From the NCBI GenBank assembly GCA_945876935.1, contig CAMCQA010000003.1:7008-71007 (forward strand): DNA of 64,000 nt, written 5' to 3'. The notes below the pieces were generated by a model. The model was not told the origin of the DNA, ran no database searches, and saw only the letters and a program-made list of their open reading frames with translations. Of the stretch, positions 1 to 64,000 are shown in pieces; the stretch's first letter is position 1; the number at the start of each line of letters is the position of its first letter. This stretch comes from an uncultured Clostridia bacterium (GTDB lineage: Bacteria; Bacillota; Clostridia; Peptostreptococcales; Anaerovoracaceae). Made by a program: the position numbers and the translations under genes.

Positions 1-786
1 TTCAAAATAAATATCATCTCCGCTAATATTAAAAGCATTAGTTCCATCTGGATTCTTGCCTACTTCAAACTTAACATCCTTGTCGCTTCCATCGATATTC
101 ATTGTGTATAAAGAATACTCGTCATCATTTGTTCCTAATACGTATATCTTCTCATTTGAAACTATAACTCTAGCATCCTTATCTATTGCTGCAATCTCAC
201 TTTCCTCTTCTCCATCTAAGAAAACTGAAGAAAGAACATAACCCTTTTTCTCATCTTCTTTTATAAAGAAAACTCTATCACCTTCAGAGCCAACTAATTT
301 ACCCCCCTCCACTATAACCTTAGGAGTTTGGCTTGTAAGCTTCCTATCTGTAACCTTCATCTTTACAATGTTATAGTTGCTAGGTGCTTCTAAATCATCA
401 CTTCCTGAGCCTACAAGAATTGAAGCAATAATATTATCTTTATGCGCTACGAACTTATCTGTATAGATTTCTCCAATTCTCTCAACTTTAAAACCTTCGC
501 TATTTGATTTACAAACTTTTCTCTCAGCATTATCGTAAAAATAAATTTTTTCACCTACTGCGTTAATATTTGAGTAATCTCCATCGAGAATTTTTTTACC
601 ATCCTTATAGATTCCATCTTCCTCTATATAAAAATCCGTATTACCTTGACTTGTTAATTCTGATCCATTAATTATATTTCCCATCTTAATACCTATAGTA
701 TTAAAGCTAGCTCCACAACTTGCCAAAAGCATAATACATAGTGCAGCTAAAAGAGAAAATCCTTTCTTCATTTTCACACTCTTCAT
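1..786 (-). CDS. Lipoprotein, 3'-truncated by the window edge; possibly DUF5050-like beta-propeller
   Basis: Not in the ORF track because it runs off the window. Manual translation from ATG 786 after a GGAGG RBS gives MKSVKMKKGFSLLAALCIMLLASCGASFNT... (lipobox LASC) and stays open to position 1. The propeller call is inferred from short beta-rich repeats. Confidence 0.75.
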   Translation of the reverse strand, partial: MKSVKMKKGFSLLAALCIMLLASCGASFNTIGIKMGNIINGSELTSQGNTDFYIEEDGIYKDGKKILDGDYSNINAVGEKIYFYDNAERKVCKSNSEGFKVERIGEIYTDKFVAHKDNIIASILVGSGSDDLEAPSNYNIVKMKVTDRKLTSQTPKVIVEGGKLVGSEGDRVFFIKEDEKKGYVLSSVFLDGEEESEIAAIDKDARVIVSNEKIYVLGTNDDEYSLYTMNIDGSDKDVKFEVGKNPDGTNAFNISGDDIYFE

Positions 787-804
787 AAGACCTCCTATTA
801 TGTC

Positions 805-1521
805 CTAAAATCCTCCTACATTATACATAATTCCCATTAAGAAATTAATAAAAGGAGTCATTACTCTTCCTGTAGCTCCTGTCAAAACAAGAACCATCAG
901 AATCATAAATCCGTTATTGTAGATATTCCAATACCAAGGGTATTTTCTTAAGTCAAACAATTCTGTTATTATTGAAAACCCATCTAAAGGCGGAATAGGT
1001 AAAAGGTTGAATACCATTAGAACAACATTTATGTATACTGTTGCATAAAGTATTCTTGCAATGAGCATATATCCGTCATTTAAGTACAGATCATAGCCTA
1101 CTGCTCCGCTAAATACCTTCAGTATCACTGAAAAACTTAAAGCTATAATCAAGTTCATAATAACTCCAGCTATGGAGACTAAAAACTCATCTCTTCTTCT
1201 ATTTTTAAAGTTATAAGGGTTTATCTCAACAGCCTTACCCCATCCGAATCCAGCCAAAAATATTGTTAAAAATCCAAAAGGCTCAATATGTGCTGCCGGA
1301 TTAACTGTCAACCTACCTTGTATTTTAGGAGTGTTATCTCCTAAAGAAACCGCAACTCTAGCATGAGCAAACTCATGGAAGCTCAAACCAATTATAATCC
1401 CTGGAAGGAATATTAGCTGCTCCAGTATCCAGTCAACAATATTTCCTCTTACACCTCTCATTGTAACAAGCATCATCAGCATAAGAATGGCAACTGTAGC
1501 TTGGTTTCCATATCTTCTCAT
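805..1521 (-). CDS. Site-2 protease, peptidase M50 family
   Basis: HEFAH zinc motif, NLLPIPPLDG motif, several hydrophobic segments. Start moved to 1521 (MRRYG), which follows a GGAAAGG RBS. Confidence 0.9.
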   Translation of the reverse strand: MRRYGNQATVAILMLMMLVTMRGVRGNIVDWILEQLIFLPGIIIGLSFHEFAHARVAVSLGDNTPKIQGRLTVNPAAHIEPFGFLTIFLAGFGWGKAVEINPYNFKNRRRDEFLVSIAGVIMNLIIALSFSVILKVFSGAVGYDLYLNDGYMLIARILYATVYINVVLMVFNLLPIPPLDGFSIITELFDLRKYPWYWNIYNNGFMILMVLVLTGATGRVMTPFINFLMGIMYNVGGF

Positions 1522-1580
1522 ATTATAAATCCTTTCCCAAAAACTATTTAAGACTTTCACAAAGAATTCATTAAACTAAT

Positions 1581-3008
1581 CTATAAAATATCTGAGAGTA
1601 TTCTTGATATAGCTTCTTTAATCTTTATGATAGTTCCTCTTTCTTCATATAACTCTTGCGTCAACAAATGGCTCTTATCGATATCTTCAAAGTAAAGAGC
1701 CTCCAGCTTCTGAGTAGTAAGCTCATCATATATCAGAGCATTAGCCTCAAAATTTAATTTGAAGCTTCTTCTATCAAAATTAGTTGAGCCAACTGTTGCA
1801 ATTTCTCCATCTACCGTCATAGTCTTAGCATGGAGAAATCCATTGTCATATATATATACCTTTCCTCCAATATTTATAATCTCACCTACATATGAATATG
1901 TAGCCCAGTATACAAACATGTGATCCGGAATAGAAGGAATCATAATTCTTACATCAACTCCAGATTGGATAGCCATCTTTAAGCCTTCCAAAATCGGTTC
2001 ATCCGGAATAAAATAAGGTGTCTGAATATAAATATTTTTCTTTGCACTAGATATCATCTTTAAAAGAGACATCTTGATTTCTTCTTTGGAATCATCAGGT
2101 CCACTGGATAATATCTGTATTCCTACACTACCTTTTCCCTCTTCTTCATTGAAAAATACTTCTTCAACATTTATATCTTCATTGCTCGCACATCTCCAGT
2201 CTATTAAAAACCTGGCATTTAAATCCTGGACGCTATCGCCTGTGATTCTTAGATGTGTATCACGCCAATATCCAAATTTTCTTTTTTTACCAATATACTC
2301 TCTAGCTATATTAAATCCACCGATATAGGCTAATTTATTATCTATAACTGCTATTTTTCTATGATTTCTATAATTTATTTTAGAGTTAAAGAACTTCCAC
2401 TTCGTAGGAAAGAACTCTGCATACTTACCGCCAGCTTTAATTAGCTTTTCAACTAGTTCAGTATTTATTCTCCAAGATCCAAGAGCATCTACAAGGAGTC
2501 TTACCTCTACACCTTCTTGAGCCTTTCTTATTAGCTTTCTCATAAGAGCATCGCCGACAATATCTTTTTTTACAATGAAATACTGAATATGAATTGAGTC
2601 TTCTGCCATCTCAATATCTTGAAATAAACTATCAATTTTCTTCTTTCCATCTGAAAATATTTCTATCGTATTATTTTCGGAATAATAAGATGAAGCATAG
2701 GCTTGATTTAGCTTGATAAGTGATTCCCATTCCTTTCCTGTAGGATTATCAAAGAAAAACTCACCCTCCTCCATAGCCTGCTTTTGATTCTCTGATGGCA
2801 TAATCAAAACGGCTTCTTCGTTATCAAAAAGTTTAAAAATTTTCTGTCTAGCTATATTTTGTGAAAAAGCCATATACAGAATTATTCCTAAGCCAGGAAG
2901 CACAAAGAGGACCATTATCCACGCAAGTGTGGCTGAAGGGTCCTTTCGTTCCAAAAATATGATAACTAAAGCTATTAGTATATTTATAACAAATAGAATA
3001 CTTAACAT
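1581..3008 (-). CDS. cls: Cardiolipin synthase
   Basis: Two HKD motifs (HRKIAVID, HAKTMTVD) and two N-terminal TM helices. Confidence 0.95.
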   Translation of the reverse strand: MLSILFVINILIALVIIFLERKDPSATLAWIMVLFVLPGLGIILYMAFSQNIARQKIFKLFDNEEAVLIMPSENQKQAMEEGEFFFDNPTGKEWESLIKLNQAYASSYYSENNTIEIFSDGKKKIDSLFQDIEMAEDSIHIQYFIVKKDIVGDALMRKLIRKAQEGVEVRLLVDALGSWRINTELVEKLIKAGGKYAEFFPTKWKFFNSKINYRNHRKIAVIDNKLAYIGGFNIAREYIGKKRKFGYWRDTHLRITGDSVQDLNARFLIDWRCASNEDINVEEVFFNEEEGKGSVGIQILSSGPDDSKEEIKMSLLKMISSAKKNIYIQTPYFIPDEPILEGLKMAIQSGVDVRIMIPSIPDHMFVYWATYSYVGEIINIGGKVYIYDNGFLHAKTMTVDGEIATVGSTNFDRRSFKLNFEANALIYDELTTQKLEALYFEDIDKSHLLTQELYEERGTIIKIKEAISRILSDIL

Positions 3009-3014
3009 TTAAAG

Positions 3015-3614
3015 TTAAAGTTCCTTTCTTCCCTGCATAGCTTTCAGCAGAGTCATCTCATCTGTGTATTCCAAATCACTGCCTATGGACAGCCCATGAG
3101 CAAGTCTTGATACTTTTATATTAAATGGCGCTACAATACGTGAGATGAACATAGCAGTCGCCTCGCCTTCAACATTAGGATTTGTGGCTAAGATTATTTC
3201 CTCTACATCTTCGTCATGTATGCGGTTCAATAAACTCTTAAGATTTATATCGTCTGGTCCTGTTCCAGTTATAGGAGAAATAACTCCCCCTAAAACATGG
3301 TATAAGCCTCTGTATTGCTTTATATTCTCTATGGCTATAAGATCTTTTGCACTTTCAACGACACATATAGTTCTTCTCTCTCTAGACTGATCACTACATA
3401 TGCTGCAAATCTCATCCTCAGTCAAATTTCCACATGTGGAACATTTCTTTATGTTCCTTCTAGCTCTTACCATCGTAGTAGCTAACCTTTCAACCTCTTC
3501 CTCATCTCTTTGAATAAGATGAAAAGCAAGTCTCTGTGCCGATTTCCCACCTATGCCAGGCAGCTTTGACAATTCCTTAATAAGTTTATTTAACTCCTTA
3601 GGATATTTATTCAT
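3015..3614 (-). CDS. recR: Recombination protein RecR
   Basis: LPGIGGKSAQRLAFH HhH motif, C4 zinc finger (CSTC...CSIC), TOPRIM ILATNPNVEGEATA. Confidence 0.97.
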   Translation of the reverse strand: MNKYPKELNKLIKELSKLPGIGGKSAQRLAFHLIQRDEEEVERLATTMVRARRNIKKCSTCGNLTEDEICSICSDQSRERRTICVVESAKDLIAIENIKQYRGLYHVLGGVISPITGTGPDDINLKSLLNRIHDEDVEEIILATNPNVEGEATAMFISRIVAPFNIKVSRLAHGLSIGSDLEYTDEMTLLKAMQGRKEL

Positions 3615-3622
3615 AATTTCTC

Positions 3623-3997
3623 CTAAAATAGTCCTGGAGGAAGACCTAAACCGCTAGTCATCTTTTCCATTTCTCTAGAAGATATTTCTTCCATTTGTCT
3701 TAGAGCTTCGTTTGTAGCTGTCATAATAAGATCCTGAAGCATTTCGATATCTTCTGGATCTACAATCTCCTTTTCTAGTACTATGTTAGTGATCTGCTTG
3801 CTACCACTTACAGTAACACTTACAGCTCCACCTCCAGAGCTTGCAGTAGTTTCCATCTTATCGATTTCCGACTGAACTTCTTCCATCTGTCTTTGCATAG
3901 CCTGAACCTGAGCCATCTGTTGCTTCATATTTCCACCGCCCATAGCTCCCATAGTATTCTTCTTAGGCTTTTTGCCTGCTCTCATATTTCTTCCCAT
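3623..3997 (-). CDS. ybaB: YbaB/EbfC nucleoid-associated protein
   Basis: QxMQ-rich N-terminus, SGGGAVSVTVSG, EDIEMLQDLIMTATNEA; classic dnaX-ybaB-recR order. Confidence 0.93.
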   Translation of the reverse strand: MGRNMRAGKKPKKNTMGAMGGGNMKQQMAQVQAMQRQMEEVQSEIDKMETTASSGGGAVSVTVSGSKQITNIVLEKEIVDPEDIEMLQDLIMTATNEALRQMEEISSREMEKMTSGLGLPPGLF

Positions 3998-4037
3998 TTT
4001 ACAGTTCCTTTCTAAGTTTCCTCATCTATTAAACTAA

Positions 4038-5639
4038 CTATTTTATATTCAATTCTACATTCATCCCCGAAAAATTCTTGAATATAGCTTTAACTTCTTC
4101 ATCATCTACTTGTTTTTCTTTCGCCTTATCATCAAGTCTTATAGATAAACTTCTACCACATACTGACTGTATTATATCAGTTATATCTTTCATATTGTTT
4201 TCTACCATTGAAGCAAAGGCTCTATTTTCCTTTGAAAATATCAACTCTGTACTTGTTAATGCTATAGGATATGAATGTTTTAAAAGCATGAGACTAGGTC
4301 TTTCTTCTGTGATAACATCCGTTACCTCATCCCAAAGGCTTCTCATATCTATATCTATTGAACCTTGTTTTTCATTTTCAATATCTTTTTCAGAAATATT
4401 TTCTTTATTATCACTCTCCCAAGGAGGAATATCTTTATCTATTTTCTCGGCACTTAAGTGCTCATCTTCTCTATATACTTTATTATCTCCCTTTGAAAGA
4501 TTTATTTTCTTTTCTGCTATATATGGTTGAGCCTGAACTGTTTCTCTAGCCTGAGGAGACATCCTACTTGCTGCTAGCTTAACTAAAGCCATCTCAAAAA
4601 TAATCCTAGGCTGAGTTGTAGTCTGCATATATTTACTAGTTTCAGCTAGCTCCATAACAGCCTCATCGATTTGCCATAGATCCATTCTACTGCTCTGACT
4701 CTGTATTCTCTCAATGTTTTCATAAGACATGTTAATAGAGCTCTTAGGATCTTTTATATACTTTGTCAAAAGCAGATTTCTATAATGATTCATAAGACCG
4801 TTGACTAGCTGCCTCGCATCTCTTCCTTGATCTAATGCTTTGTTTAAAGTAATGATGCAGTCGGATGGATTTCCCATTAGAATATCATTTACTATATCTA
4901 TATAAACTTCCTCACCAACTGCTCCAAGAGAATCAAGGATATCCTCCCTCGTTATTTGTCCATCTCTACCTGCTATACACTGCTCAAGAAGAGTTAAACC
5001 GTCCCTAACAGACCCATCAGCATTTACTGCAACAAGTTTAAGAGATTCGTCATCTATGATGATGCCTCTAGCTTCAACAATCTCTCTCATTCTAAGTGCC
5101 AGCTCTTCTTCTCTCACTCTCTTAAAGTCCATTCTAAGACATCTAGAAAGAATAGTTGAAGGAAGTTTATTAGGCTCAGTAGTAGCCAAAATAAACATAA
5201 CATTTTCAGGAGGCTCTTCAAGGGTTTTCAAAAACGCATTGAAGGCTTCTTTTGTAAGAGCATGTACTTCATCTATTATGTAGACCTTTGTCTTTCCTAT
5301 AGCCGGTGGAAAGTTCACACCTTCTCTAAGCTCCCTTATATCGTTTACACCATTATTTGATGCTGCATCAATTTCTATAAGATCGATAAAGTTACCCGAT
5401 TGAATACTCTTACAGTTTTCGCAGACTCCACAAGGTTTGTTATCTGATAAACAGTTTACTGCCTTTGCTAAAAGTCTAGCAGTAGTAGTCTTTCCTGTTC
5501 CCCTAGTACCACAAAAAAGATAAGCATGAACTAGCTTATTCTTTTCAATTTGGCTCTTTAATATTCTGACTATAGTATCTTGACCTATAACATCTTCAAA
5601 GACCTCAGGTCTATATTGTCTATATAAGGCTTGGTACAT
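4038..5639 (-). CDS. dnaX: DNA polymerase III subunit gamma/tau
   Basis: MYQALYRQYRP, Walker A GTRGTGKT, EIDAASNNGV, IIDEVH, SRC motif. Confidence 0.97.
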   Translation of the reverse strand: MYQALYRQYRPEVFEDVIGQDTIVRILKSQIEKNKLVHAYLFCGTRGTGKTTTARLLAKAVNCLSDNKPCGVCENCKSIQSGNFIDLIEIDAASNNGVNDIRELREGVNFPPAIGKTKVYIIDEVHALTKEAFNAFLKTLEEPPENVMFILATTEPNKLPSTILSRCLRMDFKRVREEELALRMREIVEARGIIIDDESLKLVAVNADGSVRDGLTLLEQCIAGRDGQITREDILDSLGAVGEEVYIDIVNDILMGNPSDCIITLNKALDQGRDARQLVNGLMNHYRNLLLTKYIKDPKSSINMSYENIERIQSQSSRMDLWQIDEAVMELAETSKYMQTTTQPRIIFEMALVKLAASRMSPQARETVQAQPYIAEKKINLSKGDNKVYREDEHLSAEKIDKDIPPWESDNKENISEKDIENEKQGSIDIDMRSLWDEVTDVITEERPSLMLLKHSYPIALTSTELIFSKENRAFASMVENNMKDITDIIQSVCGRSLSIRLDDKAKEKQVDDEEVKAIFKNFSGMNVELNIK

Positions 5640-5658
5640 AAGTTACTCCTTAAAATAA

Positions 5659-5808
5659 AATTGCCTTTTGACAGCCCTATGCAAGTAACAGGCTTAGCTG
5701 TGGCACATAAGATAATCTGCTTAGTGCTGCTTCTCTCCAGACCTGACACGGTTCACAAACTCTTATTGCACAGGACCCACCACTCTATAGGGCTATCAAA
5801 AGGCAATT
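5659..5808 (-). ncRNA. ffs: Signal recognition particle RNA (short 4.5S-like form)
   Basis: Minus strand GUGAACCGUGUCAGGUCUGGAGAGAAGCAGCACUA matches the SRP domain IV core. It is closed by a long terminal stem (5659-5680 with 5787-5808). Typical position upstream of dnaX. Confidence 0.92.
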
Positions 5809-5834
5809 CAAATATTCTTCTACATATCTTAAAA

Positions 5835-5863
5835 ATTATAGTATAAAATTGCCTGAAAGTCAA
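5835..5863 (-). promoter_or_regulatory. Sigma-A promoter for ffs/dnaX
   Basis: TTGACT (5858-5863), 17 bp spacer, TATAAT (5835-5840). Confidence 0.8.
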
Positions 5864-5887
5864 GCCATAAAGAAGCTGTAAAGCTTG

Positions 5888-6886
5888 CTATAAAGCTTTG
5901 TATAGCTCATCCTTGACCGGTGGCTCTATATCCTCAATTCGTCCATCTTCCATAATTATTTTTTTACCAAAGGACTTATTTTTTACTTTTCCAATTATAG
6001 AAAAATCTATTCCGCTTTCTCTAAGTTTATCTGATAAAGTAGCAAGGGAATTTTCTTTAAGTACAATAAGCATAGCACCGCTTGAAATCAATTTCATATA
6101 GTCTATATCAAAATACTTTGCAACTTTCATTGTTACTGGAGCAACAATAACCTTTGACCTATCAATTTCGCATCCTATTTCTAAAGCCTCACAAATCTCC
6201 CAAAGACCTCCTAGAAGACCGCCTTCAGTAACATCATGCATCTTAATAAATCCCGACTTTCCAGCCAGCTCACCTTCACTGATCACACTTGTATTATTTA
6301 TAAAGCTCTTTGCTTCTTTAAGCTCATCTTCAGTTAAGATATCTTCCAGCTCTGATTTATCACAAGCTAAAATACCTGTACCTTCAATTCCTACCGACTT
6401 TGTCATAAGAATAATATCGTTTTCTTCTGGGTCTTCAGTCTTTTCTTCTTTCTGATATCCTATGGCTGTAGAAACTATCACTGGAGAGTTCACAACAGAC
6501 GTAACTTCTGTATGTCCCCCTATAATTTCGACCTTGTTTTCATATGCCACTCTTCCAGCATCTTTCATAATCTGCTCCAGCTCTCCCAAAGTTGAACCCT
6601 CTGGAAGCATAATTGCAAGAGTTATACCTATAGGTCTGACACCTCTAGTTGCAATATCGTTGCAGCTTATGTTGATTGATAGCCCTCCTATTTGAGAAAC
6701 TGCTGCTGTTATAGGGTCTGTTGATACAACGCAAAGTCCTTCATTAAATCTGATTGAAGCACAATCATCTCCTACCTTCGCTCTATCTATAACAGCAGGA
6801 TGCCTAAAAGATATATTATTAAAAACTATATCTCTAAGTATGTGATTTTCTACTTTTCCAAGAGGAAGCACCATATTTCTGTTCAT
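5888..6886 (-). CDS. AIR synthase/PurM-like family protein (HypE/ThiL-like), function unknown
   Basis: GDDCA, STDP, GGHTE, MHDVTEGG and SSGAML motifs of the PurM/HypE/ThiL/SelD superfamily. Confidence 0.8.
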   Translation of the reverse strand: MNRNMVLPLGKVENHILRDIVFNNISFRHPAVIDRAKVGDDCASIRFNEGLCVVSTDPITAAVSQIGGLSINISCNDIATRGVRPIGITLAIMLPEGSTLGELEQIMKDAGRVAYENKVEIIGGHTEVTSVVNSPVIVSTAIGYQKEEKTEDPEENDIILMTKSVGIEGTGILACDKSELEDILTEDELKEAKSFINNTSVISEGELAGKSGFIKMHDVTEGGLLGGLWEICEALEIGCEIDRSKVIVAPVTMKVAKYFDIDYMKLISSGAMLIVLKENSLATLSDKLRESGIDFSIIGKVKNKSFGKKIIMEDGRIEDIEPPVKDELYKAL

Positions 6887-6901
6887 ATTACTAATCCTTC
6901 T

Positions 6902-8887
6902 TTATCCTTTAAAAAGCTGAATGGCTTCTTCTTCAGTTATAATTGGAATTCCAAGCTCCATAGCTTTCTTATTTTTAGATGATGTAGACAAATTATCATT
7001 ATTTATAAGATAATCAGTCTTGCTGCTAACTGAGCCAGCAACCTTTCCACCTAAACTCTCTATCTCTTCTTTAAGTTTATTTCTATTTTCATAATGGTTT
7101 AAAGAGCCTGTTATAACAAACGTCTTACCTTTTAAAGTCTGTGGGCTTTCTGAAATTACATCATTGAAATTCAATTCTCTTCTAAGTCTATTAACTAAAT
7201 CAGTATTTTTCTCATTTTTGAAATAGTTTGAAACTGAACTTGCCATAATGCTTCCAAAACCTTCTATTTGCTGAAGCTCTTCCTCACTAGCCATCATTAT
7301 CTTATCAAGCTCAAAGCTAAAATACTTAGCCATAAGTTTACTGTTTGAAACACCTATACCATCAATACCAAGAGCATATATAAATCTTGATAAAACTGTT
7401 TCTCTAGATTTATTTACTGAACCTATCAGTTTTGCATAAGACTTTTCTCCAAAACCTTCCATAGAAACAATAACTTCTTTATGCTTTTCAAGATGATATA
7501 TATCTACAAAATCTTTTATCAATCCTTTGCTCGCAAATTTTTCTAATGTAGCTTCAGAAAGGTTTTCTATGTTCATTGCATCTCTGCTTACAAAAAGAGC
7601 TAAAGACTTTATTTTTTTTGCTGGGCATTCATCATTTTTACAAATAAGAACTTCCACATCCATATCCTTTTGTAAAAATAAAGACGAATTGCAAGATGGA
7701 CATTTATCAGGAAGAATTACTTTACCTTTTCTAGTAAGATTATCAGCAATTTGAGGTATTATCATATTAGCTTTATATACCTTTATAGTATCTCCCTCTG
7801 AAAGTTGCAACTCTTTTAATATGCTAACATTATGAACAGAAGCTCTGGAGACAACAGTTCCCTCTAAATCTACTGGCTCAAATATGGCTATAGGGTTTAC
7901 TAACCCTGTTCTTGATGGACTCCACTCAATGTATTTCAAAGTCGTTTCTTTTATTTCATCCTGCCATTTAAAAGCTATAGCATTTCTTGGAAATTTAGAT
8001 GTTGTTCCAAGGCTTGCTCCATAAGCTATATCGTCATAGCATAAAACTAAACCATCTGACGGAATAGGAAAATCCTTTATTTTATTAGAAAAATTTTCTA
8101 TTGCACTTACAAGGTTTGCTTCATTTACAAGTGTATTTTCAACTACATCAAAACCTAAGTTTTCAAGCCATTTAAGTTGATTTGAAAAAGAGTTTCCTAT
8201 CTTAGCTTCATCCTTTATATCATTAAAGTTTCCTACTGAAAAAGCTCTAAAGTTTACATTCCTTTTTGCGGTCATCTCTGAATTTAGCTGTCTTACAGAT
8301 CCACTTACCAGATTTCTAGGGTTCTTGTATTTTGCATCTACATCTTCTATCTCATCATTGATATTTTCAAAATCTTTATAAGTAATGTATGCTTCTCCTC
8401 TTATAACAAGTCTTTTCTTGAAGCTGATGTTAAGCGGTACGTTTTTAAAAGTCCTAGCATTAGATGTAACAACTTCTCCTATCTGACCGTTACCTCTGGT
8501 TACAGCTTTAGATAAAGAGCCATTTTCATAAGTTAAAACTACTGTAAGCCCATCTAATTTCCAAGATAAAACCCCTTCCTTATCTCCGAGCCATCCTCTT
8601 AAAGCTTCTCTATCTTTAGTCTTATCTAAAGATAACATAAGAGTATCATGCTCTTCTTTAGATAGAAAGTCAGAGACTTCATACCCTACTTTTTGAGTAG
8701 GGCTTGAAGATAAAATTATACCTGTCTCTTCTTCTAAAGCTAATAATTGATCGTACAGCTTATCATATTCAAAGTTGGACATTATTTCCTTATCAAATTT
8801 ATAATAAGCTTTGTTTGCATCATCTAAAACCTTGACCAGATTTTTCATTTCTTCTACTTTTTCTGCAGTAGTACTAATATTTTTCAA
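6902..8887 (-). CDS. ligA: NAD-dependent DNA ligase
   Basis: KLDG adenylation motif, RGNG, C4 zinc finger, HhH repeats, C-terminal BRCT; TTG start after AAGGAG. Confidence 0.97.
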   Translation of the reverse strand: MKNISTTAEKVEEMKNLVKVLDDANKAYYKFDKEIMSNFEYDKLYDQLLALEEETGIILSSSPTQKVGYEVSDFLSKEEHDTLMLSLDKTKDREALRGWLGDKEGVLSWKLDGLTVVLTYENGSLSKAVTRGNGQIGEVVTSNARTFKNVPLNISFKKRLVIRGEAYITYKDFENINDEIEDVDAKYKNPRNLVSGSVRQLNSEMTAKRNVNFRAFSVGNFNDIKDEAKIGNSFSNQLKWLENLGFDVVENTLVNEANLVSAIENFSNKIKDFPIPSDGLVLCYDDIAYGASLGTTSKFPRNAIAFKWQDEIKETTLKYIEWSPSRTGLVNPIAIFEPVDLEGTVVSRASVHNVSILKELQLSEGDTIKVYKANMIIPQIADNLTRKGKVILPDKCPSCNSSLFLQKDMDVEVLICKNDECPAKKIKSLALFVSRDAMNIENLSEATLEKFASKGLIKDFVDIYHLEKHKEVIVSMEGFGEKSYAKLIGSVNKSRETVLSRFIYALGIDGIGVSNSKLMAKYFSFELDKIMMASEEELQQIEGFGSIMASSVSNYFKNEKNTDLVNRLRRELNFNDVISESPQTLKGKTFVITGSLNHYENRNKLKEEIESLGGKVAGSVSSKTDYLINNDNLSTSSKNKKAMELGIPIITEEEAIQLFKG

Positions 8888-8949
8888 GCTACATCTCCTT
8901 TTGTAACAGTTTTATGAATTTTAGTTTTCTATAATTAAATTTATGTTAA

Positions 8950-11208
8950 TTAAAGTTTCTTTAATGGCGCTACACTTCTAGCAAGTTTTTTCTCTCCCTC
9001 ATTATCAAAATCAACTTTGACAATCTTAGAATCAACTTCCATTACTCTTCCTTTTCCAAACTTACTATGCTCAACTAAATCTCCAACCTCTATATCTATT
9101 TTCTCTACAACCTTTTGCTTTACCTCTCTGATAGCTGTATCTACTGTTCTAAATGGACTTGACTCATAATAAGGACTCATTCCATCAAGATTTCTTTTAT
9201 ATCCCAAAGATGCCTCCGCTGTTTTGCTCCAAGGCATAGTTCCTACTAAAAGACTTTTATCTATTTCTCTCATAAATTCTGATTCTGAAGAGTAACTTAT
9301 CTTACCGTAAAGCATTCTAGCCTCAGCGCTTGTCATCCAAAGCTTTTTCATAGCTCTCGTTATCCCAACATAACAAAGTCTTCTCTCTTCTTCCAGCTTA
9401 TCTTCACTTTCTTTGCTTCTCCAACTTGGGAAAATACCATCCTCCATACCTGGCATAAACACATAAGGAAATTCCAACCCCTTAGCACTGTGCATAGTCA
9501 TAAGAACCACAGCATCTTCCTCCTTGTCGTGATTATCAACATCTGCCATCAGAGCTATTTTTTCAAGAAATTCCTGAAGTTCAATATTATTGCCTTCATC
9601 ATCTTTGCTCATTTCTTCAATAGCAGACTGAAAATCAAGTAAATTCTCTACTCTACTTCTTGCCTCATCTGTATTTTGACTCTCTAAAGATGCTAGATAT
9701 CCACTATCATTTAAAAGGCCTAAGAAAATATCCTTTATAGTTAAATTCTCTTTCTCTGTATTATATTGATTTATAACGTTTCTAAAAAGTTCTATATTAG
9801 CTCTTGTTTTAGCTGAAAACGAACCTAGTATATCTTCATTTTCTATAGCTTCAAATAGGCTTAAATTCTGAAAATTTGCAAAGGCTTTAAGTTTTTCTAT
9901 CGTGGTTTTTCCTATGCTTCTCTTAGGTGAGTTTATTACTCTTTCAAAGGCTATATCATCTTTAGGGTTAGACACTAGTCTCATATATGATAAGATATCT
10001 TTTATTTCCAATCTATCATAATATCTAAGTCCTCCTAGAACTCTATATGGTATACCTCTTCTTGAGAGAGCATCTTCAAAGGTTCTAGACTGTATATTAG
10101 TTCTATATAAGATAGCACAATCTCTATAATTATTGCCATTTGAAACTATATTACCTATTTCCATAGCTACATATTCAGCTTCTCTTCTATCATCATTAAA
10201 TCTCTCGTATCTTATTTTTTCGCCATCTTCAGCACTTGTCCAAAGCTTCTTTGACTTTCTAAGCCTATTATTCTCTATAACGCTATGTGCTGCTGCCAAA
10301 ATATTTCCTGTAGATCTATAGTTTTGTTCTAGCTTTATTACTTTCGCATCAGAAAAATCTTTCTCAAATTCAAGTATATTTCTTATATCAGCGCCTCTCC
10401 ACTGATAAATACCCTGATCATCATCTCCTACTACGCTAATATTGCCTCTCTTTTGAGCAAGGAGTTTTATAAGCATATATTGAAGCTGATTTGTATCTTG
10501 ATACTCATCAACCATAATATAATGGAATCTATCTTGATATTTTTCTAATATAATAGGATTCTCCTTAAATAGCCTAACTGTATTTAAAATAAGATCATCG
10601 AAATCCATCGCATTGTTCTTCTTTAATCTAGATTCATAGGCTCTGTAGACACTGGCAACAGTTTCATCCACACTATCACCTGCTTCTGCCATAAGTTGTG
10701 AAGGTGTCAAGTAGGACTCTTTCGCATCACTTATCTTACCTAAAAGCATGCTAGGTGAAAATCTTTTCTCATCTAAAGACTTATCTTTGATGATATCCTT
10801 TATTATACTCTTCTGATCCGCAGGGTCATATACTGCAAAGGAGCTTGTATAACCCACATATTCTGCTTCCATTCTCAATATTCTAAGGCATGCAGAGTGA
10901 AAAGTTAGAAGCCAAATATTAACAGCTCCTCCCATCAAGCTTTCTACTCTCTCTCTCATTTCCGCTGCAGCTTTATTTGTAAAAGTTACCGCTAAAATAT
11001 TATAAGGGCTTACTCCAACTTCTCTTATCAAATAAGCTATTCTTCTTGTCATCGTGCTAGTTTTACCACTGCCAGCACCGGCTAAAATAAGCAAGGCACC
11101 ATCTACAAAAGTAGCAGCTTCTCTCTGTTTTTCATTCAATGTTTCTAAATAATTCATTCTATTATCCATACTTATCTCTTTCTTTTCAATAGTAGTTTTA
11201 TTATACAT
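8950..11208 (-). CDS. pcrA: ATP-dependent DNA helicase PcrA
   Basis: AGAGSGKT, VDEYQDTN, EQNYRST, TMHSAKGLEF, EEERRLCYVGITRA. True start is probably 11169. Confidence 0.96.
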   Translation of the reverse strand: MYNKTTIEKKEISMDNRMNYLETLNEKQREAATFVDGALLILAGAGSGKTSTMTRRIAYLIREVGVSPYNILAVTFTNKAAAEMRERVESLMGGAVNIWLLTFHSACLRILRMEAEYVGYTSSFAVYDPADQKSIIKDIIKDKSLDEKRFSPSMLLGKISDAKESYLTPSQLMAEAGDSVDETVASVYRAYESRLKKNNAMDFDDLILNTVRLFKENPIILEKYQDRFHYIMVDEYQDTNQLQYMLIKLLAQKRGNISVVGDDDQGIYQWRGADIRNILEFEKDFSDAKVIKLEQNYRSTGNILAAAHSVIENNRLRKSKKLWTSAEDGEKIRYERFNDDRREAEYVAMEIGNIVSNGNNYRDCAILYRTNIQSRTFEDALSRRGIPYRVLGGLRYYDRLEIKDILSYMRLVSNPKDDIAFERVINSPKRSIGKTTIEKLKAFANFQNLSLFEAIENEDILGSFSAKTRANIELFRNVINQYNTEKENLTIKDIFLGLLNDSGYLASLESQNTDEARSRVENLLDFQSAIEEMSKDDEGNNIELQEFLEKIALMADVDNHDKEEDAVVLMTMHSAKGLEFPYVFMPGMEDGIFPSWRSKESEDKLEEERRLCYVGITRAMKKLWMTSAEARMLYGKISYSSESEFMREIDKSLLVGTMPWSKTAEASLGYKRNLDGMSPYYESSPFRTVDTAIREVKQKVVEKIDIEVGDLVEHSKFGKGRVMEVDSKIVKVDFDNEGEKKLARSVAPLKKL

Positions 11209-11228
11209 CCTTAAAGAGAAAATTTAAA

Positions 11229-11251
11229 GGAGTTAGCATGATACCAACTCC
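11229..11251 (-). terminator. Intrinsic terminator after minD
   Basis: GGAGUUGG-loop-CUAACUCC followed by UUUAAAUUUU. Confidence 0.55.
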
Positions 11252-11281
11252 CCTATTTAACTCTTATCTAGATATTAAATT

Positions 11282-11998
11282 TTAAATAATTCTACTGAGT
11301 ATGCGTCTAAAGTTTTTTTCGATATACGTATCATCTTTGAGAACTATAGGCACACCTTTATTGGTAGCAATATGAATATTATCGTCGTACTGCATAAACC
11401 CTATTACTGGCATATTTAACTTAGATGTTATCTCCTCTAAAGTAGGAAGGAGACCCAGTGTCATAAGCTCCATATTAACTTTGTTAATAACGCATGCAAC
11501 ATCCTTTATGCCTTTTTTCTTCATTCTTTTTTCAACTACGTCCGCATCTCTAACAGAAGCATATTCAGCCTCTGTTATTACTATAGCCTGGTCTATATTC
11601 ACAGCCGCTAAATCTAAACTTTCATCTGCACCTGCTGGCGCATCTACTATAATATAATCAAAATCCTTTTTTAATCTATCCAAAAGAACATGCATGTGCA
11701 ATGGTGTGATATCTCGATCATCAAGGTATGGAGATGCTGCTATGAAATATAAGCTATCAAATCTCTTATCTTGTATAAGAGCCTTACTTATTGGCGCAAC
11801 GCCTGATACAACATCCATAACGTTATACACAACCTTATTTTCGAGACCTAGATAAAGGTCGAGATTTCTCAGCCCAAGATCCATATCAACTAAAAGAACC
11901 TTTTTTCCTTCCAGGGCCAACATGGCACCAAAATTAGCTGTAAACAGCGTCTTTCCAGTTCCTCCTTTTCCTGAAGCTATCAAAATAACCTTACCCAT
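11282..11998 (-). CDS. minD: Septum site-determining ATPase MinD
   Basis: Deviant Walker A SGKGGTGKT, DMDLGLRNLD, IVDAPAG; located downstream of mreBCD-PBP2. Confidence 0.88.
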   Translation of the reverse strand: MGKVILIASGKGGTGKTLFTANFGAMLALEGKKVLLVDMDLGLRNLDLYLGLENKVVYNVMDVVSGVAPISKALIQDKRFDSLYFIAASPYLDDRDITPLHMHVLLDRLKKDFDYIIVDAPAGADESLDLAAVNIDQAIVITEAEYASVRDADVVEKRMKKKGIKDVACVINKVNMELMTLGLLPTLEEITSKLNMPVIGFMQYDDNIHIATNKGVPIVLKDDTYIEKNFRRILSRII

Positions 11999-12074
11999 CT
12001 CAAACCTCTTAAATAATCATAATAACCAAGTGAATATATCAAAATGTATGTTGTTTTATTATATCACTTTTATG

Positions 12075-14822
12075 TTAGTTTATAGTCTCTACTATAGAAA
12101 AATCTTTGTAATTTTTATCCAATCCCTTCAAATATTGCCCAATAATCTCCCTAACAACAGGATCTGCATTTCCTCCTGTTTGACCTTGAGGAATCATACA
12201 AGCAACAGCAATTTTAGGATTATCTTTAGGTGCTACTGCAACTATCCATGCAAATTCATCATAAGTTGACTTATATCTGTCTAAACTATCATAACTTAGC
12301 TCTCCACCACTTAAGTTTATAACTGCTCTCCTAACAGCTATATCCTCTGTCGTATAAGTCTTAGGATACTCTTTCATAAGCCTCTTCATTTCGGCTTCTA
12401 CTTGATCCCAGGACATATTTCCGAAACTGCTCAAATGGCTCTTAATATACTCTACTTCTGATGGAGGATTTACAAAACCAGCCTTCTGTGCTGTACCAGT
12501 CTTAACAGCAACTTTCCAAGGGAAGTTAGCATAATGAGAATAAAGGCCTTCTCCTCTGCTAGCTGTAACATGATGCATAGCTTCCAAAACTGTTTCAAGG
12601 TGCTTCTTATCCATTCCTGTATCTACAGCTGGCTTTCTTTCTATATCACCTTCATCCTCTATACTCATAACTAGGTTCGCATCCATCTTCTTTCCTTTAT
12701 TGCCTAAAATACTCATGTATCTAGCCATCTGAAGTGGTGTATATGCATTATCACCTTGACCTATGGAAACGTTAAAGGCATCACCAGTACTCCATTGAGC
12801 CTGATTAAAGTACTCATATAAAGTCATTTCAATAACCTCTTGGTACTTAGCAGGTTTAACTCCTACCTCCGGAAGATATTCATCCTTAAGCTTAGCATAA
12901 GTTATTCCTTTGATATCCATCCAATCTACGATAGTATCTATATCTTTCTTCAATCTCTTAGAATTTGAATATACTTCCTCTTCAAAATAAACCTCTGCGT
13001 TGGCATAAAGAGAGTTTCTAAGGGATGCTTTTAAAGTCTCTATTTTTCTCTTTTCAGATGGAACACCTGCGTTAACTTCACTTATCTGAATACCTGTCAA
13101 TTCGCCTAAACCAAAGTTTTTACCTGTATCTATAACCTTGTCTATAGACATTCCCTTCAGACCTAAACTATCTCCTGTATGCCAGTCTTTATTTGTAATT
13201 AGACCATAGAAGTAAAAGTTACAAGATACTTGCATAGCCTTGTAAAGATCCTGCCATCCGTGAGTACCTTTATTTTTATTCCAAAGGGAACAAGCAAAAG
13301 TTCTATCTCCAAGCTTTACAAAGCCATCATCTTTCATTTGCTGGTCTGGGTTTAAACCAGTTTCCAAAGCTGCATAGGCTGTAACTGGCTTATATGTTGA
13401 ACCTGGTTGAACTGCTGTCATTGTAGCCATATTTAAAAGAGGCGCATCTGATAGACTATCCCTAGGGTTACTGCTCTGTAAAGATTCCCAGTCCTCAGAG
13501 GAAATACCCTCTGCAAATAAATTAGGATCATAGTCAGGATAACTTGCCATAGCTAATATGTCTCCTGTTTCCACTTCCATAGCAACTACAGCTCCACTCT
13601 TAGCATTTGGAGAAGCCTTTAAACCAATAGTTCCAAATTCACTTGAAAAGGAAGATCCTGCTCTACATGCATTTATATTCTTAGCTAAATTTTCTTCAGC
13701 AATTTTCTGTAAGTCTGCATCTATAGTCAAATATACATCTTTTCCCTTTTTAGCCGGTATTGAGGTTACATTTCCTGCAAAGCCTCCCTTTGCATTTACT
13801 CGTATAACATCTGTTCCTGCCTGTCCTCTAAGAATGTGTTCATATTTACTTTCAATGCCCTGCTTACCTACCAGACCACCAACATTGTAGCCTTTCTTTT
13901 CATATTCTGCCTTTTCATCTGCAGATATTTTCCCCATATAGCCTAGAATATGAGAGGCTGTATGTCCATTAGGATAATATCTCTTACTTTCAGAGCTTAC
14001 CTCGACACCCTTAAGCTCACTACTTTTCTCTTCGACAGCTACGACAGTGCTTTCCTTCACATTCTTAGCTATGGTTACAGACATATATTTTTGATAACCT
14101 AGAGTCTTCAACTGATTTCTTACAGCTAAAACCTTCATCATATCTTCCTGAGAAAGATTATCATCTATCTTATAATTTTTCTTGAGTGTCTTTATAACTT
14201 CATCAGCTGATGTGCTCTCATCTTTAATACCATAGCCACTTAAAAAGTCTTTCTTAGCCAGCTCCTGAGAGAACTTCATCTCCTTTACTGAAATAGGAGG
14301 GTACACATTCTTCTTAGTTTGCATTTCCTTTTGTATTGCAAATCTATCGCTGCCTTCAATTCCAAGCCTTTCCTTTAGTGCATAAAAAGCTTCTTCAGCT
14401 GTAGTATCTATTGAAAAATTATTGTCCTGTAGCCACTTATTTATTTCTTCCTGATATGTAAAATAGTAATTTCCATCTTCGTATTTTATTGGAAAGTTTA
14501 AGTCGTACTCCTCTCCATTTTCCTCAAGAAGTCTTATAAGCTTTAAAGCTACTTCATTAATTTCTTCATTTTTAAGATCTCCAGCTCTCATTTTTACTGT
14601 GAAAATTTGCTGGTTAGTCGCTAGAACTTTTCCATTTCTATCATATATTGATCCTCTCGGAGAAGGATTATAGATTCCCTTTATACTAACTTTATTTGCA
14701 GCATCTCTCCATTCAGATCCTGTAATTACAGTAAGGTAAAAAAGCCTACCTATAAGTATTATAGCTAGGGAAATAATAATTGCTGAGGCAATATTCTGAG
14801 ATGTTCTAAAAAGTTTTCTCAT
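12075..14822 (-). CDS. mrdA: Class B penicillin-binding protein 2 with large insertions
   Basis: N-terminal TM anchor, RGSIYDRNG, SxxK (STYK), SCN, KTGTAQ; follows mreD. Confidence 0.92.
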   Translation of the reverse strand: MRKLFRTSQNIASAIIISLAIILIGRLFYLTVITGSEWRDAANKVSIKGIYNPSPRGSIYDRNGKVLATNQQIFTVKMRAGDLKNEEINEVALKLIRLLEENGEEYDLNFPIKYEDGNYYFTYQEEINKWLQDNNFSIDTTAEEAFYALKERLGIEGSDRFAIQKEMQTKKNVYPPISVKEMKFSQELAKKDFLSGYGIKDESTSADEVIKTLKKNYKIDDNLSQEDMMKVLAVRNQLKTLGYQKYMSVTIAKNVKESTVVAVEEKSSELKGVEVSSESKRYYPNGHTASHILGYMGKISADEKAEYEKKGYNVGGLVGKQGIESKYEHILRGQAGTDVIRVNAKGGFAGNVTSIPAKKGKDVYLTIDADLQKIAEENLAKNINACRAGSSFSSEFGTIGLKASPNAKSGAVVAMEVETGDILAMASYPDYDPNLFAEGISSEDWESLQSSNPRDSLSDAPLLNMATMTAVQPGSTYKPVTAYAALETGLNPDQQMKDDGFVKLGDRTFACSLWNKNKGTHGWQDLYKAMQVSCNFYFYGLITNKDWHTGDSLGLKGMSIDKVIDTGKNFGLGELTGIQISEVNAGVPSEKRKIETLKASLRNSLYANAEVYFEEEVYSNSKRLKKDIDTIVDWMDIKGITYAKLKDEYLPEVGVKPAKYQEVIEMTLYEYFNQAQWSTGDAFNVSIGQGDNAYTPLQMARYMSILGNKGKKMDANLVMSIEDEGDIERKPAVDTGMDKKHLETVLEAMHHVTASRGEGLYSHYANFPWKVAVKTGTAQKAGFVNPPSEVEYIKSHLSSFGNMSWDQVEAEMKRLMKEYPKTYTTEDIAVRRAVINLSGGELSYDSLDRYKSTYDEFAWIVAVAPKDNPKIAVACMIPQGQTGGNADPVVREIIGQYLKGLDKNYKDFSIVETIN

Positions 14823-15337
14823 ATTATTTCATACCTTTCGTATCTGCTCATTCTAGGTCTATTTTTATATATCTTTCTAAGAATTAAATATACTATCATC
14901 ACTGATATTCCATTTAAAAGAATAGCAATTCCTGTAACCTTTGCAAATCTTAAAAAACTGTATGTTCCATATAAACCTGTAGATGTAAAATATGTAATTC
15001 CATTATAAAGTATAGTACCTATGCTTGATGCAACAACAACTGATATCTTTGATTCATTATTAAATAATTCTTTGAATATCAAAATCGCTGCAGCTACAGC
15101 TAAATAAGCTAGACTTCGAACTCCAAAGCCTAGGCCTACAGAAATATCACTCACTATTCCAACAAACACGCCCCAGATGATAACAACCTTTTCATCTGGA
15201 AAAATGAATGTTAGCATCATAAAAAAACAGAGTGGCAAATTTATAGAAACTCCCCACAATGTAAAAATATTCAATATGCTATTTTGTAAAAGAGCTGACA
15301 TAACTAATGTAATGCCTACTGTTATATAATATCTCAT
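14819..15337 (-). CDS. mreD: Rod shape-determining protein MreD
   Basis: Hydrophobic 172-aa protein between mreC and PBP2, with overlapping stop/start codons. Confidence 0.85.
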   Translation of the reverse strand: MRYYITVGITLVMSALLQNSILNIFTLWGVSINLPLCFFMMLTFIFPDEKVVIIWGVFVGIVSDISVGLGFGVRSLAYLAVAAAILIFKELFNNESKISVVVASSIGTILYNGITYFTSTGLYGTYSFLRFAKVTGIAILLNGISVMIVYLILRKIYKNRPRMSRYERYEII

Positions 15338-16149
15338 TTTACTATGGCCACCTTCTGCATAGTTTTAAACTCGGAAGTAGGTCTAACCTTAACAACTTTT
15401 AACTGCTTACCATTATCGTAGTAAACCTTGCTTACCTTTCCTATAGCTATTCCTCTAGGAAAGTTTCCCATACCTGATGTAAGAATAATGTCTCCTTCTG
15501 CCACATTTGATTTTTCATTTACCATGTAGCCTTCCAAACCATTATCTCCATCTCCTCTTATTATGCCAACAAGATCCATGTTCTTTTTAAGAACAAAGCT
15601 AAGCTTTATAGACGAATCGACTATGCTAGATATCTTAGCAGTTTTATTATCTACAGCTGAAACAACTCCTACTATACCATTCTCATCGATAACTAAATTC
15701 CCTACAGAAACTCCCTTGTTCTCTCCAACATCTACAGTAAATTCTCTGTATCCGCTGCTATTATCAATGGATATAACATTTCCACTAACAGCTTCAACAT
15801 CTTTACCAAAAGGCTCTGCTGAAAGAGCAGACCAAAGTTTTTCTAGCCTCTCAAGCTCGTCTTTCTTTACAGCATTGCTATTTACTTCTCTTTTAAGCTC
15901 TTCATTTTCTTTCTTAAGAGCTTCATTCTCTTCTTGAAGTTCATCATAGCTGAATATGCCATTATAGGCATTTTTAATGCCTCCTCCTATGTAAGAAAAT
16001 GGTTTTTGAACTGTCGTGAAAAGACTTCTAAATCCATTTCCTACACTTGAGCCACTTCCACTTGCATAGGCACCGAAGGTTATAAGCAAAAGAACTATGA
16101 CAATTCCTGCAACAACAGAAAATATTTTATGTTCTCTAAACCATCTCAT
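15334..16149 (-). CDS. mreC: Rod shape-determining protein MreC
   Basis: TM anchor, coiled coil (LQEENEALKKENEELK), ILTSGMGNFPRGIAIGKV. Confidence 0.93.
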   Translation of the reverse strand: MRWFREHKIFSVVAGIVIVLLLITFGAYASGSGSSVGNGFRSLFTTVQKPFSYIGGGIKNAYNGIFSYDELQEENEALKKENEELKREVNSNAVKKDELERLEKLWSALSAEPFGKDVEAVSGNVISIDNSSGYREFTVDVGENKGVSVGNLVIDENGIVGVVSAVDNKTAKISSIVDSSIKLSFVLKKNMDLVGIIRGDGDNGLEGYMVNEKSNVAEGDIILTSGMGNFPRGIAIGKVSKVYYDNGKQLKVVKVRPTSEFKTMQKVAIVK

Positions 16150-16169
16150 GCCGTCCTCCTATATAAATG

Positions 16170-17210
16170 CTATCTAATTTTTATAGCAGCATAATTTCTA
16201 AGTCTTTCTATATTTTCAAGACTCTTTCCTGTTCCTATAGCAACAGCTTCATAAGGGTTTTCAGCTGTATTAACTTCTAAACCTGTTCTCATAGAGATAA
16301 GCTTATCAAGATTTTCTATAAGAGAACCACCACCAGAAAGCATCATACCTTTTTCTGCAATATCAGCTGCTATTTCAGGAGGTGCTTTTTCTACAGTTGT
16401 CTTAATAGCATCAACAATAGTATCAACTGACTCTCTCAAAGCCTCTTCCATATCCTTATTAGTTACCTCAAAAGTTCTAGGAAGGCCTGATACTAAATCT
16501 CTACCTCTAGCATCTACTGTTCTTATTATCTCCTTACCATCAGCATCTTTTTCTATCAGAGCGCTGCCAACAGAAACTTTTAAATCTTCAGCTGTCTTCA
16601 TACCAATTAATATACCCTTTTTCTTTCTTAGATATCCTATAACGCTTTCACTCATCTTGTCACCAGCGTATCTAAGAGAGGTACTTACAACGATACCACC
16701 TAGAGATAAAATCGCAACATCTGTAGTTCCACCACCAATGTCTGCTATCATTGAAGCTTCACTTTCTTCAATGTTCAGTCCAGCTCCAATAGCTGCAGCA
16801 GTAGGCTCATCAAGAACATATACTTCTTTACCACCTGTTTCTCTAACTACTTCCAAAACAGCTCTCTTTTCTACTTCTGTTACGCCGCTTGGAACACCTA
16901 CAACAACTCTAAGGTTACTAGGTCTCTTTTCATCAAGAGCCTGTCTTATAAAGTGCTGAAGCATTTCAGCAGTCATATCAAAGTCAGATATAACTCCATC
17001 CTGAAGCGGTTTAACTACTTCTATATTTCTTGGAGCTTTTCCATACATAGCTTTAGCCTTTGTTCCTGTAGCTACTATTTCTGATGTATATTTATCGTAA
17101 GCAATAACTGAAGCTTCGTTTAGGATTACACCTGCCTCTTTGTTGTATATTATTGTGTTAGCAGTTCCTAGGTCTATCCCTAAGTCTTTACCTGAAAATC
17201 CCATTTTCAT
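16170..17210 (-). CDS. mreB: Actin-like MreB
   Basis: GIDLGTANT, PLQDGVISDF, VPSGVTEVEKRAV, DIGGGTTD. Confidence 0.95.
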   Translation of the reverse strand: MKMGFSGKDLGIDLGTANTIIYNKEAGVILNEASVIAYDKYTSEIVATGTKAKAMYGKAPRNIEVVKPLQDGVISDFDMTAEMLQHFIRQALDEKRPSNLRVVVGVPSGVTEVEKRAVLEVVRETGGKEVYVLDEPTAAAIGAGLNIEESEASMIADIGGGTTDVAILSLGGIVVSTSLRYAGDKMSESVIGYLRKKKGILIGMKTAEDLKVSVGSALIEKDADGKEIIRTVDARGRDLVSGLPRTFEVTNKDMEEALRESVDTIVDAIKTTVEKAPPEIAADIAEKGMMLSGGGSLIENLDKLISMRTGLEVNTAENPYEAVAIGTGKSLENIERLRNYAAIKIR

Positions 17211-17230
17211 TCTCCTTTGTATAATTAAAT

Positions 17231-17908
17231 TTAAATTAAATTTTCCTCTTTCATGCTCACATAGCCTTCTGAGCCTATGATAATATGGTCCAAAACTTTT
17301 ATTCCTACAATATCTCCTACTTCAACGAGCCTTCTAGTTATAAAAATATCATCTTTACTTGGAGTCGGATCTCCACTTGGATGATTGTGCACGCATAGGA
17401 TGGATGCTGCACTTCGTTTGATAGCTTCTCTAAAAGTTTCTCTAGGATGAACAATGCTGGAAGTTAAATCTCCTTTTGAAACATTGTGCATGGCTATAAC
17501 GCCTCCTTTAGAGTCTAACATTACAACTTCAAAGTGCTCTTCTTTAACTAGTCTAAGCTTCTCTTGATACAAAGAAAGAACGCTCTGAACGCCAGTTATC
17601 TTATGAAGTTTTAGAGTTTTGTTAAGTTGAACTCTTCTGCCTAACTCTATAGCTGAAATTATGTTGGCAGCCTTTGAAAAACCTATTCCTTTTATTTGGC
17701 TTAACTCTTCAATTGAGAACTCATCTAAACTAGCTAAGCCTAGCGGTAGTAGTCCCAAAAGACTATCAGCTAAATCGATAGAGCTTTTTCCTTTATAGCC
17801 ATTTTTTATTATAATAGCTAATAATTCCCTGTCTTCCAGATGATGCTTCCCATAAAAAGAAAGCTTCTCCATAGGTCTTTCTAATTCTGTTATTTCTTTT
17901 ATTTTCAT
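17231..17908 (-). CDS. radC: RadC/JAB-domain protein
   Basis: RPMEKL, VHPRETF, HNHPSGDPTPSxDD, LDHIII. The second ATG (17908) has a GGAG RBS. Confidence 0.93.
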   Translation of the reverse strand: MKIKEITELERPMEKLSFYGKHHLEDRELLAIIIKNGYKGKSSIDLADSLLGLLPLGLASLDEFSIEELSQIKGIGFSKAANIISAIELGRRVQLNKTLKLHKITGVQSVLSLYQEKLRLVKEEHFEVVMLDSKGGVIAMHNVSKGDLTSSIVHPRETFREAIKRSAASILCVHNHPSGDPTPSKDDIFITRRLVEVGDIVGIKVLDHIIIGSEGYVSMKEENLI

Positions 17909-17948
17909 ACTCTTCTCCATGAGGGAGCATGCTTAAATTACCAACATT

Positions 17949-17977
17949 ATTCTAACATTTATAAGGTTTTTCTTCAA
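17949..17977 (-). promoter_or_regulatory. Sigma-A promoter for radC-mreBCD
   Basis: TTGAAG (17972-17977), 17 bp spacer, TAGAAT (17949-17954). Confidence 0.6.
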
Positions 17978-18047
17978 TGAAAAAAATCGTAAAACCCTCT
18001 ATGTGAGAAAAGATTCATATTAGATGTTCAATATATAAGTCCCACTA

Positions 18048-19283
18048 TTAAAACTTGTGAACAAATAGACCGCTAGCAAGCTTAGGTTCAAACCATGTGG
18101 ATTTTGGTGGCATAATAAGGTCGCTATCTGAAATATTCATAATGTCTGAAATTTGAACAGGATATAGTGAAAAGGCAACTGACATATCAGTTTTTACTCT
18201 TTTCTCTAATTCATCCATACCTTTAATACCGCCTACAAAATCGATTCTACTATCTGTTCTAGGATCATCGATACCTAAAAGTTTAGAAATAATATTGTTC
18301 TGAAGCACTGTAACATCTAAGCTTCCAACAGCATCTTCAGTATATAGACCTTTATCTGCAGTTAACTTATACCAGCTATTATTTAAGAACATACCAAACT
18401 GTCCCTTTTCTTCTGGCTTACACTGACCATCGACTTTCTCTACTGTAAAACCTGATTCCTTTATCTTATCAATGAACTCATTGATTGAGTTTCCATTAAG
18501 ATCTTTAATAACTCTATTGTAGTCCATTACAGCCAATTGACTATCTGGGAAAATTGTAGCCATCACAAAGTTGAATTCTTCGTTTCCATCATAGCTTCCT
18601 GCTTCTTTTCTGCATCTTTCTCCTACCTTATATCCAGATGCTGATCTATGATGACCGTCTGCGATATATAGGCAAGGAACTTCTTTGAATAGCCCACATA
18701 TACCATTTACTACATCATCTTCTGTAACAGCCCAAAGAATATGTCTGACATTTCCTTTAAATAAGTCATACTCTGGTTTCTTTCTATTCTTGTAACTTTC
18801 TACTAAAGCATTTATTCTCTTATCATCTCTGTATGTTAGAAATATAGGTTCTGTATTTGCTTGACAAACATAAAAGTGATTTATTCTATCAAGCTCTTTC
18901 TCAACTCTTGTAAGCTCATGTTTTTTTATAGTATTATCTGCATACTCATCAATTGAAACGCAGCCTACTATACCAGTTTGACTTCTTCCATCCATTACCT
19001 GTTCGTATATGTATACTATTGGCTTACTATCTTCGATCATATAACCATCCGATACAAGCTTATCTAGATTTTCCTTAGCTTTTTCGTATACACATTCTTC
19101 ATACTGACCTACGTCATCTCCAAACTCTATATCAGACCTAGATACTCTCAAAAAGCTTATAGGGTTACCTTCTGCCATTTCTCTAGCTTCTTTTCTATTC
19201 ATTACATCATAAGGAAGAGTCGCTATCTGCTCTGCAAACTTTCCATTTGGTCTAATTCCTTTAAAGCCTCTAACTACAGCCAT
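18048..19283 (-). CDS. DUF1015 family protein
   Basis: LPYDVM, IKKHELTR, YIADGHHR, DSRIDFVGG and MPPKSTWFEPKLASGL signatures. Confidence 0.9.
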   Translation of the reverse strand: MAVVRGFKGIRPNGKFAEQIATLPYDVMNRKEAREMAEGNPISFLRVSRSDIEFGDDVGQYEECVYEKAKENLDKLVSDGYMIEDSKPIVYIYEQVMDGRSQTGIVGCVSIDEYADNTIKKHELTRVEKELDRINHFYVCQANTEPIFLTYRDDKRINALVESYKNRKKPEYDLFKGNVRHILWAVTEDDVVNGICGLFKEVPCLYIADGHHRSASGYKVGERCRKEAGSYDGNEEFNFVMATIFPDSQLAVMDYNRVIKDLNGNSINEFIDKIKESGFTVEKVDGQCKPEEKGQFGMFLNNSWYKLTADKGLYTEDAVGSLDVTVLQNNIISKLLGIDDPRTDSRIDFVGGIKGMDELEKRVKTDMSVAFSLYPVQISDIMNISDSDLIMPPKSTWFEPKLASGLFVHKF

Positions 19284-19950
19284 TTTTCACCTCTTCTAAA
19301 ATTACATTTACAACTTCTTCAAGACTCATTGTGGTAGTATCAATCTCCAATGCATCATCAGCTTTTACAAGTGGATTAAGCTTGCGATTCATATCCTGAA
19401 AGTCTCTTTCTTCTATGTCTCTTAAAACCTGTTCTAAAGTAACATTCTGACCTTTTAAAACAAGTTCTTCAAATCTTCTTTTCGCTCTTTCCTCACTAGA
19501 GGCTGTCATATATATCTTAAACTTAGCATTTGGAAGAACATTGCTACCGATATCTCTGCCATCCATAACAATGGACTTCTTATTTCCCATAGCTCTTTGA
19601 ATATCTACAAGCTTAGATCTTACAATATTTTTTTGAGAAATTTTGGCAGCTAGCGAAGAAATCTCAGCATCTCTTATCTTATCGCTAACATCTTTCCCAT
19701 CTAAATATATTACACCTTTCACAAAATCTATATCTGTGCTCTCCATCATAGATGTTAAAGCTATATCATCATCTATATTTACACCTGCAACCTTAGATTT
19801 ATATGCAGCTGCTCTATACATAGCTCCCGTATCAATGTATTCAATACTAAGCTTATTTGCTATCATCTTAGCTATAGTGCTTTTTCCTGCTCCACCTGGG
19901 CCATCTATAGCTATCTGAAAAATTTCATTATACACTAAGTTATCTCCCAA
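19270..19950 (-). CDS. cmk: Cytidylate kinase
   Basis: IAIDGPGGAGKST, DTGAMYRA, VMDGRDIG, ERDFQD. Confidence 0.96.
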   Translation of the reverse strand: MGDNLVYNEIFQIAIDGPGGAGKSTIAKMIANKLSIEYIDTGAMYRAAAYKSKVAGVNIDDDIALTSMMESTDIDFVKGVIYLDGKDVSDKIRDAEISSLAAKISQKNIVRSKLVDIQRAMGNKKSIVMDGRDIGSNVLPNAKFKIYMTASSEERAKRRFEELVLKGQNVTLEQVLRDIEERDFQDMNRKLNPLVKADDALEIDTTTMSLEEVVNVILEEVKNGCS

Positions 19951-19952
19951 AA

Positions 19953-20417
19953 TTATTTTCTAACTTTTCTACCTAAAAGATTCTCTATCTCTGAAACAAA
20001 TGTATTTACATCAGTAAACTGTCTATATACTGAAGCAAATCTAACATAAGCAACTTCATCTAAATCCTTAAGTTTTTCCATTATAAGCTCTCCAACAAAA
20101 CTGCTAGAAACTTCTTTTTCCATAAGATTATTTAACCCTCTCTCTATATCAATGGCAATTCTCTCCATAGTTTCATAGGATACAGGTCTCTTTTCACAAG
20201 CTTTAATAATGCCACTTAGAACTTTATTTCTATCAAAGCTCTGTCTTGTTCCATCTTTTTTTACAACCATAAGAACAACTTCTTCAACCTTTTCATACGT
20301 TGTAAATCTTTTGTTACACTTATCACACTCTCTTCTTCTTCTCGTAGCATGACCTTCCTCAGTAGGTCTAGAGTCAACTACTTTTGTATCAGAATTTTCA
20401 CAGAAAGGACATTTCAT
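19953..20417 (-). CDS. nrdR: Transcriptional repressor NrdR
   Basis: MKCPFC...DSR...RRRREC..C..RFTTYE, ATP-cone, DEVAYVRFASVY. Confidence 0.97.
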   Translation of the reverse strand: MKCPFCENSDTKVVDSRPTEEGHATRRRRECDKCNKRFTTYEKVEEVVLMVVKKDGTRQSFDRNKVLSGIIKACEKRPVSYETMERIAIDIERGLNNLMEKEVSSSFVGELIMEKLKDLDEVAYVRFASVYRQFTDVNTFVSEIENLLGRKVRK

Positions 20418-20558
20418 ACTCTTCCTCCTATATGTATTTTAAAGTTTTATATATTATCTCTTCATTTTACTATAATTCTGCCTTTTTTTCCATAAAATTG
20501 AGTAAATCTATAGTCGCAAATAATAGTATCGAATAACAATGAAGATAAGACTATTAAA

Positions 20559-22544
20559 TTACTGTGCAAATATTAGATCAATCTCTCTATTTTCTACATC
20601 TACCCAGCTAACTTCTACAGTGACCTCATCTCCTAAAGAATATATCTTACCGGTAGACAAGCCGACCATTCTAAACCTTTCAGGTTCTGCCACAAATATA
20701 TCTTCATTCATATCATCTATTGATACTCTTCCATCGATGCATCCCTTAACTTCAACATAAAGACCATAATTTGTAAATCCACTTACAACACCCTTAAAAG
20801 TCTTTCCAATTTGCGAATGCATATACTCAGTTAGCTTCATCTTTTCTACATCTCTTTCAAGCTCCATTGTATCTCGTTCAATTTTGCTGCAATGGTTTGA
20901 AATTCTCTGGCACTTTTCTTTAAATTCATCGTTATCAATTTTAGAACTACCCTCTTTTATAACGCTCTTCAAAATCCTATGAACAATTAAATCTGGATAT
21001 CTTCTTATAGGTGAAGTAAAGTGACAATAGTTTTTTAGAGCTAAGCCAAAATGTCCCTCATTATCTACTGTGTACTCAGCCTTCTCCATGGAACGCAGCA
21101 TTGCTCTTTGGACTAAATCTTCACACTTTTCTCCTCTGCTATTATCTATTACTTCTTTAATTTGAAATGGTTTAATATCTGAAATATCTCCCCTTATATT
21201 AAGTCCTAGACCTCCTAAAAACTTCCTCATATCTAGCATTTTTTCTTCTTTTGGGCTTCTGTGATTTCTATATATAAAAGGTAATTCCATCCAAGATATA
21301 TAACTAGCTACACATTCATTTGCCTTAAGCATGAATTCTTCTATAATTCTATGAGCTATATTTCTTTCAGCTATAATGACATCCTTTGCTTTTCCATTTT
21401 TATCCAAAATAATCTTAGGTTCCTTAGTGTCAAAATCTATAGAACCTCTCTTATCTCTCTCCGAAATAAATATCTCAGCCAGTTCTCTCATCTTTATTAA
21501 TGTTTCTAACACTTCCCAACTAAGATCTGTTTCTTTTATTTTATCTTTATTTTCTAAGAGACTTGCCACAAGATTGTATGTCAATCTTGCCTTAGAGTTG
21601 ATAACGCTCTCAAAAATGGAGTAGTCTAACATTTTACCTTTGCTATCAAAAATCATCTCACATGAAAACGCCAATCTATCAACCTTTGGCTTAAGAGAAC
21701 ATAAATCGTTGGAAAGTTTTTCAGGAAGCATTGGAACTACCTGATTTAACAGGTAAACACTGTTTGCTCTTTTAAGAGCTTCCCTATCAATAACATCATC
21801 TTCCTTCACATAAAATGAAACATCGGCTATATGAACACCTAATTTATAAGTTCCATCATCTAAAATCTCTAGACTTACACCATCATCGAAATCCTTGCTG
21901 TCATCACCATCAATAGTAAAGATCATCTTATCTCTAAGATCCTTCCTATTTCTTATCTCTTTCTCTATAAGTGTTGGTCCTTCTATGGATTTTGCCTTAT
22001 TTATAACTTGTTCATCGAACTGAAGACTTCTTCCACTGCCAACAATCATAGCTTTAATATCTCCACCAGGCTGACCATCTTTTGAAATTATTTCTAAAAC
22101 TTTGCCCTCTGGACTTGAAGTCGCTGTCTTATACTTTGTTATCTCAACTCTTACAATATCTCCATCTTTGGCACCTTTAAGGTTTCTTCCTCTAATAAAG
22201 ATATCATCTCTAAGTCTATTGTTAGAAGGTATGACAAAACCGTACTCTTTATTTCTGTCCATCGTTCCTACAATATGAGTATGGGCTCTTTCTAAAACTT
22301 TAATAACTCTTCCTTCAGGAGAATTCTTCCATGTATTTTTAGGCTCTAAAGCAAGAATAACCTTATCTCCATCCATAGCATCCTTAAGATTATTCTTCTT
22401 TACAAACACATCTCCAAGGTCCCATTTCAGATCTTCCTTTACTTGATCATCTAAAATTAAAAATCCGAACCCTCTCTTATGTACAGAAACAGTTCCTACT
22501 AACTCATATTTTTTCTTTTTCTTAATCTTTTTATTTTTAATCAT
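20559..22544 (-). CDS. rnr: Ribonuclease R
   Basis: CSD domains, FTIDGDDSKDFDD, HFTSPIRRYPDL, C-terminal S1. The ORF-track ATG (22574) lies inside the secG terminator, so 22544 is preferred. Confidence 0.94.
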   Translation of the reverse strand: MIKNKKIKKKKKYELVGTVSVHKRGFGFLILDDQVKEDLKWDLGDVFVKKNNLKDAMDGDKVILALEPKNTWKNSPEGRVIKVLERAHTHIVGTMDRNKEYGFVIPSNNRLRDDIFIRGRNLKGAKDGDIVRVEITKYKTATSSPEGKVLEIISKDGQPGGDIKAMIVGSGRSLQFDEQVINKAKSIEGPTLIEKEIRNRKDLRDKMIFTIDGDDSKDFDDGVSLEILDDGTYKLGVHIADVSFYVKEDDVIDREALKRANSVYLLNQVVPMLPEKLSNDLCSLKPKVDRLAFSCEMIFDSKGKMLDYSIFESVINSKARLTYNLVASLLENKDKIKETDLSWEVLETLIKMRELAEIFISERDKRGSIDFDTKEPKIILDKNGKAKDVIIAERNIAHRIIEEFMLKANECVASYISWMELPFIYRNHRSPKEEKMLDMRKFLGGLGLNIRGDISDIKPFQIKEVIDNSRGEKCEDLVQRAMLRSMEKAEYTVDNEGHFGLALKNYCHFTSPIRRYPDLIVHRILKSVIKEGSSKIDNDEFKEKCQRISNHCSKIERDTMELERDVEKMKLTEYMHSQIGKTFKGVVSGFTNYGLYVEVKGCIDGRVSIDDMNEDIFVAEPERFRMVGLSTGKIYSLGDEVTVEVSWVDVENREIDLIFAQ

Positions 22545-22561
22545 ATTTCCCTTAAAAATAG

Positions 22562-22588
22562 AAACGGATGACATAAAGCCATCCGTTT
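22562..22588 (-). terminator. Intrinsic terminator after secG
   Basis: AAACGGAUG-loop-CAUCCGUUU followed by CUAUUUUU. Confidence 0.6.
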
Positions 22589-22631
22589 TAAACTCTTATT
22601 GTTTTAAACTTTATAAAATTTCAAACCTAGA

Positions 22632-22871
22632 CTAAAAACCTCTAGCTTCCAATGTTACTATAACAAGAGATAGAACAATGAAAAGAACTGCACATACAGT
22701 TGAAATTTTATTTAAAAGTCCTTCATATCCTCTGCTTTTTTTCTTTCCGAAAAGCTGCTCAGCACCACCACCGATAGAACCTGATAAACCATCGCTATTG
22801 CTTGATTGCATAAGAATGCTAAGGATTAGAACAACGGACAATACAAGCATCAATATCATTAGTAATGTCAT
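22632..22871 (-). CDS. secG: Preprotein translocase subunit SecG
   Basis: Two TM helices flanking QSSNSDGLSGSIGGGAEQLFG; eno-secG-rnr order. Confidence 0.93.
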   Translation of the reverse strand: MTLLMILMLVLSVVLILSILMQSSNSDGLSGSIGGGAEQLFGKKKSRGYEGLLNKISTVCAVLFIVLSLVIVTLEARGF

Positions 22872-22934
22872 CTTTTTCCCTCCACTATATTAAATCATTA
22901 AGAAAGTATATCATACTTAATAATTTATTTCAAG

Positions 22935-24236
<1,302 letters not shown>

Positions 24237-24281
24237 CTAAGTTATCTAATATTAAAGATGATATATATTCTAACATCATCT

Positions 24282-25037
24282 CTATTTATCAAAATTAACA
24301 ATCTTCGTAAATTTATTCCAGTTTAAACTAGCTCCACCAACTAAGGCTCCATCAATATTAGGCATAGTCAAAAGCTTCATGGCATTTTCATCATTTACGC
24401 TGCCACCATACTGAATAATAATTTTATCAGCTGATTCTTTATCATAAAGCTCTTCTATTTTATTTCTTATGAAAGCACACATTTCTTCCGCTTCTTCAGG
24501 TGTAGCAACCTTGCCAGTTCCTATTGCCCAAATAGGCTCATATGCTATAGTAACAAGACCTAATTCATCTTTAGAAATTCCAGCTAATCCCTTTTCAAGT
24601 TGATATGAAGAAACATCGAAAGCTTTTCCTTCTTCTCTTTCTTCTAAACTTTCTCCTATACATAGGATAGCTTCCATCTCAGATGCTATCAAAGCCCTAA
24701 CCTTATTATTGATTAGCTCATCAGATTCTCCAAAAATATTTCGTCTTTCGCTATGCCCTACTATAGAGCCCTTAACCTTCGCTGACTTTAGCATAGGTAT
24801 AGAAATCTCTCCAGTAAAAGCCCCTTCCTTTTCGAAGTAAACATTTTGAGCATAAATGTTAATACCTTTGCTTTGTAAAGCATCACTCATATATGATAAA
24901 TGAATAGATGGAGGACAAATACCTATTTTTACAGCAGATTTATTGTCTTCTTTTAAATCAATATCATTTATGAAAGACTTAACATCTTCCATATCTTTAA
25001 ACATCTTCCAGTTTCCAGCAATAAACTTATTTCTCAA
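24282..25037 (-). CDS. tpiA: Triosephosphate isomerase
   Basis: AGNWKM, GHSERR, AYEPIWAIGTG, YGGSV, LVGGASL. Confidence 0.98.
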   Translation of the reverse strand: MRNKFIAGNWKMFKDMEDVKSFINDIDLKEDNKSAVKIGICPPSIHLSYMSDALQSKGINIYAQNVYFEKEGAFTGEISIPMLKSAKVKGSIVGHSERRNIFGESDELINNKVRALIASEMEAILCIGESLEEREEGKAFDVSSYQLEKGLAGISKDELGLVTIAYEPIWAIGTGKVATPEEAEEMCAFIRNKIEELYDKESADKIIIQYGGSVNDENAMKLLTMPNIDGALVGGASLNWNKFTKIVNFDK

Positions 25038-25053
25038 TTTTTCTCTCCTAATT

Positions 25054-26235
25054 TTATTTATCTTCCAAAGCTACAATACCTGGTAAAACCTTACCTTCTA
25101 GATATTCCATAGATGCTCCACCACCTGTTGATATATGAGTCATCTTATCTGATAAGCCAAACTGCTTAGCAGCTGCTGCACTGTCTCCTCCACCAACTAT
25201 TGTAATAGCATCGCTTTCTGCTAGTGCTTCTGCAAGACTTCTTGTACCTTTCTCAAAGTTTGGCATTTCAAAGACTCCAACAGGTCCATTCCAAATCACT
25301 GTATTAGCCTTTGATATAGCAGATTTGAATAGCTCTATGCTCTTTTCACCTATATCAAGACCCATCATGTCCACTGGAATCTTATCTGCATCCACAGATT
25401 TAATTTCTGTATCATTTTTGAACTCTTTACCACACAAAGTATCAACAGGAATTAAAAGCTCTACACCCTTTTCCTCAGCTTTCTTCATAAGACTTTCTGC
25501 TAAATCGATACTTTCTGCATCTAAAAGAGAATTTCCTATTTCATAGCCTTTTGCTTTAAAGAAAGTATATGCCATTCCTCCTCCGATTATTAACATATCT
25601 ACCTTTGAAAGCATGTTTTCAATAAGTTTTATTTTATCACTTACCTTTGAGCCTCCCATAATAGCTAACAGAGGACGCTTAGGCTCTTCAACTGCTTCTC
25701 CTAGATATTTAACTTCTTTTTCTATTAGGAGTCCTGATACAGCAGGAATGTAATCAGCTATACCAGCTGTTGAACAATGAGCTCTGTGGGCAGTACCAAA
25801 AGCATCATTTACAAATACATCACCTAATTCTGAAAGTTCTTTGGAGAAGGCTTCATCATTCTTAGTCTCCTCACTTCTGAATCTAACATTTTCTAGCAAG
25901 GCAACTCTTTCATTCATATCCGCAATTTCTGATTTAACCTTTTCATCAACAACTCTATCTGATTGAGCAAAAAGAACTGATTCATTAAGCAGCTCAGATA
26001 ATCTGTCAGCCACCTTTCTTAGTGAAAATTCTTCCTTAGGCTCACCCTTAGGTCTTCCCATATGAGACATGATAATAACTTTGCAACCCTCATCTAGAAG
26101 ATGCTTTATAGTAGGAAGAGCGGCTCTTATTCTTATATCATCTGTAATCTCTCCATCTACAACAGGAACGTTAAAATCACATCTAACTAATGCTTTTTTT
26201 CCTTTTAAATCAATATCTCTAATAGTCTTTTTCAT
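25054..26235 (-). CDS. pgk: Phosphoglycerate kinase
   Basis: [38 protein letters not shown]. Confidence 0.98.
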
Positions 26236-26313
26236 AAAATTCCACTTTCTATGCTATATTTGTAAATTTAAATTATGCCATTTACATATTTCTGCAAATG
26301 GCATAGATTTTTC

Positions 26314-27330
26314 TTATTTATTGTCAACGCTGTGCATATACTTCATAAGCTCTAAACACTTATTTGAATATCCGTATTCATTGTCATAGTATGCTACAAG
26401 TTTGAAGAACTTATCATTAAGTTCAATACCTTGTCTAGCATCGAAAATTGATGTATGTGAATCACCAATAAAGTCTAGAGAAACAACTTCATCATCCACA
26501 TATTCAAGAATACCCTTTAGATATGTTTCACTAGCTTCCTTAACCTTAGCACAAATTTCTTCATAGCTTGTTGGCTTTTCTAAAACTAGATTTAAATCTA
26601 CCAAAGAAACGTCAGCAGTAGGAACTCTATACGATATACCTGTCATCTTACCTTTTAAGTCTGGAATTACTAAACCAACAGCTTTAGCAGCACCAGTAGT
26701 TGTAGGTATGATATTACCAAATACTGATCTTCCTGTTCTCCAATCCTTCATCGATCTTGCATCCACAACTTTCTGCTTAGCTGTAGCAGCATGAATAGTG
26801 GACATAAGACCTTCCTTAATTCCCCAATTGTCATTGATTACCTTAGCTAAAGGAGCTAAGCAGTTTGTAGTACATGAAGCATTTGATACTACATGGTAAT
26901 CTGAAGTGTATTCTTCATTATTAACACCCATTACATATGTAGGTGTATCCTGATCTTTAGCTGGAGCTGAAATTATAACTTTCTTTGCTCCTGCCTTAAT
27001 GTGATCCATAGCTTTCTCAGTAGTAGTGTATGCTCCTGTACCTTCTAAGATATACTCTGCTCCGCATTCTGACCAAGGAATATCGATAGCCTGCTCACAG
27101 CTGTAAACAGGTATTTCCTTTCCATCTATTGTGATACCTTTATCATACTTTCCTACTTCTCCTGGAAATCTTCCAAAAGTTGAATCATATTTCAACATAT
27201 AAACTAAATAGTCTATATCAGCATTTCTAACATTTATTCCTCTAATATCTATTTCTGGGTCATTGTAAGCCGCTCTGATAACAACTCTACTAATTCTACC
27301 AAATCCGCTTATCCCAACTTTAACTGCCAT
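26314..27330 (-). CDS. gap: Glyceraldehyde-3-phosphate dehydrogenase (type I, atypical coenzyme residues)
   Basis: ASCTTNCLAP catalytic motif, NIIPTTTGAAKAV, YDNEYGYS. Confidence 0.96.
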   Translation of the reverse strand: MAVKVGISGFGRISRVVIRAAYNDPEIDIRGINVRNADIDYLVYMLKYDSTFGRFPGEVGKYDKGITIDGKEIPVYSCEQAIDIPWSECGAEYILEGTGAYTTTEKAMDHIKAGAKKVIISAPAKDQDTPTYVMGVNNEEYTSDYHVVSNASCTTNCLAPLAKVINDNWGIKEGLMSTIHAATAKQKVVDARSMKDWRTGRSVFGNIIPTTTGAAKAVGLVIPDLKGKMTGISYRVPTADVSLVDLNLVLEKPTSYEEICAKVKEASETYLKGILEYVDDEVVSLDFIGDSHTSIFDARQGIELNDKFFKLVAYYDNEYGYSNKCLELMKYMHSVDNK

Positions 27331-27378
27331 AATTTCCTCCTATGTAAAGTATTTCAGTTCGTAATATTTTCTCAGTAT

Positions 27379-27415
27379 ATTATAATACAATTTACCCATA
27401 CTTTTCAAGGGTAAA
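27379..27415 (-). promoter_or_regulatory. Promoter of the gap operon with an overlapping inverted repeat
   Basis: TTGAAA (27403-27408), 18 bp spacer, TATAAT (27379-27384); TTTACCC-N11-GGGTAAA at 27391-27415. Confidence 0.55.
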
Positions 27416-27466
27416 AGCTTTTTTCACTCTTATTTGTATAGCTTAAAACTAGTAATACTAATCTTT

Positions 27467-27964
27467 TTAGCTCAGCCCATCAAAGTTTAGTTGCCTTAGA
27501 GCTTCAAACAAAATTATATTTACTGCATTTGATAAATTGAGCGATCTCAGTCTAGCATCTTCTCCCATAGGTATTCTAATAGCACAGTCTTTATTATTAG
27601 CTATCAGCTCTTTTGGCAAACCTTTGCTCTCTGCACCAAATAAAATCATATCTCCGTCCACAAACTTTGAGTCAGAATAGATATGTCCACCTTTTGTTGT
27701 AGCTAAAAACATTCTTCTATCCTTGTATTTATCTAAAAATTCTTCCAAACTATCATGTACTTCAAGGGATAAAAACTCCCAATAATCTAAACCTGCTCTC
27801 TTAACTGACTTTTCATCTATTTGAAAGCCTAAGGGTCTAACTAAGTGAAGTTTTGTTCCTGTAGCGGCACAGCTCCTAGCAATATTGCCTGTGTTACCTG
27901 GAATCTCCGGTGTAACTAAAACAACTTCAACTCCCTTTTTCATATTATCCATAACACTCTCCAA
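27467..27964 (-). CDS. trmL: tRNA (cytidine/uridine-34 2'-O)-methyltransferase
   Basis: PEIPGNTGNIARSC, RAGLDYW, FGAESKGLP, RSLNLSN SPOUT motifs. Confidence 0.95.
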   Translation of the reverse strand: MESVMDNMKKGVEVVLVTPEIPGNTGNIARSCAATGTKLHLVRPLGFQIDEKSVKRAGLDYWEFLSLEVHDSLEEFLDKYKDRRMFLATTKGGHIYSDSKFVDGDMILFGAESKGLPKELIANNKDCAIRIPMGEDARLRSLNLSNAVNIILFEALRQLNFDGLS

Positions 27965-28032
27965 TCTAAATCATAATTAAAAGTATAGCACTTAAATAAA
28001 ATTACTACAACGATATAAGTAGCCCTTCTTTG

Positions 28033-28041
28033 TGGTATAAT
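28033..28041 (+). promoter_or_regulatory. Extended -10 promoter for rqcH
   Basis: TG-G-TATAAT, followed by an AGAGGTG RBS before ATG 28069. Confidence 0.55.
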
Positions 28042-28068
28042 CTTTTTATTGATTAAAAGAGGTGAATT

Positions 28069-29757
28069 ATGGCATTTGATGGATTTCTAACAAGAGGAAT
28101 AAGAAATGAGTTATCAAAACTTCTAGTTGGTGGAAGAATAGATAAAATATATCATCCTAGCAGGTTTGATCTAATATTTGTTATCCACAATAATAAAGAA
28201 AAGTACAAGTTGATGATTTCGGCTGATTCCAGCCATTTCGGAGTTTATATTACAGATGAAAACTATGAGAACCCTAAGACTCCTAGTTCTTTTAATATGC
28301 TTTTAAGAAAGCATCTATCCGGTGGAAAAATACTTGGTATAAATCAAGTTGAATGGGAAAGAATTTTAGAAATATCTATCGAATGTAAAGATGAGATGGG
28401 CTATTTCATAGAAAAAAAGTTAATTGTTGAAATCATGAATAAACATAGTAATGTAATAATCACAAATGCCCAAGATAACAAAATCATAGATGCCATGAAA
28501 AGAGTTTCTATAGATACTAGCTCTGTAAGACAGCTTCTTCCGTCAATGATATATGACTATCCACCTAGTCAAAATAAAATCTCACCTGAATCATTTATTT
28601 TATTAGATACTAAAGATATTGAAAGCTTTAGGACTCATAAAGATATTTTAAACAGTGTATGTGGAATTTCGCCAGCTATGGCTATAAACTTATTCGAAAG
28701 TTCTAATTCACAAAGTCTTATGAAAGATTATATTGAAAAATTAAACAGCGATAGTCTTGAGAGCATCGTTTATTTGGATAAAGACAAAACTCCGAAAGAT
28801 TTCCACACTCTTCCTTTAAATAACCTAGAGTCGCTAAGCAAAGTGTCCTTTGATAACATAAGTAAAGGCATAAGCTACTATTATTCTCATAGAGAGGATA
28901 GCAATAGGCTCAGACAGAAATCTTCCGCTCTTGAAAAGACTTTAAAAGCTCACATAAAAAAACTTACATTAAAACAATCGAGGCTTTTAGATGATATGGA
29001 TAAAGCTAGAAGAGCTGAAATATATCAGCTATATGGAGAGTTATTAACAGCTAATCTTCATATCATAAAAGATAGCAGCAAGCCTGCTAGAGTTTTCAAT
29101 TACTACGACAATACGGAAATTGAGATTCCTATGGATGGAAAACTATCTCCTGTAAAAAACTCTCAAAACTACTTTAAAAAGTTCAATAAATCTAAAAGAG
29201 CTCTGATAGAGAAAGAGAATCAGCTTGAGAGTACAGCGATAGAACTTTCTTATCTTTCTACTACACTAGATCTACTTCAACTTGCAGATAGTGTTGCAAC
29301 AATAGATGAAATAAAAGATGAGCTTATGGATGCTGGATATATTAAGGAAAGAAAGGCCGATAATAGAGGTAAAAAATCTGCAAAACGAGATTTACTATCT
29401 TATGTTTCTCCAACCGGAAAAAAAGTGTTCGTGGGAAGAAATAATAAGGAGAATGATTATCTTTCAACTAAGTATGCGTCAAACTCTGATCTATGGTTTC
29501 ATACTAAAGATATATCGGGCTCTCATGTAATTTTATCTCTAGAAGGAAAGGCACCTGAAGATGATGATATAGTATTTGCTAGTCAACTTGCTGCTTACCA
29601 CAGCAAAGGTAGACTATCTGAAAATGTTCCAGTAGATTATACCTACATAAAGTACGTAAAGAAACCTAAAGGTGCTAAGCTTGGCATGGTCATATTTACC
29701 GATAATAAGACGATTTATGTTAATCCAGCCAACATTGAAAGTCAAGTTCAAAATTGA
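28069..29757 (+). CDS. rqcH: Ribosome quality control protein RqcH (FbpA/NFACT family)
   Basis: MAFDG, MLLRKHL, EIMNKHSN, VGRNNKEND, WFHTKDISGSHV, VPVDYT. Confidence 0.93.
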   Translation: MAFDGFLTRGIRNELSKLLVGGRIDKIYHPSRFDLIFVIHNNKEKYKLMISADSSHFGVYITDENYENPKTPSSFNMLLRKHLSGGKILGINQVEWERILEISIECKDEMGYFIEKKLIVEIMNKHSNVIITNAQDNKIIDAMKRVSIDTSSVRQLLPSMIYDYPPSQNKISPESFILLDTKDIESFRTHKDILNSVCGISPAMAINLFESSNSQSLMKDYIEKLNSDSLESIVYLDKDKTPKDFHTLPLNNLESLSKVSFDNISKGISYYYSHREDSNRLRQKSSALEKTLKAHIKKLTLKQSRLLDDMDKARRAEIYQLYGELLTANLHIIKDSSKPARVFNYYDNTEIEIPMDGKLSPVKNSQNYFKKFNKSKRALIEKENQLESTAIELSYLSTTLDLLQLADSVATIDEIKDELMDAGYIKERKADNRGKKSAKRDLLSYVSPTGKKVFVGRNNKENDYLSTKYASNSDLWFHTKDISGSHVILSLEGKAPEDDDIVFASQLAAYHSKGRLSENVPVDYTYIKYVKKPKGAKLGMVIFTDNKTIYVNPANIESQVQN

Positions 29758-29769
29758 AACAAATAATTT

Positions 29770-29843
29770 AAAGATGCTTAAGGACTTATCTTAGCATCTT
29801 TTTAAAGAAATATCCCCTCAACTCACTAGAGTTAAGGGGATAT
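29770..29843. terminator. Two back-to-back terminator hairpins between convergent rqcH and fprA
   Basis: AAAGATGCT..AGCATCTTTTT (29770-29803) and ATATCCCCT..AGGGGATAT (29810-29843). Confidence 0.7.
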
Positions 29844-29870
29844 ATTAAGTTCTGAAATATTTTTATTTAC

Positions 29871-31112
29871 TTACTTTTTTGCCTTTGCTTTAGTCTCTTC
29901 AATATTCTTCATAGACTCTATAATAGCATCTGCAAGAGAGTGCATATCATTAGCATTAGCCTCATTCAAAGAAGTATTTAAAGTAACTCTATCGTTTAGA
30001 ACATCAACCATCTTTAATCTTTCATTGACGAACTCTTCAATTCTATCTCCAACAGTACATGCCCATGTTCCGTTTTCAATAATACCTAGCGTTCTATTTT
30101 GAACGTTAAGAGCTTCTAAATCCATAATGAAGTTTTTCATCACAGGATAAATTTCTAGATTGTATGTAACAGATGCTAAAACTATATGAGAATACTTAAA
30201 AGTATCTGCAATCAGTTGAGACATATGTGTATTTGAAACATCGTGAACTACAACATTAGTCATACCTTTTTCACAAAGCTCAGTTGCTAGAGCCTGTGCA
30301 GCATGTTCAGTATTACCATACATTGATGCATATGCAATCATTACACCCTGCTCTTCTGGTTCATATCTGCTCCACTTATCATATTTTTCAATGATATATC
30401 CAAAGTCATTTCTCCAAACTGGTCCATGAAGAGGACAAATATACTTAATATCTAAAGTAGCAGCCTTCTTCAAAACATCCTGAACGAAAGGACCATACTT
30501 ACCAACAATATTAGTATAGTATCTTCTAGCATCATCTAACCAATCTCTATCAAAGTTAACTTCATCGTTAAATAGCTTACCATCTAGAGCACCAAATGTT
30601 CCAAAAGCATCTGCAGCCATCAATACGCCATCTTTCAAGTCATAGCTTAGAAGAACTTCTGGCCAATGAACCATAGGAGCTTCTACGAAAGCGTAAGTGT
30701 GAGCTCCGAAAGAGAAAGTATCTCCCTCTTTTACTATAATCTGCTCATGATTATCAATAGCTTTAAATCCAATTTGTCTCATGATTTCAAAAGCCTGTTC
30801 GCTACTTATTAGCTTAACTTCTGGGTATCTTAAACAAACTTCTTCAACAGCGCCTCCATGGTCAGGCTCCATATGATGAACCACCATATAATCTAGAGGT
30901 CTTCCATCTAAAACATCTTCTATATTCTTTAAAAATTCTTTAGTTGCTGACCAATCCACTGAATCAAACAATACAGTCTTCTCATCAAGAAGCAGGTAAG
31001 AGTTATACGATACTCCTCTAGGTATTGGGAATATATTTTCAAATAAAGCCAGCCTGTGATCGTTTGCACCTATCCAATATAGGTCATCTGTAACTTTTCT
31101 AACTGTATACAT
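29871..31112 (-). CDS. fprA: Flavodiiron protein (FprA, metallo-beta-lactamase plus flavodoxin)
   Basis: Di-iron ligand motifs HMEPDH, VHWPE, ADAFG, PLHGP; flavodoxin YASMYGNT. Confidence 0.94.
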   Translation of the reverse strand: MYTVRKVTDDLYWIGANDHRLALFENIFPIPRGVSYNSYLLLDEKTVLFDSVDWSATKEFLKNIEDVLDGRPLDYMVVHHMEPDHGGAVEEVCLRYPEVKLISSEQAFEIMRQIGFKAIDNHEQIIVKEGDTFSFGAHTYAFVEAPMVHWPEVLLSYDLKDGVLMAADAFGTFGALDGKLFNDEVNFDRDWLDDARRYYTNIVGKYGPFVQDVLKKAATLDIKYICPLHGPVWRNDFGYIIEKYDKWSRYEPEEQGVMIAYASMYGNTEHAAQALATELCEKGMTNVVVHDVSNTHMSQLIADTFKYSHIVLASVTYNLEIYPVMKNFIMDLEALNVQNRTLGIIENGTWACTVGDRIEEFVNERLKMVDVLNDRVTLNTSLNEANANDMHSLADAIIESMKNIEETKAKAKK

Positions 31113-31135
31113 AGTATTTCCTCCAATTCCTAAAT

Positions 31136-33073
31136 TTACATTCTATCTGCTGAGTAAAACTCTTGAATAAACTTATCTTTTTCTTTCTGACAATCTGGGC
31201 AAACCCAATCTTCAGGCAACTTTTCAAACAATGTACCCGGATCTATTTCGCCCTCTACATCTCCTACATTAGGGTCATATTCATATCCGCAGCCAGTACA
31301 TACATACACTCCATAGTTAGGGGCTAGCTTTCTTGGCTTAGATCTTCTTACCTTCTTCATAGGAGGTGCCGGCTTCTTTTCGCCCATTCCTAATGCTTCT
31401 GCCAATAGTGGTAGTACTTCTGCTAAATCTCCAACAATTCCATAGTCTGCATTCTTAAATATAGCTGCACCTGGATTTTTGTTGATAGCAACGATTGTAG
31501 ATGCATCTTTAATACCCTTTAGGTGCTGAGAAGCTCCAGAAATACCGCAAGCTATGTATAAATTGCCCTTGAACTTCTGCCCTGACATACCAACGTAACG
31601 CTCTAGAGGTAGAAGCTTCATATTTTCAGCTACAGGTCTTGAACAACCTAAGGCTGCACCAGCTGCATGAGCAAGATTTTCAGCAAGCTTCAAGTTATCA
31701 GCTGAACCTATACCCTTACCTATGCTTACTACTCTTTCTGCATCAACTATAGGAGTATTCATATCTATGCCAACAGTAAAGTCATATCCATCCTTTTTAA
31801 GAGCTGCAACAAGCTTATCTACAGAATCCTTAACAGAGTCTTCCTTAAAGATTTCTCTCTTTCTTTCCCCTGTTATTGGACCTGCTTTCTTTCCAGCAAC
31901 AGCAGCTCCACCTTTAGACTTGCTCTTAGCAGGCTTTCCAATAAGACTAGCTGCTATAACAACTCTCTGAATTTCATTTGTTCCTTCATATATAGTTGTA
32001 ATTTTAGCATCTCTATAGAATCTCTCAACATCCATACCCTTTAGGTATCCTGTTCCTCCATGAATTTGAAGAGCATCATTTACAACCTCTAAGCAAATGT
32101 CTGAAGCGTACTGCTTAGCCATTGCTGATTCCATACCATAATTCTCATGATTTGTCTTCATCTCTGCTGCTGAGTAAATCAGGAATCTTGCCGCTCTAAT
32201 CTTTGTAGCCATATCAGCTATTTTAAATGAAATAATCTGCTGCTGAGCAATAGGCTTTCCAAACTGAACTCTCTCTTTTGCATACTGTAAAGCTGCTTCA
32301 TAAGCTCCCTGAGCTATACCTAATGCCTGAGATGCTATACCGATTCTTCCACCATCAAGTGTCTGCATAGCTATTCTAAATCCCTGACCTTCTTTACCTA
32401 GTAAGTTTTCTTTAGGTACTTTTACATTGTCAAAAATTAACTCTGCAGTAGTAGAAGATCTTATACCTAATTTGTCATAATGGTCTCCAAATGAGAATCC
32501 TTCCCATTCTTTCTCAACGATAAACGCTGAAATACCGTGCGTTCCAATGCCAGGAGTAGTCACTGCAAATACTATATAAAAGTCAGCTTTAGGTGCATTT
32601 GTAATAAAAATCTTATTACCATTTAAGATATAATAATCCCCATCTAACTCAGCTGTAGTCTCTGTTCCTGAGGCATCACTTCCAGCATTTGGCTCTGTAA
32701 GACCAAAAGCACCTATCTTCTCACCCTTTGAAAGTGGAACAAGGTATTTTTTCTTTTGTTCTTCTGTTCCAAAAGCATCTATAGGATATGCTCCTAAAGA
32801 TGTATGTGCAGATAAAATTACTCCAACACCACCATCAACTCTTGATAGTTCCTCTACAGCTATAGCGTAAGAGATAGCATCTAAGCCAGCTCCTCCGTAC
32901 TCTTTTGCATAAGGAATACCCATCCAACCATTTTCACCCATCTTCTTAACAATTTCGTCTGGAAACTCGTTGTTTTGATCTAGTGAAAAAGCTATAGGTT
33001 TCACCTCTTCTTCTGCAAATTTTCTAACGGCTTTTCGTAACTCCTCATGTTCTTTTGTCGTCTTAAATAACAT
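31136..33073 (-). CDS. Acyl-CoA dehydrogenase / ETF-alpha C-terminal / rubredoxin fusion (butyryl-CoA:oxygen oxidoreductase-like)
   Basis: ACAD motifs [12 protein letters not shown] and [10 protein letters not shown]; ETF-alpha [20 protein letters not shown]; rubredoxin CTGCGY...WVCPDC. Confidence 0.9.
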
Positions 33074-33140
33074 GGTTTACCTCCTTCTTTAAATTAAACA
33101 TCTTACATACGCTTAATTGTAACATTGTCAACTTACCTAT

Positions 33141-33179
33141 ATTATATACCTAATTATGGCAATGTAAAGCATTTCACAA
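33141..33179 (-). promoter_or_regulatory. Promoter of the ACAD-fusion/fprA operon with a Rex-like operator
   Basis: TTTACA (33163-33168), 16 bp spacer, TATAAT (33141-33146). TTGTGAA-ATGC-TTTACAT (33162-33179) resembles the Rex consensus TTGTGAA-N4-TTCACAA. Confidence 0.5.
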
Positions 33180-33260
33180 TAAATTTATACTAAACAAGTC
33201 AAGTTTTATTTTACTTTCACACTTATTACACAATTTATATGGATTTATGTTTAATAAAAA

Positions 33261-33292
33261 AACTGACCTTAATGTTTTTATTAAGGTCAGTA
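33261..33292 (-). terminator. Terminator after the 348-aa surface protein gene
   Basis: ACUGACCUU-loop-AAGGUCAGU followed by a U run on the minus strand. Confidence 0.7.
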
Positions 33293-33316
33293 AGATATTT
33301 TAATTTAATTCTGCAA

Positions 33317-34363
33317 TTATCCTCTATTTTTTCTTCTTAGAGTTAAAACACCTGCAGCTGATACTATTAGAGTACCAAATACTGCTCCTGCAGCAAAATT
33401 ATCTGATGTCTTAGGAGACTTGCTCATTTTCTTAGCAGGCTTCATTTCTGGTTTCTTCTCAGGATCCATAGGCATATCTGCTGGCATATCATCATCTGCA
33501 TCTGCAGAAGCCTTTACAATAGAAGTGAATGTTATCATTTCCTCTGGAGTGTCATCGTCGTCCTTGTTATCAAAGTCTTTTCCTTCTGGTAACTGAACTC
33601 CTTCCCAGTTGAAGTTAAAAGGCATCTCTATACCAAATAGGTTAGCAGTTGATTTAAACTCTCCATAAACATATCCTTCTGCCTTTATTTTATCCCCTGG
33701 TTTAACTGTATCTTTTACTTTTGCACCAGTAGTTTTAACTACCATAATATCAGGAGCTGCCAGTACATCATCCTTTAAGGCAACATAACTTTCATAAGTC
33801 TTCTTTAAAACCATATTTACTTTCAGTGAAGTGTACTTAACAGCCTGCTTATTTGCATCAAGAAGCTCAAATGTTTCTACCTCTACACCATTTTGATCCT
33901 GAAGTTTAAATAGATTATTTTCAGATAAAGTTGCCTTAACATTTGTTAAATCAACCTGATCATCTCTAACAGTTAGTGTAGCAACAAAAGAACTTGCTGT
34001 ATCATAAAGAACAATTTTACCTAGGTTATTTTTTACCTGAGCTGGTAGTAGGTTTGAATTTTCAACAGCTGTAAGAGTATCTTTAATGCTCTTAACATCT
34101 AAAGTAGATTCGTACTTTATCTCAGCACCTGCTTCTGTCTCATGAAGAGCGTTAGCTTCAGTATCACCATCAACTAAAATGTCACCATTAAGCTCTACTG
34201 CTGGGTTTTCTACTCCTGCATTTGGAGGTGCTGGAGCCGCTGCAGCATTACCATTTACTGTAGTGTCTGTAGTCTGTGCAAATGCCTGGCTACTAAAAGC
34301 CACTGTAGAAAGGGCAACTGTTAAAGATAACAGACCCGATGCTATTAATTTTGTCTTTTTCAT
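33317..34363 (-). CDS. Cell-wall-anchored surface protein of unknown function
   Basis: Signal peptide (…SQAFA), Ala/Pro linker, D/M/P/K-rich stalk, SPKTSD sorting-like motif, TM helix and RRKNR tail. Confidence 0.8.
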   Translation of the reverse strand: MKKTKLIASGLLSLTVALSTVAFSSQAFAQTTDTTVNGNAAAAPAPPNAGVENPAVELNGDILVDGDTEANALHETEAGAEIKYESTLDVKSIKDTLTAVENSNLLPAQVKNNLGKIVLYDTASSFVATLTVRDDQVDLTNVKATLSENNLFKLQDQNGVEVETFELLDANKQAVKYTSLKVNMVLKKTYESYVALKDDVLAAPDIMVVKTTGAKVKDTVKPGDKIKAEGYVYGEFKSTANLFGIEMPFNFNWEGVQLPEGKDFDNKDDDDTPEEMITFTSIVKASADADDDMPADMPMDPEKKPEMKPAKKMSKSPKTSDNFAAGAVFGTLIVSAAGVLTLRRKNRG

Positions 34364-34515
34364 TTTTCTCTCCTGTTTTATTTAAGTTTTCTGTCTTTAT
34401 TTTCTCTTATTAATAATACACCATTTTACAAGTAATCACAACATAAATTATGTTTTTTTTAATTTCAATAAGAAAACGAGCTTATTATCAAGATTTTTCT
34501 AAAGGTTAATATAAC

Positions 34516-37500
34516 TTATTTAACTACTTTTTTCCTGCTAACAACAAATAAACCTAACGATGCGCATAATAAGGATGCCAGTATTCCTAAATCCATGTTA
34601 TCTCCTGTCTTTGGAGCCTTAACAGGTATTTTTTTATTCAGCACAGTCTCTTCTAAAACTTTACCATTTTCCCTAATTGAAAATTCGTAAGTTTTATCAT
34701 TTTTGAAGAATCCTTTAAGCTCTTTTGTTTCCTTAACCTTATAATCTCCATAAACTAGGTCTTCAAAAGCTACAACTCCATTTGCATCTGTCACTTTCGT
34801 ATCTATTATCTTATCATTCTGAATTAATGCAAATTCAACACCCTGAAGTTTATTTCCCTTTTCATCGACCTTATTTATAATGATAGTACCCTTTTTAAGA
34901 GTATTATAGAATTCTTCTAAATCTACTAGCTCTCCATCTTTTCTGATGCTTACATCTCTTATCTCTTCTGATAGATTATAGTTTTCCAGTGTACTCTTTT
35001 CCTTCAACTGATAATCTCCATACAGTATATCCTCAAAGGTTGCTACTCCATCTTCTCCTGTAGTTGCTTCATAGACTTCCTTATCATCTTGCATCAATAC
35101 AAATGTTACTCCTGCAAGCTTCTTATCTTTGTCATATGCATCTACCTTAGTTACCTTCACACTTCCCTTCTTTATCTGGTTTGTGAAGTCTCCTAGATCT
35201 ATTAGCTCCCCTTCTTTTCTGATGCTTACATCTCTTATCTCTTCTGATAGATTGTAGTTTTCAAGTGTACTCTTTTCCTTTAGAGTATAGTCTCCGTAGA
35301 CTATGTCTTCAAAGGTTGCTACCCCATCTTCTCCTGTAGTTGCTTCATAGACTTCCTTATCAGTTTGCATCAACACGAATGTTACTCCTTCAAGCTTCTT
35401 ATCTTTATTATCAGCATCTACCTTAGTTACCTTCACACTTCCCTTCTTTATCTGGTTTGTGAAGTCTCCTAGATCTATTAGCTCTCCATCTTTCCTGATG
35501 CTTACATCTCTTATCTCTTCTGATAGATTGTAGTTTTCCAGTGTACTCTTTTCCTTTAGAGTATAGTCTCCGTAAACTACACCTTCAAAGGTTGCTACTC
35601 CATCTTCTCCTGTAGTTGCTTCATAGACTTCCTTATCGGCCTGCATCAATACGAATGTTACTCCTGCAAGCTTCTTATCTTTATCCTCTGCATCTACTTT
35701 CGTTACCTTCACATTTCCCTTCTTTATCTGGTTTGATATTTCTCCAAGATTTATAATCTGCTTATCTTGGGTTATTGATATATCAGTACTTTCAAAAGCG
35801 TTTTCTTCTGGAAGGTTATAGTTGTCTAATGTTCCTGTTTCTACAAGCTTATATTCTCCATAAACAACATCTTCAAATGTTACAGTACCATCATTTTTAG
35901 AAACTGCTTCATATTTTTTCTGATTATTTTGTCTAAGTTCAAAAGTAACATTAACTAAAGCCTTATCAGAATCATCTGCATCTACTTTCTTAAAAGTAAC
36001 ACTGCCTTTTTTCATTTTATTAGATACAGTTCCTAAGTCTTCTGTAACCTGATCTTCTGTTATAGATATTGGCCTTTCTGTATCATCTAAAACGTAGTTA
36101 TCTAGTGTCGCTTTCTCAACAACTATATAATCACCATAAGGAACATCTTCAAATAAAGCTACTCCATCAACATCAGTCTTTGCCGTAGCTACTTCAGTCT
36201 TCTTGTTTCCTTCGACCTTTTTTAATGAGAACTCTACTCCTTTGAGTTTTATCTGTTGGTTATCAGCATCAACTTTAGTTAACCTTATATGGCCTTTTTT
36301 TATAATGTTGGAAACTATACCAGCATTAATTGTTTCACCATCTGTATCTACATTAACATTAAGCGTTATATCTGAAGGTAAATAACCTTCCTTTGGCGTC
36401 TTTTCTGTTATTGTATATTCTCCAAATACCACATTCTCAAAAGTAGCTATGCCTTTATCATCGGTAGTTGCTGTAGCAATTTCATTTCCATCCTTATTTA
36501 AAGAGAAAACTACTCCTGATAAAACCTTTGTGTTATCATCTCCATCCACTTTCTTAACCTGTACATCGGACTTTATTTTGTTATTTATCCAGTTCCCCAA
36601 AGATATAGCGTCGTCACCATTTTCAGTTATATTTACGCTCTTAACCATATCGCTTAAAGCGTATCCTTCTAAAGTTTCTATCTCTTTTATCTTATACTGT
36701 CCATAACTAACATTTTCAAAAGTAACAACTCCATCTTGGTTTGATGTAGCTTCAAATATAGGTGTATTTAAATCATTTTCTTTAAATAATCCAAACTTTA
36801 CACCACTTAACTTATTTGTAGTTTCATCCTCGTTATCACCATCAATCTTTACAAAAGTAATATTTCTCTTGATAGGTTTGTTCTCTATCGTCTGAACTTC
36901 TAAATCATCTTCTCCAACAGTTACATCTCTACCATTCTTCTCTATAATGTCATATCCTTCCAGAGCTTTCGTTTCTACAATTTTATATTCTCCAAAAGGA
37001 ATATTCTTAAAGACAGCTTTACCTGTCGCATCCGTTTCTACAGTGTCTACAGTTTCTTCACCTTTCATAAGCTTAAACTCTACACCTGATAAAGCTTTCT
37101 TTATTCCATTCTCATCTGCTTCCGATGATGTTTTTAATATTTCAACATCTCTATTAACAGATACTATACCAGCATTGATAATAGCTGAGTTTGAAATAGG
37201 ATTTAATACAAAGGAATGAGACATTCCATAATTAGTACCTTCCGGCTTTTCCTCTACATTGTTTTGATCTATTTTCTTTCCAAAGTTATCTGTGAATACA
37301 TCAGTATCATCTCTTGTAAACCTTACTTTATAGTTACCTCTCTTGTATACGGACATTGTGTATCTTCCAGATGCATCTGTAGTAGCTGTAATGAAGTTTC
37401 CTTCTGCATCTTTTACAGGTGCTCCTGTATCAGCATCTATTAACTCTACTTTTCTTCCAGAAACACCGTCTTCTCTAGTAGAAAGGTTACCATCTTTATT

Positions 37501-40422
37501 AAAATCTTTAAAATACTTACCTGTAACTAAATATTTTTCAAAGGTTACTTTAACTTTGTTTCCTTCAACGAATATATTTGAATCTGTTGAAATGGCAGAC
37601 GAATTTATTGCAAAGTCTCCAGGCGAAAGAGTCTTATCATAAGGAATCTTACTCTTTACTAAAAAGTTCACAGTTTCCTTAACAGCTATTTGTTTACCTT
37701 CTTTAAGGACGAACTTAAAGCTTGTTACTTTGCTAAAATCATTAACTTGGTCTTTTGTTACCCACTGTCCATCTCTAACATTTTCAATAGTATCTCTAGG
37801 ACCGACCTGATAAAATATATCAAACTTCTCTAAAACTGCAGCGTTTTCCGGTGCATCTTCTATAGCACCACTGAGAGGTGTATTGAATACAGACCCTCTT
37901 TTTAGGTATTCATTAGCCTGATTCGGTACAATTACCGTATCTTGAGCGTAAGGAAGCTTATCTATAACATAAGCTGAACTCGCTTCTTCTATAGTATTAT
38001 TAAATATAGAAATATTGTAATAGAAGTCTTCTCCAAGATCACCTGTTGCAACAAGTCCTAAAGAGTCTTTTGTAAAACCTACCTCTTTCTTTATTAGAAG
38101 CTCCAGTGGTGGAGTATAAGTAATATTTGAAGAAACGCCCATAAAGTATTCTTCTCTGTCTCCATCTCCATCTAAATCTAAATCATCTTTGTAGGCTCTC
38201 TGATTGTAGAAAGATACAATATTCTTATTATCCGGATAAACTATATAGCTATCTATTTGGTTGGCACCTCTCTTAGCATAAGGCGATACTTCCACTCTTG
38301 TTGATATACCAAAATCATCTAAACCAATATCTGATGGTAGCACCTTAGGCACAGTATATATAACAGCTGTTCTGCCAGTATTTTTAAAGTTTTCAATAAC
38401 CTCAGGAGCTCCTATTTTCTCACCGTTATACCAATACGCACTATTAGTTGATGCATAGTTAAAAGCCGGCGGTAAAAGCTGAATTACCTTTACATTCTCA
38501 ATCGGCTTATCAACAAGGGGTCCCCACAAGCCATAATCCGCACGAAATCTTCCTTCTGTAGCATAATTAACAAAAGTACCAGACTTGGAATAGCTTACCT
38601 GTTGATCTCCTGTAGCTGAAATATCAGACTTTGGCTCTATAGGAGAAAGGCTCGTATATGCATAGTCTCCGTTATGTGTATTATTAGCCTTTTGGTCATC
38701 ATTAATTTTATTTAGAAAATCACTTGTCGAAGTAGCTGTTGCTCTTCCACCATAAGTTTGTTTTGTCTTATATGTTTTATTTGCAAACTTTTCTAGTTCT
38801 GCTTTTGAAGGAAACTCATGAGTAACTATTCTAAATCCTGCATCATCTAAAATAATTGGCTCTTTCAAAACTAAATCTAGTGCCTTATATTTTCCTTCCG
38901 TATCATTTATATCTACTTTTTCTTCAAATTGAACATTTTCTCTTATTACTTCTCTAGTACCATCATCTTTAATACCATAAAGTGTGTTTCCAGAGTTAAG
39001 CTGGTTTATAACATTTTCCTTGTATGTTTTAAACTCAGCATCAGTATATGAATCTCCATCTTTATAAAAATCTTTAATCTGATAGTACTTATAATAAACT
39101 CTCTTATCATTAGCTTGCTTTGATAATACGTCTCCCATATTGAATAGCTTTGTTACTATACCATTTTTCTTATTATCAAAACTTGATCCATTATTACTGT
39201 TTCTAAAGGTAGTCTGATAAACAAGACCTTCAGCTGTTTGGTCATTTTTTCTATCATATATAACCCCATCATGTATAGCATAATTACCATCTGCTATATC
39301 AAATTTTATAGGGTCTGTGCCAGCTCCATTTAAATTATCCTTATGTATAAAAAGTCCACCTGTTGGTGAAAAAGGAATTCCTTTAAACTGAACTTTCATT
39401 GCCCTATCGCTGAACTTTCTTTGTGTTGGAAGTCCTGCATCTACATAATACTCTGCACTTATATCATAAGGGGTATCTAAAGCTTTATTCTTAAATACGA
39501 AGTGGGGCCAATAAGTTCTTCCAGGGTTACCATCTCTCCGTCCACTATGATAATAGTTTGGTGCCGGGTTATTATCAATAAAAGTTGCTGTCTTTGCAAC
39601 TGGATCATAAATCCAGTCTCTTTTATAAGCTTCTGCAGGCTCAACACCTTCAGGTAAGTGTACAACAATTTTAAGGTTTGTAGGTTTTACAAATGAGACT
39701 GTTCCATCAAACCCCTTAGTAACCTCAACAACTTCTGAGAATCCAACTTCCACATCTCTTCCTGGCTCACCTGTTGTATTCTGTCCTTCCAAAGTGTTTA
39801 CATTGTAATGATATATTTTTGTAGTATCGTCAAACCTATTATATCCATAAGGATGTATAGCTGAATTAGAATATTCAAATTCATTTTTTAAAGCCTTGTA
39901 AGTCTTAGTTGTGCTATATAGCTTAGGCATATTTTTAAAATCTATGGATTCATCGTTAGCATCCACCATATCTAGCTTAATTATTTCAGTATCTCCGTTT
40001 CTTGTAGGCTCTTCCCTAAATTTAAAAGGAAACTGAAAAGTCATAAGATTACCGCCCGTCAGCTCTCTAAATTTATAAATTACATACCAGTTTTCTTCAT
40101 CCTCAAGTCTCTTTGTCTCATATGAGTTCTGTGAGTCTACAAATGTAGGCTTCTCTACTCTACCTCCATTCTTAGGAACTGTCAGAACTATCCATGGGTT
40201 TTTAATGCTTACGCCAGAACCTGAAATTTTAACATTTGCAGCTGCTGGAATAGTTTTATTTACCCAAAAGTCTGTGTCATGGGTTATTGTTGACCCATCA
40301 AAATTGATTATGGACAAATCAACTCTTAAAGTTTCATCTGCATACGCAAAGTTGCTAAATACAGATAAAATCATAAGAAATGCAAGAAGTCCACTTATCA
40401 GCTTCTGTCTTAATCCATTCAT
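34516..40422 (-). CDS. Large sortase-anchored adhesin with an SdrD-B-like domain and about 9 SpaA/CnaB-type repeats
   Basis: Signal peptide; repeated K-V-D...GVxFxL...G-Y...E...GY/NY...N modules; APKTGD, TM helix and RKK tail. Start 40422 follows AAAGGAG. Confidence 0.88.
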   Translation of the reverse strand: MNGLRQKLISGLLAFLMILSVFSNFAYADETLRVDLSIINFDGSTITHDTDFWVNKTIPAAANVKISGSGVSIKNPWIVLTVPKNGGRVEKPTFVDSQNSYETKRLEDEENWYVIYKFRELTGGNLMTFQFPFKFREEPTRNGDTEIIKLDMVDANDESIDFKNMPKLYSTTKTYKALKNEFEYSNSAIHPYGYNRFDDTTKIYHYNVNTLEGQNTTGEPGRDVEVGFSEVVEVTKGFDGTVSFVKPTNLKIVVHLPEGVEPAEAYKRDWIYDPVAKTATFIDNNPAPNYYHSGRRDGNPGRTYWPHFVFKNKALDTPYDISAEYYVDAGLPTQRKFSDRAMKVQFKGIPFSPTGGLFIHKDNLNGAGTDPIKFDIADGNYAIHDGVIYDRKNDQTAEGLVYQTTFRNSNNGSSFDNKKNGIVTKLFNMGDVLSKQANDKRVYYKYYQIKDFYKDGDSYTDAEFKTYKENVINQLNSGNTLYGIKDDGTREVIRENVQFEEKVDINDTEGKYKALDLVLKEPIILDDAGFRIVTHEFPSKAELEKFANKTYKTKQTYGGRATATSTSDFLNKINDDQKANNTHNGDYAYTSLSPIEPKSDISATGDQQVSYSKSGTFVNYATEGRFRADYGLWGPLVDKPIENVKVIQLLPPAFNYASTNSAYWYNGEKIGAPEVIENFKNTGRTAVIYTVPKVLPSDIGLDDFGISTRVEVSPYAKRGANQIDSYIVYPDNKNIVSFYNQRAYKDDLDLDGDGDREEYFMGVSSNITYTPPLELLIKKEVGFTKDSLGLVATGDLGEDFYYNISIFNNTIEEASSAYVIDKLPYAQDTVIVPNQANEYLKRGSVFNTPLSGAIEDAPENAAVLEKFDIFYQVGPRDTIENVRDGQWVTKDQVNDFSKVTSFKFVLKEGKQIAVKETVNFLVKSKIPYDKTLSPGDFAINSSAISTDSNIFVEGNKVKVTFEKYLVTGKYFKDFNKDGNLSTREDGVSGRKVELIDADTGAPVKDAEGNFITATTDASGRYTMSVYKRGNYKVRFTRDDTDVFTDNFGKKIDQNNVEEKPEGTNYGMSHSFVLNPISNSAIINAGIVSVNRDVEILKTSSEADENGIKKALSGVEFKLMKGEETVDTVETDATGKAVFKNIPFGEYKIVETKALEGYDIIEKNGRDVTVGEDDLEVQTIENKPIKRNITFVKIDGDNEDETTNKLSGVKFGLFKENDLNTPIFEATSNQDGVVTFENVSYGQYKIKEIETLEGYALSDMVKSVNITENGDDAISLGNWINNKIKSDVQVKKVDGDDNTKVLSGVVFSLNKDGNEIATATTDDKGIATFENVVFGEYTITEKTPKEGYLPSDITLNVNVDTDGETINAGIVSNIIKKGHIRLTKVDADNQQIKLKGVEFSLKKVEGNKKTEVATAKTDVDGVALFEDVPYGDYIVVEKATLDNYVLDDTERPISITEDQVTEDLGTVSNKMKKGSVTFKKVDADDSDKALVNVTFELRQNNQKKYEAVSKNDGTVTFEDVVYGEYKLVETGTLDNYNLPEENAFESTDISITQDKQIINLGEISNQIKKGNVKVTKVDAEDKDKKLAGVTFVLMQADKEVYEATTGEDGVATFEGVVYGDYTLKEKSTLENYNLSEEIRDVSIRKDGELIDLGDFTNQIKKGSVKVTKVDADNKDKKLEGVTFVLMQTDKEVYEATTGEDGVATFEDIVYGDYTLKEKSTLENYNLSEEIRDVSIRKEGELIDLGDFTNQIKKGSVKVTKVDAYDKDKKLAGVTFVLMQDDKEVYEATTGEDGVATFEDILYGDYQLKEKSTLENYNLSEEIRDVSIRKDGELVDLEEFYNTLKKGTIIINKVDEKGNKLQGVEFALIQNDKIIDTKVTDANGVVAFEDLVYGDYKVKETKELKGFFKNDKTYEFSIRENGKVLEETVLNKKIPVKAPKTGDNMDLGILASLLCASLGLFVVSRKKVVK
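34894..35721 (-). repeat. Three near-identical 276-bp (92-aa) tandem repeats in the adhesin stalk
   Basis: The anchor TACATCTCTTATCTCTTCTGATAG recurs at 34951, 35227 and 35503 (period 276). Confidence 0.93.
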
Positions 40423-40533
40423 ATATACTCCTTTCAAAACAGGTTTATTATTACTAACTTAACACTTATAGTTTATACACACTATACAAGTATTAAAACC
40501 TATTTTATTTACATCAAATTCATTATTTATGTG

Positions 40534-41109
40534 CTATTTAATAATGATACCTACTGATGATGGATCACATGCAGCTGCATTACCTTCATCTGTATCGATA
40601 TGGCACTCCCTCTCGTGGCCTTCACCTGCTCTTATTAGAACATTGTGGTAAACTAAAGGTCTTTCTCCTCCTTTAATTTCAAGACTTACTATGTCCTTAT
40701 CTTTAACGCCTGCTTCTTCTGCCTGAGCTGCTGATAAGTGAATATGTCTCCAAGCAACGATAACTCCTTCTTCAATTTCAACTTCACCTGCAGGTCCTAT
40801 AAGCTTACATCCTGCTGATCCTTCTAGCTTACCAGACTCTCTGATAGGTGGCTTCAATCCTATGCCTCTAGCATCTGTCATAGCAAGTTCAACCTGAGTC
40901 TGTGATCTAGCTGGACCTAAAACTCTAATTCCTTTTAGAGTTCCCTTAGGACCTACTACATCAACTTTTTCTTCACAAGCGTACTGTCCTGGCTGAACAA
41001 GATCCTTCATAGGAGTTAGTTCATGACCTTCTCCAAATAGAATATTTATGTGTTCCTTACTTAAATGAAGGTGTTTGTTTGAAATACCAATTTTTACTTC
41101 ATAACCCAT
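40534..41109 (-). CDS. pduL: Phosphate propanoyl/acyltransferase PduL
   Basis: SNKHLHLS, QPGQYACEE, LGPARSQTQVE, RHIH, HIDTDEGNAA. Confidence 0.93.
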   Translation of the reverse strand: MGYEVKIGISNKHLHLSKEHINILFGEGHELTPMKDLVQPGQYACEEKVDVVGPKGTLKGIRVLGPARSQTQVELAMTDARGIGLKPPIRESGKLEGSAGCKLIGPAGEVEIEEGVIVAWRHIHLSAAQAEEAGVKDKDIVSLEIKGGERPLVYHNVLIRAGEGHERECHIDTDEGNAAACDPSSVGIIIK

Positions 41110-41168
41110 TTTTATTACCTCTTTCCAAATTTTAAAATTATGTTATATTTTATATGTTTACAGCCTAA

Positions 41169-41684
41169 TTAATCTAAGGCTGAAATATATGGAAGCTGTC
41201 TATATTTTTGATCATAGTCTAGACCGTAGCCTACTATAAATCTATTCTCTACTGAGAAACCAACATAATCTACATCAATATCTACTTTTCTTCCTTCTGG
41301 CTTATCTAAAAGAGTGCATATTTTTACATCCTTTGCCCCTCTATTCTTCAGATAACCTACAAGGTAGTTCAAAGTAATTCCACTGTCTATTATGTCTTCA
41401 ACTATAAGAACAGTCTTTCCAGATATATCTTCTTCAATATCCTTTACGATTTTTACCGTTCCGGATGTTCTCGTGGAAGCTCCATAACTAGAGCAAGCCA
41501 TGAAATCTATTTTAAGATTTTCTAAATCTATACGCTTCATAAGGTCTCCCATCCAAGGAATAGACCCTTTGAGTATTCCTAGAAGAATTACATCTTCATC
41601 TTTCAAATCTTTGCTGATCTCTTCTCCTAGCTCTTTTGCTCTACATAATATTTGTTCTTCTGTAATGAGAATTTCTCTCTCCAT
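41169..41684 (-). CDS. hpt: Hypoxanthine phosphoribosyltransferase
   Basis: LKGS, VLIVEDIIDSGITL, LLDKP, VGYGLDY. Confidence 0.95.
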   Translation of the reverse strand: MEREILITEEQILCRAKELGEEISKDLKDEDVILLGILKGSIPWMGDLMKRIDLENLKIDFMACSSYGASTRTSGTVKIVKDIEEDISGKTVLIVEDIIDSGITLNYLVGYLKNRGAKDVKICTLLDKPEGRKVDIDVDYVGFSVENRFIVGYGLDYDQKYRQLPYISALD

Positions 41685-41981
41685 CTACTGCTCCTCCACT
41701 TGATAGTCTTCAGTCTCTATTATATCTCTTCCTTTATATTTTGATGAATAATTCTTTTTACCCTTAAATTGAGGATTTAAAGAGCTATTTATAATATAAA
41801 GTATTATCACCCATAAAATTATATCATCTATAAAGCCTACGGGCAACAGAAAGTCAGGCAAAATCTCTATAGGCGAAACGAGATAAACAACACCAAATAC
41901 AACTAAGAGTTTCTTCCATAAAGCAACGCTCTTATCTTTCAGCATATTTAGTATAGCACCTATGTACCTGAATACCCCCAT
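41685..41981 (-). CDS. YkvA/DUF1232 membrane protein
   Basis: YLVSPIEILPDFLLPVGFIDD signature. Confidence 0.88.
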   Translation of the reverse strand: MGVFRYIGAILNMLKDKSVALWKKLLVVFGVVYLVSPIEILPDFLLPVGFIDDIILWVIILYIINSSLNPQFKGKKNYSSKYKGRDIIETEDYQVEEQ

Positions 41982-42032
41982 ACTTATACCTCTTTTCCAG
42001 ATATGTCAAAGGCTGATGAAATATCTTTCATT

Positions 42033-42641
42033 CTATATCTCCTTTGAAGATAGCAAATCATCCATAACTTCAAGAAGTTTATCTTGACCTGTTTTCTTAA
42101 GGGAAGATATAGGTATTATTATATCTTCTGCACTCATTCCAAGAGACTTTCTAATCATGGCTTCATGCTTTTTAATATGATTTCTAGATATTTTATCAGA
42201 TTTTGTTGCTACAACTATTCCATCTAAATTATAGTGCTTGAGATATTCATACATTTGCACATCCTGCTTGCTAGGTTCATGTCTTATATCAACAAGCTGT
42301 ATAACTTTTAAAAGCTTGCTTCTAGATGTCAAATACTCATCTATCATATCACCCCATGAATTGCTCAGAGACTTTGACACCTTAGCGTAGCCATATCCAG
42401 GTAAATCTACAATTCTAAATTCACCGTTTATCTCATAAAAGTTTATTGTTCTAGTCTTACCAGGACTTCCTGATACTTTAGCTAGCTTTTTCCTATTTGT
42501 TAGAAGGTTTAAAAGGGAAGATTTTCCAACATTGGATCTTCCTGCAAAAGCTAGTTCATACATATCTTCACTAGGATACTGATCTTTTCTTCCTGTTACT
42601 GCAACAATTTCTGCTTTCTTTATCTCTATCATAGATACCAC
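42033..42641 (-). CDS. engB: Ribosome biogenesis GTPase EngB/YsxC
   Basis: GRSNVGKSS, DLPGYGYA, DIRH, TKSDK; follows lon. Confidence 0.96.
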   Translation of the reverse strand: MVSMIEIKKAEIVAVTGRKDQYPSEDMYELAFAGRSNVGKSSLLNLLTNRKKLAKVSGSPGKTRTINFYEINGEFRIVDLPGYGYAKVSKSLSNSWGDMIDEYLTSRSKLLKVIQLVDIRHEPSKQDVQMYEYLKHYNLDGIVVATKSDKISRNHIKKHEAMIRKSLGMSAEDIIIPISSLKKTGQDKLLEVMDDLLSSKEI

Positions 42642-42651
42642 CGTTCACTAT

Positions 42652-44952
42652 TTATAAAACTTCAGCAAGAGCCTGATCAACCTTTTCTACTAAAACAAAT
42701 TCTAGGTCTTCTCTTACAGATTCTGGAATATCATCTATATCCCTCTCATTTTCCTTAGGAAGAAGCACTTTCTTTACACCTGCTCTATGAGCTGCAATAA
42801 CTTTTTCCTTTATGCCGCCAACAGGAAGTACTCTACCTGTAAGCGTAACCTCTCCTGTCATAGAAACATCTTTTCGAATAGGTGTTTTACTTAAAGCAGA
42901 TATAATTGCCACCGACATAGTTACACCTGCAGATGGTCCATCTTTTGGAACAGCTCCTTCTGGCACATGTATATGAATATCTGTATTTTTATAGAATTCT
43001 TTATCTATGTCATACTTATCTGCAACCGTTCTAACGAAACTTATAGCGGCTTTTGCTGACTCCTGCATAACTTTACCCAACTGACCAGTAAGCTCTATCT
43101 TTCCTGTTCCTGGAACGATAACAACCTCTATAAATAGGGTATCTCCACCTACAGCAGTCCATGCCATGCCAGTTGCTACTCCAACTTCTTTCTTACCTGT
43201 TATCTTATCGTAGGTAACCTTCTTCTTACCTAAAAGTTCTTCAAGATCTGCTGGCTTTATTTTATATCCTTCAACCTCACCAACCGCTATCTTCTTAATT
43301 ACTTTTCTAATAAGTGTAGCTATTTCTCTCTCAAGGTTTCTTACGCCTGCTTCTCTAGTATAGTAGCTTATAACATCTTTTATGGCCTTATCTGTTATAG
43401 AAAACTCAGATTTATTAACACTAAGCTCCTTCATTTTTTTAGGGGCTAGATATTTTTTAGCAATATGAAACTTCTCTTCATATGTATATGCATGAACCTG
43501 AATAATTTCCATTCTATCTCTTAAAGGTCCTGGTATTGTATCTAGCGAATTTGCTGTAGCAATAAACATAACCTTCGATAAGTCAAAAGGAACTTCTAAA
43601 TAATGGTCTACAAAAGTCTTATTTTGTTCTGGATCTAAAACTTCTAAAAGAGCTGACGAAGGATCTCCTTTATAATCACTTCCAAGCTTATCTATTTCAT
43701 CAAGTAAAAATACAGGGTTTCTAGTATCTACTTCTTTAATAGCATTGATAATTCTACCTGGAATAGCTCCAATATACGTTCTTCTATGACCCCTTATTTC
43801 TGCTTCATCTCTAACTCCACCCAGAGACATTCTAACAAATTTTCTGCCTGTGGCTGTAGCTATGGATTTAGCAATAGAAGTCTTTCCTGTACCAGGAGGC
43901 CCAACTAAGCAAAGAATAGGCGATTTAATATCCTTATTTTTCCATAGAACTGCAAGATGTTCTAAAACTCTCTCCTTAACCTTATCAAGTCCATAGTGAT
44001 CATTTCTCAGAATCTCTTCCGACTTTTTCATATCTTGATTTTCTTCATCAAGCTTATTCCAAGGTAACTCTAAAAGAGTATCTAAATACGTTCTGATTAC
44101 ATTGGATTCAGGAGAAGATATCTTCATAATAGAATATCTTTTAATCTCCTTTTCAACTTTATTTTTAACATCTTCAGGAAGTATAATATCCTTCAACATG
44201 TCTCTCCATCTGTCAACATCTTCAGATATATCATCTCCCTCTTCAAGCTCTTCATTTATAGCTTTTATCTTTTCGCGCAGATAGTACTCCGTTTGATTTT
44301 TCTCCATCTGCTCTTTTATTCTTTTTTCAATCTTTTCTTCCAAGGAAAGAACTGCTACCTTTTGATTAAGAATAGAAATTACAAAATCCAATCTATCAAA
44401 AGAGTTATCTATTTCTAAAATAGTCTGCTTTTCTTTAAAGCTAATATCTAAATAATCACCAATTTTATCTGATATTTCATAAGCTCTCTCTATTGAACTG
44501 ACAAAACTTTTAAACTCTTTTGGAATTGTTGTAGACTTTGATACATAATCATCAAAGGCTCTTTTTGCAACATTAACTAAAGCTTCTTCTTCAGGAGTTA
44601 TTTGTGTTTCTACCTCTCCTCTATCAAGCTTAGCAACATCGCACTCCATATAACTATTATCATCACTTACACTAGAAATACTAGCTGAATATAAACCTTC
44701 AACTGCGATGCTTATTATGTTCTGTGGCTTTCTAGCCATCTGTTTTATACGACAAACAGTTCCAACTTCGTAAATATCAGAACTATCTGGTAAATCTATA
44801 TCTATCTCCTTTTGTGCTACAAGCAAAACCAATCTATCGTTTTCCATAGCAACTTCAAGAGCTTGCTTCGATCTTTCTCTGCCCACATCTATGTTGTATA
44901 TTCCACCTGGAAAAGCAACTAGACCTTTGAGCGGTATAGCGGGAAATCTCAT
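42652..44952 (-). CDS. lon: Lon protease
   Basis: DHYGL, GPPGTGKTS, HRRTYIGA, LDEIDK, PKDGPSAG, GGIKEK. Confidence 0.97.
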   Translation of the reverse strand: MRFPAIPLKGLVAFPGGIYNIDVGRERSKQALEVAMENDRLVLLVAQKEIDIDLPDSSDIYEVGTVCRIKQMARKPQNIISIAVEGLYSASISSVSDDNSYMECDVAKLDRGEVETQITPEEEALVNVAKRAFDDYVSKSTTIPKEFKSFVSSIERAYEISDKIGDYLDISFKEKQTILEIDNSFDRLDFVISILNQKVAVLSLEEKIEKRIKEQMEKNQTEYYLREKIKAINEELEEGDDISEDVDRWRDMLKDIILPEDVKNKVEKEIKRYSIMKISSPESNVIRTYLDTLLELPWNKLDEENQDMKKSEEILRNDHYGLDKVKERVLEHLAVLWKNKDIKSPILCLVGPPGTGKTSIAKSIATATGRKFVRMSLGGVRDEAEIRGHRRTYIGAIPGRIINAIKEVDTRNPVFLLDEIDKLGSDYKGDPSSALLEVLDPEQNKTFVDHYLEVPFDLSKVMFIATANSLDTIPGPLRDRMEIIQVHAYTYEEKFHIAKKYLAPKKMKELSVNKSEFSITDKAIKDVISYYTREAGVRNLEREIATLIRKVIKKIAVGEVEGYKIKPADLEELLGKKKVTYDKITGKKEVGVATGMAWTAVGGDTLFIEVVIVPGTGKIELTGQLGKVMQESAKAAISFVRTVADKYDIDKEFYKNTDIHIHVPEGAVPKDGPSAGVTMSVAIISALSKTPIRKDVSMTGEVTLTGRVLPVGGIKEKVIAAHRAGVKKVLLPKENERDIDDIPESVREDLEFVLVEKVDQALAEVL

Positions 44953-44973
44953 TTCTCCCTCCTTTCTGAAAAA

Positions 44974-44995
44974 GGCGACCTATTTTAAAGCCGCC
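44974..44995 (-). terminator. Terminator-like hairpin between clpX and lon
   Basis: GGCGGCUU-loop-AGGUCGCC followed by UUUUU. Confidence 0.55.
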
Positions 44996-45002
44996 ATAAT
45001 AT

Positions 45003-46193
45003 CTATATCATTTCTTCTGTAATTACACATTTCTTAATATTTTCATCTGATGGAATCTCATACATAAGTTCTAACATAACCTCTTCTAAGATTCCTCTTA
45101 GGCCTCTAGCACCTGTTTTTCTAGCTATAGCCTTCTTTGCTATCTTTCTAATAGCAGCTTCATCAAACTCAAGTTCTACACCATCGAGTTCAAATAGCTT
45201 TTTATATTGCTTTATCAAAGCATTTTTAGGTTTTGTAAGTATGTCTACCAGAGATTCTTCATCAAGATCAGATAATGAAACTATAGCTGGTAGTCTTCCT
45301 ATAAATTCTGGAATAATCCCATACTGTATCAGATCATCCGGCTGTACATCTTTTAGAAGACTTTCATTTGATTCCTTAGAAGAAGCTATCTGATCATTGC
45401 TTCCAAATCCTATTACCTTCTCTCCAGACCTTCTCTTTATAATTTTTTCAATACCATCAAAAGCTCCACCACATATGAACAAGATATCCTTAGTATCAAC
45501 AGGAATAAACTCTTTTCCAGGATGTTTTCTTCCTCCTTGAGGCGGAACATTAGCTACAGTACCTTCTAGAATTTTTAGAAGAGCTTGCTGAACACCTTCA
45601 CCTGATACATCTCTCGTTATAGAGCGATTTTCTGATTTTCTTGATATTTTATCAATTTCGTCCACATAAATTATTCCTATCTGTGCTTTTTCTACATCAA
45701 AGTCAGCTGCCTGAATAAGTCTTAGAAGAATATTCTCTACATCTTCTCCTACATAACCCGCTTCTGTCAAAGCTGTAGCATCAGCGATAGCAAACGGAAC
45801 ATTAAGTGTCTTAGCTAATACTTGAGCCAATAGGGTTTTCCCAGAGCCTGTCGGACCCAAAAGAAGAACATTACTCTTTTGAAGCTCAACATCTGAGTCT
45901 GTACCTCTTTCTTTTATTCTCTTATAATGGTTGTATACTGCCACAGCTAAAGTCTTTTTAGCTTCATCCTGTCCTATTACATACTCAGATAACTTCTCAA
46001 CTATTTCTTTAGGCTTAAGAAGGGTTAACTCACCAGTTTCCTTCTCGATTTTAAACTCCTCTTCCATAAGTTCATATCCAAGTTGTATACACTCATCACA
46101 AATATAAGCATCATTACCTGCTATAAGCCTTTTAACCTGACTTTTTGGCTTCATGCAAAAGGAGCACTTCATTTCTTCTTGGTAAGTTGTCAT
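45003..46193 (-). CDS. clpX: ATP-dependent Clp protease ATP-binding subunit ClpX
   Basis: CSFC/CDEC zinc domain, [29 protein letters not shown] loop. Confidence 0.97.
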
Positions 46194-46205
46194 ATATTTA
46201 ATGTC

Positions 46206-46787
46206 CTACTTTCTTTCCATTACTTCATCGATAAGGCCATACTCCATAGCTTCCTGAGAGGACATGTAGTTATCTCTATCTGTATCTTTTTCAATAGTCT
46301 CAAGACTCTGTCCCGTATTTTCAGATAGCATAGCATTAAGCCTAGCCTTTATTCTTAAAATATTTTCTGCATGGATTCTTATATCCTCAGCCTGTCCTCT
46401 AACTCCACCTAACGGTTGATGAATCATGATTTCAGCATTTGGAAGTGCAAATCTTTTTCCTTTTTCTCCTGCAGATAGTAGAAAGGCTCCCATACTAGCA
46501 GCTTGTCCTATACATATAGTCGACACTTTCGCATTTATGTACTTCATAGTGTCATATATAGCAAGTCCAGCAGTTACAGAGCCTCCTGGACTGTTTATAT
46601 ACATGTATATATCTTTATTCTTATCTTCGGCTTCAAGGAAGAGAAGCTGAGCAACGACAGTGTCTGCCATTTGACTATTTATCTCGCCGCTTATAAAGAT
46701 TATTCTATCCTTTAAAAGTCTAGAATATATATCATAGGTTCTCTCACCCTTGCTAGTTTGTTCTATTACATAAGGCACTAACCCCAT
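46206..46787 (-). CDS. clpP: Clp protease proteolytic subunit ClpP
   Basis: [31 protein letters not shown]; start after GAGGAGG. Confidence 0.97.
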
Positions 46788-46820
46788 AATTCTCCTCCTC
46801 GAAACTTGTAATATCAATTA

Positions 46821-48098
46821 CTATTTAACTGATGCATTATCAAATACGATGTCTATAGCTTTCTTCATTTTTACATCATTTTCAATAAAGCTTAAATCCT
46901 GCATCATATTCTTAATCTGATCTACCTCTAGACCATACTGAATTGCTAGAAGCTCTAGCTCTTTATTTACTTCTTCTTCGCTTACAGTAATATCTTCGGC
47001 TTCCATAACAGCTCTGATAAGCATTCTCATCTTAACTCTTAACTCAGCGTCTGGCTTCATTTCATCTCTAAGCTGGTTCATGTCTCTTCCTAGCATAGAT
47101 AAATACATGTCCATGTTAACACCGCTCTGTGAAAGCTGCATGTTCATGTCTCTAACCATATTATCGATTTCATCTTTGATCATAACTTCAGGTACATCGA
47201 TAGGGTTTACTTCAACTAGCTTTTCTAAAGCCTTATCCTTCATCTGGTTATCTGCCCATGCCTTCTTAGACTTTTCTAAGTTTTCCTTAAGGTCTTTTTT
47301 AAACTCATCAAGAGTGTCAAATTCGCTTATATCCTGAACGAACTCATCATCTAACTCTGGAAGTTCTTCTTCTTTTACTTCATGAACAAGGCACTTGAAT
47401 ATCGCATCCTTACCAGCAAGATCTGGCGAATGATACTCTTCTGGGAAAGTAACTTTTACTTCTACTTCTACTTCCTTTTCCGCACCGATCAACTGTTCTT
47501 CAAAACCTGGGATAAACTGACCAGAACCTATCTTTAGTTCATGGTTTTCAGCAGTTCCACCAGCAAACTGTTCATCTCCTACGAAGCCTTTGTAGTCAAG
47601 AATTACTGTGTCACCTTCCTGAACTTTTCTATCAACAGAGATAATTCTAGCGTTCTTCTTTCTAGCTGCTTCAAGCTCTCTCTCCATATCTTCTTCAGTT
47701 ACTTCACCATCAATCTTTTCAATTTCTAGACCCTTGTAAGTTTCTAGCTTAACTTCTGGATATGTGTCAACTGTAACTGTAATTTCTAATTCTTTGCCTG
47801 ATTCAAATTTACCAAATTCCATTCTTGGAGTGTCAATTGGCTCAATATCTAATTCCTTTAGAGCATCTGGGTATCCTGCTGCTAAAACATCGTTGATAGC
47901 ATCATCTAGGAATACACCTTCTCCATATTTCTTTTCAATTATGCTTCTAGGAGCTTTTCCCTTTCTAAAGCCATCTATTGCAAACTGATCCTTGTTTCTC
48001 TTATAAACTTCCACCTTTCCAGCTTCTAGTTCCTCTGGACTAATTACAATAGTAAACTTTGCTTCTCCGCTTCCTTTTGAAATCAATGTGTTTTTCAT
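46821..48098 (-). CDS. tig: Trigger factor
   Basis: GFRKGKAP signature, FKBP domain (GSGQFIPGFEEQL, FPEEYH). Confidence 0.97.
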   Translation of the reverse strand: MKNTLISKGSGEAKFTIVISPEELEAGKVEVYKRNKDQFAIDGFRKGKAPRSIIEKKYGEGVFLDDAINDVLAAGYPDALKELDIEPIDTPRMEFGKFESGKELEITVTVDTYPEVKLETYKGLEIEKIDGEVTEEDMERELEAARKKNARIISVDRKVQEGDTVILDYKGFVGDEQFAGGTAENHELKIGSGQFIPGFEEQLIGAEKEVEVEVKVTFPEEYHSPDLAGKDAIFKCLVHEVKEEELPELDDEFVQDISEFDTLDEFKKDLKENLEKSKKAWADNQMKDKALEKLVEVNPIDVPEVMIKDEIDNMVRDMNMQLSQSGVNMDMYLSMLGRDMNQLRDEMKPDAELRVKMRMLIRAVMEAEDITVSEEEVNKELELLAIQYGLEVDQIKNMMQDLSFIENDVKMKKAIDIVFDNASVK

Positions 48099-48117
48099 CT
48101 TTCTTCCTCCTAATGAT

Positions 48118-48783
48118 CTAATTCAAAATCTCCAAACATCTTTGAAACTTACTTTTCTCTATTTCCTTTAAGTGTTCTATAGAAGATAGCTCTTCTTTTA
48201 AAGCTTTCAAGTCTGACTCAACTCCATCAACGAGTTCAACTTCAAGCTCTGTAAAGTCAAAATCTCTTTCATCTCTCTCTACATGGCATCTGTCTATGGA
48301 TAATTCCATTTTACTAGTTCCCACTTCTATGAGAAAAACTTCTCTATTCATTTTAATTGTGAAAAGAGGAGTTAACGAATTAAGTTTGATATGATTTAAA
48401 ATATCTTCATATACTATATTTGTACCTATTTTTTGACCTTCAAAACCATCTTTGAACAGTTTGTTCACATGGTCGTAAGAAATATTGGTATATGATGTAT
48501 CTTTATCTAAAAGCATCGACAATTCTATCCTCTGGAATAAATTTCCTTCCGATTTTGAATCACCTTTAAATTCCAAGCGTGGACCTTCTTCCTTTCCAGT
48601 TTTTCTATACCTTATAGCTACTTTATTATCTTTTAGAAAAAGCTTATCGCTATCAAGGTATGTCGTTTCCACCTGCTTTTCTTTACCTTTTAGAGTTTTT
48701 AAAACACCTTTATCTAGGAGTATCTTTTTTATATCTTCCTCGCAACCCCTTAAAATTTCAAACTTTATTTCAACTTCAAACAT
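48118..48783 (-). CDS. CYTH domain protein (triphosphate tunnel metalloenzyme)
   Basis: N-terminal EVEIK (ExExK) motif, YLD...IRYR, ELEVEL. Confidence 0.82.
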   Translation of the reverse strand: MFEVEIKFEILRGCEEDIKKILLDKGVLKTLKGKEKQVETTYLDSDKLFLKDNKVAIRYRKTGKEEGPRLEFKGDSKSEGNLFQRIELSMLLDKDTSYTNISYDHVNKLFKDGFEGQKIGTNIVYEDILNHIKLNSLTPLFTIKMNREVFLIEVGTSKMELSIDRCHVERDERDFDFTELEVELVDGVESDLKALKEELSSIEHLKEIEKSKFQRCLEILN

Positions 48784-48811
48784 AACCTATCTCCGTTTAA
48801 ACAACATTACA

Positions 48812-48840
48812 ATTTTACCATAAAATATTAGCATTTTCAA
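48812..48840 (-). promoter_or_regulatory. Sigma-A promoter upstream of the CYTH gene and tig
   Basis: TTGAAA, 17 bp spacer ending TG-G, then TAAAAT. Confidence 0.6.
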
Positions 48841-48981
48841 GTAAATTCAAAGATAATAGACTCTTCTTAAACACATAATTTTCAAAATAATATCTCAAAT
48901 TGTATTTGAGTCAAATATAAAAAGTCAGCAAACAATCTAATGTAAAACTGACTTTAAATTAATCACTATTTTATGGCGTTT

Positions 48982-50106
48982 TTACTTTTCTCCGTGAAAT
49001 TGATAGTAACAGGTTTTAAGTCTTCCGTTGTAAAGTTTTCTTCTTCTATTTGCTTCTCTACCCATTACTTTATCTTCTATCTCTTCATCTGTAGTTATCA
49101 TAAACAGAGACCAATCTTTATGCTTTTCATAAAACTTTCCAATAGATGTATATATTTTTTCAAGCTCTTTATCACTACCTATTCTTTTTGCATAAGGAGG
49201 GTTTGTTATTATAATTCCTCTTTCTTTACCCATATCAAACTTCTGAAACGGCATTTCTTCAAAAGTTATCAAATGATCTACACCGGCTTCAATAGCATTT
49301 TCTCTCGCTGCTAAAACAGCTTCTTTATCTATATCATAACCATATATTTCCAAGGATTCGATATCTTTTATAGCTTCAAATGCCAATTTCTTTTCTTCTT
49401 GCCATAAGCTTTTCTCAATAAACTCCCATTGATCTGATGCAAAACTTCTGCTTATTCCTGGAGCAACATTGGATGCGATCATTGCAGCTTCTATCGGTAT
49501 CGTTCCACTACCACAAAATGGATCAACCAAAATTCTGCCTTCATTCCAGAAACTTAGCAAAATCATTGCAGCAGCCATAGTCTCTTTTATCGGAGCTGCC
49601 ACTGGCATAACTCTGTATCCTCTTTTATGAAGACCTTCACCTGTTGTGTCTACAGTAATAGTTGCTATATCCTTTAAAAGTGAAACTTTTACAGTGTACT
49701 CTGCTCCGCTCTCCTCAAACCTTTCAACGCCATAAGTATCTTTAAGCCTTTCAACAATAGCTTTTTTCACTACACTCTGACAAGCTGGAACACTGGAAAG
49801 TTTTGATTTTACGGAGACTCCATTTACTGTAAATTTACCATCTAAAGGTATGAGTTGTTCCCATGGATAGCCTTTAACTCTCTGAAAAAGATCTTCAAAT
49901 TCCAACGCCTTAAATTCATCTACTTTCATAAGTATTCTATCTGGAGTTCTAAGCCACAGATTACTTCTAACAACCCCTCTTTCATCTGCAATATAAGTTA
50001 TCTTTCCGTCAGATACGCTCTCTATTTCATACCCTAAATCTATAATTTCTCTCTTAGCTACAGCTTCTAAACCAAAGGTTGTAGTCGCTATTAGTTTCAA
50101 TCTCAT
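48982..50106 (-). CDS. THUMP-domain SAM-dependent RNA methyltransferase (RlmL/YpsC-like)
   Basis: SNLWLRT, GLHKRGYR, DPFCGSGTI, TNPPY. Confidence 0.9.
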   Translation of the reverse strand: MRLKLIATTTFGLEAVAKREIIDLGYEIESVSDGKITYIADERGVVRSNLWLRTPDRILMKVDEFKALEFEDLFQRVKGYPWEQLIPLDGKFTVNGVSVKSKLSSVPACQSVVKKAIVERLKDTYGVERFEESGAEYTVKVSLLKDIATITVDTTGEGLHKRGYRVMPVAAPIKETMAAAMILLSFWNEGRILVDPFCGSGTIPIEAAMIASNVAPGISRSFASDQWEFIEKSLWQEEKKLAFEAIKDIESLEIYGYDIDKEAVLAARENAIEAGVDHLITFEEMPFQKFDMGKERGIIITNPPYAKRIGSDKELEKIYTSIGKFYEKHKDWSLFMITTDEEIEDKVMGREANRRRKLYNGRLKTCYYQFHGEK

Positions 50107-50120
50107 ATATTTTATCTCCC

Positions 50121-51116
50121 CTAAAATACTACGTCATGAGCTATAGGAGTATAAAACATATTCTCAACTTGAGCCCTATCTTTAGTTATTGATGTAATCC
50201 ACATAAGCTTACAAACTAAACTCTCCGTAGTCATATTGTAACTTTCTAAAATATTTAAATTAGCCTTTATTTCATTACCTACTTGGTAAACCTCTATATT
50301 GCTTCCTTCGTGTGGAACAGATGTAGAGAACACTATTATTTTACCTTCAAGCGTAAGCTCCTTTACAACCTTCGCTAAGCTATCTTCTTCATCATATCTA
50401 GGCAAACCTCCTGTTCCAAAACCTTCAACGATTAAAACATCTGAGGCATTACCTATGAATGCAAGTATTTTTGAGTCTATACCTGGTACCAATTTGATTA
50501 GATTTACCTTATTGTTGAGCTTTTTAAAGAATTGAACTGGCTTATTTATTTCTTCATTTATGTAATAAACAACCTTCTCATTAAATATAACACCTATAAC
50601 AGGGTAGTCTATACTGTCAAAAGCATTGTAACTGTGAGTCTTCGTCTTCCTAGCTCTTGTCCCCAATATGATATTTGAATTAAAAACAATATGTACTCCA
50701 TTTGCTCTATCATCACAAGCAAATATGAAAGCATCATATAAGTTTTTTCTAGCATCAGTATCCTTAAGATATATGGACTTTTGAGATCCTGTTAACACAA
50801 TAGGCTTTTTAGAATTTTGGATCAAGTAGGATAAAGCCGATGCCGTGTATGCTAAGGTATCTGTTCCATGTGTTATTACAAATCCATCGTAGTCATTATA
50901 ATTTTCTTCTATACATCCAGATATTTTAAGCCATCCTTTATAGTCCATATTGCTACTATCTATATTCATAAGCTGTATAGCTTTTATTTCACAAAGATTT
51001 TTTATATCTGGAACAAATTCCAAAATTTCATTGCTGGTTATACTAGGTATAAGGCCCACTTCAGTCTGCTTCGATGCAATAGTGCCGCCAGTTGCAATAA
51101 GTAATATTTTTTTCAT
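50121..51116 (-). CDS. ansA: L-asparaginase, type I
   Basis: ATGGTIAS, HGTDTLAYTAS, LTGSQ. Confidence 0.93.
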   Translation of the reverse strand: MKKILLIATGGTIASKQTEVGLIPSITSNEILEFVPDIKNLCEIKAIQLMNIDSSNMDYKGWLKISGCIEENYNDYDGFVITHGTDTLAYTASALSYLIQNSKKPIVLTGSQKSIYLKDTDARKNLYDAFIFACDDRANGVHIVFNSNIILGTRARKTKTHSYNAFDSIDYPVIGVIFNEKVVYYINEEINKPVQFFKKLNNKVNLIKLVPGIDSKILAFIGNASDVLIVEGFGTGGLPRYDEEDSLAKVVKELTLEGKIIVFSTSVPHEGSNIEVYQVGNEIKANLNILESYNMTTESLVCKLMWITSITKDRAQVENMFYTPIAHDVVF

Positions 51117-51213
51117 ATCAAAAAGCTCCTCTTATTTTTTACTGTATTATTATAACACATATAATTGCCTTATCATAAAAATAGAGCAAAGCACATGCTC
51201 TGCTCTTATTGAT

Positions 51214-52044
51214 TTATATATTTTGTGGCGCTAAATGATTTACAGACCACTGACCTTCACCTATGGCTAGTTCCTGTGATAAAACAAGGTTCATATATTT
51301 TTTAGCTAGCTTAACACTATCTTCCATGGATAGTCCTTTTGCAAGGTTAGTAGCAATAGCGGAAGATAAGCAGCATCCTGTACCATGAGTATTTCTACTT
51401 TTTATTCTAGGTGCCTCTATCCACAAACCCTTTCCTCTATAAAAAAGATAGTCTCTTGCATAGGATTCATCTCTATTCTGTTCGCTTAAATCAGCTTTTG
51501 TATGTCCGCCTTTAATTAGTACGCCTCCTCTTACCATTCTAGAAATTTTTTCAGCAGCGAGCTCAGTTTCATAATCGTTATCAATACTCATTTCTGATAA
51601 AAATTCTGCTTCAGAAAGATTCGGAGTAAGTAAGTCCACTTGTGGCATAAGGCTACTTTTTATTTCTTCTATGGATTCTTTTGAAGATAAGAGAACTCCA
51701 CTAGAAGAAACTAAAACAGGGTCATAAACTATGTTTTTTTGTTGCTCATTTGAAAGTTTTAAAGCTAATGATTCTGCTGTATCTTTACTGTATATCATAC
51801 CTATTTTTACACTATCAGGTCTTATATCTTCATATATTGCGTTCAGTTGACTCTCAAACATATCTATACATACTGGAATGACCTTATATACAGACTTTGT
51901 ATTTTGAGCTGTAAGAGCTGATATTACAGCCATAGCATATGCTCCATGATTGTGTATCGTCTTAATATCTCCCTGTATCCCTGCTCCACCACTAGGGTCT
52001 GAGCCAGCCACAGATAAAACTTTTGCAACTTCTATTTTATTCAT
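51214..52044 (-). CDS. thiD: HMP/HMP-P kinase
   Basis: AGSDPSGGAGIQGDIKT, VKIGM, DPVLVSSSG, TPNLSEA, HGTGC. Confidence 0.95.
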   Translation of the reverse strand: MNKIEVAKVLSVAGSDPSGGAGIQGDIKTIHNHGAYAMAVISALTAQNTKSVYKVIPVCIDMFESQLNAIYEDIRPDSVKIGMIYSKDTAESLALKLSNEQQKNIVYDPVLVSSSGVLLSSKESIEEIKSSLMPQVDLLTPNLSEAEFLSEMSIDNDYETELAAEKISRMVRGGVLIKGGHTKADLSEQNRDESYARDYLFYRGKGLWIEAPRIKSRNTHGTGCCLSSAIATNLAKGLSMEDSVKLAKKYMNLVLSQELAIGEGQWSVNHLAPQNI

Positions 52045-52709
52045 AGTTTCTCTCCAAGCAAAGCCTCTACTTCTTTTAATATTAGTCTACAGTGAGATTT
52101 TATCTCACAAATATCTTTAGAGTAAATATCAGATATAATAGCAACACCATTTGTATTATAACTTTCTAATAATTTAATATTCTCAAAAGTTATTCCACCT
52201 ATTGCGACAATCGGTATGTCAACTGTGTGGCTTATTTCCTTAAATACTTCTGGTTTTATAGCATCTGCATCTAGCTTCGTTTCTGTTGAAAATACTGCTC
52301 CTACACCTATATAATCGGCACCTTTATTTTGCGCCTCAACAGCTTCCCTTAGATTTCCTGCCGATACGCCTATAACGGATAAGGATCCTAAAACTTCTCT
52401 TGCAAAGTTTATGCTATCATCATCTTGCCCTAAATGTACCCCGTCAGCACCTACACGCTTAGCAACCTCTATATTATCATTGACAATGAATAAAGCATTG
52501 TATTTATGACATAACTTCTTTATACGAGTAGCCTCTTCAATCATGCTATCTATGTCCATATTTTTTTCTCTCATTTGAACGATACCAACACCGCCCTTTA
52601 GGGATTCTTCTATTTTAGCATAAAAGGTTTCGTCTGAATCGCTCCATCTTCTATCAGTTATTGCATATAGCTTAATTTTCTCATAATCAAGATTTCTAAA
52701 CGATTTCAT
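52041..52709 (-). CDS. thiE: Thiamine-phosphate synthase
   Basis: LYAITDR, QMREK, IVND, GVHLGQDD, VAIGGI. Start 52709 follows an AGGAG RBS and overlaps the thiM stop. Confidence 0.95.
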   Translation of the reverse strand: MKSFRNLDYEKIKLYAITDRRWSDSDETFYAKIEESLKGGVGIVQMREKNMDIDSMIEEATRIKKLCHKYNALFIVNDNIEVAKRVGADGVHLGQDDDSINFAREVLGSLSVIGVSAGNLREAVEAQNKGADYIGVGAVFSTETKLDADAIKPEVFKEISHTVDIPIVAIGGITFENIKLLESYNTNGVAIISDIYSKDICEIKSHCRLILKEVEALLGEKL

Positions 52710-53529
52710 ATCTTCCTCTCTCCTTGAAAATAGCTTCATCTATCTCACTCATAGCATCTATAAGTTTTATGCCATAACTGCCGCAGGACTGATTTTCATG
52801 TAAATTTTCATAAGCAAGCTCACCGCTTATGCCCATAGTTATAACTGCAGAAACTGACGCTTCAAAAATACAATCAGGATTGGCAGAAATAAAGGCTGCT
52901 ACCACGCTGGATAACTGACATCCCGAGCCTGTGATTTTTTCCATCATAGAATGTCCATTGAAAACCCTAACTATGCTTCTTCCATCTGAAATAATATCAA
53001 CCTCCCCTGTCGTTATCACTACTGCATCAAGCTCTTTTGCAAGCTCTCTTGTCATAAATTCGGCAGAAGATAAACTCAAATGCTTCTTATCTTCTTCAGA
53101 AACATCCACACCTTTGCTGTGATGCTTTTTCTCCCAAATAGACCTTATTTCAGAAAGATTTCCCTTTATAACATCAGGTTTAATTTTTTTCAAAATATTC
53201 ATAGCTACTTCAAATCTAAATTTTGAAGCGCCTACTCCTACGGGATCGAACACGATTGGGTGATCGAGCCTTTTAGCAGTTTCACCAGCTCTTAGAATTG
53301 ACTCTATTCTATTGCTATTAATTGTCCCTATATTAATATTCAAGCCTTTTGATATGCTCTGTATATCCTCAACTTCCATAATTTCATCAGCCATTACAGG
53401 CGATGCTCCACATGCTAAAGTGATATTAGCACATGGGTTTGCTGTAACATAATTTGTTATATTGTGAACTAAGGGCGATATATTTTTAACTCTAGCTATA
53501 GCATCCCAAAGAGCTTGAAAATCTATCAT
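52696..53529 (-). CDS. thiM: Hydroxyethylthiazole kinase
   Basis: PLVHNITNYV, GASPVMA, DPVGVGAS, IKGNLSE, ITGSGC. Confidence 0.95.
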   Translation of the reverse strand: MIDFQALWDAIARVKNISPLVHNITNYVTANPCANITLACGASPVMADEIMEVEDIQSISKGLNINIGTINSNRIESILRAGETAKRLDHPIVFDPVGVGASKFRFEVAMNILKKIKPDVIKGNLSEIRSIWEKKHHSKGVDVSEEDKKHLSLSSAEFMTRELAKELDAVVITTGEVDIISDGRSIVRVFNGHSMMEKITGSGCQLSSVVAAFISANPDCIFEASVSAVITMGISGELAYENLHENQSCGSYGIKLIDAMSEIDEAIFKERGRYEIV

Positions 53530-53541
53530 TGTGTATTCTCC

Positions 53542-54051
53542 TTATCTAAGTTCTTCCTGCATTTTAGGAAGAACTCCCATTTTATCAAGAGATATAGCAA
53601 GTATACCTGCTATAACACTTCCTGCAACAGTAGAAATTAAAAACGGTGTTACATATACATAAAAAGCTAATTCTCCACCTTTTCCCATAATAAGAGTCGC
53701 AACAGGGTAAGCAAGAAGTCCTCCGATAATACCAGTTCCTACTATCTCTCCTACAACAGCCGCTGTTACACTTTTAGTTTTGCTATAAAGTGTACTACTT
53801 AAAAAGGCGCCTATCATACTCCCTGGGAAAGCTAGCAAGCTACCCAATCCTAGAATATTTCTAAGAACACTAGCTGAAAAGGCTACGCTAACACCGTAGT
53901 ATCTTCCCAATAAAACTGCACACATAACATTTACAAAATGTTGTACAGGTGCACATTTACTAGCTAATACAGGAAATGTAATAAAGCTACCTACAACGCA
54001 AAGTCCGCATAAAAGACTTGCTAAAACCAATTTTTTACTGTTCTTGTTCAT
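53542..54051 (-). CDS. thiW: ECF transporter S-component ThiW (thiazole precursor uptake)
   Basis: PVQHFVNV, LRNILGLGSLLAFPGSMIGA, GEIVGTGIIG; first gene of the thi operon. Confidence 0.92.
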   Translation of the reverse strand: MNKNSKKLVLASLLCGLCVVGSFITFPVLASKCAPVQHFVNVMCAVLLGRYYGVSVAFSASVLRNILGLGSLLAFPGSMIGAFLSSTLYSKTKSVTAAVVGEIVGTGIIGGLLAYPVATLIMGKGGELAFYVYVTPFLISTVAGSVIAGILAISLDKMGVLPKMQEELR

Positions 54052-54069
54052 CTTTAACTCCTTTACATA

Positions 54070-54221
54070 GGAAATCGTATAACAGAACGATTTCCAAAAA
54101 ATAAAAATATCTTGGTCGGTCGAAACTTAAGGTTTCCTCTCACGCCGCAACACGGCTTCCCATCGCTGTTATACAAGACCTATAGACGCTCCTCTAAGGT
54201 CCGCTACTCTCGTAGATATTT
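54070..54221 (-). ncRNA. Second cis-regulatory RNA element: TPP-like half aptamer plus switchable hairpin (candidate novel riboswitch)
   Basis: Closing stem 54214-54221/54105-54112; UGAGAGG-GAAAC/GUUUC-GACC module; 13-bp alternative pairing (54162-54174 with 54077-54091) competes with hairpin 54070-54095. Confidence 0.6.
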
Positions 54222-54265
54222 CCTGCAATAGAGTTTATACAATAAAGCAGAATTTTTTAATATAA

Positions 54266-54289
54266 AACAGGGCCCTGATAGAGCCCTGT
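54266..54289 (-). terminator. Attenuator terminator of the TPP riboswitch
   Basis: ACAGGGCUC-UAUCA-GGGCCCUGU followed by UUUAUAUU. Confidence 0.8.
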
Positions 54290-54291
54290 AA

Positions 54292-54392
54292 AAAACATCT
54301 TTGTTCCTACGACGGCATTATCCGTATCAGGTATATGGGTCGAGACTCTATTGTCTCCTCTCAGCCTGATATACAAGCTCCCCGGTTTTATT
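54292..54392 (-). ncRNA. TPP riboswitch
   Basis: GGGGAGC..GCUGAGAGG-P3a-GACCC-AUAU-ACCUGAU-ACGG-AUAAUG-CCGU-CGUAGG; all canonical motifs present upstream of thiamine genes. Confidence 0.95.
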
Positions 54393-54406
54393 ATCATTGT
54401 AATATA

Positions 54407-55429
54407 TTACTTAAATTTTCTTCTTCTGTTTAGAGCACTCTTCTGTAATACATCTATATTTTCAAGAGCTCTACCTGTTCCAACTGCCACACAGTTCATA
54501 GGATTTTCAGCTATCTTAACATTGATACCTGTTCTATTTCTTATTCTCTCATCTATACCGTACAGTAGAGCACCTCCACCTGTAACTATGATTCCACTAT
54601 TGCTTATATCTGCAGCAAGCTCCGGTGGTGTTTTTTCTAAAACAGAGTGAATAGCTTCACATATAGCATGCAAAGGTTCTTCCAAGGCTTCTAGCATATC
54701 TGTAGATGTAACTGTAACCTCTCTTGGAAGACCTGTAACAAGGTCTCTTCCACTACAAACAGCAGTAAGCTCTTCGTCTCTTTTCCAAGCAGTTCCTATT
54801 TCTTTCTTTAGCTTTTCAGCCATTCTTTCACCGATGTAAAGTCTGTTCTTCTTTCTCATGAACTTGACGATAGCCTCGTCCATTCTATCTCCAGCAACTT
54901 TCAAAGATGTACTTGCAACTATACCACCTAATGAAATTACAGCTACGTCAGATGTTCCTCCGCCTATATCAACAACGAAAATCCCCTCTGGTCTAGATAC
55001 ATCAAGATCAGCACCTATAGCTGCTGCTAAAGGCTCTTCCATTAGAAATACATCTTTTCCTCCAGCCTGTGCTGCTGCTTCTCTAACAGCCCTTTTCTCA
55101 ACTTCAGTTACACCACTAGGAACACAAACCATTATTCTTGGCTTGAAAAATCTTCCTTTACCTACAGTTTTTCTTATGAAGTATTTAAGCATTCTCTCAG
55201 TAACATCGTAGTCTGAGATTACACCATCTCTCAAAGGTCTAAGAGCAATAATATTGGCAGGAGTTCTACCTAACATTTCTTTAGCTTCCTGTCCCACAGC
55301 TAGGATTTCATCCGTTTCTTCATCTACTGCAACAACGGAAGGTTCTTCTAAAACAACTCCCTTACCTTTTATATATACAAGTACGTTTGCCGTACCTAAG
55401 TCGATTCCTACTTCTTCTGTAAATGCCAT
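54407..55429 (-). CDS. mbl: MreB paralogue (Mbl)
   Basis: GIDLGTANV, RPLRDGVISDY, VPSGVTEVEKRAV, DIGGGTSD; stand-alone location; start after AGGAAGG. Confidence 0.88.
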   Translation of the reverse strand: MAFTEEVGIDLGTANVLVYIKGKGVVLEEPSVVAVDEETDEILAVGQEAKEMLGRTPANIIALRPLRDGVISDYDVTERMLKYFIRKTVGKGRFFKPRIMVCVPSGVTEVEKRAVREAAAQAGGKDVFLMEEPLAAAIGADLDVSRPEGIFVVDIGGGTSDVAVISLGGIVASTSLKVAGDRMDEAIVKFMRKKNRLYIGERMAEKLKKEIGTAWKRDEELTAVCSGRDLVTGLPREVTVTSTDMLEALEEPLHAICEAIHSVLEKTPPELAADISNSGIIVTGGGALLYGIDERIRNRTGINVKIAENPMNCVAVGTGRALENIDVLQKSALNRRRKFK

Positions 55430-55500
55430 AATAAGCTTCCTTCCTGACAAATTTATTTATATTAAATTAACTTTAATTATGTTCATTATTTATCTAGTTT

Positions 55501-55529
55501 ATTATAATGTAGAAATTAATAAAAATCAA
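55501..55529 (-). promoter_or_regulatory. Sigma-A promoter of mbl
   Basis: TTGATT (55524-55529), 17 bp spacer, TATAAT (55501-55506). Confidence 0.7.
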
Positions 55530-55623
55530 GATACTATGACAAGTATGACCGTTCTATCACTTACAATTAACATTTTTAAATCTAAGCACTCAATTTAGTC
55601 TTAAATAAAACCCTATATAAAGC

Positions 55624-55661
55624 AAAAAGAACCCTATAACACTCTCAGTTAAGGTTCTTTT
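55624..55661 (-). terminator. Terminator ending the cobalamin-riboswitch read-through transcript
   Basis: AAAAGAACCU-UAAC..GUUA-U-AGGGUUCUUUUU hairpin with U tract. Confidence 0.7.
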
Positions 55662-55810
55662 CTAGGAATTATAATTATTTTGAAGTGGACTTAAAGATAT
55701 GCGACGGGATGTATCATAATATTATCATGGAATTTTATTAACTTTGATTGTTTGTAGTTGTGTATTTTCGTTATTAAAACTTAATATTTAAGTACCTTAT
55801 CATCTGCAAT

Positions 55811-55835
55811 AAAAAAGCTCAACTTTTCGTTGAGC
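55811..55835 (-). terminator. Attenuator terminator of the cobalamin riboswitch
   Basis: GCUCAAC-GAAAA-GUUGAGC followed by UUUUUUAUU. Confidence 0.85.
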
Positions 55836-55888
55836 AAACAAAACTAGCCTATTTAAACTACTCTAATCCCATCGCTCGTAGAATTAAC

Positions 55889-55977
55889 TATCTTATACTG
55901 GTAATCTGACTTAGCCTAAGCTTCACAGTGGCGTGACCGTTCAAGAATTTCACTTGATTCCCCGTATGTATAAAATC
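55889..55977 (-). ncRNA. Cobalamin (B12) riboswitch, compact form
   Basis: GGGGAA, UCAAG-UGAAAUU-CUUGA hairpin, ACGGUCAC-GCCACUGUG, AAGUCAG; ends pair (AUUUUAUAC/GUAUAAGAU). Confidence 0.88.
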
Positions 55978-55995
55978 TATTGCATTGATAAGTCA

Positions 55996-56025
55996 ATTAT
56001 ACTATTAGTTTGTCAAAACTGTCAA
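55996..56025 (-). promoter_or_regulatory. Consensus sigma-A promoter driving the B12 riboswitch RNA
   Basis: TTGACA (56020-56025), 18 bp spacer, TATAAT (55996-56001). Confidence 0.78.
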
Positions 56026-56083
56026 CCCCACAAACCCCTAAATTTAAGGATTAATATAAATTTATAAAGAGTTTTTATCTAAC

Positions 56084-56108
56084 AAAAAAGGAAGCTGAGC
56101 TTCCTTTT
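56084..56108 (-). terminator. Terminator after cysK
   Basis: AAAAGGAAGC-UCA-GCUUCCUUUUUU. Confidence 0.8.
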
Positions 56109-56114
56109 ATTTTT

Positions 56115-57044
56115 TTATTCTGCTGCGTCAAAAACTCCTGTCGAAAGATATCTTTCTCCTGTATCAGGTAAAAGAACTACAATGTTTTTACCTTCGTTTT
56201 CAACTCTTGAAGCAACTTCCTTCGCTGCAAAAGCAGCTGCTCCTGACGATATACCGCATAGTAAGCCTTCCTCCTTAGCTAAAGCTCTTGTAGCCTCCCA
56301 TGCATCCTCGTTTGATACATCAATTACTTCATCGTAAATATCTTCATTTAGAACACTAGGTATAAACCCTGCACTTATTCCAGGTATCTTATGAGGTCCT
56401 GCCACACCTTTTGTCAACAGAGGAGATGCAGCTGGCTCTACAGCTATAACTTTTATACTAGGATTTTTAGATTTTAAGTATTCTCCTATACCTGTAATAG
56501 TTCCACCAGATCCTATTCCAGCAATAAAGATGTCTACCTTGCCTTCTGTATCTTCCCAAATTTCTGGTCCAGTCATTTCTATATGAGCCTTTATATTATC
56601 TCTGTTATCAAACTGCCCAGCAATCCAAGAGCTTTCAATCTGCTCAGCCAACTCCTTTGACTTTGCAATAGAACCCTTCATTCCAAGAGCACCTTCTGTT
56701 AAAACAACTTCAGAGCCATAGGCTTTCATAAGATTCTGTCTCTCAACTGTCATTGTATCAGGCATAACTATTATAGTTCTATAACCTTTAGCTGCTGCTA
56801 TAGCAGATATACCTATACCTGTGTTTCCTGAAGTTGGCTCTATTATTGTGCTTCCTTCTTTAAGAATACCTTTCTTTTCAGCCTCTTCAATCATATATTT
56901 AGCTGCTCTATCTTTGACACTTCCAGTAGGATTACTTCTCTCAAGCTTAGCAATAATATGTCCCCCAACTTCTTTACCAAAGTTAGATAAATTCACTAAA
57001 GGAGTTCTTCCTACTAGATCACTTACATTCTTATATATTTTCAT
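56115..57044 (-). CDS. cysK: Cysteine synthase A
   Basis: PLP lysine motif NPTGSVKDR, PTSGNTG, GIGSGGT, LPDTGERYLST. Confidence 0.95.
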   Translation of the reverse strand: MKIYKNVSDLVGRTPLVNLSNFGKEVGGHIIAKLERSNPTGSVKDRAAKYMIEEAEKKGILKEGSTIIEPTSGNTGIGISAIAAAKGYRTIIVMPDTMTVERQNLMKAYGSEVVLTEGALGMKGSIAKSKELAEQIESSWIAGQFDNRDNIKAHIEMTGPEIWEDTEGKVDIFIAGIGSGGTITGIGEYLKSKNPSIKVIAVEPAASPLLTKGVAGPHKIPGISAGFIPSVLNEDIYDEVIDVSNEDAWEATRALAKEEGLLCGISSGAAAFAAKEVASRVENEGKNIVVLLPDTGERYLSTGVFDAAE

Positions 57045-57078
57045 TTTTCCCTCTTTCTAGGTAAGAGTATCTTTGTAA

Positions 57079-57555
57079 TTAACTTACCTTTATAGTTTTA
57101 ATCTTCTGATCTTCAAAAGGTTTATCCATAGGGTCTCTATCTACTGATACAATTTTATCAGCTGCTTCGATTCCTTCTGTAACCTTTCCGAAAGCTGCAT
57201 ACTGACCGTCTAAATGTGGAGATTCTTCAACCATGATGAAAAACTGAGAACCTGCAGAGTTAGGCGCCATAGTTCTAGCCATTGAAAGAACACCTCTTTC
57301 ATGTCTAAGGTTGTTTACATGACCATTCATATTGAACTCACCCTTGATAGTATGACCCGGACCACCTGTACCTGTTCCGTTAGGACAACCTCCCTGAATC
57401 ATAAAACCTGGTATAACTCTGTGAAAAATTAATCCATCATAGAACCCTTCATTTGCAAGCTTTTCGAAATTTTCAACTGTTATTGGAGCAATATCTTCAT
57501 ACAGTTCACCCTTCATAACATCGCCGTTTTCCATTTCAATTATAAAATTTTTCAT
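57079..57555 (-). CDS. ppiB: Cyclophilin-type peptidyl-prolyl isomerase
   Basis: FHRVIPGFMIQGG, LSMAR, SAGSQFFI, HLDGQYAAFG. Confidence 0.93.
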   Translation of the reverse strand: MKNFIIEMENGDVMKGELYEDIAPITVENFEKLANEGFYDGLIFHRVIPGFMIQGGCPNGTGTGGPGHTIKGEFNMNGHVNNLRHERGVLSMARTMAPNSAGSQFFIMVEESPHLDGQYAAFGKVTEGIEAADKIVSVDRDPMDKPFEDQKIKTIKVS

Positions 57556-57617
57556 ATCTATTTCTCCTTAATTATTTTTATTACTACTAATATATTTATT
57601 TACAATATCTATACTTT

Positions 57618-58139
57618 CTAAACTAAGAAAATACCACCTATAACACCTGATATAAAAAGTATTAACATAGGATTTTTTTTAAATATCACAGAACCTACAA
57701 AAGCTAGACATACAATAAAAATTGTAACATAGCCAAATTCAACACCTTTTGCCATTATAAAAACAGCACTTAAAATAAGTCCTAAACTAGAGGCTTTAAC
57801 GCCCTCTAAAAAACTCTTAGTATAGTCATTTTCCTTCATTTTGTTCCAAAGTTTCATACCTAAAAACATGACTATTACTGAGGGGATCGTAGCCGCTAAA
57901 GTAGCTAAGGCTGCCGTTAAAAAACCTCCTTTTTCTAGACCTATATATGTAGCTAAGTTCAAAGCTATCATTCCAGGTGTAACTTGGCTGACTACTATAA
58001 TATTTGCAAACTCATCATAATTGATAAGTCCATAGGATTGGAGATTCTGATATATAGCAGGAATCATTGCTGTTCCACCACCGAAGCTTAAGGCTCCTAT
58101 TTTAAAGAAGATGATAGACATAAGTAAATTGGTATTCAC
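57618..58139 (-). CDS. Chromate-transporter-family (ChrA-like) half transporter
   Basis: FFKIGALSFGGG, SQVTPG, ATYIG; hydrophobic 173 aa. Confidence 0.85.
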   Translation of the reverse strand: MNTNLLMSIIFFKIGALSFGGGTAMIPAIYQNLQSYGLINYDEFANIIVVSQVTPGMIALNLATYIGLEKGGFLTAALATLAATIPSVIVMFLGMKLWNKMKENDYTKSFLEGVKASSLGLILSAVFIMAKGVEFGYVTIFIVCLAFVGSVIFKKNPMLILFISGVIGGIFLV

Positions 58140-58717
58140 TATACATCACCTCTCCTTCTTTTAATTAGGCTTTCCACATAAAAATATGCCATTGCTAAAA
58201 ATCCCCAAGAAAGCATGGTTAAAATAGCTGACCAGCCTAATATTGTTGTAAAAACAAAAGTCATAACAAAGGCCACATAGTGAAAAGGTTTATTAAGCGT
58301 TTTTTTACCTAATGACCAAACTACAGATAACAGAACACCTATTATTCCCGCTTTCATCCCTTTAACTACTGCTATAGCAAGATGATTTTTTGATATAGCC
58401 TCTATGACATCATACAGAAGAACTATAACTATAAATGCAGGTAATATAACTCCAAGTGTAGCTATAACAGAGCCTTTCTTTCCTTTAAGTTTATACCCTA
58501 CAAATGTTGCTAGATTAATAGCTATAACACCTGAAACACTCTGACTAATGGCGATGCACTCCATCATCTCTTCATCAGATAACCATTTTTTCTTATCTAC
58601 AGCCATCTGTCTAATAATGGATATCATGACTAGTCCGCCTCCAATAGTTAGCAAACCTATTTTAAAAAACTCAAAGAATAACTCAAAATATCCAATATCT
58701 GTTTTTTCATTATCCAT
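58139..58717 (-). CDS. Chromate-transporter-family (ChrA-like) half transporter
   Basis: FFKIGLLTIGGG, WLSDEE, ATFVGY; stop overlaps the start of its partner. Confidence 0.85.
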   Translation of the reverse strand: MDNEKTDIGYFELFFEFFKIGLLTIGGGLVMISIIRQMAVDKKKWLSDEEMMECIAISQSVSGVIAINLATFVGYKLKGKKGSVIATLGVILPAFIVIVLLYDVIEAISKNHLAIAVVKGMKAGIIGVLLSVVWSLGKKTLNKPFHYVAFVMTFVFTTILGWSAILTMLSWGFLAMAYFYVESLIKRRRGDV

Positions 58718-58729
58718 TTTGACGATTCC

Positions 58730-59335
58730 TTACTTTCTCACTTTTCCCAAGTGGATATTAAACCTCATACAAAGAAGCCTTATAACCAAAGTAACCCCAA
58801 AGGCAATGTAAATGCTATGGACACTACTTAAAAATTGAAAAGATATAACATAGGCTAAAGCACCACTCAAAGAAGCTGCAGCATATACTTCTTTCTCCAA
58901 TATGAAGGGAACTTCCTTAACACAAACATCTCTTATAAGTCCACCACCTGTACCTGTTAACATGGCAGTGGTTATTACAATAAATACCTGATCATATCCT
59001 GCATTGGTAGATGCTGCCGCCCCTGTTGCAGTGAAAGCTGCAAGTCCTATAGCATCACATATATTGATCAGTCGATTCAAGTGCAATATGTACTTATAGA
59101 ATATGACAATCACTATAACTGTAATTAAGGATATGATGGCAAATATAGGGTCTTCAAGAGAGTTTGGTATTTTTCTATCTATTATTACATCTCTTATTAT
59201 TCCCCCACCTATGGCTGTAACTATAGCAAGAAAGCTTATGCCATAGTAATCCAAGTCATTTTCAATAGCTATTAGAGCTCCTGTCGCTGCAAAAGCAATA
59301 GTTCCTATAAACTCCATAAAAATTATAAAGTCCAT
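58730..59335 (-). CDS. Trimeric intracellular cation channel (TRIC/UPF0126) membrane protein
   Basis: Duplicated motif GTIAFAATG..TAIGGGIIRD and DAIGLAAF..TGTGGGLIRD. Confidence 0.88.
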   Translation of the reverse strand: MDFIIFMEFIGTIAFAATGALIAIENDLDYYGISFLAIVTAIGGGIIRDVIIDRKIPNSLEDPIFAIISLITVIVIVIFYKYILHLNRLINICDAIGLAAFTATGAAASTNAGYDQVFIVITTAMLTGTGGGLIRDVCVKEVPFILEKEVYAAASLSGALAYVISFQFLSSVHSIYIAFGVTLVIRLLCMRFNIHLGKVRK

Positions 59336-59344
59336 TACAACTCC

Positions 59345-61075
59345 TTACTTCTCTTTTTCAACTAGCTCTTTTGTTCTATTTATAGCTTCCTCAAAGGAAA
59401 TCTCTTCTTTTGAATCTTCCCTTCTTAACTTGAACTCAACTTTTCCTTCAACAGCACCTTTTCCTACAGTTATCTGAACTGGGATTCCAAGCAAATCTCT
59501 ATCCTTAAACTTAACCCCAACTCTTTCATCTCTATCATCAAGAATAACTTCCACACCTTTTGATAAAAGATTATTGTACAACTCTTCTGCCAGCTTCATC
59601 TGCTCTTCATCTTTTACTTTCACAACAGTTATCACTGCATGATAAGGTGCTACTGACATAGGGAAAACAATACCATTCTCATCATGATTTTGTTCAACTA
59701 CTGCTGCTAATGTTCTTGACACGCCTATTCCGTAGCATCCCATTACAACAGGTTTATCTTGCTGGTTTTCATCCTTATAGTAAGCTCCCATAGCTTCTGA
59801 ATATTTAGTTCCCAATTTAAAGACCTGACCAACTTCTATTCCTCTAGCGAGCTTTATTTCGCTTCCGCAGATTGGACATGGATCTTCTTCTGTCAAAGTC
59901 TTAATATCTACAATTAAATCTGCCTTATAGTCTCTATCAAAGTTTACATTCTTAAAGTGATAATCCTTTTCATTTGCACCAGAGCATAGATTTTTTAGCC
60001 CAACAAGCTCACTATCAACAACAACTTTGCAGTTTGTTAGTCCCATAGGTCCTGTAAATCCACCAACTGCACCTGTTGTAGCTGCAATCTTATCTTCATC
60101 AGCAAATTCGATAGAGTGTTCGTGAATACCTAGAGCATTAACTAATTTTGTTTCATTTAACTCTCTATCTCCTCTTATAAAGGCTGCAACATATTCCTTT
60201 TCATTTCCCTCGTCATCATATGTGATGAATAATAATGCTTTAATTGTATCTTTTTGCTCAATTCCTAAGAATTTTGAAACATCTTCTATAGTCTTTGTTT
60301 CCGGCGTAAAAACTTTTTCCATAGGAAGAAGTTCTTCTGATGAGTCTGAAACAGTATCCTTAACCTCAGCTCTTTCTGTTGTAGCAGCCATAGAACATGA
60401 TGTACAATGAGCTATTTCACTTTCTCCAACTTCGGATAAAGCTGTAAATTCATGACTATTGCTACCTCCAATAGCACCTGTATCAGCTTCAACTGCCCTA
60501 TAAGTAATTCCGCATCTTGTAAAAATTCTCTCGTAAGTTTCGTACATAGTTTTGTATGATTCATCAAGACCTGCTTCATCTTTATCAAAAGAGTAGGCAT
60601 CTTTCATTATGAACTCTCTAGATCTCATGAGACCAAATCTAGGTCTAGCCTCATCCCTATATTTTGTCTGAATCTGATAAAGATTGATAGGAAGCTGTCT
60701 ATATGACGTAACCTCATTTCTAACTATATCTGTAAATATTTCTTCATGAGTAGGACCTAAGCAAAACTCTCTGTTATGTCTATCATTTAATCTCCACATT
60801 TCTGGACCGTAAGCAAACCATCTTCCTGACTCTTGCCATAGTTCAGCAGGCTGAATAGCGGACATAAGAATTTCCTGCCCTCCCGATTTATCCATCTCTT
60901 CTCTTACTATATTTTCAATCTTTCTTAAAGATCTATATCCTAAAGGCATAAAACCGTACACGCCTGAAACTAGCTTTCTTATCATACCGCCTCTAAGCAG
61001 TAGAATATGACTTGGAATTTCAGCCTCATTTGGGACTTCTCTTAAAGTTTTTAAATGCATTTTTGAAAGTTTCAT
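59345..61075 (-). CDS. proS: Prolyl-tRNA synthetase (bacterial type with editing domain)
   Basis: SHILLLRGG, LGPTHEE, RDEARPRFGLMRSREF, GIEVGQVF, MGCYGIG. Confidence 0.97.
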   Translation of the reverse strand: MKLSKMHLKTLREVPNEAEIPSHILLLRGGMIRKLVSGVYGFMPLGYRSLRKIENIVREEMDKSGGQEILMSAIQPAELWQESGRWFAYGPEMWRLNDRHNREFCLGPTHEEIFTDIVRNEVTSYRQLPINLYQIQTKYRDEARPRFGLMRSREFIMKDAYSFDKDEAGLDESYKTMYETYERIFTRCGITYRAVEADTGAIGGSNSHEFTALSEVGESEIAHCTSCSMAATTERAEVKDTVSDSSEELLPMEKVFTPETKTIEDVSKFLGIEQKDTIKALLFITYDDEGNEKEYVAAFIRGDRELNETKLVNALGIHEHSIEFADEDKIAATTGAVGGFTGPMGLTNCKVVVDSELVGLKNLCSGANEKDYHFKNVNFDRDYKADLIVDIKTLTEEDPCPICGSEIKLARGIEVGQVFKLGTKYSEAMGAYYKDENQQDKPVVMGCYGIGVSRTLAAVVEQNHDENGIVFPMSVAPYHAVITVVKVKDEEQMKLAEELYNNLLSKGVEVILDDRDERVGVKFKDRDLLGIPVQITVGKGAVEGKVEFKLRREDSKEEISFEEAINRTKELVEKEK

Positions 61076-61124
61076 ATCTATCTCCTATATTTCTAAAAAT
61101 TTATCATTTTAACTGTAATTTGTT

Positions 61125-62303
61125 TTACGACTGAGGCTTAGCTGATTGTATAAGACATACGCTCTCACTGGCGATACCCTCTTCTCTTCCTGTAAAGCCT
61201 AGCTTTTCAGTTGTTGTTCCTTTAATATTGACAGAGTTTTGCGGTATGCAAAGAGCCTCCGATATATTTTCTATCATCCTATTAACGTGGGGAGAAATCT
61301 TAGGTTTTTCACAGATAACCGTAGCATCTATATTAACAATCTCCCAACCCTTTTCTCTAATTAGGCTTCCAACATGTTTGAGAAGTTCAATACTTGATAT
61401 GCCTCTATAAGCTTCATCAGAGTCTGGAAAATGTCTTCCTATATCCCCTAAGGCTGCTGCACCTAAAAGGCTGTCCATTATAGCGTGAGTAAGAACATCT
61501 CCATCACTGTGTGCGACCATGCCTTTACTATTTTCTATAAAAACTCCTCCTAAAACACAATCTAAACCTTCCTCTACTCTATGAACATCGTATCCTTTTC
61601 CAACTCTTATCATCTTCGGTAAATCTTCCTCTGTAGTAATTTTTATATTTTTGTAGCTGCCTTCAACTAAGAAAACTTTTTTCTCCATAATCTCCATAGC
61701 AGATGCATCATCTGTAAGCTCAAAGCCTTTTTTTATGGCACTGTTCAAGGATTCTAAAATATCTGACAACATAAACGTCTGAGGTGTTTGAACAGAATAT
61801 AAATTTTCTCTTGGAAGAGTCTCTTTATCAGTTCTTATAGTGTCTTTTACTTTTACGCAAGGTATGGCTGATCCACATTCCCACGTCTTATATATACATC
61901 TTTTGATAATATCTTCTGTTACATAAGGTCGTGCTCCATCATGGATAAGTACAGCTACATCTTGATCACCACAAACTTCTTTTATAGCTTCTAGTCCAAC
62001 AAGCGATGATTCGGCTCTTGTGCTTCCCCCTTCGACTACGCATAACAGTTTTCTATCTAAAACTTCATTTTTATCAAAGTAGGATGATACCAACTCGGTG
62101 TATAATTCTTTTTTTCCTTTAGGACATACTAGTGCAACCTTATCCACATCTTCACAAGAAAAAAACACTTCCAAGCTTTTGCATATAATAGGAGTTCCAT
62201 CTATAAACAGAAGCTGCTTTTCTACCTTAGCACCCATTCTCTTTCCAGAGCCTCCGGCTAAAACTAGACCTACATTTAAATTTTTATCTACTTTCCTAAA
62301 CAT
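61125..62303 (-). CDS. ispDF: Bifunctional IspD/IspF (MEP pathway)
   Basis: IspD LAGGSGKRMG, IHDGARP, QTPQ, KITTEED; IspF GYDVH, HSDGD, DIGRHF. Start 62303 overlaps the yacL stop. Confidence 0.93.
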   Translation of the reverse strand: MFRKVDKNLNVGLVLAGGSGKRMGAKVEKQLLFIDGTPIICKSLEVFFSCEDVDKVALVCPKGKKELYTELVSSYFDKNEVLDRKLLCVVEGGSTRAESSLVGLEAIKEVCGDQDVAVLIHDGARPYVTEDIIKRCIYKTWECGSAIPCVKVKDTIRTDKETLPRENLYSVQTPQTFMLSDILESLNSAIKKGFELTDDASAMEIMEKKVFLVEGSYKNIKITTEEDLPKMIRVGKGYDVHRVEEGLDCVLGGVFIENSKGMVAHSDGDVLTHAIMDSLLGAAALGDIGRHFPDSDEAYRGISSIELLKHVGSLIREKGWEIVNIDATVICEKPKISPHVNRMIENISEALCIPQNSVNIKGTTTEKLGFTGREEGIASESVCLIQSAKPQS

Positions 62304-63393
62304 ACTCTTCTTTTTCTGGTTTACCAAATATCATTCTTCCTGCAGGAGTTTGAAGAACAGTTCCAACTTTAATAGTAATATCTTTTCCTATAAATCTTCT
62401 GCCACCCTCAACTACTATCATAGTTCCATCTTCAAGATAAGCTAACGCTTGTTCTTTTTCTTTACCTTCCTTAACAGGTTTCACCTTCATAGTTTCTTCC
62501 GGAAGAACAATAGGCTTAACTGCATTAGCAAGCTCATTTATATTTAGCACCTTGATATCTTTAAGTTTTGCTACTTTATTAAGATTGAAATCATTAGTAA
62601 CAATTTCACCTTTTATAATTTGACATAATTTTAATAGCTTAATATCTACATCAGGTATTTCTTCTATAGTTTTCTCCCCAGAAGTATTATAGATTTCTAT
62701 ACTATACTTATCTTGGATTTGCTTTAGAATATCAAGCCCTCTTCTTCCCCTAACTCTCTTCAAGTCATCTGCGCTATCAGCAATATATTGAAGTTCTAAA
62801 AGAACAAATTCCGGTATGATGATATCACCCTCTAAAAATCCTGTATCCATAATTTCAAGAATTCTTCCATCTATTATGACACTGGTATCTAAAACTTTTG
62901 GACTAGTTCTCTTCTTCTCTTTCTTTCCGATAGAAACTCTTTCTAGACTTATCTGATTTAATATATCCCTGCCTCTATCGCTAAAGACGAGAACTCCCAT
63001 ATAACCAAGTACAACATATGTTATTATCGTCATAAGAGTTCCTACTATATTTATTGGAATATAGGTATATATTAAGCTCAGCAAAAATGCTATTATAAAT
63101 CCTAAAATTAAACCGAACATCCCAAAAACTAGCTTAATAGCTGAGATTTTTCTTAAATCTTGTATAATCATCTTAGCGAGCCAACGACCATGCTGGGCAA
63201 ATACAGGAATGATTCTATAAAATAAAAAACCAAAAATAATTGCAAAGAAAAAAGACATTCCTAATTCTTGACCCCTCGTAAGTTCCTCGCCTGGCCAAAA
63301 GTTGGTATCAGTCAACTTAAGTAATGCAGAAAATACAGATACGCCAACAAAAGCTCCTATAATGAACATAAGCACATTAAATATTTTATTCAT
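62296..63393 (-). CDS. yacL: PIN/TRAM domain membrane protein (YacL-like)
   Basis: N-terminal TM helices, LDTSVIIDGRI, RGRRGLD, TNDFNLNKVA, YLEDGTMIVVE, QTPAGRMIF. Confidence 0.92.
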   Translation of the reverse strand: MNKIFNVLMFIIGAFVGVSVFSALLKLTDTNFWPGEELTRGQELGMSFFFAIIFGFLFYRIIPVFAQHGRWLAKMIIQDLRKISAIKLVFGMFGLILGFIIAFLLSLIYTYIPINIVGTLMTIITYVVLGYMGVLVFSDRGRDILNQISLERVSIGKKEKKRTSPKVLDTSVIIDGRILEIMDTGFLEGDIIIPEFVLLELQYIADSADDLKRVRGRRGLDILKQIQDKYSIEIYNTSGEKTIEEIPDVDIKLLKLCQIIKGEIVTNDFNLNKVAKLKDIKVLNINELANAVKPIVLPEETMKVKPVKEGKEKEQALAYLEDGTMIVVEGGRRFIGKDITIKVGTVLQTPAGRMIFGKPEKEEYV

Positions 63394-63498
63394 TTTCTAA
63401 TCCTCCTTTCTAAATTTTTCGTACCTTTAATTTTAACATATTAAGCTTATTCTATCAACGAGTTAAAGTGTTGTATTCTACTAAAAAAAGAAGTGATA

Positions 63499-63972
63499 TT
63501 ACATCACTTCATAAATTCTTTCTTTTGCTTTTTCAAAGTTTATTTCCAACACCAAGCTAATTTCGCTAGCCATAATATCCACAGCCTTCTTTAGCATCTT
63601 TTTTTCACCACTAGCTAAAGGGTGTTGCAAGTTAGCTAAGTATAAATTTCTAATAATATCAGCCATTATTAACAATGATCCAGATTCAAGTCTCTTATTG
63701 TTCTCCTTTATTCTTTTGCTCCAGCTTTTCTCCATAGGAGTAGCTTCTGATGAAAGAACATCAATAGCTTCATTTATTTGGCTACATGTGGCAATAGGCC
63801 TTATTTTACATCCCTCATCATTTATAACCGGTATGAGAACAGTCATCTTGTCGTGACTTAAATTAACAACATAATAAAAGCTGGTCTTGTCTAAGACAGA
63901 TACTTGCCTTATTTCTTCTATAACACCAGCCCCACACATAGGTATAGCAATCTTATCTCCAATACTGTACAC
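63499..63972 (-). CDS. carD: CarD/CdnL family transcriptional regulator
   Basis: YSIGDKI..P..GAGVI, WSKR, GEKKML; conserved carD-yacL-ispD order. Confidence 0.88.
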   Translation of the reverse strand: MYSIGDKIAIPMCGAGVIEEIRQVSVLDKTSFYYVVNLSHDKMTVLIPVINDEGCKIRPIATCSQINEAIDVLSSEATPMEKSWSKRIKENNKRLESGSLLIMADIIRNLYLANLQHPLASGEKKMLKKAVDIMASEISLVLEINFEKAKERIYEVM

Positions 63973-64000
63973 AAGACCCTCCTTAAACTAACCAACATGA

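What the first reader, a model, noticed from the sequence alone, without database searches (positions are those of the whole stretch)
26314..27330. Glycolytic-operon GAPDH with NADP-type coenzyme determinants and a non-Bacillus lineage signature
Seen in sequence (checked in DNA): Rossmann motif ISGFGRISR instead of INGFGRIGR; INVRN where NAD-specific enzymes have IND (Asp32 to Val, followed by Arg); VDARSMKDWR where E. coli has VDGPSHKDWR and Bacillus has LDLPHKD (positions 187-188 become Ala-Arg). Established: Asp32, residue 187 and Pro188 discriminate against NADP, and NADP-using GapB and chloroplast enzymes change these sites. The KDWRxGR loop and YMLKYDST resemble E. coli GapA/Bacteroidetes enzymes more than Bacillus GapA. 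Inference: a possibly horizontally acquired NADP-preferring or dual-specific GAPDH sits in the core gap-pgk-tpi-eno operon, coupling the pathway to NADPH or serving gluconeogenesis.
Basis: partly seen in the sequence, partly recalled or inferred. Interest (0 to 1): 0.58.

Follow-up and report, generated by a model that had tools for sequence, protein, structure and literature searches.

The report
Sole GAPDH with NADP-type cofactor pocket
The only glyceraldehyde-3-phosphate dehydrogenase of this small gut-type anaerobe has lost the residues that tie the enzyme to NAD and gained two arginines where NADP's extra phosphate would sit, so it probably works with NADP(H); this is a family-wide inherited variant, not a recent gene transfer, and no one has assayed it.

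Summary
Window 26314-27330 (minus strand) encodes a 338-aa type I GAPDH. Its catalytic Cys and His are intact, and it reads ISGFGRISR, INVRN and VDARSMKDWR.

It is the only GAPDH in a 98.8%-complete 1.29-Mb Anaerovoracaceae genome, and there is no GapN.

The "non-Bacillus" look is ordinary. E. coli-like GAPDHs with canonical INDPF/VDGPS were found in 93 of 300 sampled Clostridia genomes. Ours belongs to a monophyletic clade ("type C") nested among them and found in 60 of 121 sampled Anaerovoracaceae genera, usually in the same trmL-gap-pgk-tpi position. Recent horizontal transfer is therefore not supported.

Type C differs from its NAD-type sisters mainly around the adenosine-ribose pocket:
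- Asp32-Pro33-Phe34 has become hydrophobic-Arg-Asn.
- Pro188 has become Arg or Lys.

At least 47 of 60 type-C genomes also keep a canonical NAD-type paralog, and 11, including this one, do not.

This genome has lost PFK (a clean syntenic deletion) and pyruvate kinase. It keeps FBPase, PPDK and aldolase, so flux here is probably gluconeogenic. Its congener keeps PFK and PK with the same sole enzyme.

Best reading: an NADP(H)-using, possibly dual-specific, GAPDH. This is untested biochemically. Interest is moderate. First readers of this scan noted the same paralog type on other genomes.

The parts
26314..27330 (-). gap: 338-aa type I phosphorylating GAPDH, 'type C' variant, the only GAPDH of the genome
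   Evidence: ORF and translation. TIGR01534 407 bits against a cut-off of 367.2. Single hit in the whole genome.
27286..27312 (-). Glycine-rich loop ISGFGRISR. Bst Asn6 is Ser here, and the third Gly of GxGxxG is Ser.
   Evidence: Among the 120 closest homologs the third position is Gly in 63, Ser in 36 and Ala in 20.
27223..27231 (-). Codons gtt-aga-aat = Val34-Arg35-Asn36 (Bst 32-34), replacing the Asp-Pro-Phe of the closest NAD-type relatives
   Evidence: DNA; position 33 is Arg in 51 of 52 type-C sequences against Pro in 26 of 27 relatives. Position 32 is Val/Tyr/Trp/Ile and others against Asp in 27 of 27.
26755..26760 (-). Codons gca-aga = Ala191-Arg192 (Bst 187-188) in the S-loop, replacing Gly-Pro
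   Evidence: position 188 is Arg in 44 and Lys in 6 of 52 type-C sequences against Pro in 27 of 27 relatives.
26872..26874 (-). Catalytic Cys153 (Bst Cys149) within SNASCTTNC
27379..27408 (-). Promoter-like site TTGAAA-18-TATAAT (11 of 12 matches) between trmL and gap. A GGAGGA ribosome-binding site lies at 27335-27340.
   Evidence: This is a consensus match only; the count of such sites in the region is not above the shuffled controls.
26274..26305 (-). 13-bp hairpin with a weak T-tail between gap and pgk; possibly a partial terminator or an mRNA-stabilising stem
   Evidence: pattern scan only
25054..26235 (-). pgk (phosphoglycerate kinase)
   Evidence: 598 bits to the PGK half of the PGK/TIM model
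24282..25037 (-). tpiA (triose-phosphate isomerase)
   Evidence: TIGR00419 197 bits against a cut-off of 130.6
22935..24227 (-). eno (enolase)
   Evidence: TIGR01060 699.5 bits
27467..27964 (-). trmL (tRNA 2'-O-methyltransferase), the conserved upstream neighbour of type-C gap across the family
   Evidence: The order trmL-gapC-pgk-tpi, with or without an inserted second gap gene, is seen in 28 of 51 type-C loci.

Best explanation
This is the organism's single, housekeeping, phosphorylating GAPDH. It belongs to an Anaerovoracaceae-specific clade ("type C") that descends from the E. coli-like GAPDH common in Clostridia.

In this clade the adenosine-ribose pocket has been rebuilt:
- The Asp32 carboxylate, which hydrogen-bonds the 2'-OH of NAD and repels a 2'-phosphate, is replaced by a hydrophobic residue (Val here).
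- Pro33 is replaced by Arg.
- Pro188, on the S-loop of the neighbouring subunit, is replaced by Arg.

Inference: Arg33 and Arg188' clamp the 2'-phosphate, so the enzyme uses NADP(H), either preferentially or alongside NAD(H).

In most related genomes type C sits next to, or alongside, a canonical NAD-type GAPDH. That is a GapA/GapB-like division of labour. In this genome the NAD-type copy is absent. PFK and pyruvate kinase are also gone, while FBPase, PPDK and aldolase remain. Here the enzyme therefore most likely runs in the gluconeogenic direction, reducing 1,3-bisphosphoglycerate with NADPH.

Shown: gene identity, sole copy, residue changes and their conservation, phylogeny, synteny and pathway gene content. 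Inferred: cofactor preference and flux direction.
For: Identity and copy number:
- TIGR01534 scores above its cut-off and the catalytic residues are intact.
- There is one hit in the genome.
- The only large aldehyde dehydrogenase is MdlD-like, not GapN.

Pocket:
- The top clade-discriminating columns against the nearest NAD-type relatives are Bst 32-35 (DPFI to [V/Y/W/I]-R-N-A), 188 (P to R/K), 181, 195, 98-99 and 77.
- Arg33 is present in 51 of 52 type-C sequences and Arg/Lys188 in 50 of 52.

Literature:
- E. coli GapA D34L/A/K mutants lose about 100-fold or more in NAD Km and gain NADP activity.
- Natural NADP enzymes of H. pylori and Neisseria carry Lys or Arg at 188.
- G188T/P189K confers NADP activity (PMC9145139).
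- Residue 188 contacts the 2'-phosphate across the R axis, and residue 33 affects NADPH affinity (PMC3728087).

Natural co-variation: the one type-C lineage that regained Asp32 (G067: DLN) also lost Arg33 and Arg188 (to Glu).

Paralog pattern: at least 47 of 60 type-C genomes also hold a canonical IND/P188 GAPDH, sometimes in tandem.

Direction in this genome:
- No PFK or PK.
- PFK is cleanly deleted inside contig C29 relative to the congener.
- FBPase III, PPDK and class II aldolase are present.
- A review states that NADP-GAPDH is mainly gluconeogenic where alternatives exist (PMC4518329).
Against: - No enzyme of this clade has been assayed, and I found no paper on one.
- In E. coli GapA the simple combination D34A/G188V/P189R gave a poor enzyme with either cofactor, so these residues alone do not guarantee good NADP use.
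- Type C is the sole GAPDH in species that keep PFK and PK, such as congener G109 at 88% identity, and G015. The enzyme must carry glycolysis there. That would make NADPH the glycolytic product unless it is dual-specific.
- Arg77, a 2'-phosphate ligand in chloroplast GapA, is Glu here.
- Absence of PK does not by itself prove gluconeogenic flux, because PPDK is reversible.
Confidence: 0.6

Rival explanations
1. An ordinary NAD-dependent glycolytic GAPDH. On this view the changes at 32-34 and 188 are lineage-specific drift, compensated elsewhere, and NAD(H) remains the physiological cofactor.
For: It is the sole GAPDH in several genomes that keep PFK and PK. It holds the core operon position. 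Position 32 varies widely (V, Y, W, I, L, K, N, Q). Triple mutants in E. coli GapA did not yield an NADP-preferring enzyme.
Against: Every tested replacement of this Asp in E. coli GapA cut NAD kcat/Km from 5500 to about 7-16 per mM per s. Arg33 and Arg/Lys188 are under strong conservation. They are lost together exactly where Asp32 returns (G067). Most type-C genomes retain a separate canonical NAD-type copy.
Confidence: 0.22
2. One reading: a recently and horizontally acquired foreign GAPDH (E. coli- or Bacteroidetes-like) that replaced the native Firmicute gene in the operon.
For: Identity to E. coli GapA is higher (55%) than to the family's Bacillus-type GapA (48%). The best PDB hits are eukaryotic or E. 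coli-type.
Against: E. coli-like GAPDH with INDPF/VDGPS is found in 93 of 300 sampled Clostridia genomes. Type C is monophyletic (support 0.90) and nested in that clostridial clade (0.94; sister L154 at 1.0). It is present in 60 of 121 genera of the family, mostly in the same trmL-gap-pgk-tpi position. GC and GC3 match the neighbouring genes.
Confidence: 0.04
3. A GAPDH homolog with a changed substrate or a non-glycolytic role, for example an erythrose-4-phosphate dehydrogenase-like enzyme.
For: The S-loop/Ps-site columns 181 (Thr to Lys) and 195 (Gly to Thr) also differ from relatives. There is a long stem branch and faster evolution within the clade.
Against: It is the only GAPDH in a genome that keeps pgk, tpi, eno, fba and fbp. 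It is co-oriented with pgk-tpi-eno. The Cys, the His and the TGAAKAVG and YRVPT motifs are retained. The E4PDH models score far lower (about 270 bits against 407).
Confidence: 0.03

Closest known systems
Bacillus subtilis and Staphylococcus aureus GapB (NADP-dependent, gluconeogenic phosphorylating GAPDH, EC 1.2.1.13)
   Same: Asp32 is lost and the S-loop 187/188 is altered. The enzyme usually co-exists with an NAD-type paralog, and in this genome the gene context is gluconeogenic.
   Different: Independent origin: type C is nested in the clostridial E. coli-like clade, not the Bacillus-type clade. It uses Arg33 plus Arg188 rather than the residues reported for GapB. It occupies the core gap-pgk-tpi operon and can be the only GAPDH. 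The GapB sequences themselves were not available here for direct alignment.
NADP-dependent GAPDHs of Helicobacter pylori and Neisseria (Lys/Arg at position 188), as summarised in PMC9145139
   Same: A basic residue replaces Pro188 on the S-loop.
   Different: A different lineage. I could not align them here, so the state of positions 32-33 in those enzymes was not compared.
Clostridial E. coli-like NAD-type GAPDH (INDPF ... VDGPSKKDWRGGR), for example locus L154
   Same: 57-64% identity, the same length and the same fold. This is the direct phylogenetic parent group.
   Different: These keep Asp32-Pro33-Phe34 and Gly187-Pro188. Type C has replaced all of them.
Engineered E. coli GapA variants (D34A/K, G188T/P189K, G188V/P189R)
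   Same: The same scaffold class (55% identity to E. coli GapA) and the same positions altered.
   Different: The engineered enzymes stayed NAD-preferring or became poor with both cofactors. The natural clade carries about 20 further co-varying changes, at 98-99, 77, 181, 195 and elsewhere, that may be the missing compensations.
Chloroplast GapA/B and algal plastid GapC1 (NADP(H)-using Calvin-cycle GAPDH)
   Same: Residue 188 is changed from Pro so as to contact the 2'-phosphate. GapC1 also arose from a cytosolic-type (E. coli/eukaryote-like) GAPDH and often lacks Asp32.
   Different: The plastid enzymes use Ser188, Thr33 and Arg77. Here position 188 is Arg, 33 is Arg and 77 is Glu. There is no CP12 or redox-regulation context.

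Membership tests
Type I phosphorylating GAPDH (TIGR01534; Pfam PF00044 + PF02800) | Profile score above the curated cut-off over the full length | tested here: met
   407 bits against a cut-off of 367.2, covering residues 4-326. Both Pfam domains are precomputed for P0001.
Type I phosphorylating GAPDH (TIGR01534; Pfam PF00044 + PF02800) | Catalytic Cys149 and His176, and the phosphate-site motifs (Thr179, Thr208-Gly209, Arg231) | tested here: met
   SNASCTTNC, STIHAAT, TTGAAKAVG and YRVPT are all present.
Type I phosphorylating GAPDH (TIGR01534; Pfam PF00044 + PF02800) | GAP/1,3-BPG oxidoreductase activity | not testable with these tools
   Needs an enzyme assay. The context (sole copy, gap-pgk-tpi-eno) argues for it.
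NAD-specific GAPDH (EC 1.2.1.12) | Acidic residue (Asp32) at the end of beta-2 binding the adenosine ribose hydroxyls | tested here: not met
   Val at this position. It is Asp in 27 of 27 nearest NAD-type relatives.
NAD-specific GAPDH (EC 1.2.1.12) | Pro188 on the S-loop | tested here: not met
   Arg. It is Pro in 27 of 27 relatives.
NADP-using phosphorylating GAPDH (EC 1.2.1.13 / 1.2.1.59; GapB-like in function) | Loss of Asp32, and a polar or basic residue at 188 able to contact the 2'-phosphate | tested here: met
   Val32, Arg33 and Arg188. Literature basis.
NADP-using phosphorylating GAPDH (EC 1.2.1.13 / 1.2.1.59; GapB-like in function) | Measured preference for, or efficient use of, NADP(H) | not testable with these tools
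NADP-using phosphorylating GAPDH (EC 1.2.1.13 / 1.2.1.59; GapB-like in function) | Co-existence with a separate NAD-type GAPDH (division of labour) | tested here: inconclusive
   Met in at least 47 of 60 related type-C genomes. Not met in this genome or in 10 others, where type C is the only GAPDH.
E. coli GapA equivalog (NCBIfam NF011954 / PRK15425) | Score above the curated equivalog cut-off | tested here: not met
   406 bits against a cut-off of 662. It is the best-fitting sub-model, but the protein is not a member.
GapN (non-phosphorylating NADP-GAPDH, aldehyde dehydrogenase superfamily) | Aldehyde dehydrogenase fold (PF00171) | tested here: not met
   P0001 has the GAPDH fold. The genome's one full-length Aldedh protein matches MdlD-like models best and the archaeal GapN model only weakly (140 bits against a cut-off of 780).

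The most novel reading that the evidence does not exclude
A whole clade of gut and oral anaerobes (type C, 60 of 121 sampled Anaerovoracaceae genera) carries a naturally evolved NADP(H)-preferring GAPDH on the E. coli-like scaffold. It would use an Arg33/Arg188' clamp that arose independently of GapB and of the plastid enzymes. In the lineages where it is the only GAPDH and PFK and PK are kept (for example the congener G109), glycolysis itself would then deliver NADPH rather than NADH. No oxidative pentose-phosphate pathway was found in any of the 121 sampled genomes.
Probability: 0.35. Interest if true: 0.55.

Novelty: new member of a known kind. Interest (0 to 1): 0.4.

Why it matters
NADP-linked phosphorylating GAPDHs are known, but only a few lineages have been characterised. 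Attempts to turn E. coli GapA into an NADP-preferring enzyme have stalled (PMC9145139). A natural enzyme 55% identical to E. coli GapA, carrying a conserved set of about 20 co-varying changes around the cofactor pocket, would be a ready template for cofactor engineering.

Biologically, it would show how a large, mostly uncultured family of amino-acid-fermenting gut and oral anaerobes that lacks glucose-6-phosphate dehydrogenase links central carbon metabolism to NADPH. It would also give a third, independent example of GAPDH cofactor switching.

For genome annotation it is a caution. These genes are all named "type I GAPDH", and metabolic models will assign them NAD.

Tried and rejected
- **Recent horizontal transfer:** rejected on phylogeny, synteny and composition.
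- **"Type C is a purely gluconeogenic GapB analogue":** weakened. All nine near-complete PFK-less genomes in the family sample carry type C. However, the congener G109 and G015 have PFK, PK and FBPase with type C as the sole GAPDH. G076 is similar, with PFK and FBPase, though no PK was found. The PFK association is also confounded by shared ancestry.
- **A complementary pattern between type C and the oxidative pentose-phosphate pathway:** no signal. G6PD was not found in any of the 121 family genomes.
- **NfnAB as a transhydrogenase partner:** only a GltD/NfnB-like domain inside a 1180-aa ORF, below the family cut-off. Inconclusive.
- **Naming organisms through cluster look-ups:** gave almost no names.
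- **The 50%-identity representative library:** gave many fragments and fusions. It was useful only to show further xR/xR clusters such as P0123 (ARN/SR) and P0125 (LRK/SR).
- **Literature searches for a characterised member of this clade:** nothing found.
- **Structure prediction:** not run. The tools return no coordinates, so the Arg-to-2'-phosphate distances could not be measured, and the fold is not in doubt at about 60% identity to solved GAPDHs.
- **Direct alignment to B. subtilis GapB and to the H. pylori and Neisseria enzymes:** not possible, because their sequences could not be obtained by reference.

Full report
**1. Observation**

The finding's coordinates are exact, but the gene lies on the minus strand. 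Window 26314-27330 (minus) is one 338-aa ORF, and the plus strand is closed.

The protein matches type I GAPDH (TIGR01534, 407 bits against a cut-off of 367.2). It keeps the catalytic SNASCTTNC (Cys153) and His180.

They can be read directly in the DNA:
- gtt-aga-aat at 27231-27223 encodes Val-Arg-Asn, at positions 32-34 in B. stearothermophilus (Bst) numbering.
- gca-aga at 26760-26755 encodes Ala-Arg, at Bst positions 187-188.
- The glycine-rich loop reads ISGFGRISR.

Downstream on the same strand lie pgk, tpi, eno and RNase R. Upstream lies trmL. A good sigma-70-like site (TTGAAA-18-TATAAT) and a GGAGGA ribosome-binding site precede gap. A 13-bp hairpin lies between gap and pgk.

**2. Whose genome, and how many GAPDHs**

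The window belongs to a 1.29-Mb assembly that is 98.8% complete. The closest named homologs are Anaerovoracaceae MAGs.

The genome has exactly one type I GAPDH. Its only full-length aldehyde dehydrogenase is MdlD-like, not GapN.

**3. Lineage**

- 55% identity to E. coli GapA.
- 48% identity to a Bacillus-type GapA of the same family.
- The best PDB hits are eukaryotic or E. coli-type enzymes.

This is ordinary for Clostridia. In an even sample of 300 genomes of the class, 93 have a homolog at E <= 1e-100. Outside Anaerovoracaceae these are 50-64% identical to ours. The 26 best of them that I read all carry canonical INDPF and VD[G/A]PS...WR.

In a tree, the Anaerovoracaceae variant ("type C") behaves as follows:
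- It is monophyletic (SH-like support 0.90).
- It is nested within this clostridial clade (C+D support 0.94).
- Its immediate sister is L154, an NAD-type enzyme (support 1.0).
- It has a long stem branch (0.22) and roughly double the within-clade divergence.

GC and GC3 of gap equal those of pgk, tpi and eno. Recent horizontal acquisition is therefore not supported. An ancient transfer between clostridial lineages cannot be excluded.

**4. Family-wide picture**

Across 121 sampled genera of the family there are three GAPDH types:
- **Type A:** Bacillus-like (INDIT / LDLPHKDLRRARAA).
- **Type B:** Streptococcus-like (INDLT / LDGPHRKGDLRRARAG).
- **Type C:** ours (IN-x-RN / VD-x-[R/K]S-KDWR-GR).

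Types A and B both keep Asp32, and type B keeps Pro188.

Type C occurs in 60 genera. It is the usual occupant of the position just upstream of pgk-tpi. The order trmL-gapC-pgk-tpi, with or without an inserted second gap gene, is seen in 28 of 51 loci, and gapC-pgk in 10 more.

Copy-number pattern among the 60 type-C genomes:
- At least 47 also hold a type A or type B gene. It can be in tandem (gapC-gapA-pgk), inserted between pgk and tpi, or elsewhere.
- Eleven genomes have type C only. These include this one, its congener G109 (88% identity) and the closed 1.1-Mb genome G076.
- Two remain unresolved.

**5. What distinguishes type C**

I compared 52 type-C sequences with 27 nearest NAD-type relatives. 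The columns with no residue overlap between the groups are:

| Bst position | NAD-type relatives | Type C |
|---|---|---|
| 33 | Pro | Arg (51 of 52) |
| 34 | Phe | Asn |
| 35 | Ile | Ala |
| 188 | Pro | Arg or Lys (50 of 52) |
| 181 | Thr | Lys |
| 195 | Gly | Thr or Arg |
| 50 | His | Phe |

Close behind come:
- Position 32, which changes from Asp to Val, Tyr, Trp, Ile and other residues.
- Positions 98-99, which change from Val-Phe to Ala-Tyr.
- Position 77.

Most of these line the adenosine-ribose end of the cofactor site or the S-loop that covers it from the neighbouring subunit.

One type-C lineage, G067, has regained Asp32. It has at the same time lost Arg33 (now Leu) and Arg188 (now Glu). 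This natural co-variation suggests that the three positions act as a unit.

**6. What is established about these positions**

- Asp32 hydrogen-bonds the 2'-OH of NAD, and residue 188 of the R-axis neighbour contacts the 2'-phosphate of NADP. Thr33 affects NADPH affinity (PMC3728087).
- In E. coli GapA every replacement of this Asp (A, K, L, P, N) cut NAD kcat/Km from 5500 to about 7-16 per mM per s, and most of them (A, K, L, P) gave NADP activity.
- The natural NADP enzymes of H. pylori and Neisseria carry Lys or Arg at 188. G188T/P189K added NADP activity to the E. coli enzyme (PMC9145139).
- The same paper shows a limit. D34A/G188V/P189R was a poor enzyme with both cofactors, so the motif alone is not sufficient.
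- C. acetobutylicum GapC, a characterised clostridial enzyme, makes NADH (PMC4669385).

I found no assay of any type-C enzyme.

**7. Physiology in this genome**

| Enzyme | Result |
|---|---|
| PFK (PF00365) | not found |
| Pyruvate kinase (PF00224) | not found |
| G6PD | not found |
| Class III FBPase | present |
| PPDK | present |
| Class II aldolase | present |

The congener G109 has PFK, PK and FBPase. The flanks of its PFK gene map to one G000 contig (C29) with 247 bp between them instead of 1174 bp. That is a clean deletion. tblastn with G109's PFK and PK finds nothing in G000.

So this species has recently lost the irreversible glycolytic steps and kept the gluconeogenic ones. Its sole GAPDH most likely reduces 1,3-BPG.

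The type-C pocket long pre-dates that loss. The same enzyme is the only GAPDH in relatives that keep both PFK and PK. It must therefore be able to carry glycolytic flux there, which favours either dual specificity or NADPH-yielding glycolysis.

All nine near-complete PFK-less genomes in the sample carry type C. These are few independent events, so I treat this as suggestive only. G6PD was not found in any of the 121 genomes, so it does not discriminate.

**8. Verdict**

The cofactor inference is reasonable and strengthened by comparative evidence, but it is unproven. The horizontal-transfer inference is not supported.

This is best filed as an uncharacterised, independently evolved member of the known class of NADP-type phosphorylating GAPDHs, here serving as the sole enzyme in a gluconeogenic genome. 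First-reader notes elsewhere in this scan describe the same paralog type in other genomes, either in tandem with an NAD-type copy or stand-alone. None had been followed up.

Noticed in passing
G000 contig C29:9953-10200 (outside the window); compare L180:5917-7091: The PFK gene present in the congener G109 is cleanly deleted here: 247 bp lie between conserved flanks instead of 1174 bp. Pyruvate kinase is also missing from the assembly. This species appears to have recently become unable to run classical glycolysis.
   Followed up: yes
L070 (genome G067), type-C gap gene: One type-C lineage has reverted to Asp32 (GINDLN) and has at the same time lost Arg33 and Arg188 (VDAES). It is the sole GAPDH of a PFK-containing 1.1-Mb genome. 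It is a natural control for cofactor assays.
   Followed up: partly
L038, L045, L047, L095 (genomes G004, G031, G028, G005): In these relatives a second, Streptococcus-like gap gene (type B) is inserted between pgk and tpi, giving trmL-gapC-pgk-gapB-tpi. This is an unusual operon arrangement.
   Followed up: no
window 26274-26305 (-): A 13-bp hairpin with a weak T-tract lies between gap and pgk. It could set a gap:pgk expression ratio as a partial terminator or an RNA-stability element.
   Followed up: no
G000 contig C21:12200-13420 (locus L173): A GltD/NfnB-like NADPH-binding domain (340 bits, below the TIGR01316 cut-off) sits at the end of a 1180-aa ORF. This is a possible fused NADPH-linked oxidoreductase that could connect to NADP(H) balance.
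   Followed up: no
window 34516-40437 (-): A very long ORF (1973 aa, TTG start), not examined.
   Followed up: no
window 29871-31112 (-) and 28069-29757 (+): A flavorubredoxin/flavodiiron-like gene (weak matches to NorV-type models) and an RqcH/fibronectin-binding-type ribosome-rescue gene flank the trmL-gap operon.
   Followed up: no
Family sample: Glucose-6-phosphate dehydrogenase was not found in any of 121 sampled Anaerovoracaceae genomes. The whole family apparently lacks the oxidative pentose-phosphate route to NADPH.
   Followed up: partly

What the first reader, a model, noticed from the sequence alone, without database searches (positions are those of the whole stretch)
54070..54221. 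Candidate new riboswitch: rearranged TPP half-aptamer in tandem with a canonical TPP riboswitch ahead of thiW-thiM-thiE-thiD
Seen in sequence (minus strand): about 45 nt after the TPP attenuator comes a 117-nt element closed by AAAUAUCU/AGAUAUUU (54214-54221/54105-54112). Its 3' half copies the layout of the upstream TPP pyrimidine-sensor arm: UGGGAAGC, GCCG/CGGC stem (54144-54156), UGAGAGG (54136-54142), GAAAC-CUUAA-GUUUC (compensatory versus GAGAC/GUCUC in the first riboswitch), then GACC. The ACCUGAU/P4-P5/CGUAGG pyrophosphate arm that should follow is absent. A different hairpin, GACCU-UAGA-GGAGCG-UCUA-U-AGGUC (54177-54201), lies 5' of the sensor instead, like a permuted P4/P5. GUAUAACAGCGAU (54162-54174) can pair with AUCG(UU)CUGUUAUAC (54077-54091), which is mutually exclusive with hairpin GGAAAUCGU/ACGAUUUCC (54070-54095) just before the thiW RBS. 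That is the layout of an expression platform. Established: UGAGA binds the HMP ring of TPP; the operon is salvage-only; HMP-PP (thiS motif) riboswitches occur in tandem with TPP riboswitches. Inference: a two-input logic gate whose second sensor may read HMP, HMP-P(P) or thiamine rather than TPP.
Basis: partly seen in the sequence, partly recalled or inferred. Interest (0 to 1): 0.82.

Follow-up and report, generated by a model that had tools for sequence, protein, structure and literature searches.

The report
Uncatalogued thiamine-pathway riboswitch candidate before thiW
Between a normal vitamin-B1 (TPP) riboswitch and the thiW-thiM-thiE-thiD salvage operon lies a second, highly conserved folded RNA that reuses only the pyrimidine-binding half of the TPP sensor; it recurs in at least 159 loci from gut bacteria and metagenomes and looks like an undescribed riboswitch class whose ligand is still unknown.

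Summary
The element (window 54223-54103, minus strand) is not a decayed duplicate. The same RNA lies upstream of thiW in 39 of 80 species-level thiW loci and in at least 120 metagenome contigs. It has near-invariant blocks: loop GGAGCG, AGCGAU-GGGAA, CCGUGUU, GUGAGAGG and GACCG. Three hairpins are proven by compensatory changes (202 double-change cells against 51 in shuffles).

It matches no Rfam 15 family, and I found no description in the searchable literature. A model built from it scores it at 49-106 bits and canonical TPP aptamers at 36 bits or less.

It keeps the TPP pyrimidine-sensor arm and lacks the pyrophosphate arm. The "permuted P4/P5" idea is not supported.

It usually follows a complete TPP riboswitch (at least 119 of 138 loci) but also stands alone. 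Its regulon is thiW, once thiF-G-H, which mirrors the HMP-PP (thiS) riboswitch.

A covarying helix links its junction to the expression platform.

Best reading: an independent riboswitch for an HMP-containing precursor, probably HMP-PP, that turns translation on. With the TPP switch this gives a NOT-TPP AND precursor gate. The ligand and the direction of switching are inferred, not shown.

The parts
54287..54390 (-). Canonical TPP riboswitch aptamer (first sensor of the tandem)
   Evidence: RF00059, 61.6 bits against a gathering score of 54.3, full length.
54258..54289 (-). Intrinsic terminator of the TPP riboswitch (stem 54289-54267 plus U-rich tail)
   Evidence: Terminator scan found 10 pairs, 6 of them G-C, followed by UUUUAUAUU.
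54224..54235 (-). 5' leader segment AACUCU-A-UUGCA, complementary to the thiW ribosome-binding region (UGUAA-A-GGAGUU)
   Evidence: The duplex with the SD region is -11.0 kcal/mol. It pairs with the SD in the predicted folds. Across the family, own leader against own SD is better than against other leaders' SD (35 leaders to 8, p = 1e-4).
54216..54223 (-).
   Evidence: It pairs with 54110-54103. The best stem in the window is 10 bp and only 0.5% of shuffles reach it. Family-wide support is weak.
54204..54215 (-). Small variable hairpin CUAC-GAGA-GUAG
   Evidence: Predicted in the minimum-energy fold. Relatives carry a variable hairpin at the same position, followed by C and then the GGAGCG hairpin.
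54176..54202 (-). Hairpin with the near-invariant hexaloop GGAGCG (loop 54192-54187)
   Evidence: Seven of 8 pairs show compensatory changes, for example UAGA/UCUA here against AGGG/CCCU, AAGG/CCUU and AUGA/UCAU elsewhere.
54162..54175 (-). Junction and switching sequence UGUAUAACAGCGAU (variable linker plus invariant AGCGAU)
   Evidence: GCGA is invariant in 82 of 82 sequences. It pairs with 54092-54074 at -15.0 kcal/mol.
54117..54161 (-). TPP-like pyrimidine-sensor arm: GGG-AA-[GCCG UGUUG CGGC]-GUGAGA-G-[GAAAC CUUAA GUUUC]-GACCG
   Evidence: The blocks GGGAA, CC.UGUU, GUGAGAGG and GACCG are invariant. Both hairpins show compensatory changes. This arm is the part of model R1 that cross-matches canonical TPP aptamers.
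54103..54110 (-). P1 3' strand AUAUUUUU, followed by a U-rich tract to 54096
   Evidence: Read directly from the sequence. It is paired in the aptamer-constrained fold.
54070..54095 (-). Platform hairpin H1 GGAAAUCGU/ACGAUUUCC. The 5' strand and loop (54092-54074) are complementary to the switching sequence. The 3' strand UUUCCU is anti-SD-like.
   Evidence: Homologous GA-rich/CU-rich hairpins that enclose a CGCUG-type complement occur in most relatives.
54049..54064 (-). thiW Shine-Dalgarno sequence AAAGGAG (54064-54058) and start codon AUG (54051-54049)
51214..54051 (-). Regulated operon: thiW (53542-54051), thiM (52696-53529), thiE (52041-52739), thiD (51214-52044)
   Evidence: Pfam matches: ThiW 160.9 bits, HK 261.5, TMP-TENI 202.6, Phos_pyr_kin 267. 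NCBIfam thiW equivalog, 158 bits.

Best explanation
The element is the aptamer and expression platform of an independent riboswitch class that neither Rfam 15 nor the searchable literature describes.

Its ligand pocket is built on the same pyrimidine-sensor arm as the TPP riboswitch (GGG...UGAGA...ACC). It therefore most likely recognises the 4-amino-2-methylpyrimidine (HMP) ring. The pyrophosphate arm of TPP riboswitches is replaced by a different hairpin (loop GGAGCG) and an invariant junction (AGCGAU). The ligand is therefore probably not TPP. It is more likely a shorter HMP compound, and HMP-PP is the most likely candidate.

Proposed mechanism:

- Without ligand, the junction 54175-54162 pairs with 54092-54074. 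Hairpin H1 cannot form and the thiW ribosome-binding region stays sequestered.
- With ligand, the aptamer locks the junction, H1 forms and the ribosome-binding site becomes easier to open. Translation is turned on.
- Together with the upstream TPP terminator switch, the operon is expressed when TPP is low and the pyrimidine partner is present.

Shown: the conserved structure, the alternative helix, the gene association and the independence from the TPP switch. Inferred: the ligand identity, direct binding and the ON direction.
For: Conservation:
- The core is 91-97% identical in about 40 of 80 thiW loci whose ThiW proteins are 45-60% identical.

Structure:
- 98.3% of cells are paired.
- 13 of 20 pairs carry double changes.
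- There are 202 compensatory cells against 51 in shuffles (0 of 500 shuffles reach the observed value) and 11-22 in the slid controls.
- RNAalifold finds the same hairpins on its own.

Distinct class:
- No Rfam family matches at E <= 10.
- No TPP hit falls on the element in 20 relatives.
- Model R1 scores the element at 49-106 bits and canonical TPP aptamers at 36 bits or less, through the sensor arm only.

Independence:
- At least 10 loci have no TPP riboswitch anywhere in the locus.
- In L155 and L129 the TPP switch sits after thiW.

Regulon:
- A ThiW gene follows in nearly every locus.
- L174 has thiF-thiG-thiH instead.
- This is the regulon reported for the HMP-PP riboswitch, which also sits behind TPP riboswitches at thiW (PMC6478431, PMC6429828).
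- Eight of the thiW loci without the element (L023, L024, L027, L039-L042, L048) carry a leader sequence in the same place that matches the published thiS-motif alignment.

Switch helix:
- In about 55 of 77 leaders a duplex of -13 kcal/mol or stronger joins the linker plus CAGCGA to a downstream CGCUG-type segment, 65 to 20 nt before the start codon. The variable linker covaries.

Direction:
- In the minimal leaders L121 and L166, and L145 if its start is the AUG 14 nt after GACCG, the partner is the SD-AUG region itself.
- The energy to open the ribosome-binding site falls when the aptamer is locked in 20 leaders and rises in 4 (window: 9.1 to 6.3 kcal/mol).
- This exceeds a shuffled-aptamer control (p = 0.027).
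Against: - No binding or expression data exist, and no RNA-seq run holds this sequence.
- The ON direction rests on thermodynamic models with small effects. Plain SD-unpaired probabilities showed no difference (0.24 against 0.26).
- In one lineage (L086, L095, L100 and relatives) the hairpin that forms in the aptamer-locked model is followed by UUAUUUUUU. Its competitor helix uses the invariant GACCG. If that hairpin is a working terminator, this is the layout of an OFF switch.
- In the window the SD pairs with the 5' leader in both modelled states.
- thiD lies inside the regulated operon here, so an HMP-PP ON switch would form a positive feedback loop.
- A divergent copy precedes a PhnD-like ABC transporter of unknown substrate.
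- Absence from Rfam is weak evidence of novelty, because the published thiS motif is also missing from this copy.
Confidence: 0.5

Rival explanations
1. The element is a riboswitch, but a genetic OFF switch for an end-product-like thiamine vitamer (thiamine, TMP or TPP itself). It would give a second, differently tuned feedback layer after the TPP switch.
For: - The L086/L095/L100 lineage has a GC-rich hairpin followed by a U tract. That hairpin forms when the aptamer is locked. Its competing helix, GACCGCUUCUUCCG:CGGGAGCGGCGGUC, consumes the invariant GACCG.
- The 5' leader is complementary to the SD. P1 formation could bring the two together.
- Stand-alone copies control whole salvage operons, where end-product feedback would be expected.
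- The Breaker laboratory mentions unpublished TPP-like variants that prefer thiamine or TMP (PMC9481103).
Against: - The pyrophosphate arm is absent and the thiazole-spanning geometry is changed, so TPP is unlikely.
- In minimal leaders the aptamer junction pairs directly with the SD-AUG region, which is an ON layout.
- Opening-energy models lean the other way: 20 leaders to 4 and 19 to 4 against the shuffled control. This holds even in the L086 group.
- The regulon is restricted to the thiazole branch, like the ON-type HMP-PP switch.
Confidence: 0.27
2. The element is a decayed duplicate of the neighbouring TPP riboswitch with no function of its own.
For: It shares the sensor arm with the adjacent TPP aptamer. 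R1 gives the canonical aptamer 33.9 bits.
Against: - Its sequence is more conserved across families than canonical TPP aptamers are.
- It keeps compensatory base changes.
- It has extra invariant blocks that TPP aptamers lack.
- It occurs without any TPP riboswitch.
Confidence: 0.01
3. The element is a structured leader that is bound by a protein or another RNA rather than by a metabolite, or it acts only as an accessory part of the TPP riboswitch's expression platform.
For: Ligand binding is untested. In one lineage the GGAGCG hairpin directly abuts the TPP terminator.
Against: - It retains the nucleotides that form the HMP pocket in TPP riboswitches (established knowledge from TPP aptamer crystal structures).
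- It works as a unit without a TPP riboswitch in at least 10 loci.
- It has its own switching helix and platform.
Confidence: 0.06

Closest known systems
TPP riboswitch (THI element, Rfam RF00059)
   Same: The pyrimidine-sensor arm has the same layout: GGG, hairpin, UGAGA, hairpin, ACC. It has the same pathway association and lies in a 5' UTR. Model R1 cross-matches canonical aptamers through this arm only (10-36 bits).
   Different: - It has no P4/P5 pyrophosphate arm (ACCUGAU...CGUAGG).
- An extra hairpin with an invariant GGAGCG loop lies 5' of the sensor arm.
- It has an invariant AGCGAU junction, an invariant P3 stem-loop (GCCGUGUUCCGGC) and an extra G before UGAGA.
- It is not detected by RF00059 even at E <= 10.
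HMP-PP riboswitch (thiS motif; Atilho et al. 2019, PMC6478431)
   Same: - The gene set is the same: thiW, thiS-F-G-H, thiM and thiE.
- The position is the same: immediately downstream of a complete TPP riboswitch that has its own terminator, or alone.
- Other thiW loci carry a thiS-motif-like leader in the very same place.
- The logic is probably the same: NOT TPP AND precursor.
   Different: - The architecture is unrelated. The thiS motif is a terminator-embedded hairpin and pseudoknot of about 60 nt (GAAGGGGC..ACCACC..GGU, then a U tract) without UGAGA.
- The present element is about 90-120 nt, has several stems, and is mostly coupled to translation: only 9 of 77 leaders have a terminator-like hairpin.
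Tandem TPP-TPP 'pseudo-cooperative' riboswitches (Welz and Breaker 2007; Sherlock et al. 2022, PMC9481103)
   Same: Two thiamine-related sensors lie in series before one operon, each with its own platform.
   Different: The second sensor here is not a TPP-class aptamer, and it also occurs alone.

Membership tests
TPP riboswitch (RF00059) | Match to the Rfam covariance model at or above the gathering score (54.3 bits) | tested here: not met
   No hit in 54105-54221 even at E <= 10. No TPP hit falls on the element in 20 homologous loci.
TPP riboswitch (RF00059) | Pyrimidine-sensor arm: P2/P3 with the J3-2 UGAGA bulge and a 3' ACC(C) strand | tested here: met
   GGGAA..GUGAGAGG..GACCG is invariant in 82 sequences. 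Both hairpins covary. The arm cross-matches canonical aptamers.
TPP riboswitch (RF00059) | Pyrophosphate-sensor arm P4/P5 with ACCUGAU and CGUAGG | tested here: not met
   Absent from the window element and from all 82 aligned homologues.
TPP riboswitch (RF00059) | Three-way junction closed by P1 | tested here: inconclusive
   The window has an 8-10 bp P1. Across the family, own against other 5' strands gives p = 0.03, with 33 better and 18 worse. Some lineages have no candidate P1.
TPP riboswitch (RF00059) | Selective binding of TPP | not testable with these tools
   Needs in-line probing or ITC.
HMP-PP riboswitch (thiS motif) | Terminator-embedded aptamer of about 60 nt with conserved GAAGGGGC...ACCACC...GGU and a U tract | tested here: not met
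   The published alignment rows resemble the leaders of L023, L024 and others but not the element.
HMP-PP riboswitch (thiS motif) | Association with thiazole-branch genes (thiS-F-G-H, thiW, thiM, thiE) | tested here: met
   ThiW follows in nearly all of 159 loci. L174 has thiF-thiG-thiH.
HMP-PP riboswitch (thiS motif) | Often placed directly after a complete TPP riboswitch that has its own terminator | tested here: met
   Window. Family: at least 119 of 138 loci with enough upstream DNA.
HMP-PP riboswitch (thiS motif) | Gene activation (ON) on binding HMP-PP | tested here: inconclusive
   Folding models and minimal leaders lean ON. The L086 lineage looks OFF. Binding cannot be tested here.
Riboswitch (generic) | Conserved structured 5' UTR element with covariation, and an alternative helix that couples it to a terminator or ribosome-binding site | tested here: met

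The most novel reading that the evidence does not exclude
This is a new riboswitch class that evolved by keeping the HMP-binding half of the TPP aptamer and grafting on a new second arm. It would sense a metabolite for which no riboswitch is known, such as free HMP, HMP-P or a thiamine breakdown pyrimidine, rather than HMP-PP or TPP. It would be a natural example of modular aptamer re-engineering, and a second independent solution to precursor sensing in thiamine salvage by gut anaerobes.
Probability: 0.25. Interest if true: 0.9.

Novelty: new variant of a known kind. Interest (0 to 1): 0.8.

Why it matters
- Riboswitch classes with hundreds of representatives in well-sampled gut Firmicutes were thought to be largely found. 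This one seems to have been hidden, probably because it sits in the shadow of an annotated TPP riboswitch.
- It offers a natural test of how an aptamer changes ligand by swapping one sub-domain while keeping the other.
- It adds a second architecture to the precursor-sensing logic gates of thiamine metabolism.
- It gives a compact sensor part for HMP-type compounds, which are exchanged in gut and marine communities.
- It is directly testable. Cultured hosts exist (Oscillibacter ruminantium GH1, Allobaculum mucilyticum 128), and the assays used for the thiS motif apply unchanged.

Tried and rejected
- P1 as a family feature: a crude stem search and an own-against-other duplex test give only weak support.
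- A kissing interaction between loop AGCG and the P3 loop UGUU: both are invariant in the main type, so there is no covariation. The pairing is not kept in the divergent Allobaculum copy. I dropped the idea.
- "Permuted P4/P5": the sequences show no resemblance, and the TPP model finds nothing.
- SD-unpaired probabilities in constrained against free ensembles: no difference when the 5' leader is included. Only opening energies with a shuffled control were informative.
- Terminator search between the aptamer and the SD: only 9 of 77 leaders have one, so transcription control is not the general mechanism.
- RNA-seq evidence: only DNA runs from pig-gut and oral metagenomes hold the sequence.
- Constrained folding of the second copy in L142: the terminator forms in both states, which is uninformative.
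- Literature: seven full-text searches and ten papers gave no description of this motif. Subscription-only papers are not covered.

Full report
**What is in the window.**

On the minus strand a canonical TPP riboswitch aptamer occupies 54390-54287 (RF00059, 61.6 bits). Its intrinsic terminator is at 54289-54267.

Downstream lie four genes, named by Pfam and NCBIfam:
- thiW, 54051-53542;
- thiM, 53529-52696;
- thiE, 52739-52041;
- thiD, 52044-51214.

I checked each coordinate against and all are exact. No ORF of 50 aa or more overlaps the element on either strand. The region folds better than shuffles (z = -3.4).

**It is not a known Rfam family.**

A permissive scan of 54000-54450 at E <= 10 finds only the upstream TPP aptamer and chance matches to microRNA and snoRNA families.

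This is weaker evidence of novelty than it seems. The same Rfam copy finds nothing in locus L023. Yet the L023 leader resembles rows of the published thiS/HMP-PP alignment.

**It is conserved far beyond chance.**

A ThiW-based scan of one genome per species returned 80 loci whose ThiW proteins are 45-60% identical to the window's. In about 40 of them blastn and nhmmer find the element 70-250 nt upstream of thiW. The 34-nt core ACAGCGAUGGGAAGCCGUGUUCCGGCGUGAGAGG is 91-97% identical.

The hosts named in the records are Oscillospiraceae, Lachnospiraceae, Faecalibacterium, other Clostridia, Anaeroplasmataceae and Allobaculum. Cultured carriers include Oscillibacter ruminantium GH1 (L009) and Allobaculum mucilyticum 128 (L054, a divergent copy). 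The window's own sequence occurs in pig-gut metagenome runs.

**Anatomy, from 82 non-redundant sequences (alignment A1).**

From 5' to 3':
1. An optional variable hairpin (CUAC-GAGA-GUAG in the window).
2. A hairpin whose hexaloop GGAGCG is nearly invariant.
3. A linker of variable sequence and length that ends in the invariant AGCGA(U).
4. GGGAA, then a 4-bp hairpin with loop UGUU(C/G), then GUGAGA-G, then a 5-bp hairpin, then GACCG.

The structure I proposed pairs 98.3% of cells. Thirteen of 20 pairs show changes on both sides. There are 202 compensatory cells against 51 +/- 8 in column shuffles (0 of 500 shuffles reach the observed value) and 11-22 when the 3' partners are slid. RNAalifold predicts the same three hairpins on its own.

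Examples of compensatory changes:
- UAGA/UCUA (window) against AGGG/CCCU, AAGG/CCUU and AUGA/UCAU in the GGAGCG hairpin;
- GCCG/CGGC against CCCG/CGGG, UCCG/CGGA and GCCA/UGGC;
- GAAAC/GUUUC against GAGGC/GCCUC, GAUGC/GCAUC and GGUAC/GUACC.

The P1 helix that closes the window element is strong there: 10 bp, and only 0.5% of shuffles do as well. Across the family it is only marginally supported. Some lineages place the GGAGCG hairpin directly after the TPP terminator.

**Relation to the TPP riboswitch.**

Part 4 has the layout of the TPP pyrimidine-sensor helix (P2, P3, UGAGA, P3a, ACC). From the solved TPP aptamer structures (my own knowledge), this is where the HMP ring intercalates.

The pyrophosphate-sensor arm (ACCUGAU...CGUAGG) is absent in every member. 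The GGAGCG hairpin shares nothing with it, so "permuted P4/P5" is not supported.

A covariance model built from the family (R1) scores members at 49-106 bits (window 82.3). It scores canonical TPP aptamers at 10-36 bits, through the sensor arm only. The two populations do not overlap.

The element is therefore related to TPP riboswitches, or convergent with them, in one sub-domain. It fails two defining features of that family.

**Context.**

In the 159 loci that carry the core pattern (158 fetched loci plus the window itself), a ThiW homologue follows in nearly every case with enough downstream DNA. It is usually followed by thiM, thiE and sometimes thiD. Several loci first flagged as exceptions turned out to encode a divergent ThiW subfamily.

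There are two real exceptions:
- L174, where thiF-thiG-thiH (thiazole synthesis) follows.
- A second, divergent copy on contig L142 (50 bits). It precedes an ABC transporter with a PhnD-like binding protein of unknown substrate.

A canonical TPP riboswitch lies 100-340 nt upstream in at least 119 of 138 loci with enough sequence. At least 10 loci have no TPP riboswitch at all. In L155 and L129 the TPP switch sits after thiW, before thiM. The element is therefore an autonomous unit.

Among the thiW loci without the element that I scanned with Rfam (40 of 41), most have a TPP riboswitch alone immediately upstream of thiW. Eight (L023, L024, L027, L039-L042, L048) carry a thiS-motif-like leader at the same position.

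The published thiS-motif regulon is thiS-F-G-H, thiW and thiE. About 30% of its members lie behind a TPP riboswitch, including at a thiW gene (PMC6429828, PMC6478431). This is the same niche.

**Expression platform.**

In the window, UGUAUAACAGCGAU (54175-54162) can pair with AAUCGUUCUGUUAUACGAU (54092-54074) at -15 kcal/mol. This excludes hairpin H1 (54095-54070).

The same arrangement holds in about 55 of 77 leaders. The linker plus CAGCGA pairs with a downstream (A/G)CGCUG... segment at -13 kcal/mol or stronger, 65 to 20 nt before the start codon. The complement tracks the variable linker:
- GAUAUAACAGCG/CGCUGUUAUAUC;
- CAGAAAAAAGCG/CGCUUUUUUCUG;
- AAUUCAGCGAUG/CAUCGCUGAAUU.

An own-against-other test gives p = 0.027.

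The complement usually sits in the loop and 5' strand of a hairpin. That hairpin's 5' strand is SD-like (GGAAACG, GCGGAGGC) and its 3' strand is anti-SD-like (CGUUUCC, GCUUCCGC). It lies a few bases before the real SD.

The SD region is also complementary to the far 5' leader (own against other: 35 to 8, p = 1e-4). Only 9 of 77 leaders have a terminator-like hairpin, so control is mainly translational.

**ON or OFF?**

This is the weakest part of the analysis.

For ON:
- In the minimal leaders L121 and L166, and L145 if its start is the AUG 14 nt after GACCG, the junction's partner is the SD-AUG region itself.
- The computed energy to open the ribosome-binding site is lower with the aptamer locked in 20 leaders and higher in 4. 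In the window it falls from 9.1 to 6.3 kcal/mol.
- The real aptamer sequence raises the free-state cost beyond shuffled aptamers (19 leaders to 4, p = 0.027).
- The relay of SD-mimic, anti-SD and SD makes sense only if H1 formation frees the SD.

For OFF:
- In the L086/L095/L100 lineage the H1 homologue is followed by UUAUUUUUU.
- Its competitor helix, GACCGCUUCUUCCG:CGGGAGCGGCGGUC, uses the invariant GACCG. Ligand binding would therefore favour a terminator.
- Plain SD-accessibility values do not differ between states.

I put ON at about 0.6-0.65.

**Ligand.**

The retained HMP pocket and the loss of the pyrophosphate arm suggest a shorter HMP compound. So do the restriction to thiazole-branch genes and the element's interchangeability with the thiS motif. 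The ligand would act as a "partner is available" signal. HMP-PP is my first choice (about 0.4), then HMP-P or HMP. Thiamine or TMP with OFF logic is the main rival. None of this is tested.

**Novelty.**

I found nothing in Rfam 15 and nothing in seven full-text searches covering PMC open-access papers and bioRxiv to 2026.

The Breaker laboratory mentions unpublished TPP-class variants that prefer thiamine or TMP (PMC9481103). Those are described as being classified as TPP riboswitches, which this element is not. Subscription-only literature could not be searched.

I rate the element a new variant of a known kind: a new riboswitch class candidate that shares one sub-domain with TPP riboswitches.

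Noticed in passing
window 55856-55988 (-): An AdoCbl riboswitch hit (RF01482, 53.3 bits, just above the gathering score of 50). The next long ORF downstream on that strand is MreB/Mbl (54407-55450), about 405 nt away. That is an unusual partner for a B12 riboswitch. A small unannotated gene may lie between them.
   Followed up: no
L023, L024, L027, L039-L042, L048 (about 60-120 nt upstream of thiW): These thiW loci carry a leader that resembles the published thiS/HMP-PP riboswitch (ACGAAGGGGCAUACCACCGCGGGUAUG...UUUUU). Rfam 15 as supplied returns nothing for it in L023, even at E <= 10. This library therefore appears to lack that published class.
   Followed up: partly
L142 11021-11135 (-): A second, divergent copy of the element (50.4 bits; CUGAGA without the extra G; an inserted stem in the linker). 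It stands alone before an ABC transporter (PhnD-like binding protein, ATPase, permease) and is followed by a clean intrinsic terminator. A canonical TPP riboswitch points the other way at 11384-11491.
   Followed up: partly
L174 (element at 3156-3065, -): Here the element precedes thiF-thiG-thiH (thiazole synthesis) instead of thiW. This is the only such case among the loci examined.
   Followed up: partly
L155 3607-3717; L129 11-89: The canonical TPP riboswitch lies between thiW and thiM. thiW is therefore controlled by the new element alone, and thiM-thiE by TPP.
   Followed up: no
L071 2189-2352: A Clostridiales-1 RNA (RF01699, 126.9 bits), a motif of unknown function, sits about 150 nt upstream of a thiW gene. 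A TPP riboswitch lies 1.5 kb further upstream.
   Followed up: no
L086, L095, L100, L127, L135, L139, L151, L160, L178 (about 60-95 nt after GACCG): In one lineage the platform hairpin has acquired a U tract (GUGCGGGAGC..GCCCCUGCAC UUAUUUUUU). Its loop, GGCGGUC, is complementary to the aptamer's GACCGCU. This may be a terminator-type variant of the platform. It conflicts with the ON reading.
   Followed up: partly
window 52696-52739: As called mechanically, the thiM and thiE ORFs overlap by 44 nt. The thiE start is probably further downstream, or the two genes are translationally coupled.
   Followed up: no
window 5683-5782 (-): A bacterial small SRP RNA (RF00169, 71.5 bits). This is ordinary.
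   Followed up: no

Follow-up and report, generated by a model that had tools for sequence, protein, structure and literature searches.

A cobalamin riboswitch without a gene as a candidate B12-gated antisense RNA to an nhaC-family leader

What does a cobalamin riboswitch control when no gene follows it? The question is raised by a short transcription unit located between cysK and mbl in the genome of an uncultured Clostridia bacterium, within a window of 64,000 nucleotides that represents the whole stretch of DNA analysed here. All features given below by their window coordinates lie on the minus strand. This unit had been suggested, from its letters alone, to encode a B12-controlled small RNA or, alternatively, to be what remains after the loss of a B12 transporter gene. 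What we add is that the RNA segment past the first terminator of the unit, T1, which only read-through would produce, is antisense to the leader of an nhaC-family gene. Gene-less cobalamin riboswitches recur, but a target can seldom be named for them, and they end up classed as orphans; here the candidate target is concrete and falsifiable and the gate is simple, the pairing seed being placed 19 nt past T1. The reading we prefer is that of a stand-alone B12-gated regulatory RNA gene, whose long transcript, produced at low B12, would pair with the nhaC mRNA and repress it; we give this reading a probability of around 0.45, slightly short of even odds.

The unit is preceded by a TTGACA-18-TATAAT promoter (56025-55996) matching the sigma-70 consensus in 12/12 positions, just as it had been described, and transcription would start near 55989, judging from the distance to the promoter. 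It is followed by an adenosylcobalamin (AdoCbl) riboswitch aptamer of the compact type (55856-55988), whose best family is Rfam RF01482, which we take to be equivalent to class IIb. In a covariance-model scan, the aptamer scored 53.3 bits over the full model (1-149), the gathering score being 50, with an E value of 6.9e-9 in the local scan, whereas the match to RF00174 reached 31.5 bits, which is exactly the cut-off. The compact B12 aptamer of the original prediction is therefore recovered, although wider than the 55889-55977 first assigned to it, because the model takes in P1 and the 3' regulatory hairpin. In the cmscan alignment, the aptamer segments GGAA, GUGAAAUUC, ACGGUCACGCCACUGUGA, and AAGUCAG match the consensus of the cobalamin riboswitches (clan CL00101), and the B12 box reads CGCCACUGUGA.

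The 3' regulatory hairpin inside the aptamer, P13 (55885-55865; AAUUCU/ACGAGCGAU/GGGAUU), carries a loop motif, UUCUACGAGCGAUGG, that is also present in two cis-acting relatives from another genus of the family (L016 and L022), and in a similar form in the cbiM leaders of the relatives G002 and G004. A predicted antiterminator (55832-55877) would be formed by the pairing of GAGCGAUGGGAUUAG (55877-55863), which overlaps the loop and the 3' arm of P13, with CUAGUUUUGUUUGCUC (55847-55832), a stretch that reaches 4 nt into the T1 stem. Its folding energy is -14.0 kcal/mol while the 3' arm of T1 is still untranscribed, and in the folding analysis it can coexist with neither P13 nor T1. The latter (55811-55835), already recognized as an attenuator, has a 7-bp stem closed by a GAAAA loop and followed by six uridines (GCUCAAC-GAAAA-GUUGAGC plus U6), with a folding energy of -10.9 kcal/mol. 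These exclusive folds make up a predicted expression platform that would couple the ligand to expression. Ordinary CL00101 cobalamin riboswitches with terminator platforms resemble this unit in the core, the B12 box, and the P13-type hairpin, and they follow the same OFF-switch logic. However, they precede genes, and the close homologues within the family are found upstream of surface-protein, MoxR-like ATPase, cbiM, and ABC-transporter genes, whereas this unit has a second terminator and no gene.

This second terminator, T2 (55620-55661), consists of two arms (55661-55650 and 55636-55625) and the sequence UUUUUGC, with a folding energy of -13.7 to -16.3 kcal/mol. It had been proposed at 55624-55661, and a simple terminator scanner misses it because its stem has a bulge. 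Termination at T1 or at T2 would give RNAs of about 180 and about 370 nt, respectively, sizes predicted from the sequence that agree with the earlier estimates. Within the read-through extension, the segment complementary to the nhaC leader (55746-55809) is followed by an AT-rich remainder (55662-55745) with neither an ORF nor a recognized motif; no Rfam family fits the extension, and the fold of the whole unit is no more stable than that of its shuffled versions (z = -1.24). On the other side of the unit, cysK (56115-57044; PALP/CysK, 274.8 bits) is closed by its own terminator (56086-56108), as had been stated, which is outside the unit and shields it from upstream transcription. From the features by which trans-encoded sRNAs are recognized, the sequence contains its own promoter and an intrinsic terminator, and coding capacity is absent, since no ORF of at least 20 amino acids is found on the minus strand from the aptamer to mbl.

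The target of the extension is a gene encoding an nhaC-family antiporter, located on another contig (G000:C22:11931-13412), and the complementarity is arranged in three helices. Helix A (55803-55798) comprises 6 bp with nhaC positions -4 to +2, over the start codon; the core helix B (55792-55764) comprises 29 bp with positions -12 to -40, 27 of them Watson-Crick and two G.U; and helix C (55759-55749) pairs with positions -51 to -62. The nhaC Shine-Dalgarno sequence, AGGAGAA, is left in an internal loop, only 1 nt away from the end of the core helix. The calculated energy is -29.4 kcal/mol for the core and -42 kcal/mol for the extended duplex, with a net value of -20.6 kcal/mol after the opening costs. 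The seed is entirely 3' of T1, and the short form contains no comparable match (runs of at most 16).

The target search that had been suggested for this RNA singles out the nhaC leader, with its 29 contiguous pairs, as the longest run among 1155 start regions, the next-best being 15, and the longest run in 200 dinucleotide shuffles was at most 22. It also ranks first among 1566 natural intergenic segment-orientations, where the runner-up reaches 26. In a BLAST comparison, the extension and the nhaC leader share 25/26 positions (E 1.4e-5), a score that about 6% of intergenic segments attain if neither orientation nor location is taken into account, and the nhaC duplex is very AT-rich. Even when up to six mismatches are allowed, the genome contains the 26-nt core just twice, once in the unit and once in the nhaC leader, which rules out a dispersed repeat or a shared operator site.

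The similarity is not limited to the core. Over about 95 nt, the extension copies in antisense, although imperfectly, the whole nhaC 5' UTR and the start codon, where the nhaC promoter and transcription start were set by eye, as the scanner did not call the promoter. The collinear antisense homology scores 61, versus 21 in the same orientation. Each of the collinear flanks, decayed and with indels, is of marginal significance (p about 0.02), while the 26-nt core is 96% identical and its lone change keeps a G.U pair. Given this weaker antisense similarity of the flanks, the extension has the appearance of an nhaC leader copied in inverted orientation, with an intact core and decayed flanks. The nhaC leader is the ancestral copy, since it is common to G004 and G002. 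We are slightly less inclined to commit to the whole of this history, that is, to a trans-acting B12-gated antisense RNA recently born by inverted duplication of the leader of its own target. If true, it would represent a young sRNA caught near its birth, in which an inverted copy of the target leader was placed behind an existing sensor.

Taken as a regulatory mechanism, where transcription, the response to B12, the pairing inside the cell, and the sign of its effect are what we infer from the parts just described, the system would work as follows. The near-consensus promoter would drive the synthesis of the compact AdoCbl aptamer. Upon binding of AdoCbl, P13 would be held and the antiterminator blocked, so that transcription would end at T1, after about 180 nt. 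In the absence of AdoCbl, formation of the antiterminator (55877-55863 with 55847-55832) would allow the polymerase to reach T2, yielding the RNA of about 370 nt, the only form that would include the antisense copy of the nhaC leader. This long RNA would then pair with the nhaC mRNA through the 29 contiguous bp of the core and the 6 bp over the AUG, blocking the initiation of translation and/or creating a substrate for RNase III, which is encoded in the genome. As a net result, synthesis of the transporter would be largely confined to conditions where AdoCbl is present.

A possible rationale for such a control can be found in the metabolism of this bacterium, since its genome encodes the AdoCbl-dependent OraE/Ord ornithine pathway (D-ornithine 4,5-aminomutase), which would require the cofactor. 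The product of the target gene is a carrier of the NhaC family, members of which have been connected, in other organisms, with arginine/ornithine exchange (PMC5300872) and with lysine riboswitches (PMC11477304). Both the substrate of this carrier and its link to B12 are a conjecture. If they hold, an organism that ferments ornithine with the help of AdoCbl would adjust to the supply of this cofactor the expression of an NhaC-family carrier whose substrate may be a basic amino acid. The B12 regulon of this amino-acid fermenter from the mouth or gut would thereby include the carrier, and this membership would itself give a hint at its substrate.

The first alternative to be weighed is that the unit is debris without selected function, in a lineage where these switches are rapidly gained and lost: a B12 leader would have been severed from its operon, or duplicated, and then fused to an inverted piece of the nhaC leader. 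Under this explanation an RNA could still be transcribed, with the match to nhaC as a by-product, and a single rearrangement would give the same complementarity. The T1 U-tract joins the nhaC-like sequence at a point that corresponds to a run of A in nhaC codons 2-4, and this looks like a microhomology join. The distribution of the unit points in the same direction. It is known from one species only, in four assemblies that are all identical, and exact-protein look-ups with Mbl, PPIase, and NhaC returned only identical contigs from one study. The locus is not an assembly artefact, because 711 bases of it are identical in three independent metagenome assemblies. None of the seven other species of the genus contains the unit, nor do the metagenome and genome collections that were searched; a DNA-level search of 40 relatives detected nothing beyond generic matches to the aptamer core, and a 26-mer search of the genome contig collection found no further copy.

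Among those seven species, the adjacency of cysK and mbl is conserved only in Eubacterium brachy, which is also the nearest relative through CysK in these collections (74% identity). The 279-bp spacer of E. brachy shows neither similarity to the unit nor any Rfam hit, and its genome has no cobalamin riboswitch, in a genus where the number of these elements ranges from 0 to 9. This junction also answers the synteny check that had been advised, a search for an intervening btu/cbi/ECF gene between cysK and mbl: it is empty. No relative has a gene at this position or any sign of a deleted one, and the sequence past T1 resembles an inverted nhaC leader rather than a transporter coding region, so the idea of a scar left by a lost btu/cbi gene is left without support.

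Two more riboswitch and terminator units without a gene exist in the same genome (C36:3227 and C11:20757), and they also favour the debris explanation. Compared with the start regions, they show nothing exceptional (runs of at most 21). The riboswitch units of the relatives have no complementarity to their own nhaC leaders either (at most 15), and the extension of a unit conserved between G004 and G002 has no long match elsewhere in its own genome. Against the origin as debris stands the fact that all the functional parts are intact, including the promoter, the aptamer, P13, the antiterminator, and both terminators. In addition, the core has kept its identity, with a change that preserves pairing, while the collinear flanks have decayed, and a 29-bp duplex with such a net energy should be active, whatever its origin, provided that both RNAs are produced. 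On balance, we regard a unit without selected function as the main rival, somewhat less likely than the regulatory RNA.

Next to be considered is a B12-gated RNA that acts in another way, either by sequestering a protein or, by means of CA-rich or C-rich stretches in its body, by pairing with a different target. This possibility is suggested by EutX from Enterococcus faecalis and Rli55 from Listeria monocytogenes, riboswitch-gated non-coding RNAs whose long form is produced only without B12 (PMC8237595). The eut-associated AdoCbl-selective riboswitches of these two species belong to class IIb (PMC11477304). Both RNAs share with our unit the own promoter, the compact RF01482-type aptamer, the internal terminator gated by B12, the extension, and the second terminator, and RF01482 is also the family that best fits our aptamer. 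They differ in that their dual hexaloop hairpin sequesters the ANTAR regulator EutV, and in that they are sited in eut loci, whereas the unit described here lies between cysK and mbl and its extension is antisense to an mRNA. No stem of at least 3 bp closing an A-N-N-G-N-N loop is found in 55600-55995. EutB (PF06751) is absent from the genome, in a search whose control was positive in Escherichia coli; a rough-consensus search finds no ANTAR regulator, and the four proteins with a REC domain are all OmpR-type according to their C-terminal motifs. A sponge for an ANTAR protein is thereby excluded. Since no other start region exceeds chance and the extension belongs to no Rfam family, a different mode of action seems improbable.

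In AspocR, also from L. monocytogenes, a B12 riboswitch controls an antisense RNA to pocR. As proposed for our unit, the riboswitch determines whether an antisense extension is made, the long form is the one present at low B12, and its target is a gene of a B12-dependent pathway. However, AspocR and its target are encoded on opposite strands of one locus, whereas the target of this unit is on another contig, and the complementarity derives from an imperfect copy of about 95 nt. There is no gene on the opposite strand between T1 and T2, and the next gene, mbl, is co-directional, which rules out cis-antisense control of this type. The proposal of a B12-controlled sRNA thus survives in its switch, which is complete, and in its antisense match, which is exceptional, but neither of the mechanisms that had been cited as precedents fits. 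A parallel for action at a distance is provided by SreA and SreB, the SAM riboswitches of L. monocytogenes that act in trans on prfA, where an RNA derived from a riboswitch pairs with an mRNA encoded elsewhere, in its 5' UTR. In the case of SreA, the regulator is the terminated riboswitch itself, which also controls a downstream operon. Here, the short form lacks notable complementarity, there is no downstream operon, and the pairing segment is past the terminator, so the ligand would switch the regulator off. If true, pairing in trans would add a third way in which riboswitch-gated non-coding RNAs can act, next to protein sequestration, as in EutX/Rli55, and cis-antisense action, as in AspocR.

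Control in cis, where read-through of both terminators would feed mbl and the thiamine operon beyond it, is very unlikely. The mbl gene (54407-55429; MreB_Mbl, 474 bits) is indeed on the same strand, 190 nt past T2. However, T2 is a good intrinsic terminator, and mbl has a separate promoter outside the unit, correctly placed by the original prediction (55501-55529; TTGATT-17-TATAAT, 10/12), both of which intervene. Moreover, none of the seven relatives has a riboswitch upstream of mbl, and we know of no link between MreB/Mbl and B12. Practically no weight can be given to a B12-controlled micropeptide of 4-9 codons: three ATG frames of 4, 8, and 9 codons, the only kind of ORF already noted there, are visible by eye in 55700-55805, but none has a Shine-Dalgarno sequence and no longer frame reaches 20 amino acids. 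Regarding the surroundings of the unit, there are no convincing flanking repeats of the kind left by mobile insertions, the sole direct repeat being a duplication of the T2 3' arm and its U-tract, 21 nt downstream (55603-55617).

The 688-bp gap between cysK (56115-57044, - strand) and mbl (54407-55429, - strand), both confirmed by Pfam, harbours a cobalamin riboswitch unit read on the - strand, in which all elements of the original prediction were found. These comprise a TTGACA-18-TATAAT promoter with 12/12 matches (56025-55996); a cobalamin-clan aptamer (55988-55856), whose top-scoring family is RF01482 ('AdoCbl'; 53.3 bits over the full model, gathering score 50 bits); an intrinsic terminator, T1, acting as attenuator, with a 7-bp stem (55835-55817, -10.9 kcal/mol) followed by U6; an AT-rich body of about 150 nt; and a second terminator, T2, recognized from sequence and fold as a hairpin with a U-run (55661-55620). 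The terminator closing cysK and the separate promoter of mbl (10/12 matches) are present as claimed, as is the lack of a protein gene, with no ORF of at least 20 aa on the - strand between the aptamer and mbl. Three independent Logan assemblies agree at all of the same 711 bases, so that the unit is not a product of misassembly. In T2, the 3' arm and U-tract are tandemly duplicated 21 nt apart (TATAGGGTTCTTTTT and TATAGGGTTTTATTT, - strand; window 55603-55638), providing two alternative partners for a single 5' arm.

The switch looks complete in the predicted folds. When folded without the 3' arm of T1, the RNA is predicted to form a 15-bp helix (55877-55863 / 55847-55832, -14.0 kcal/mol) that uses up the loop and 3' arm of the terminal hairpin of the aptamer, P13 (55885-55865), together with the four bases at the start of the T1 stem. 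Because this antiterminator helix shares bases with both, the three modelled structures would be mutually exclusive, as is usual for OFF switches. The motif UUCUACGAGCGAUGG in the P13 loop is also present in compact cobalamin riboswitches from a different genus in the family, 5' of secreted-protein genes, and a similar motif appears in the cbiM leaders of two species of the genus; this recurrence argues for P13 as a conserved regulatory element, and not noise.

The novelty of this system is that a trans target can be named for a gene-less cobalamin riboswitch unit. A BLAST comparison of the read-through segment with its own genome gave one standout match (25/26 bases, E 1.4e-5; contig C22:11891-11916), oriented such that the unit RNA is complementary to the + strand at that site. 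The site falls within the 5' UTR of an NhaC-family antiporter gene (C22:11931-13412, 493 aa), assigned by TIGR00931 (427 bits, cut-off 370) and PF03553; on an ArcD-type model the product scores 353 bits, under that model's cut-off. The core duplex, formed by 55792-55764 of the sRNA and nhaC -12 to -40 (relative to C22:11931), is uninterrupted over 29 bp when G.U pairs are counted, 27 of them Watson-Crick, and the single BLAST mismatch is a G.U pair. Two collinear helices extend it, one between 55803-55798 and nhaC -4 to +2, reaching the first two bases of the start codon (A and U), and the other between 55759-55749 and nhaC -51 to -62, while the Shine-Dalgarno sequence AGGAGAA remains unpaired in an internal loop of the predicted duplex. 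This AT-rich extended duplex has a computed total of -42 kcal/mol; for the core alone, -29.4 kcal/mol and an opening cost of 4.4 kcal/mol at each of the two sites leave a computed net of -20.6 kcal/mol. The nhaC promoter, TTGCAT-16-TGcTATAAT, was assigned by eye and not called by the promoter scanner. At the sequence level, this complementarity strengthens the original prediction of a B12-controlled sRNA and makes it specific, and we tentatively favour a functional antisense RNA, gated by B12 and regulating nhaC, with a probability of roughly 0.45.

Among 1155 predicted translation-initiation regions, nhaC ranks first, with a run of 29 versus 15 for the next best, and 200 dinucleotide-shuffled versions of the 150-nt body gave best runs of 14-22 against any start region. 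The natural control took every 150-nt intergenic segment of the source genome in both orientations (1566 tests), and the unit body was the single best of them, followed by one segment with a run of 26, three with 25, and a few with 24. The contrast is weaker in a cruder control without orientation or location, where some 6% of intergenic segments 216 nt long show a non-self BLAST match of at least 44 bits. Because the source genome contains only two copies of the core even with up to 6 mismatches allowed, the core was rejected as a dispersed repeat and as an operator in common use. The short form of the RNA (start site to T1) has no comparable match to start regions (maximum 16). The pattern is not shared by the other units examined: neither of the other two gene-less units of the source genome has an exceptional start-region match, no riboswitch unit of a relative matches the nhaC leader of that relative, and for a gene-less unit conserved in G004 and G002, two other species of the genus, the extension gave no long match to the rest of its genome.

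Aligned locally to the region upstream of nhaC, the unit scores 61 against its reverse complement and 21 in the same orientation, and the higher-scoring alignment spans from the T1 U-tract, aligned to the A-run of nhaC codons 2-4, through the nhaC -10 region. The flanks of the core are each marginally significant alone (p ~0.02), and both are collinear with it. The nhaC leader is the ancestral copy, because G004 and G002 have the promoter, 5' end, and Shine-Dalgarno region in common with it, although the target site itself is different there. Thus, the extension looks like an inverted copy of the species' own nhaC leader. One rearrangement at A/T-run microhomology would also account for the origin of the complementarity, and the whole could be a by-product of that event with no selected function, which we consider the main alternative, though somewhat less likely than a functional regulator. 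However, the decay is uneven, in that substitutions and indels mark the flanks and other sequence has taken the place of the anti-Shine-Dalgarno stretch, whereas the 26-nt core is intact, a pattern expected from selection for pairing, albeit weak evidence since it comes from one lineage.

A different sRNA role for the unit seems improbable. RF01482 was derived from the eut-associated aptamers found in Enterococcus and Listeria. Those aptamers are class IIb and AdoCbl-selective (PMC11477304), and the unit shares the architecture of EutX/Rli55, RNAs that reach their long form only when B12 is absent and then sequester EutV through a dual hairpin (PMC8237595). However, neither the unit nor the source genome shows the defining features of those systems, namely the EutV-binding dual hairpin, the cognate regulator, and the eut genes. 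The A-N-N-G-N-N hexaloop hairpin is absent throughout the unit's RNA, EutB is absent from the source genome (the search control was positive in E. coli), its only four response regulators are all OmpR-type, and a rough ANTAR consensus has zero matches in it; on these grounds an EutX/Rli55-type mechanism was rejected. AspocR-type cis-antisense control was also rejected, because the opposite strand of the unit encodes nothing, so that the analogy originally drawn with the three RNAs does not extend to mechanism. Cis control by read-through into mbl, the next gene on the same strand, is very unlikely, with T2 and the mbl promoter standing in between, and a micropeptide, for which the gap offers only frames below 20 aa, can practically be dismissed.

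For the antisense regulation of nhaC, we infer every step beyond the sequence-level facts. In the presence of AdoCbl, P13 would be held and T1 would form, giving an RNA of about 180 nt devoid of the seed complementary to the nhaC leader. In its absence, the antiterminator would form and transcription would proceed to T2, and the resulting RNA of about 370 nt would pair with the nhaC leader, adjoining the Shine-Dalgarno sequence and over the AUG, thereby blocking 30S binding and/or creating a 29-bp substrate for RNase III, which the source genome encodes. This genome also encodes a MetH-like protein and an AdoCbl-dependent ornithine pathway, with OraE (1387 bits, cut-off 800) and Ord (495 bits) identified by score, and OrtA, OrtB, and OraS by position in the cluster. 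The complete oxidative-degradation cluster ord-ortA-ortB-oraS-oraE (contig C2:24983-33171) lies 3' of genes read from their translations as a putative sigma-54-type activator and an EamA-family transporter, with no cobalamin riboswitch near it. NhaC-family carriers include an arginine/ornithine exchanger of Halobacterium (PMC5300872), and NhaC-family genes are under lysine riboswitches in Firmicutes (PMC11477304). As a conjecture, a basic-amino-acid carrier made only with AdoCbl available would parallel the logic of eut regulation.

The source genome (1.29 Mb, 34% GC, 98.8% complete) has Eubacterium brachy ATCC 33089 as its closest named relative (CysK identity, 74%); no closer one was found in the metagenome and genome collections searched. 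All other copies of the unit are identical and stem from one study. It carries nine cobalamin riboswitches, the seven other species of the genus having 5, 4, 2, 1, and, in E. brachy and two others, 0. Several of the nine are located 5' of a MoxR-like ATPase operon or of genes for large secreted or surface proteins or an ABC binding protein. Among those seven species, cysK is directly upstream of mbl only in E. brachy, with a 279-bp spacer that is unalignable with that of the source genome and has no Rfam match. None of the seven has a gene at the unit's position, and the E. brachy junction is gene-free, which leaves the proposed scar of a deleted transporter gene unsupported. On the other side of mbl, the source genome has a TPP riboswitch (54287-54390, 61.6 bits) and a thiW-thiM-thiE-thiD operon (window 51214-54400, - strand), whereas in seven of seven relatives a THUMP-type RNA methyltransferase gene directly follows mbl and no TPP riboswitch was found there; thus, lineage-specific insertions flank mbl on both sides.

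A second, different gene-less cobalamin riboswitch unit is conserved among species of the genus (G004:C3:58915-59414, L212/L203 2416-2905; G002:C14:74926-75420, L206; own genome, C11:20757-21110), with a promoter, a classical aptamer (106-111 bits, RF00174), and a terminator, AATACGGACTGTGG...CCACAGTTTTTTT. In G004 and G002, the terminator is followed by an ORF-free stretch of about 230 nt (83% overall identity) that contains three hairpins, in which the differences seem compensatory, and ends at a bidirectional terminator common to a convergent 346-aa membrane-protein gene. The copy of the source genome keeps the first hairpin only and faces a Mur-ligase gene. The third unit (own genome, C36:3227-3351, - strand) consists of a compact cobalamin aptamer (38.5 bits with RF01482, 40.1 bits with RF00174) and a terminator; some 30 nt further lies a bidirectional terminator belonging to lexA (Peptidase_S24 and LexA_DNA_bind), a convergent gene to which read-through would be antisense.
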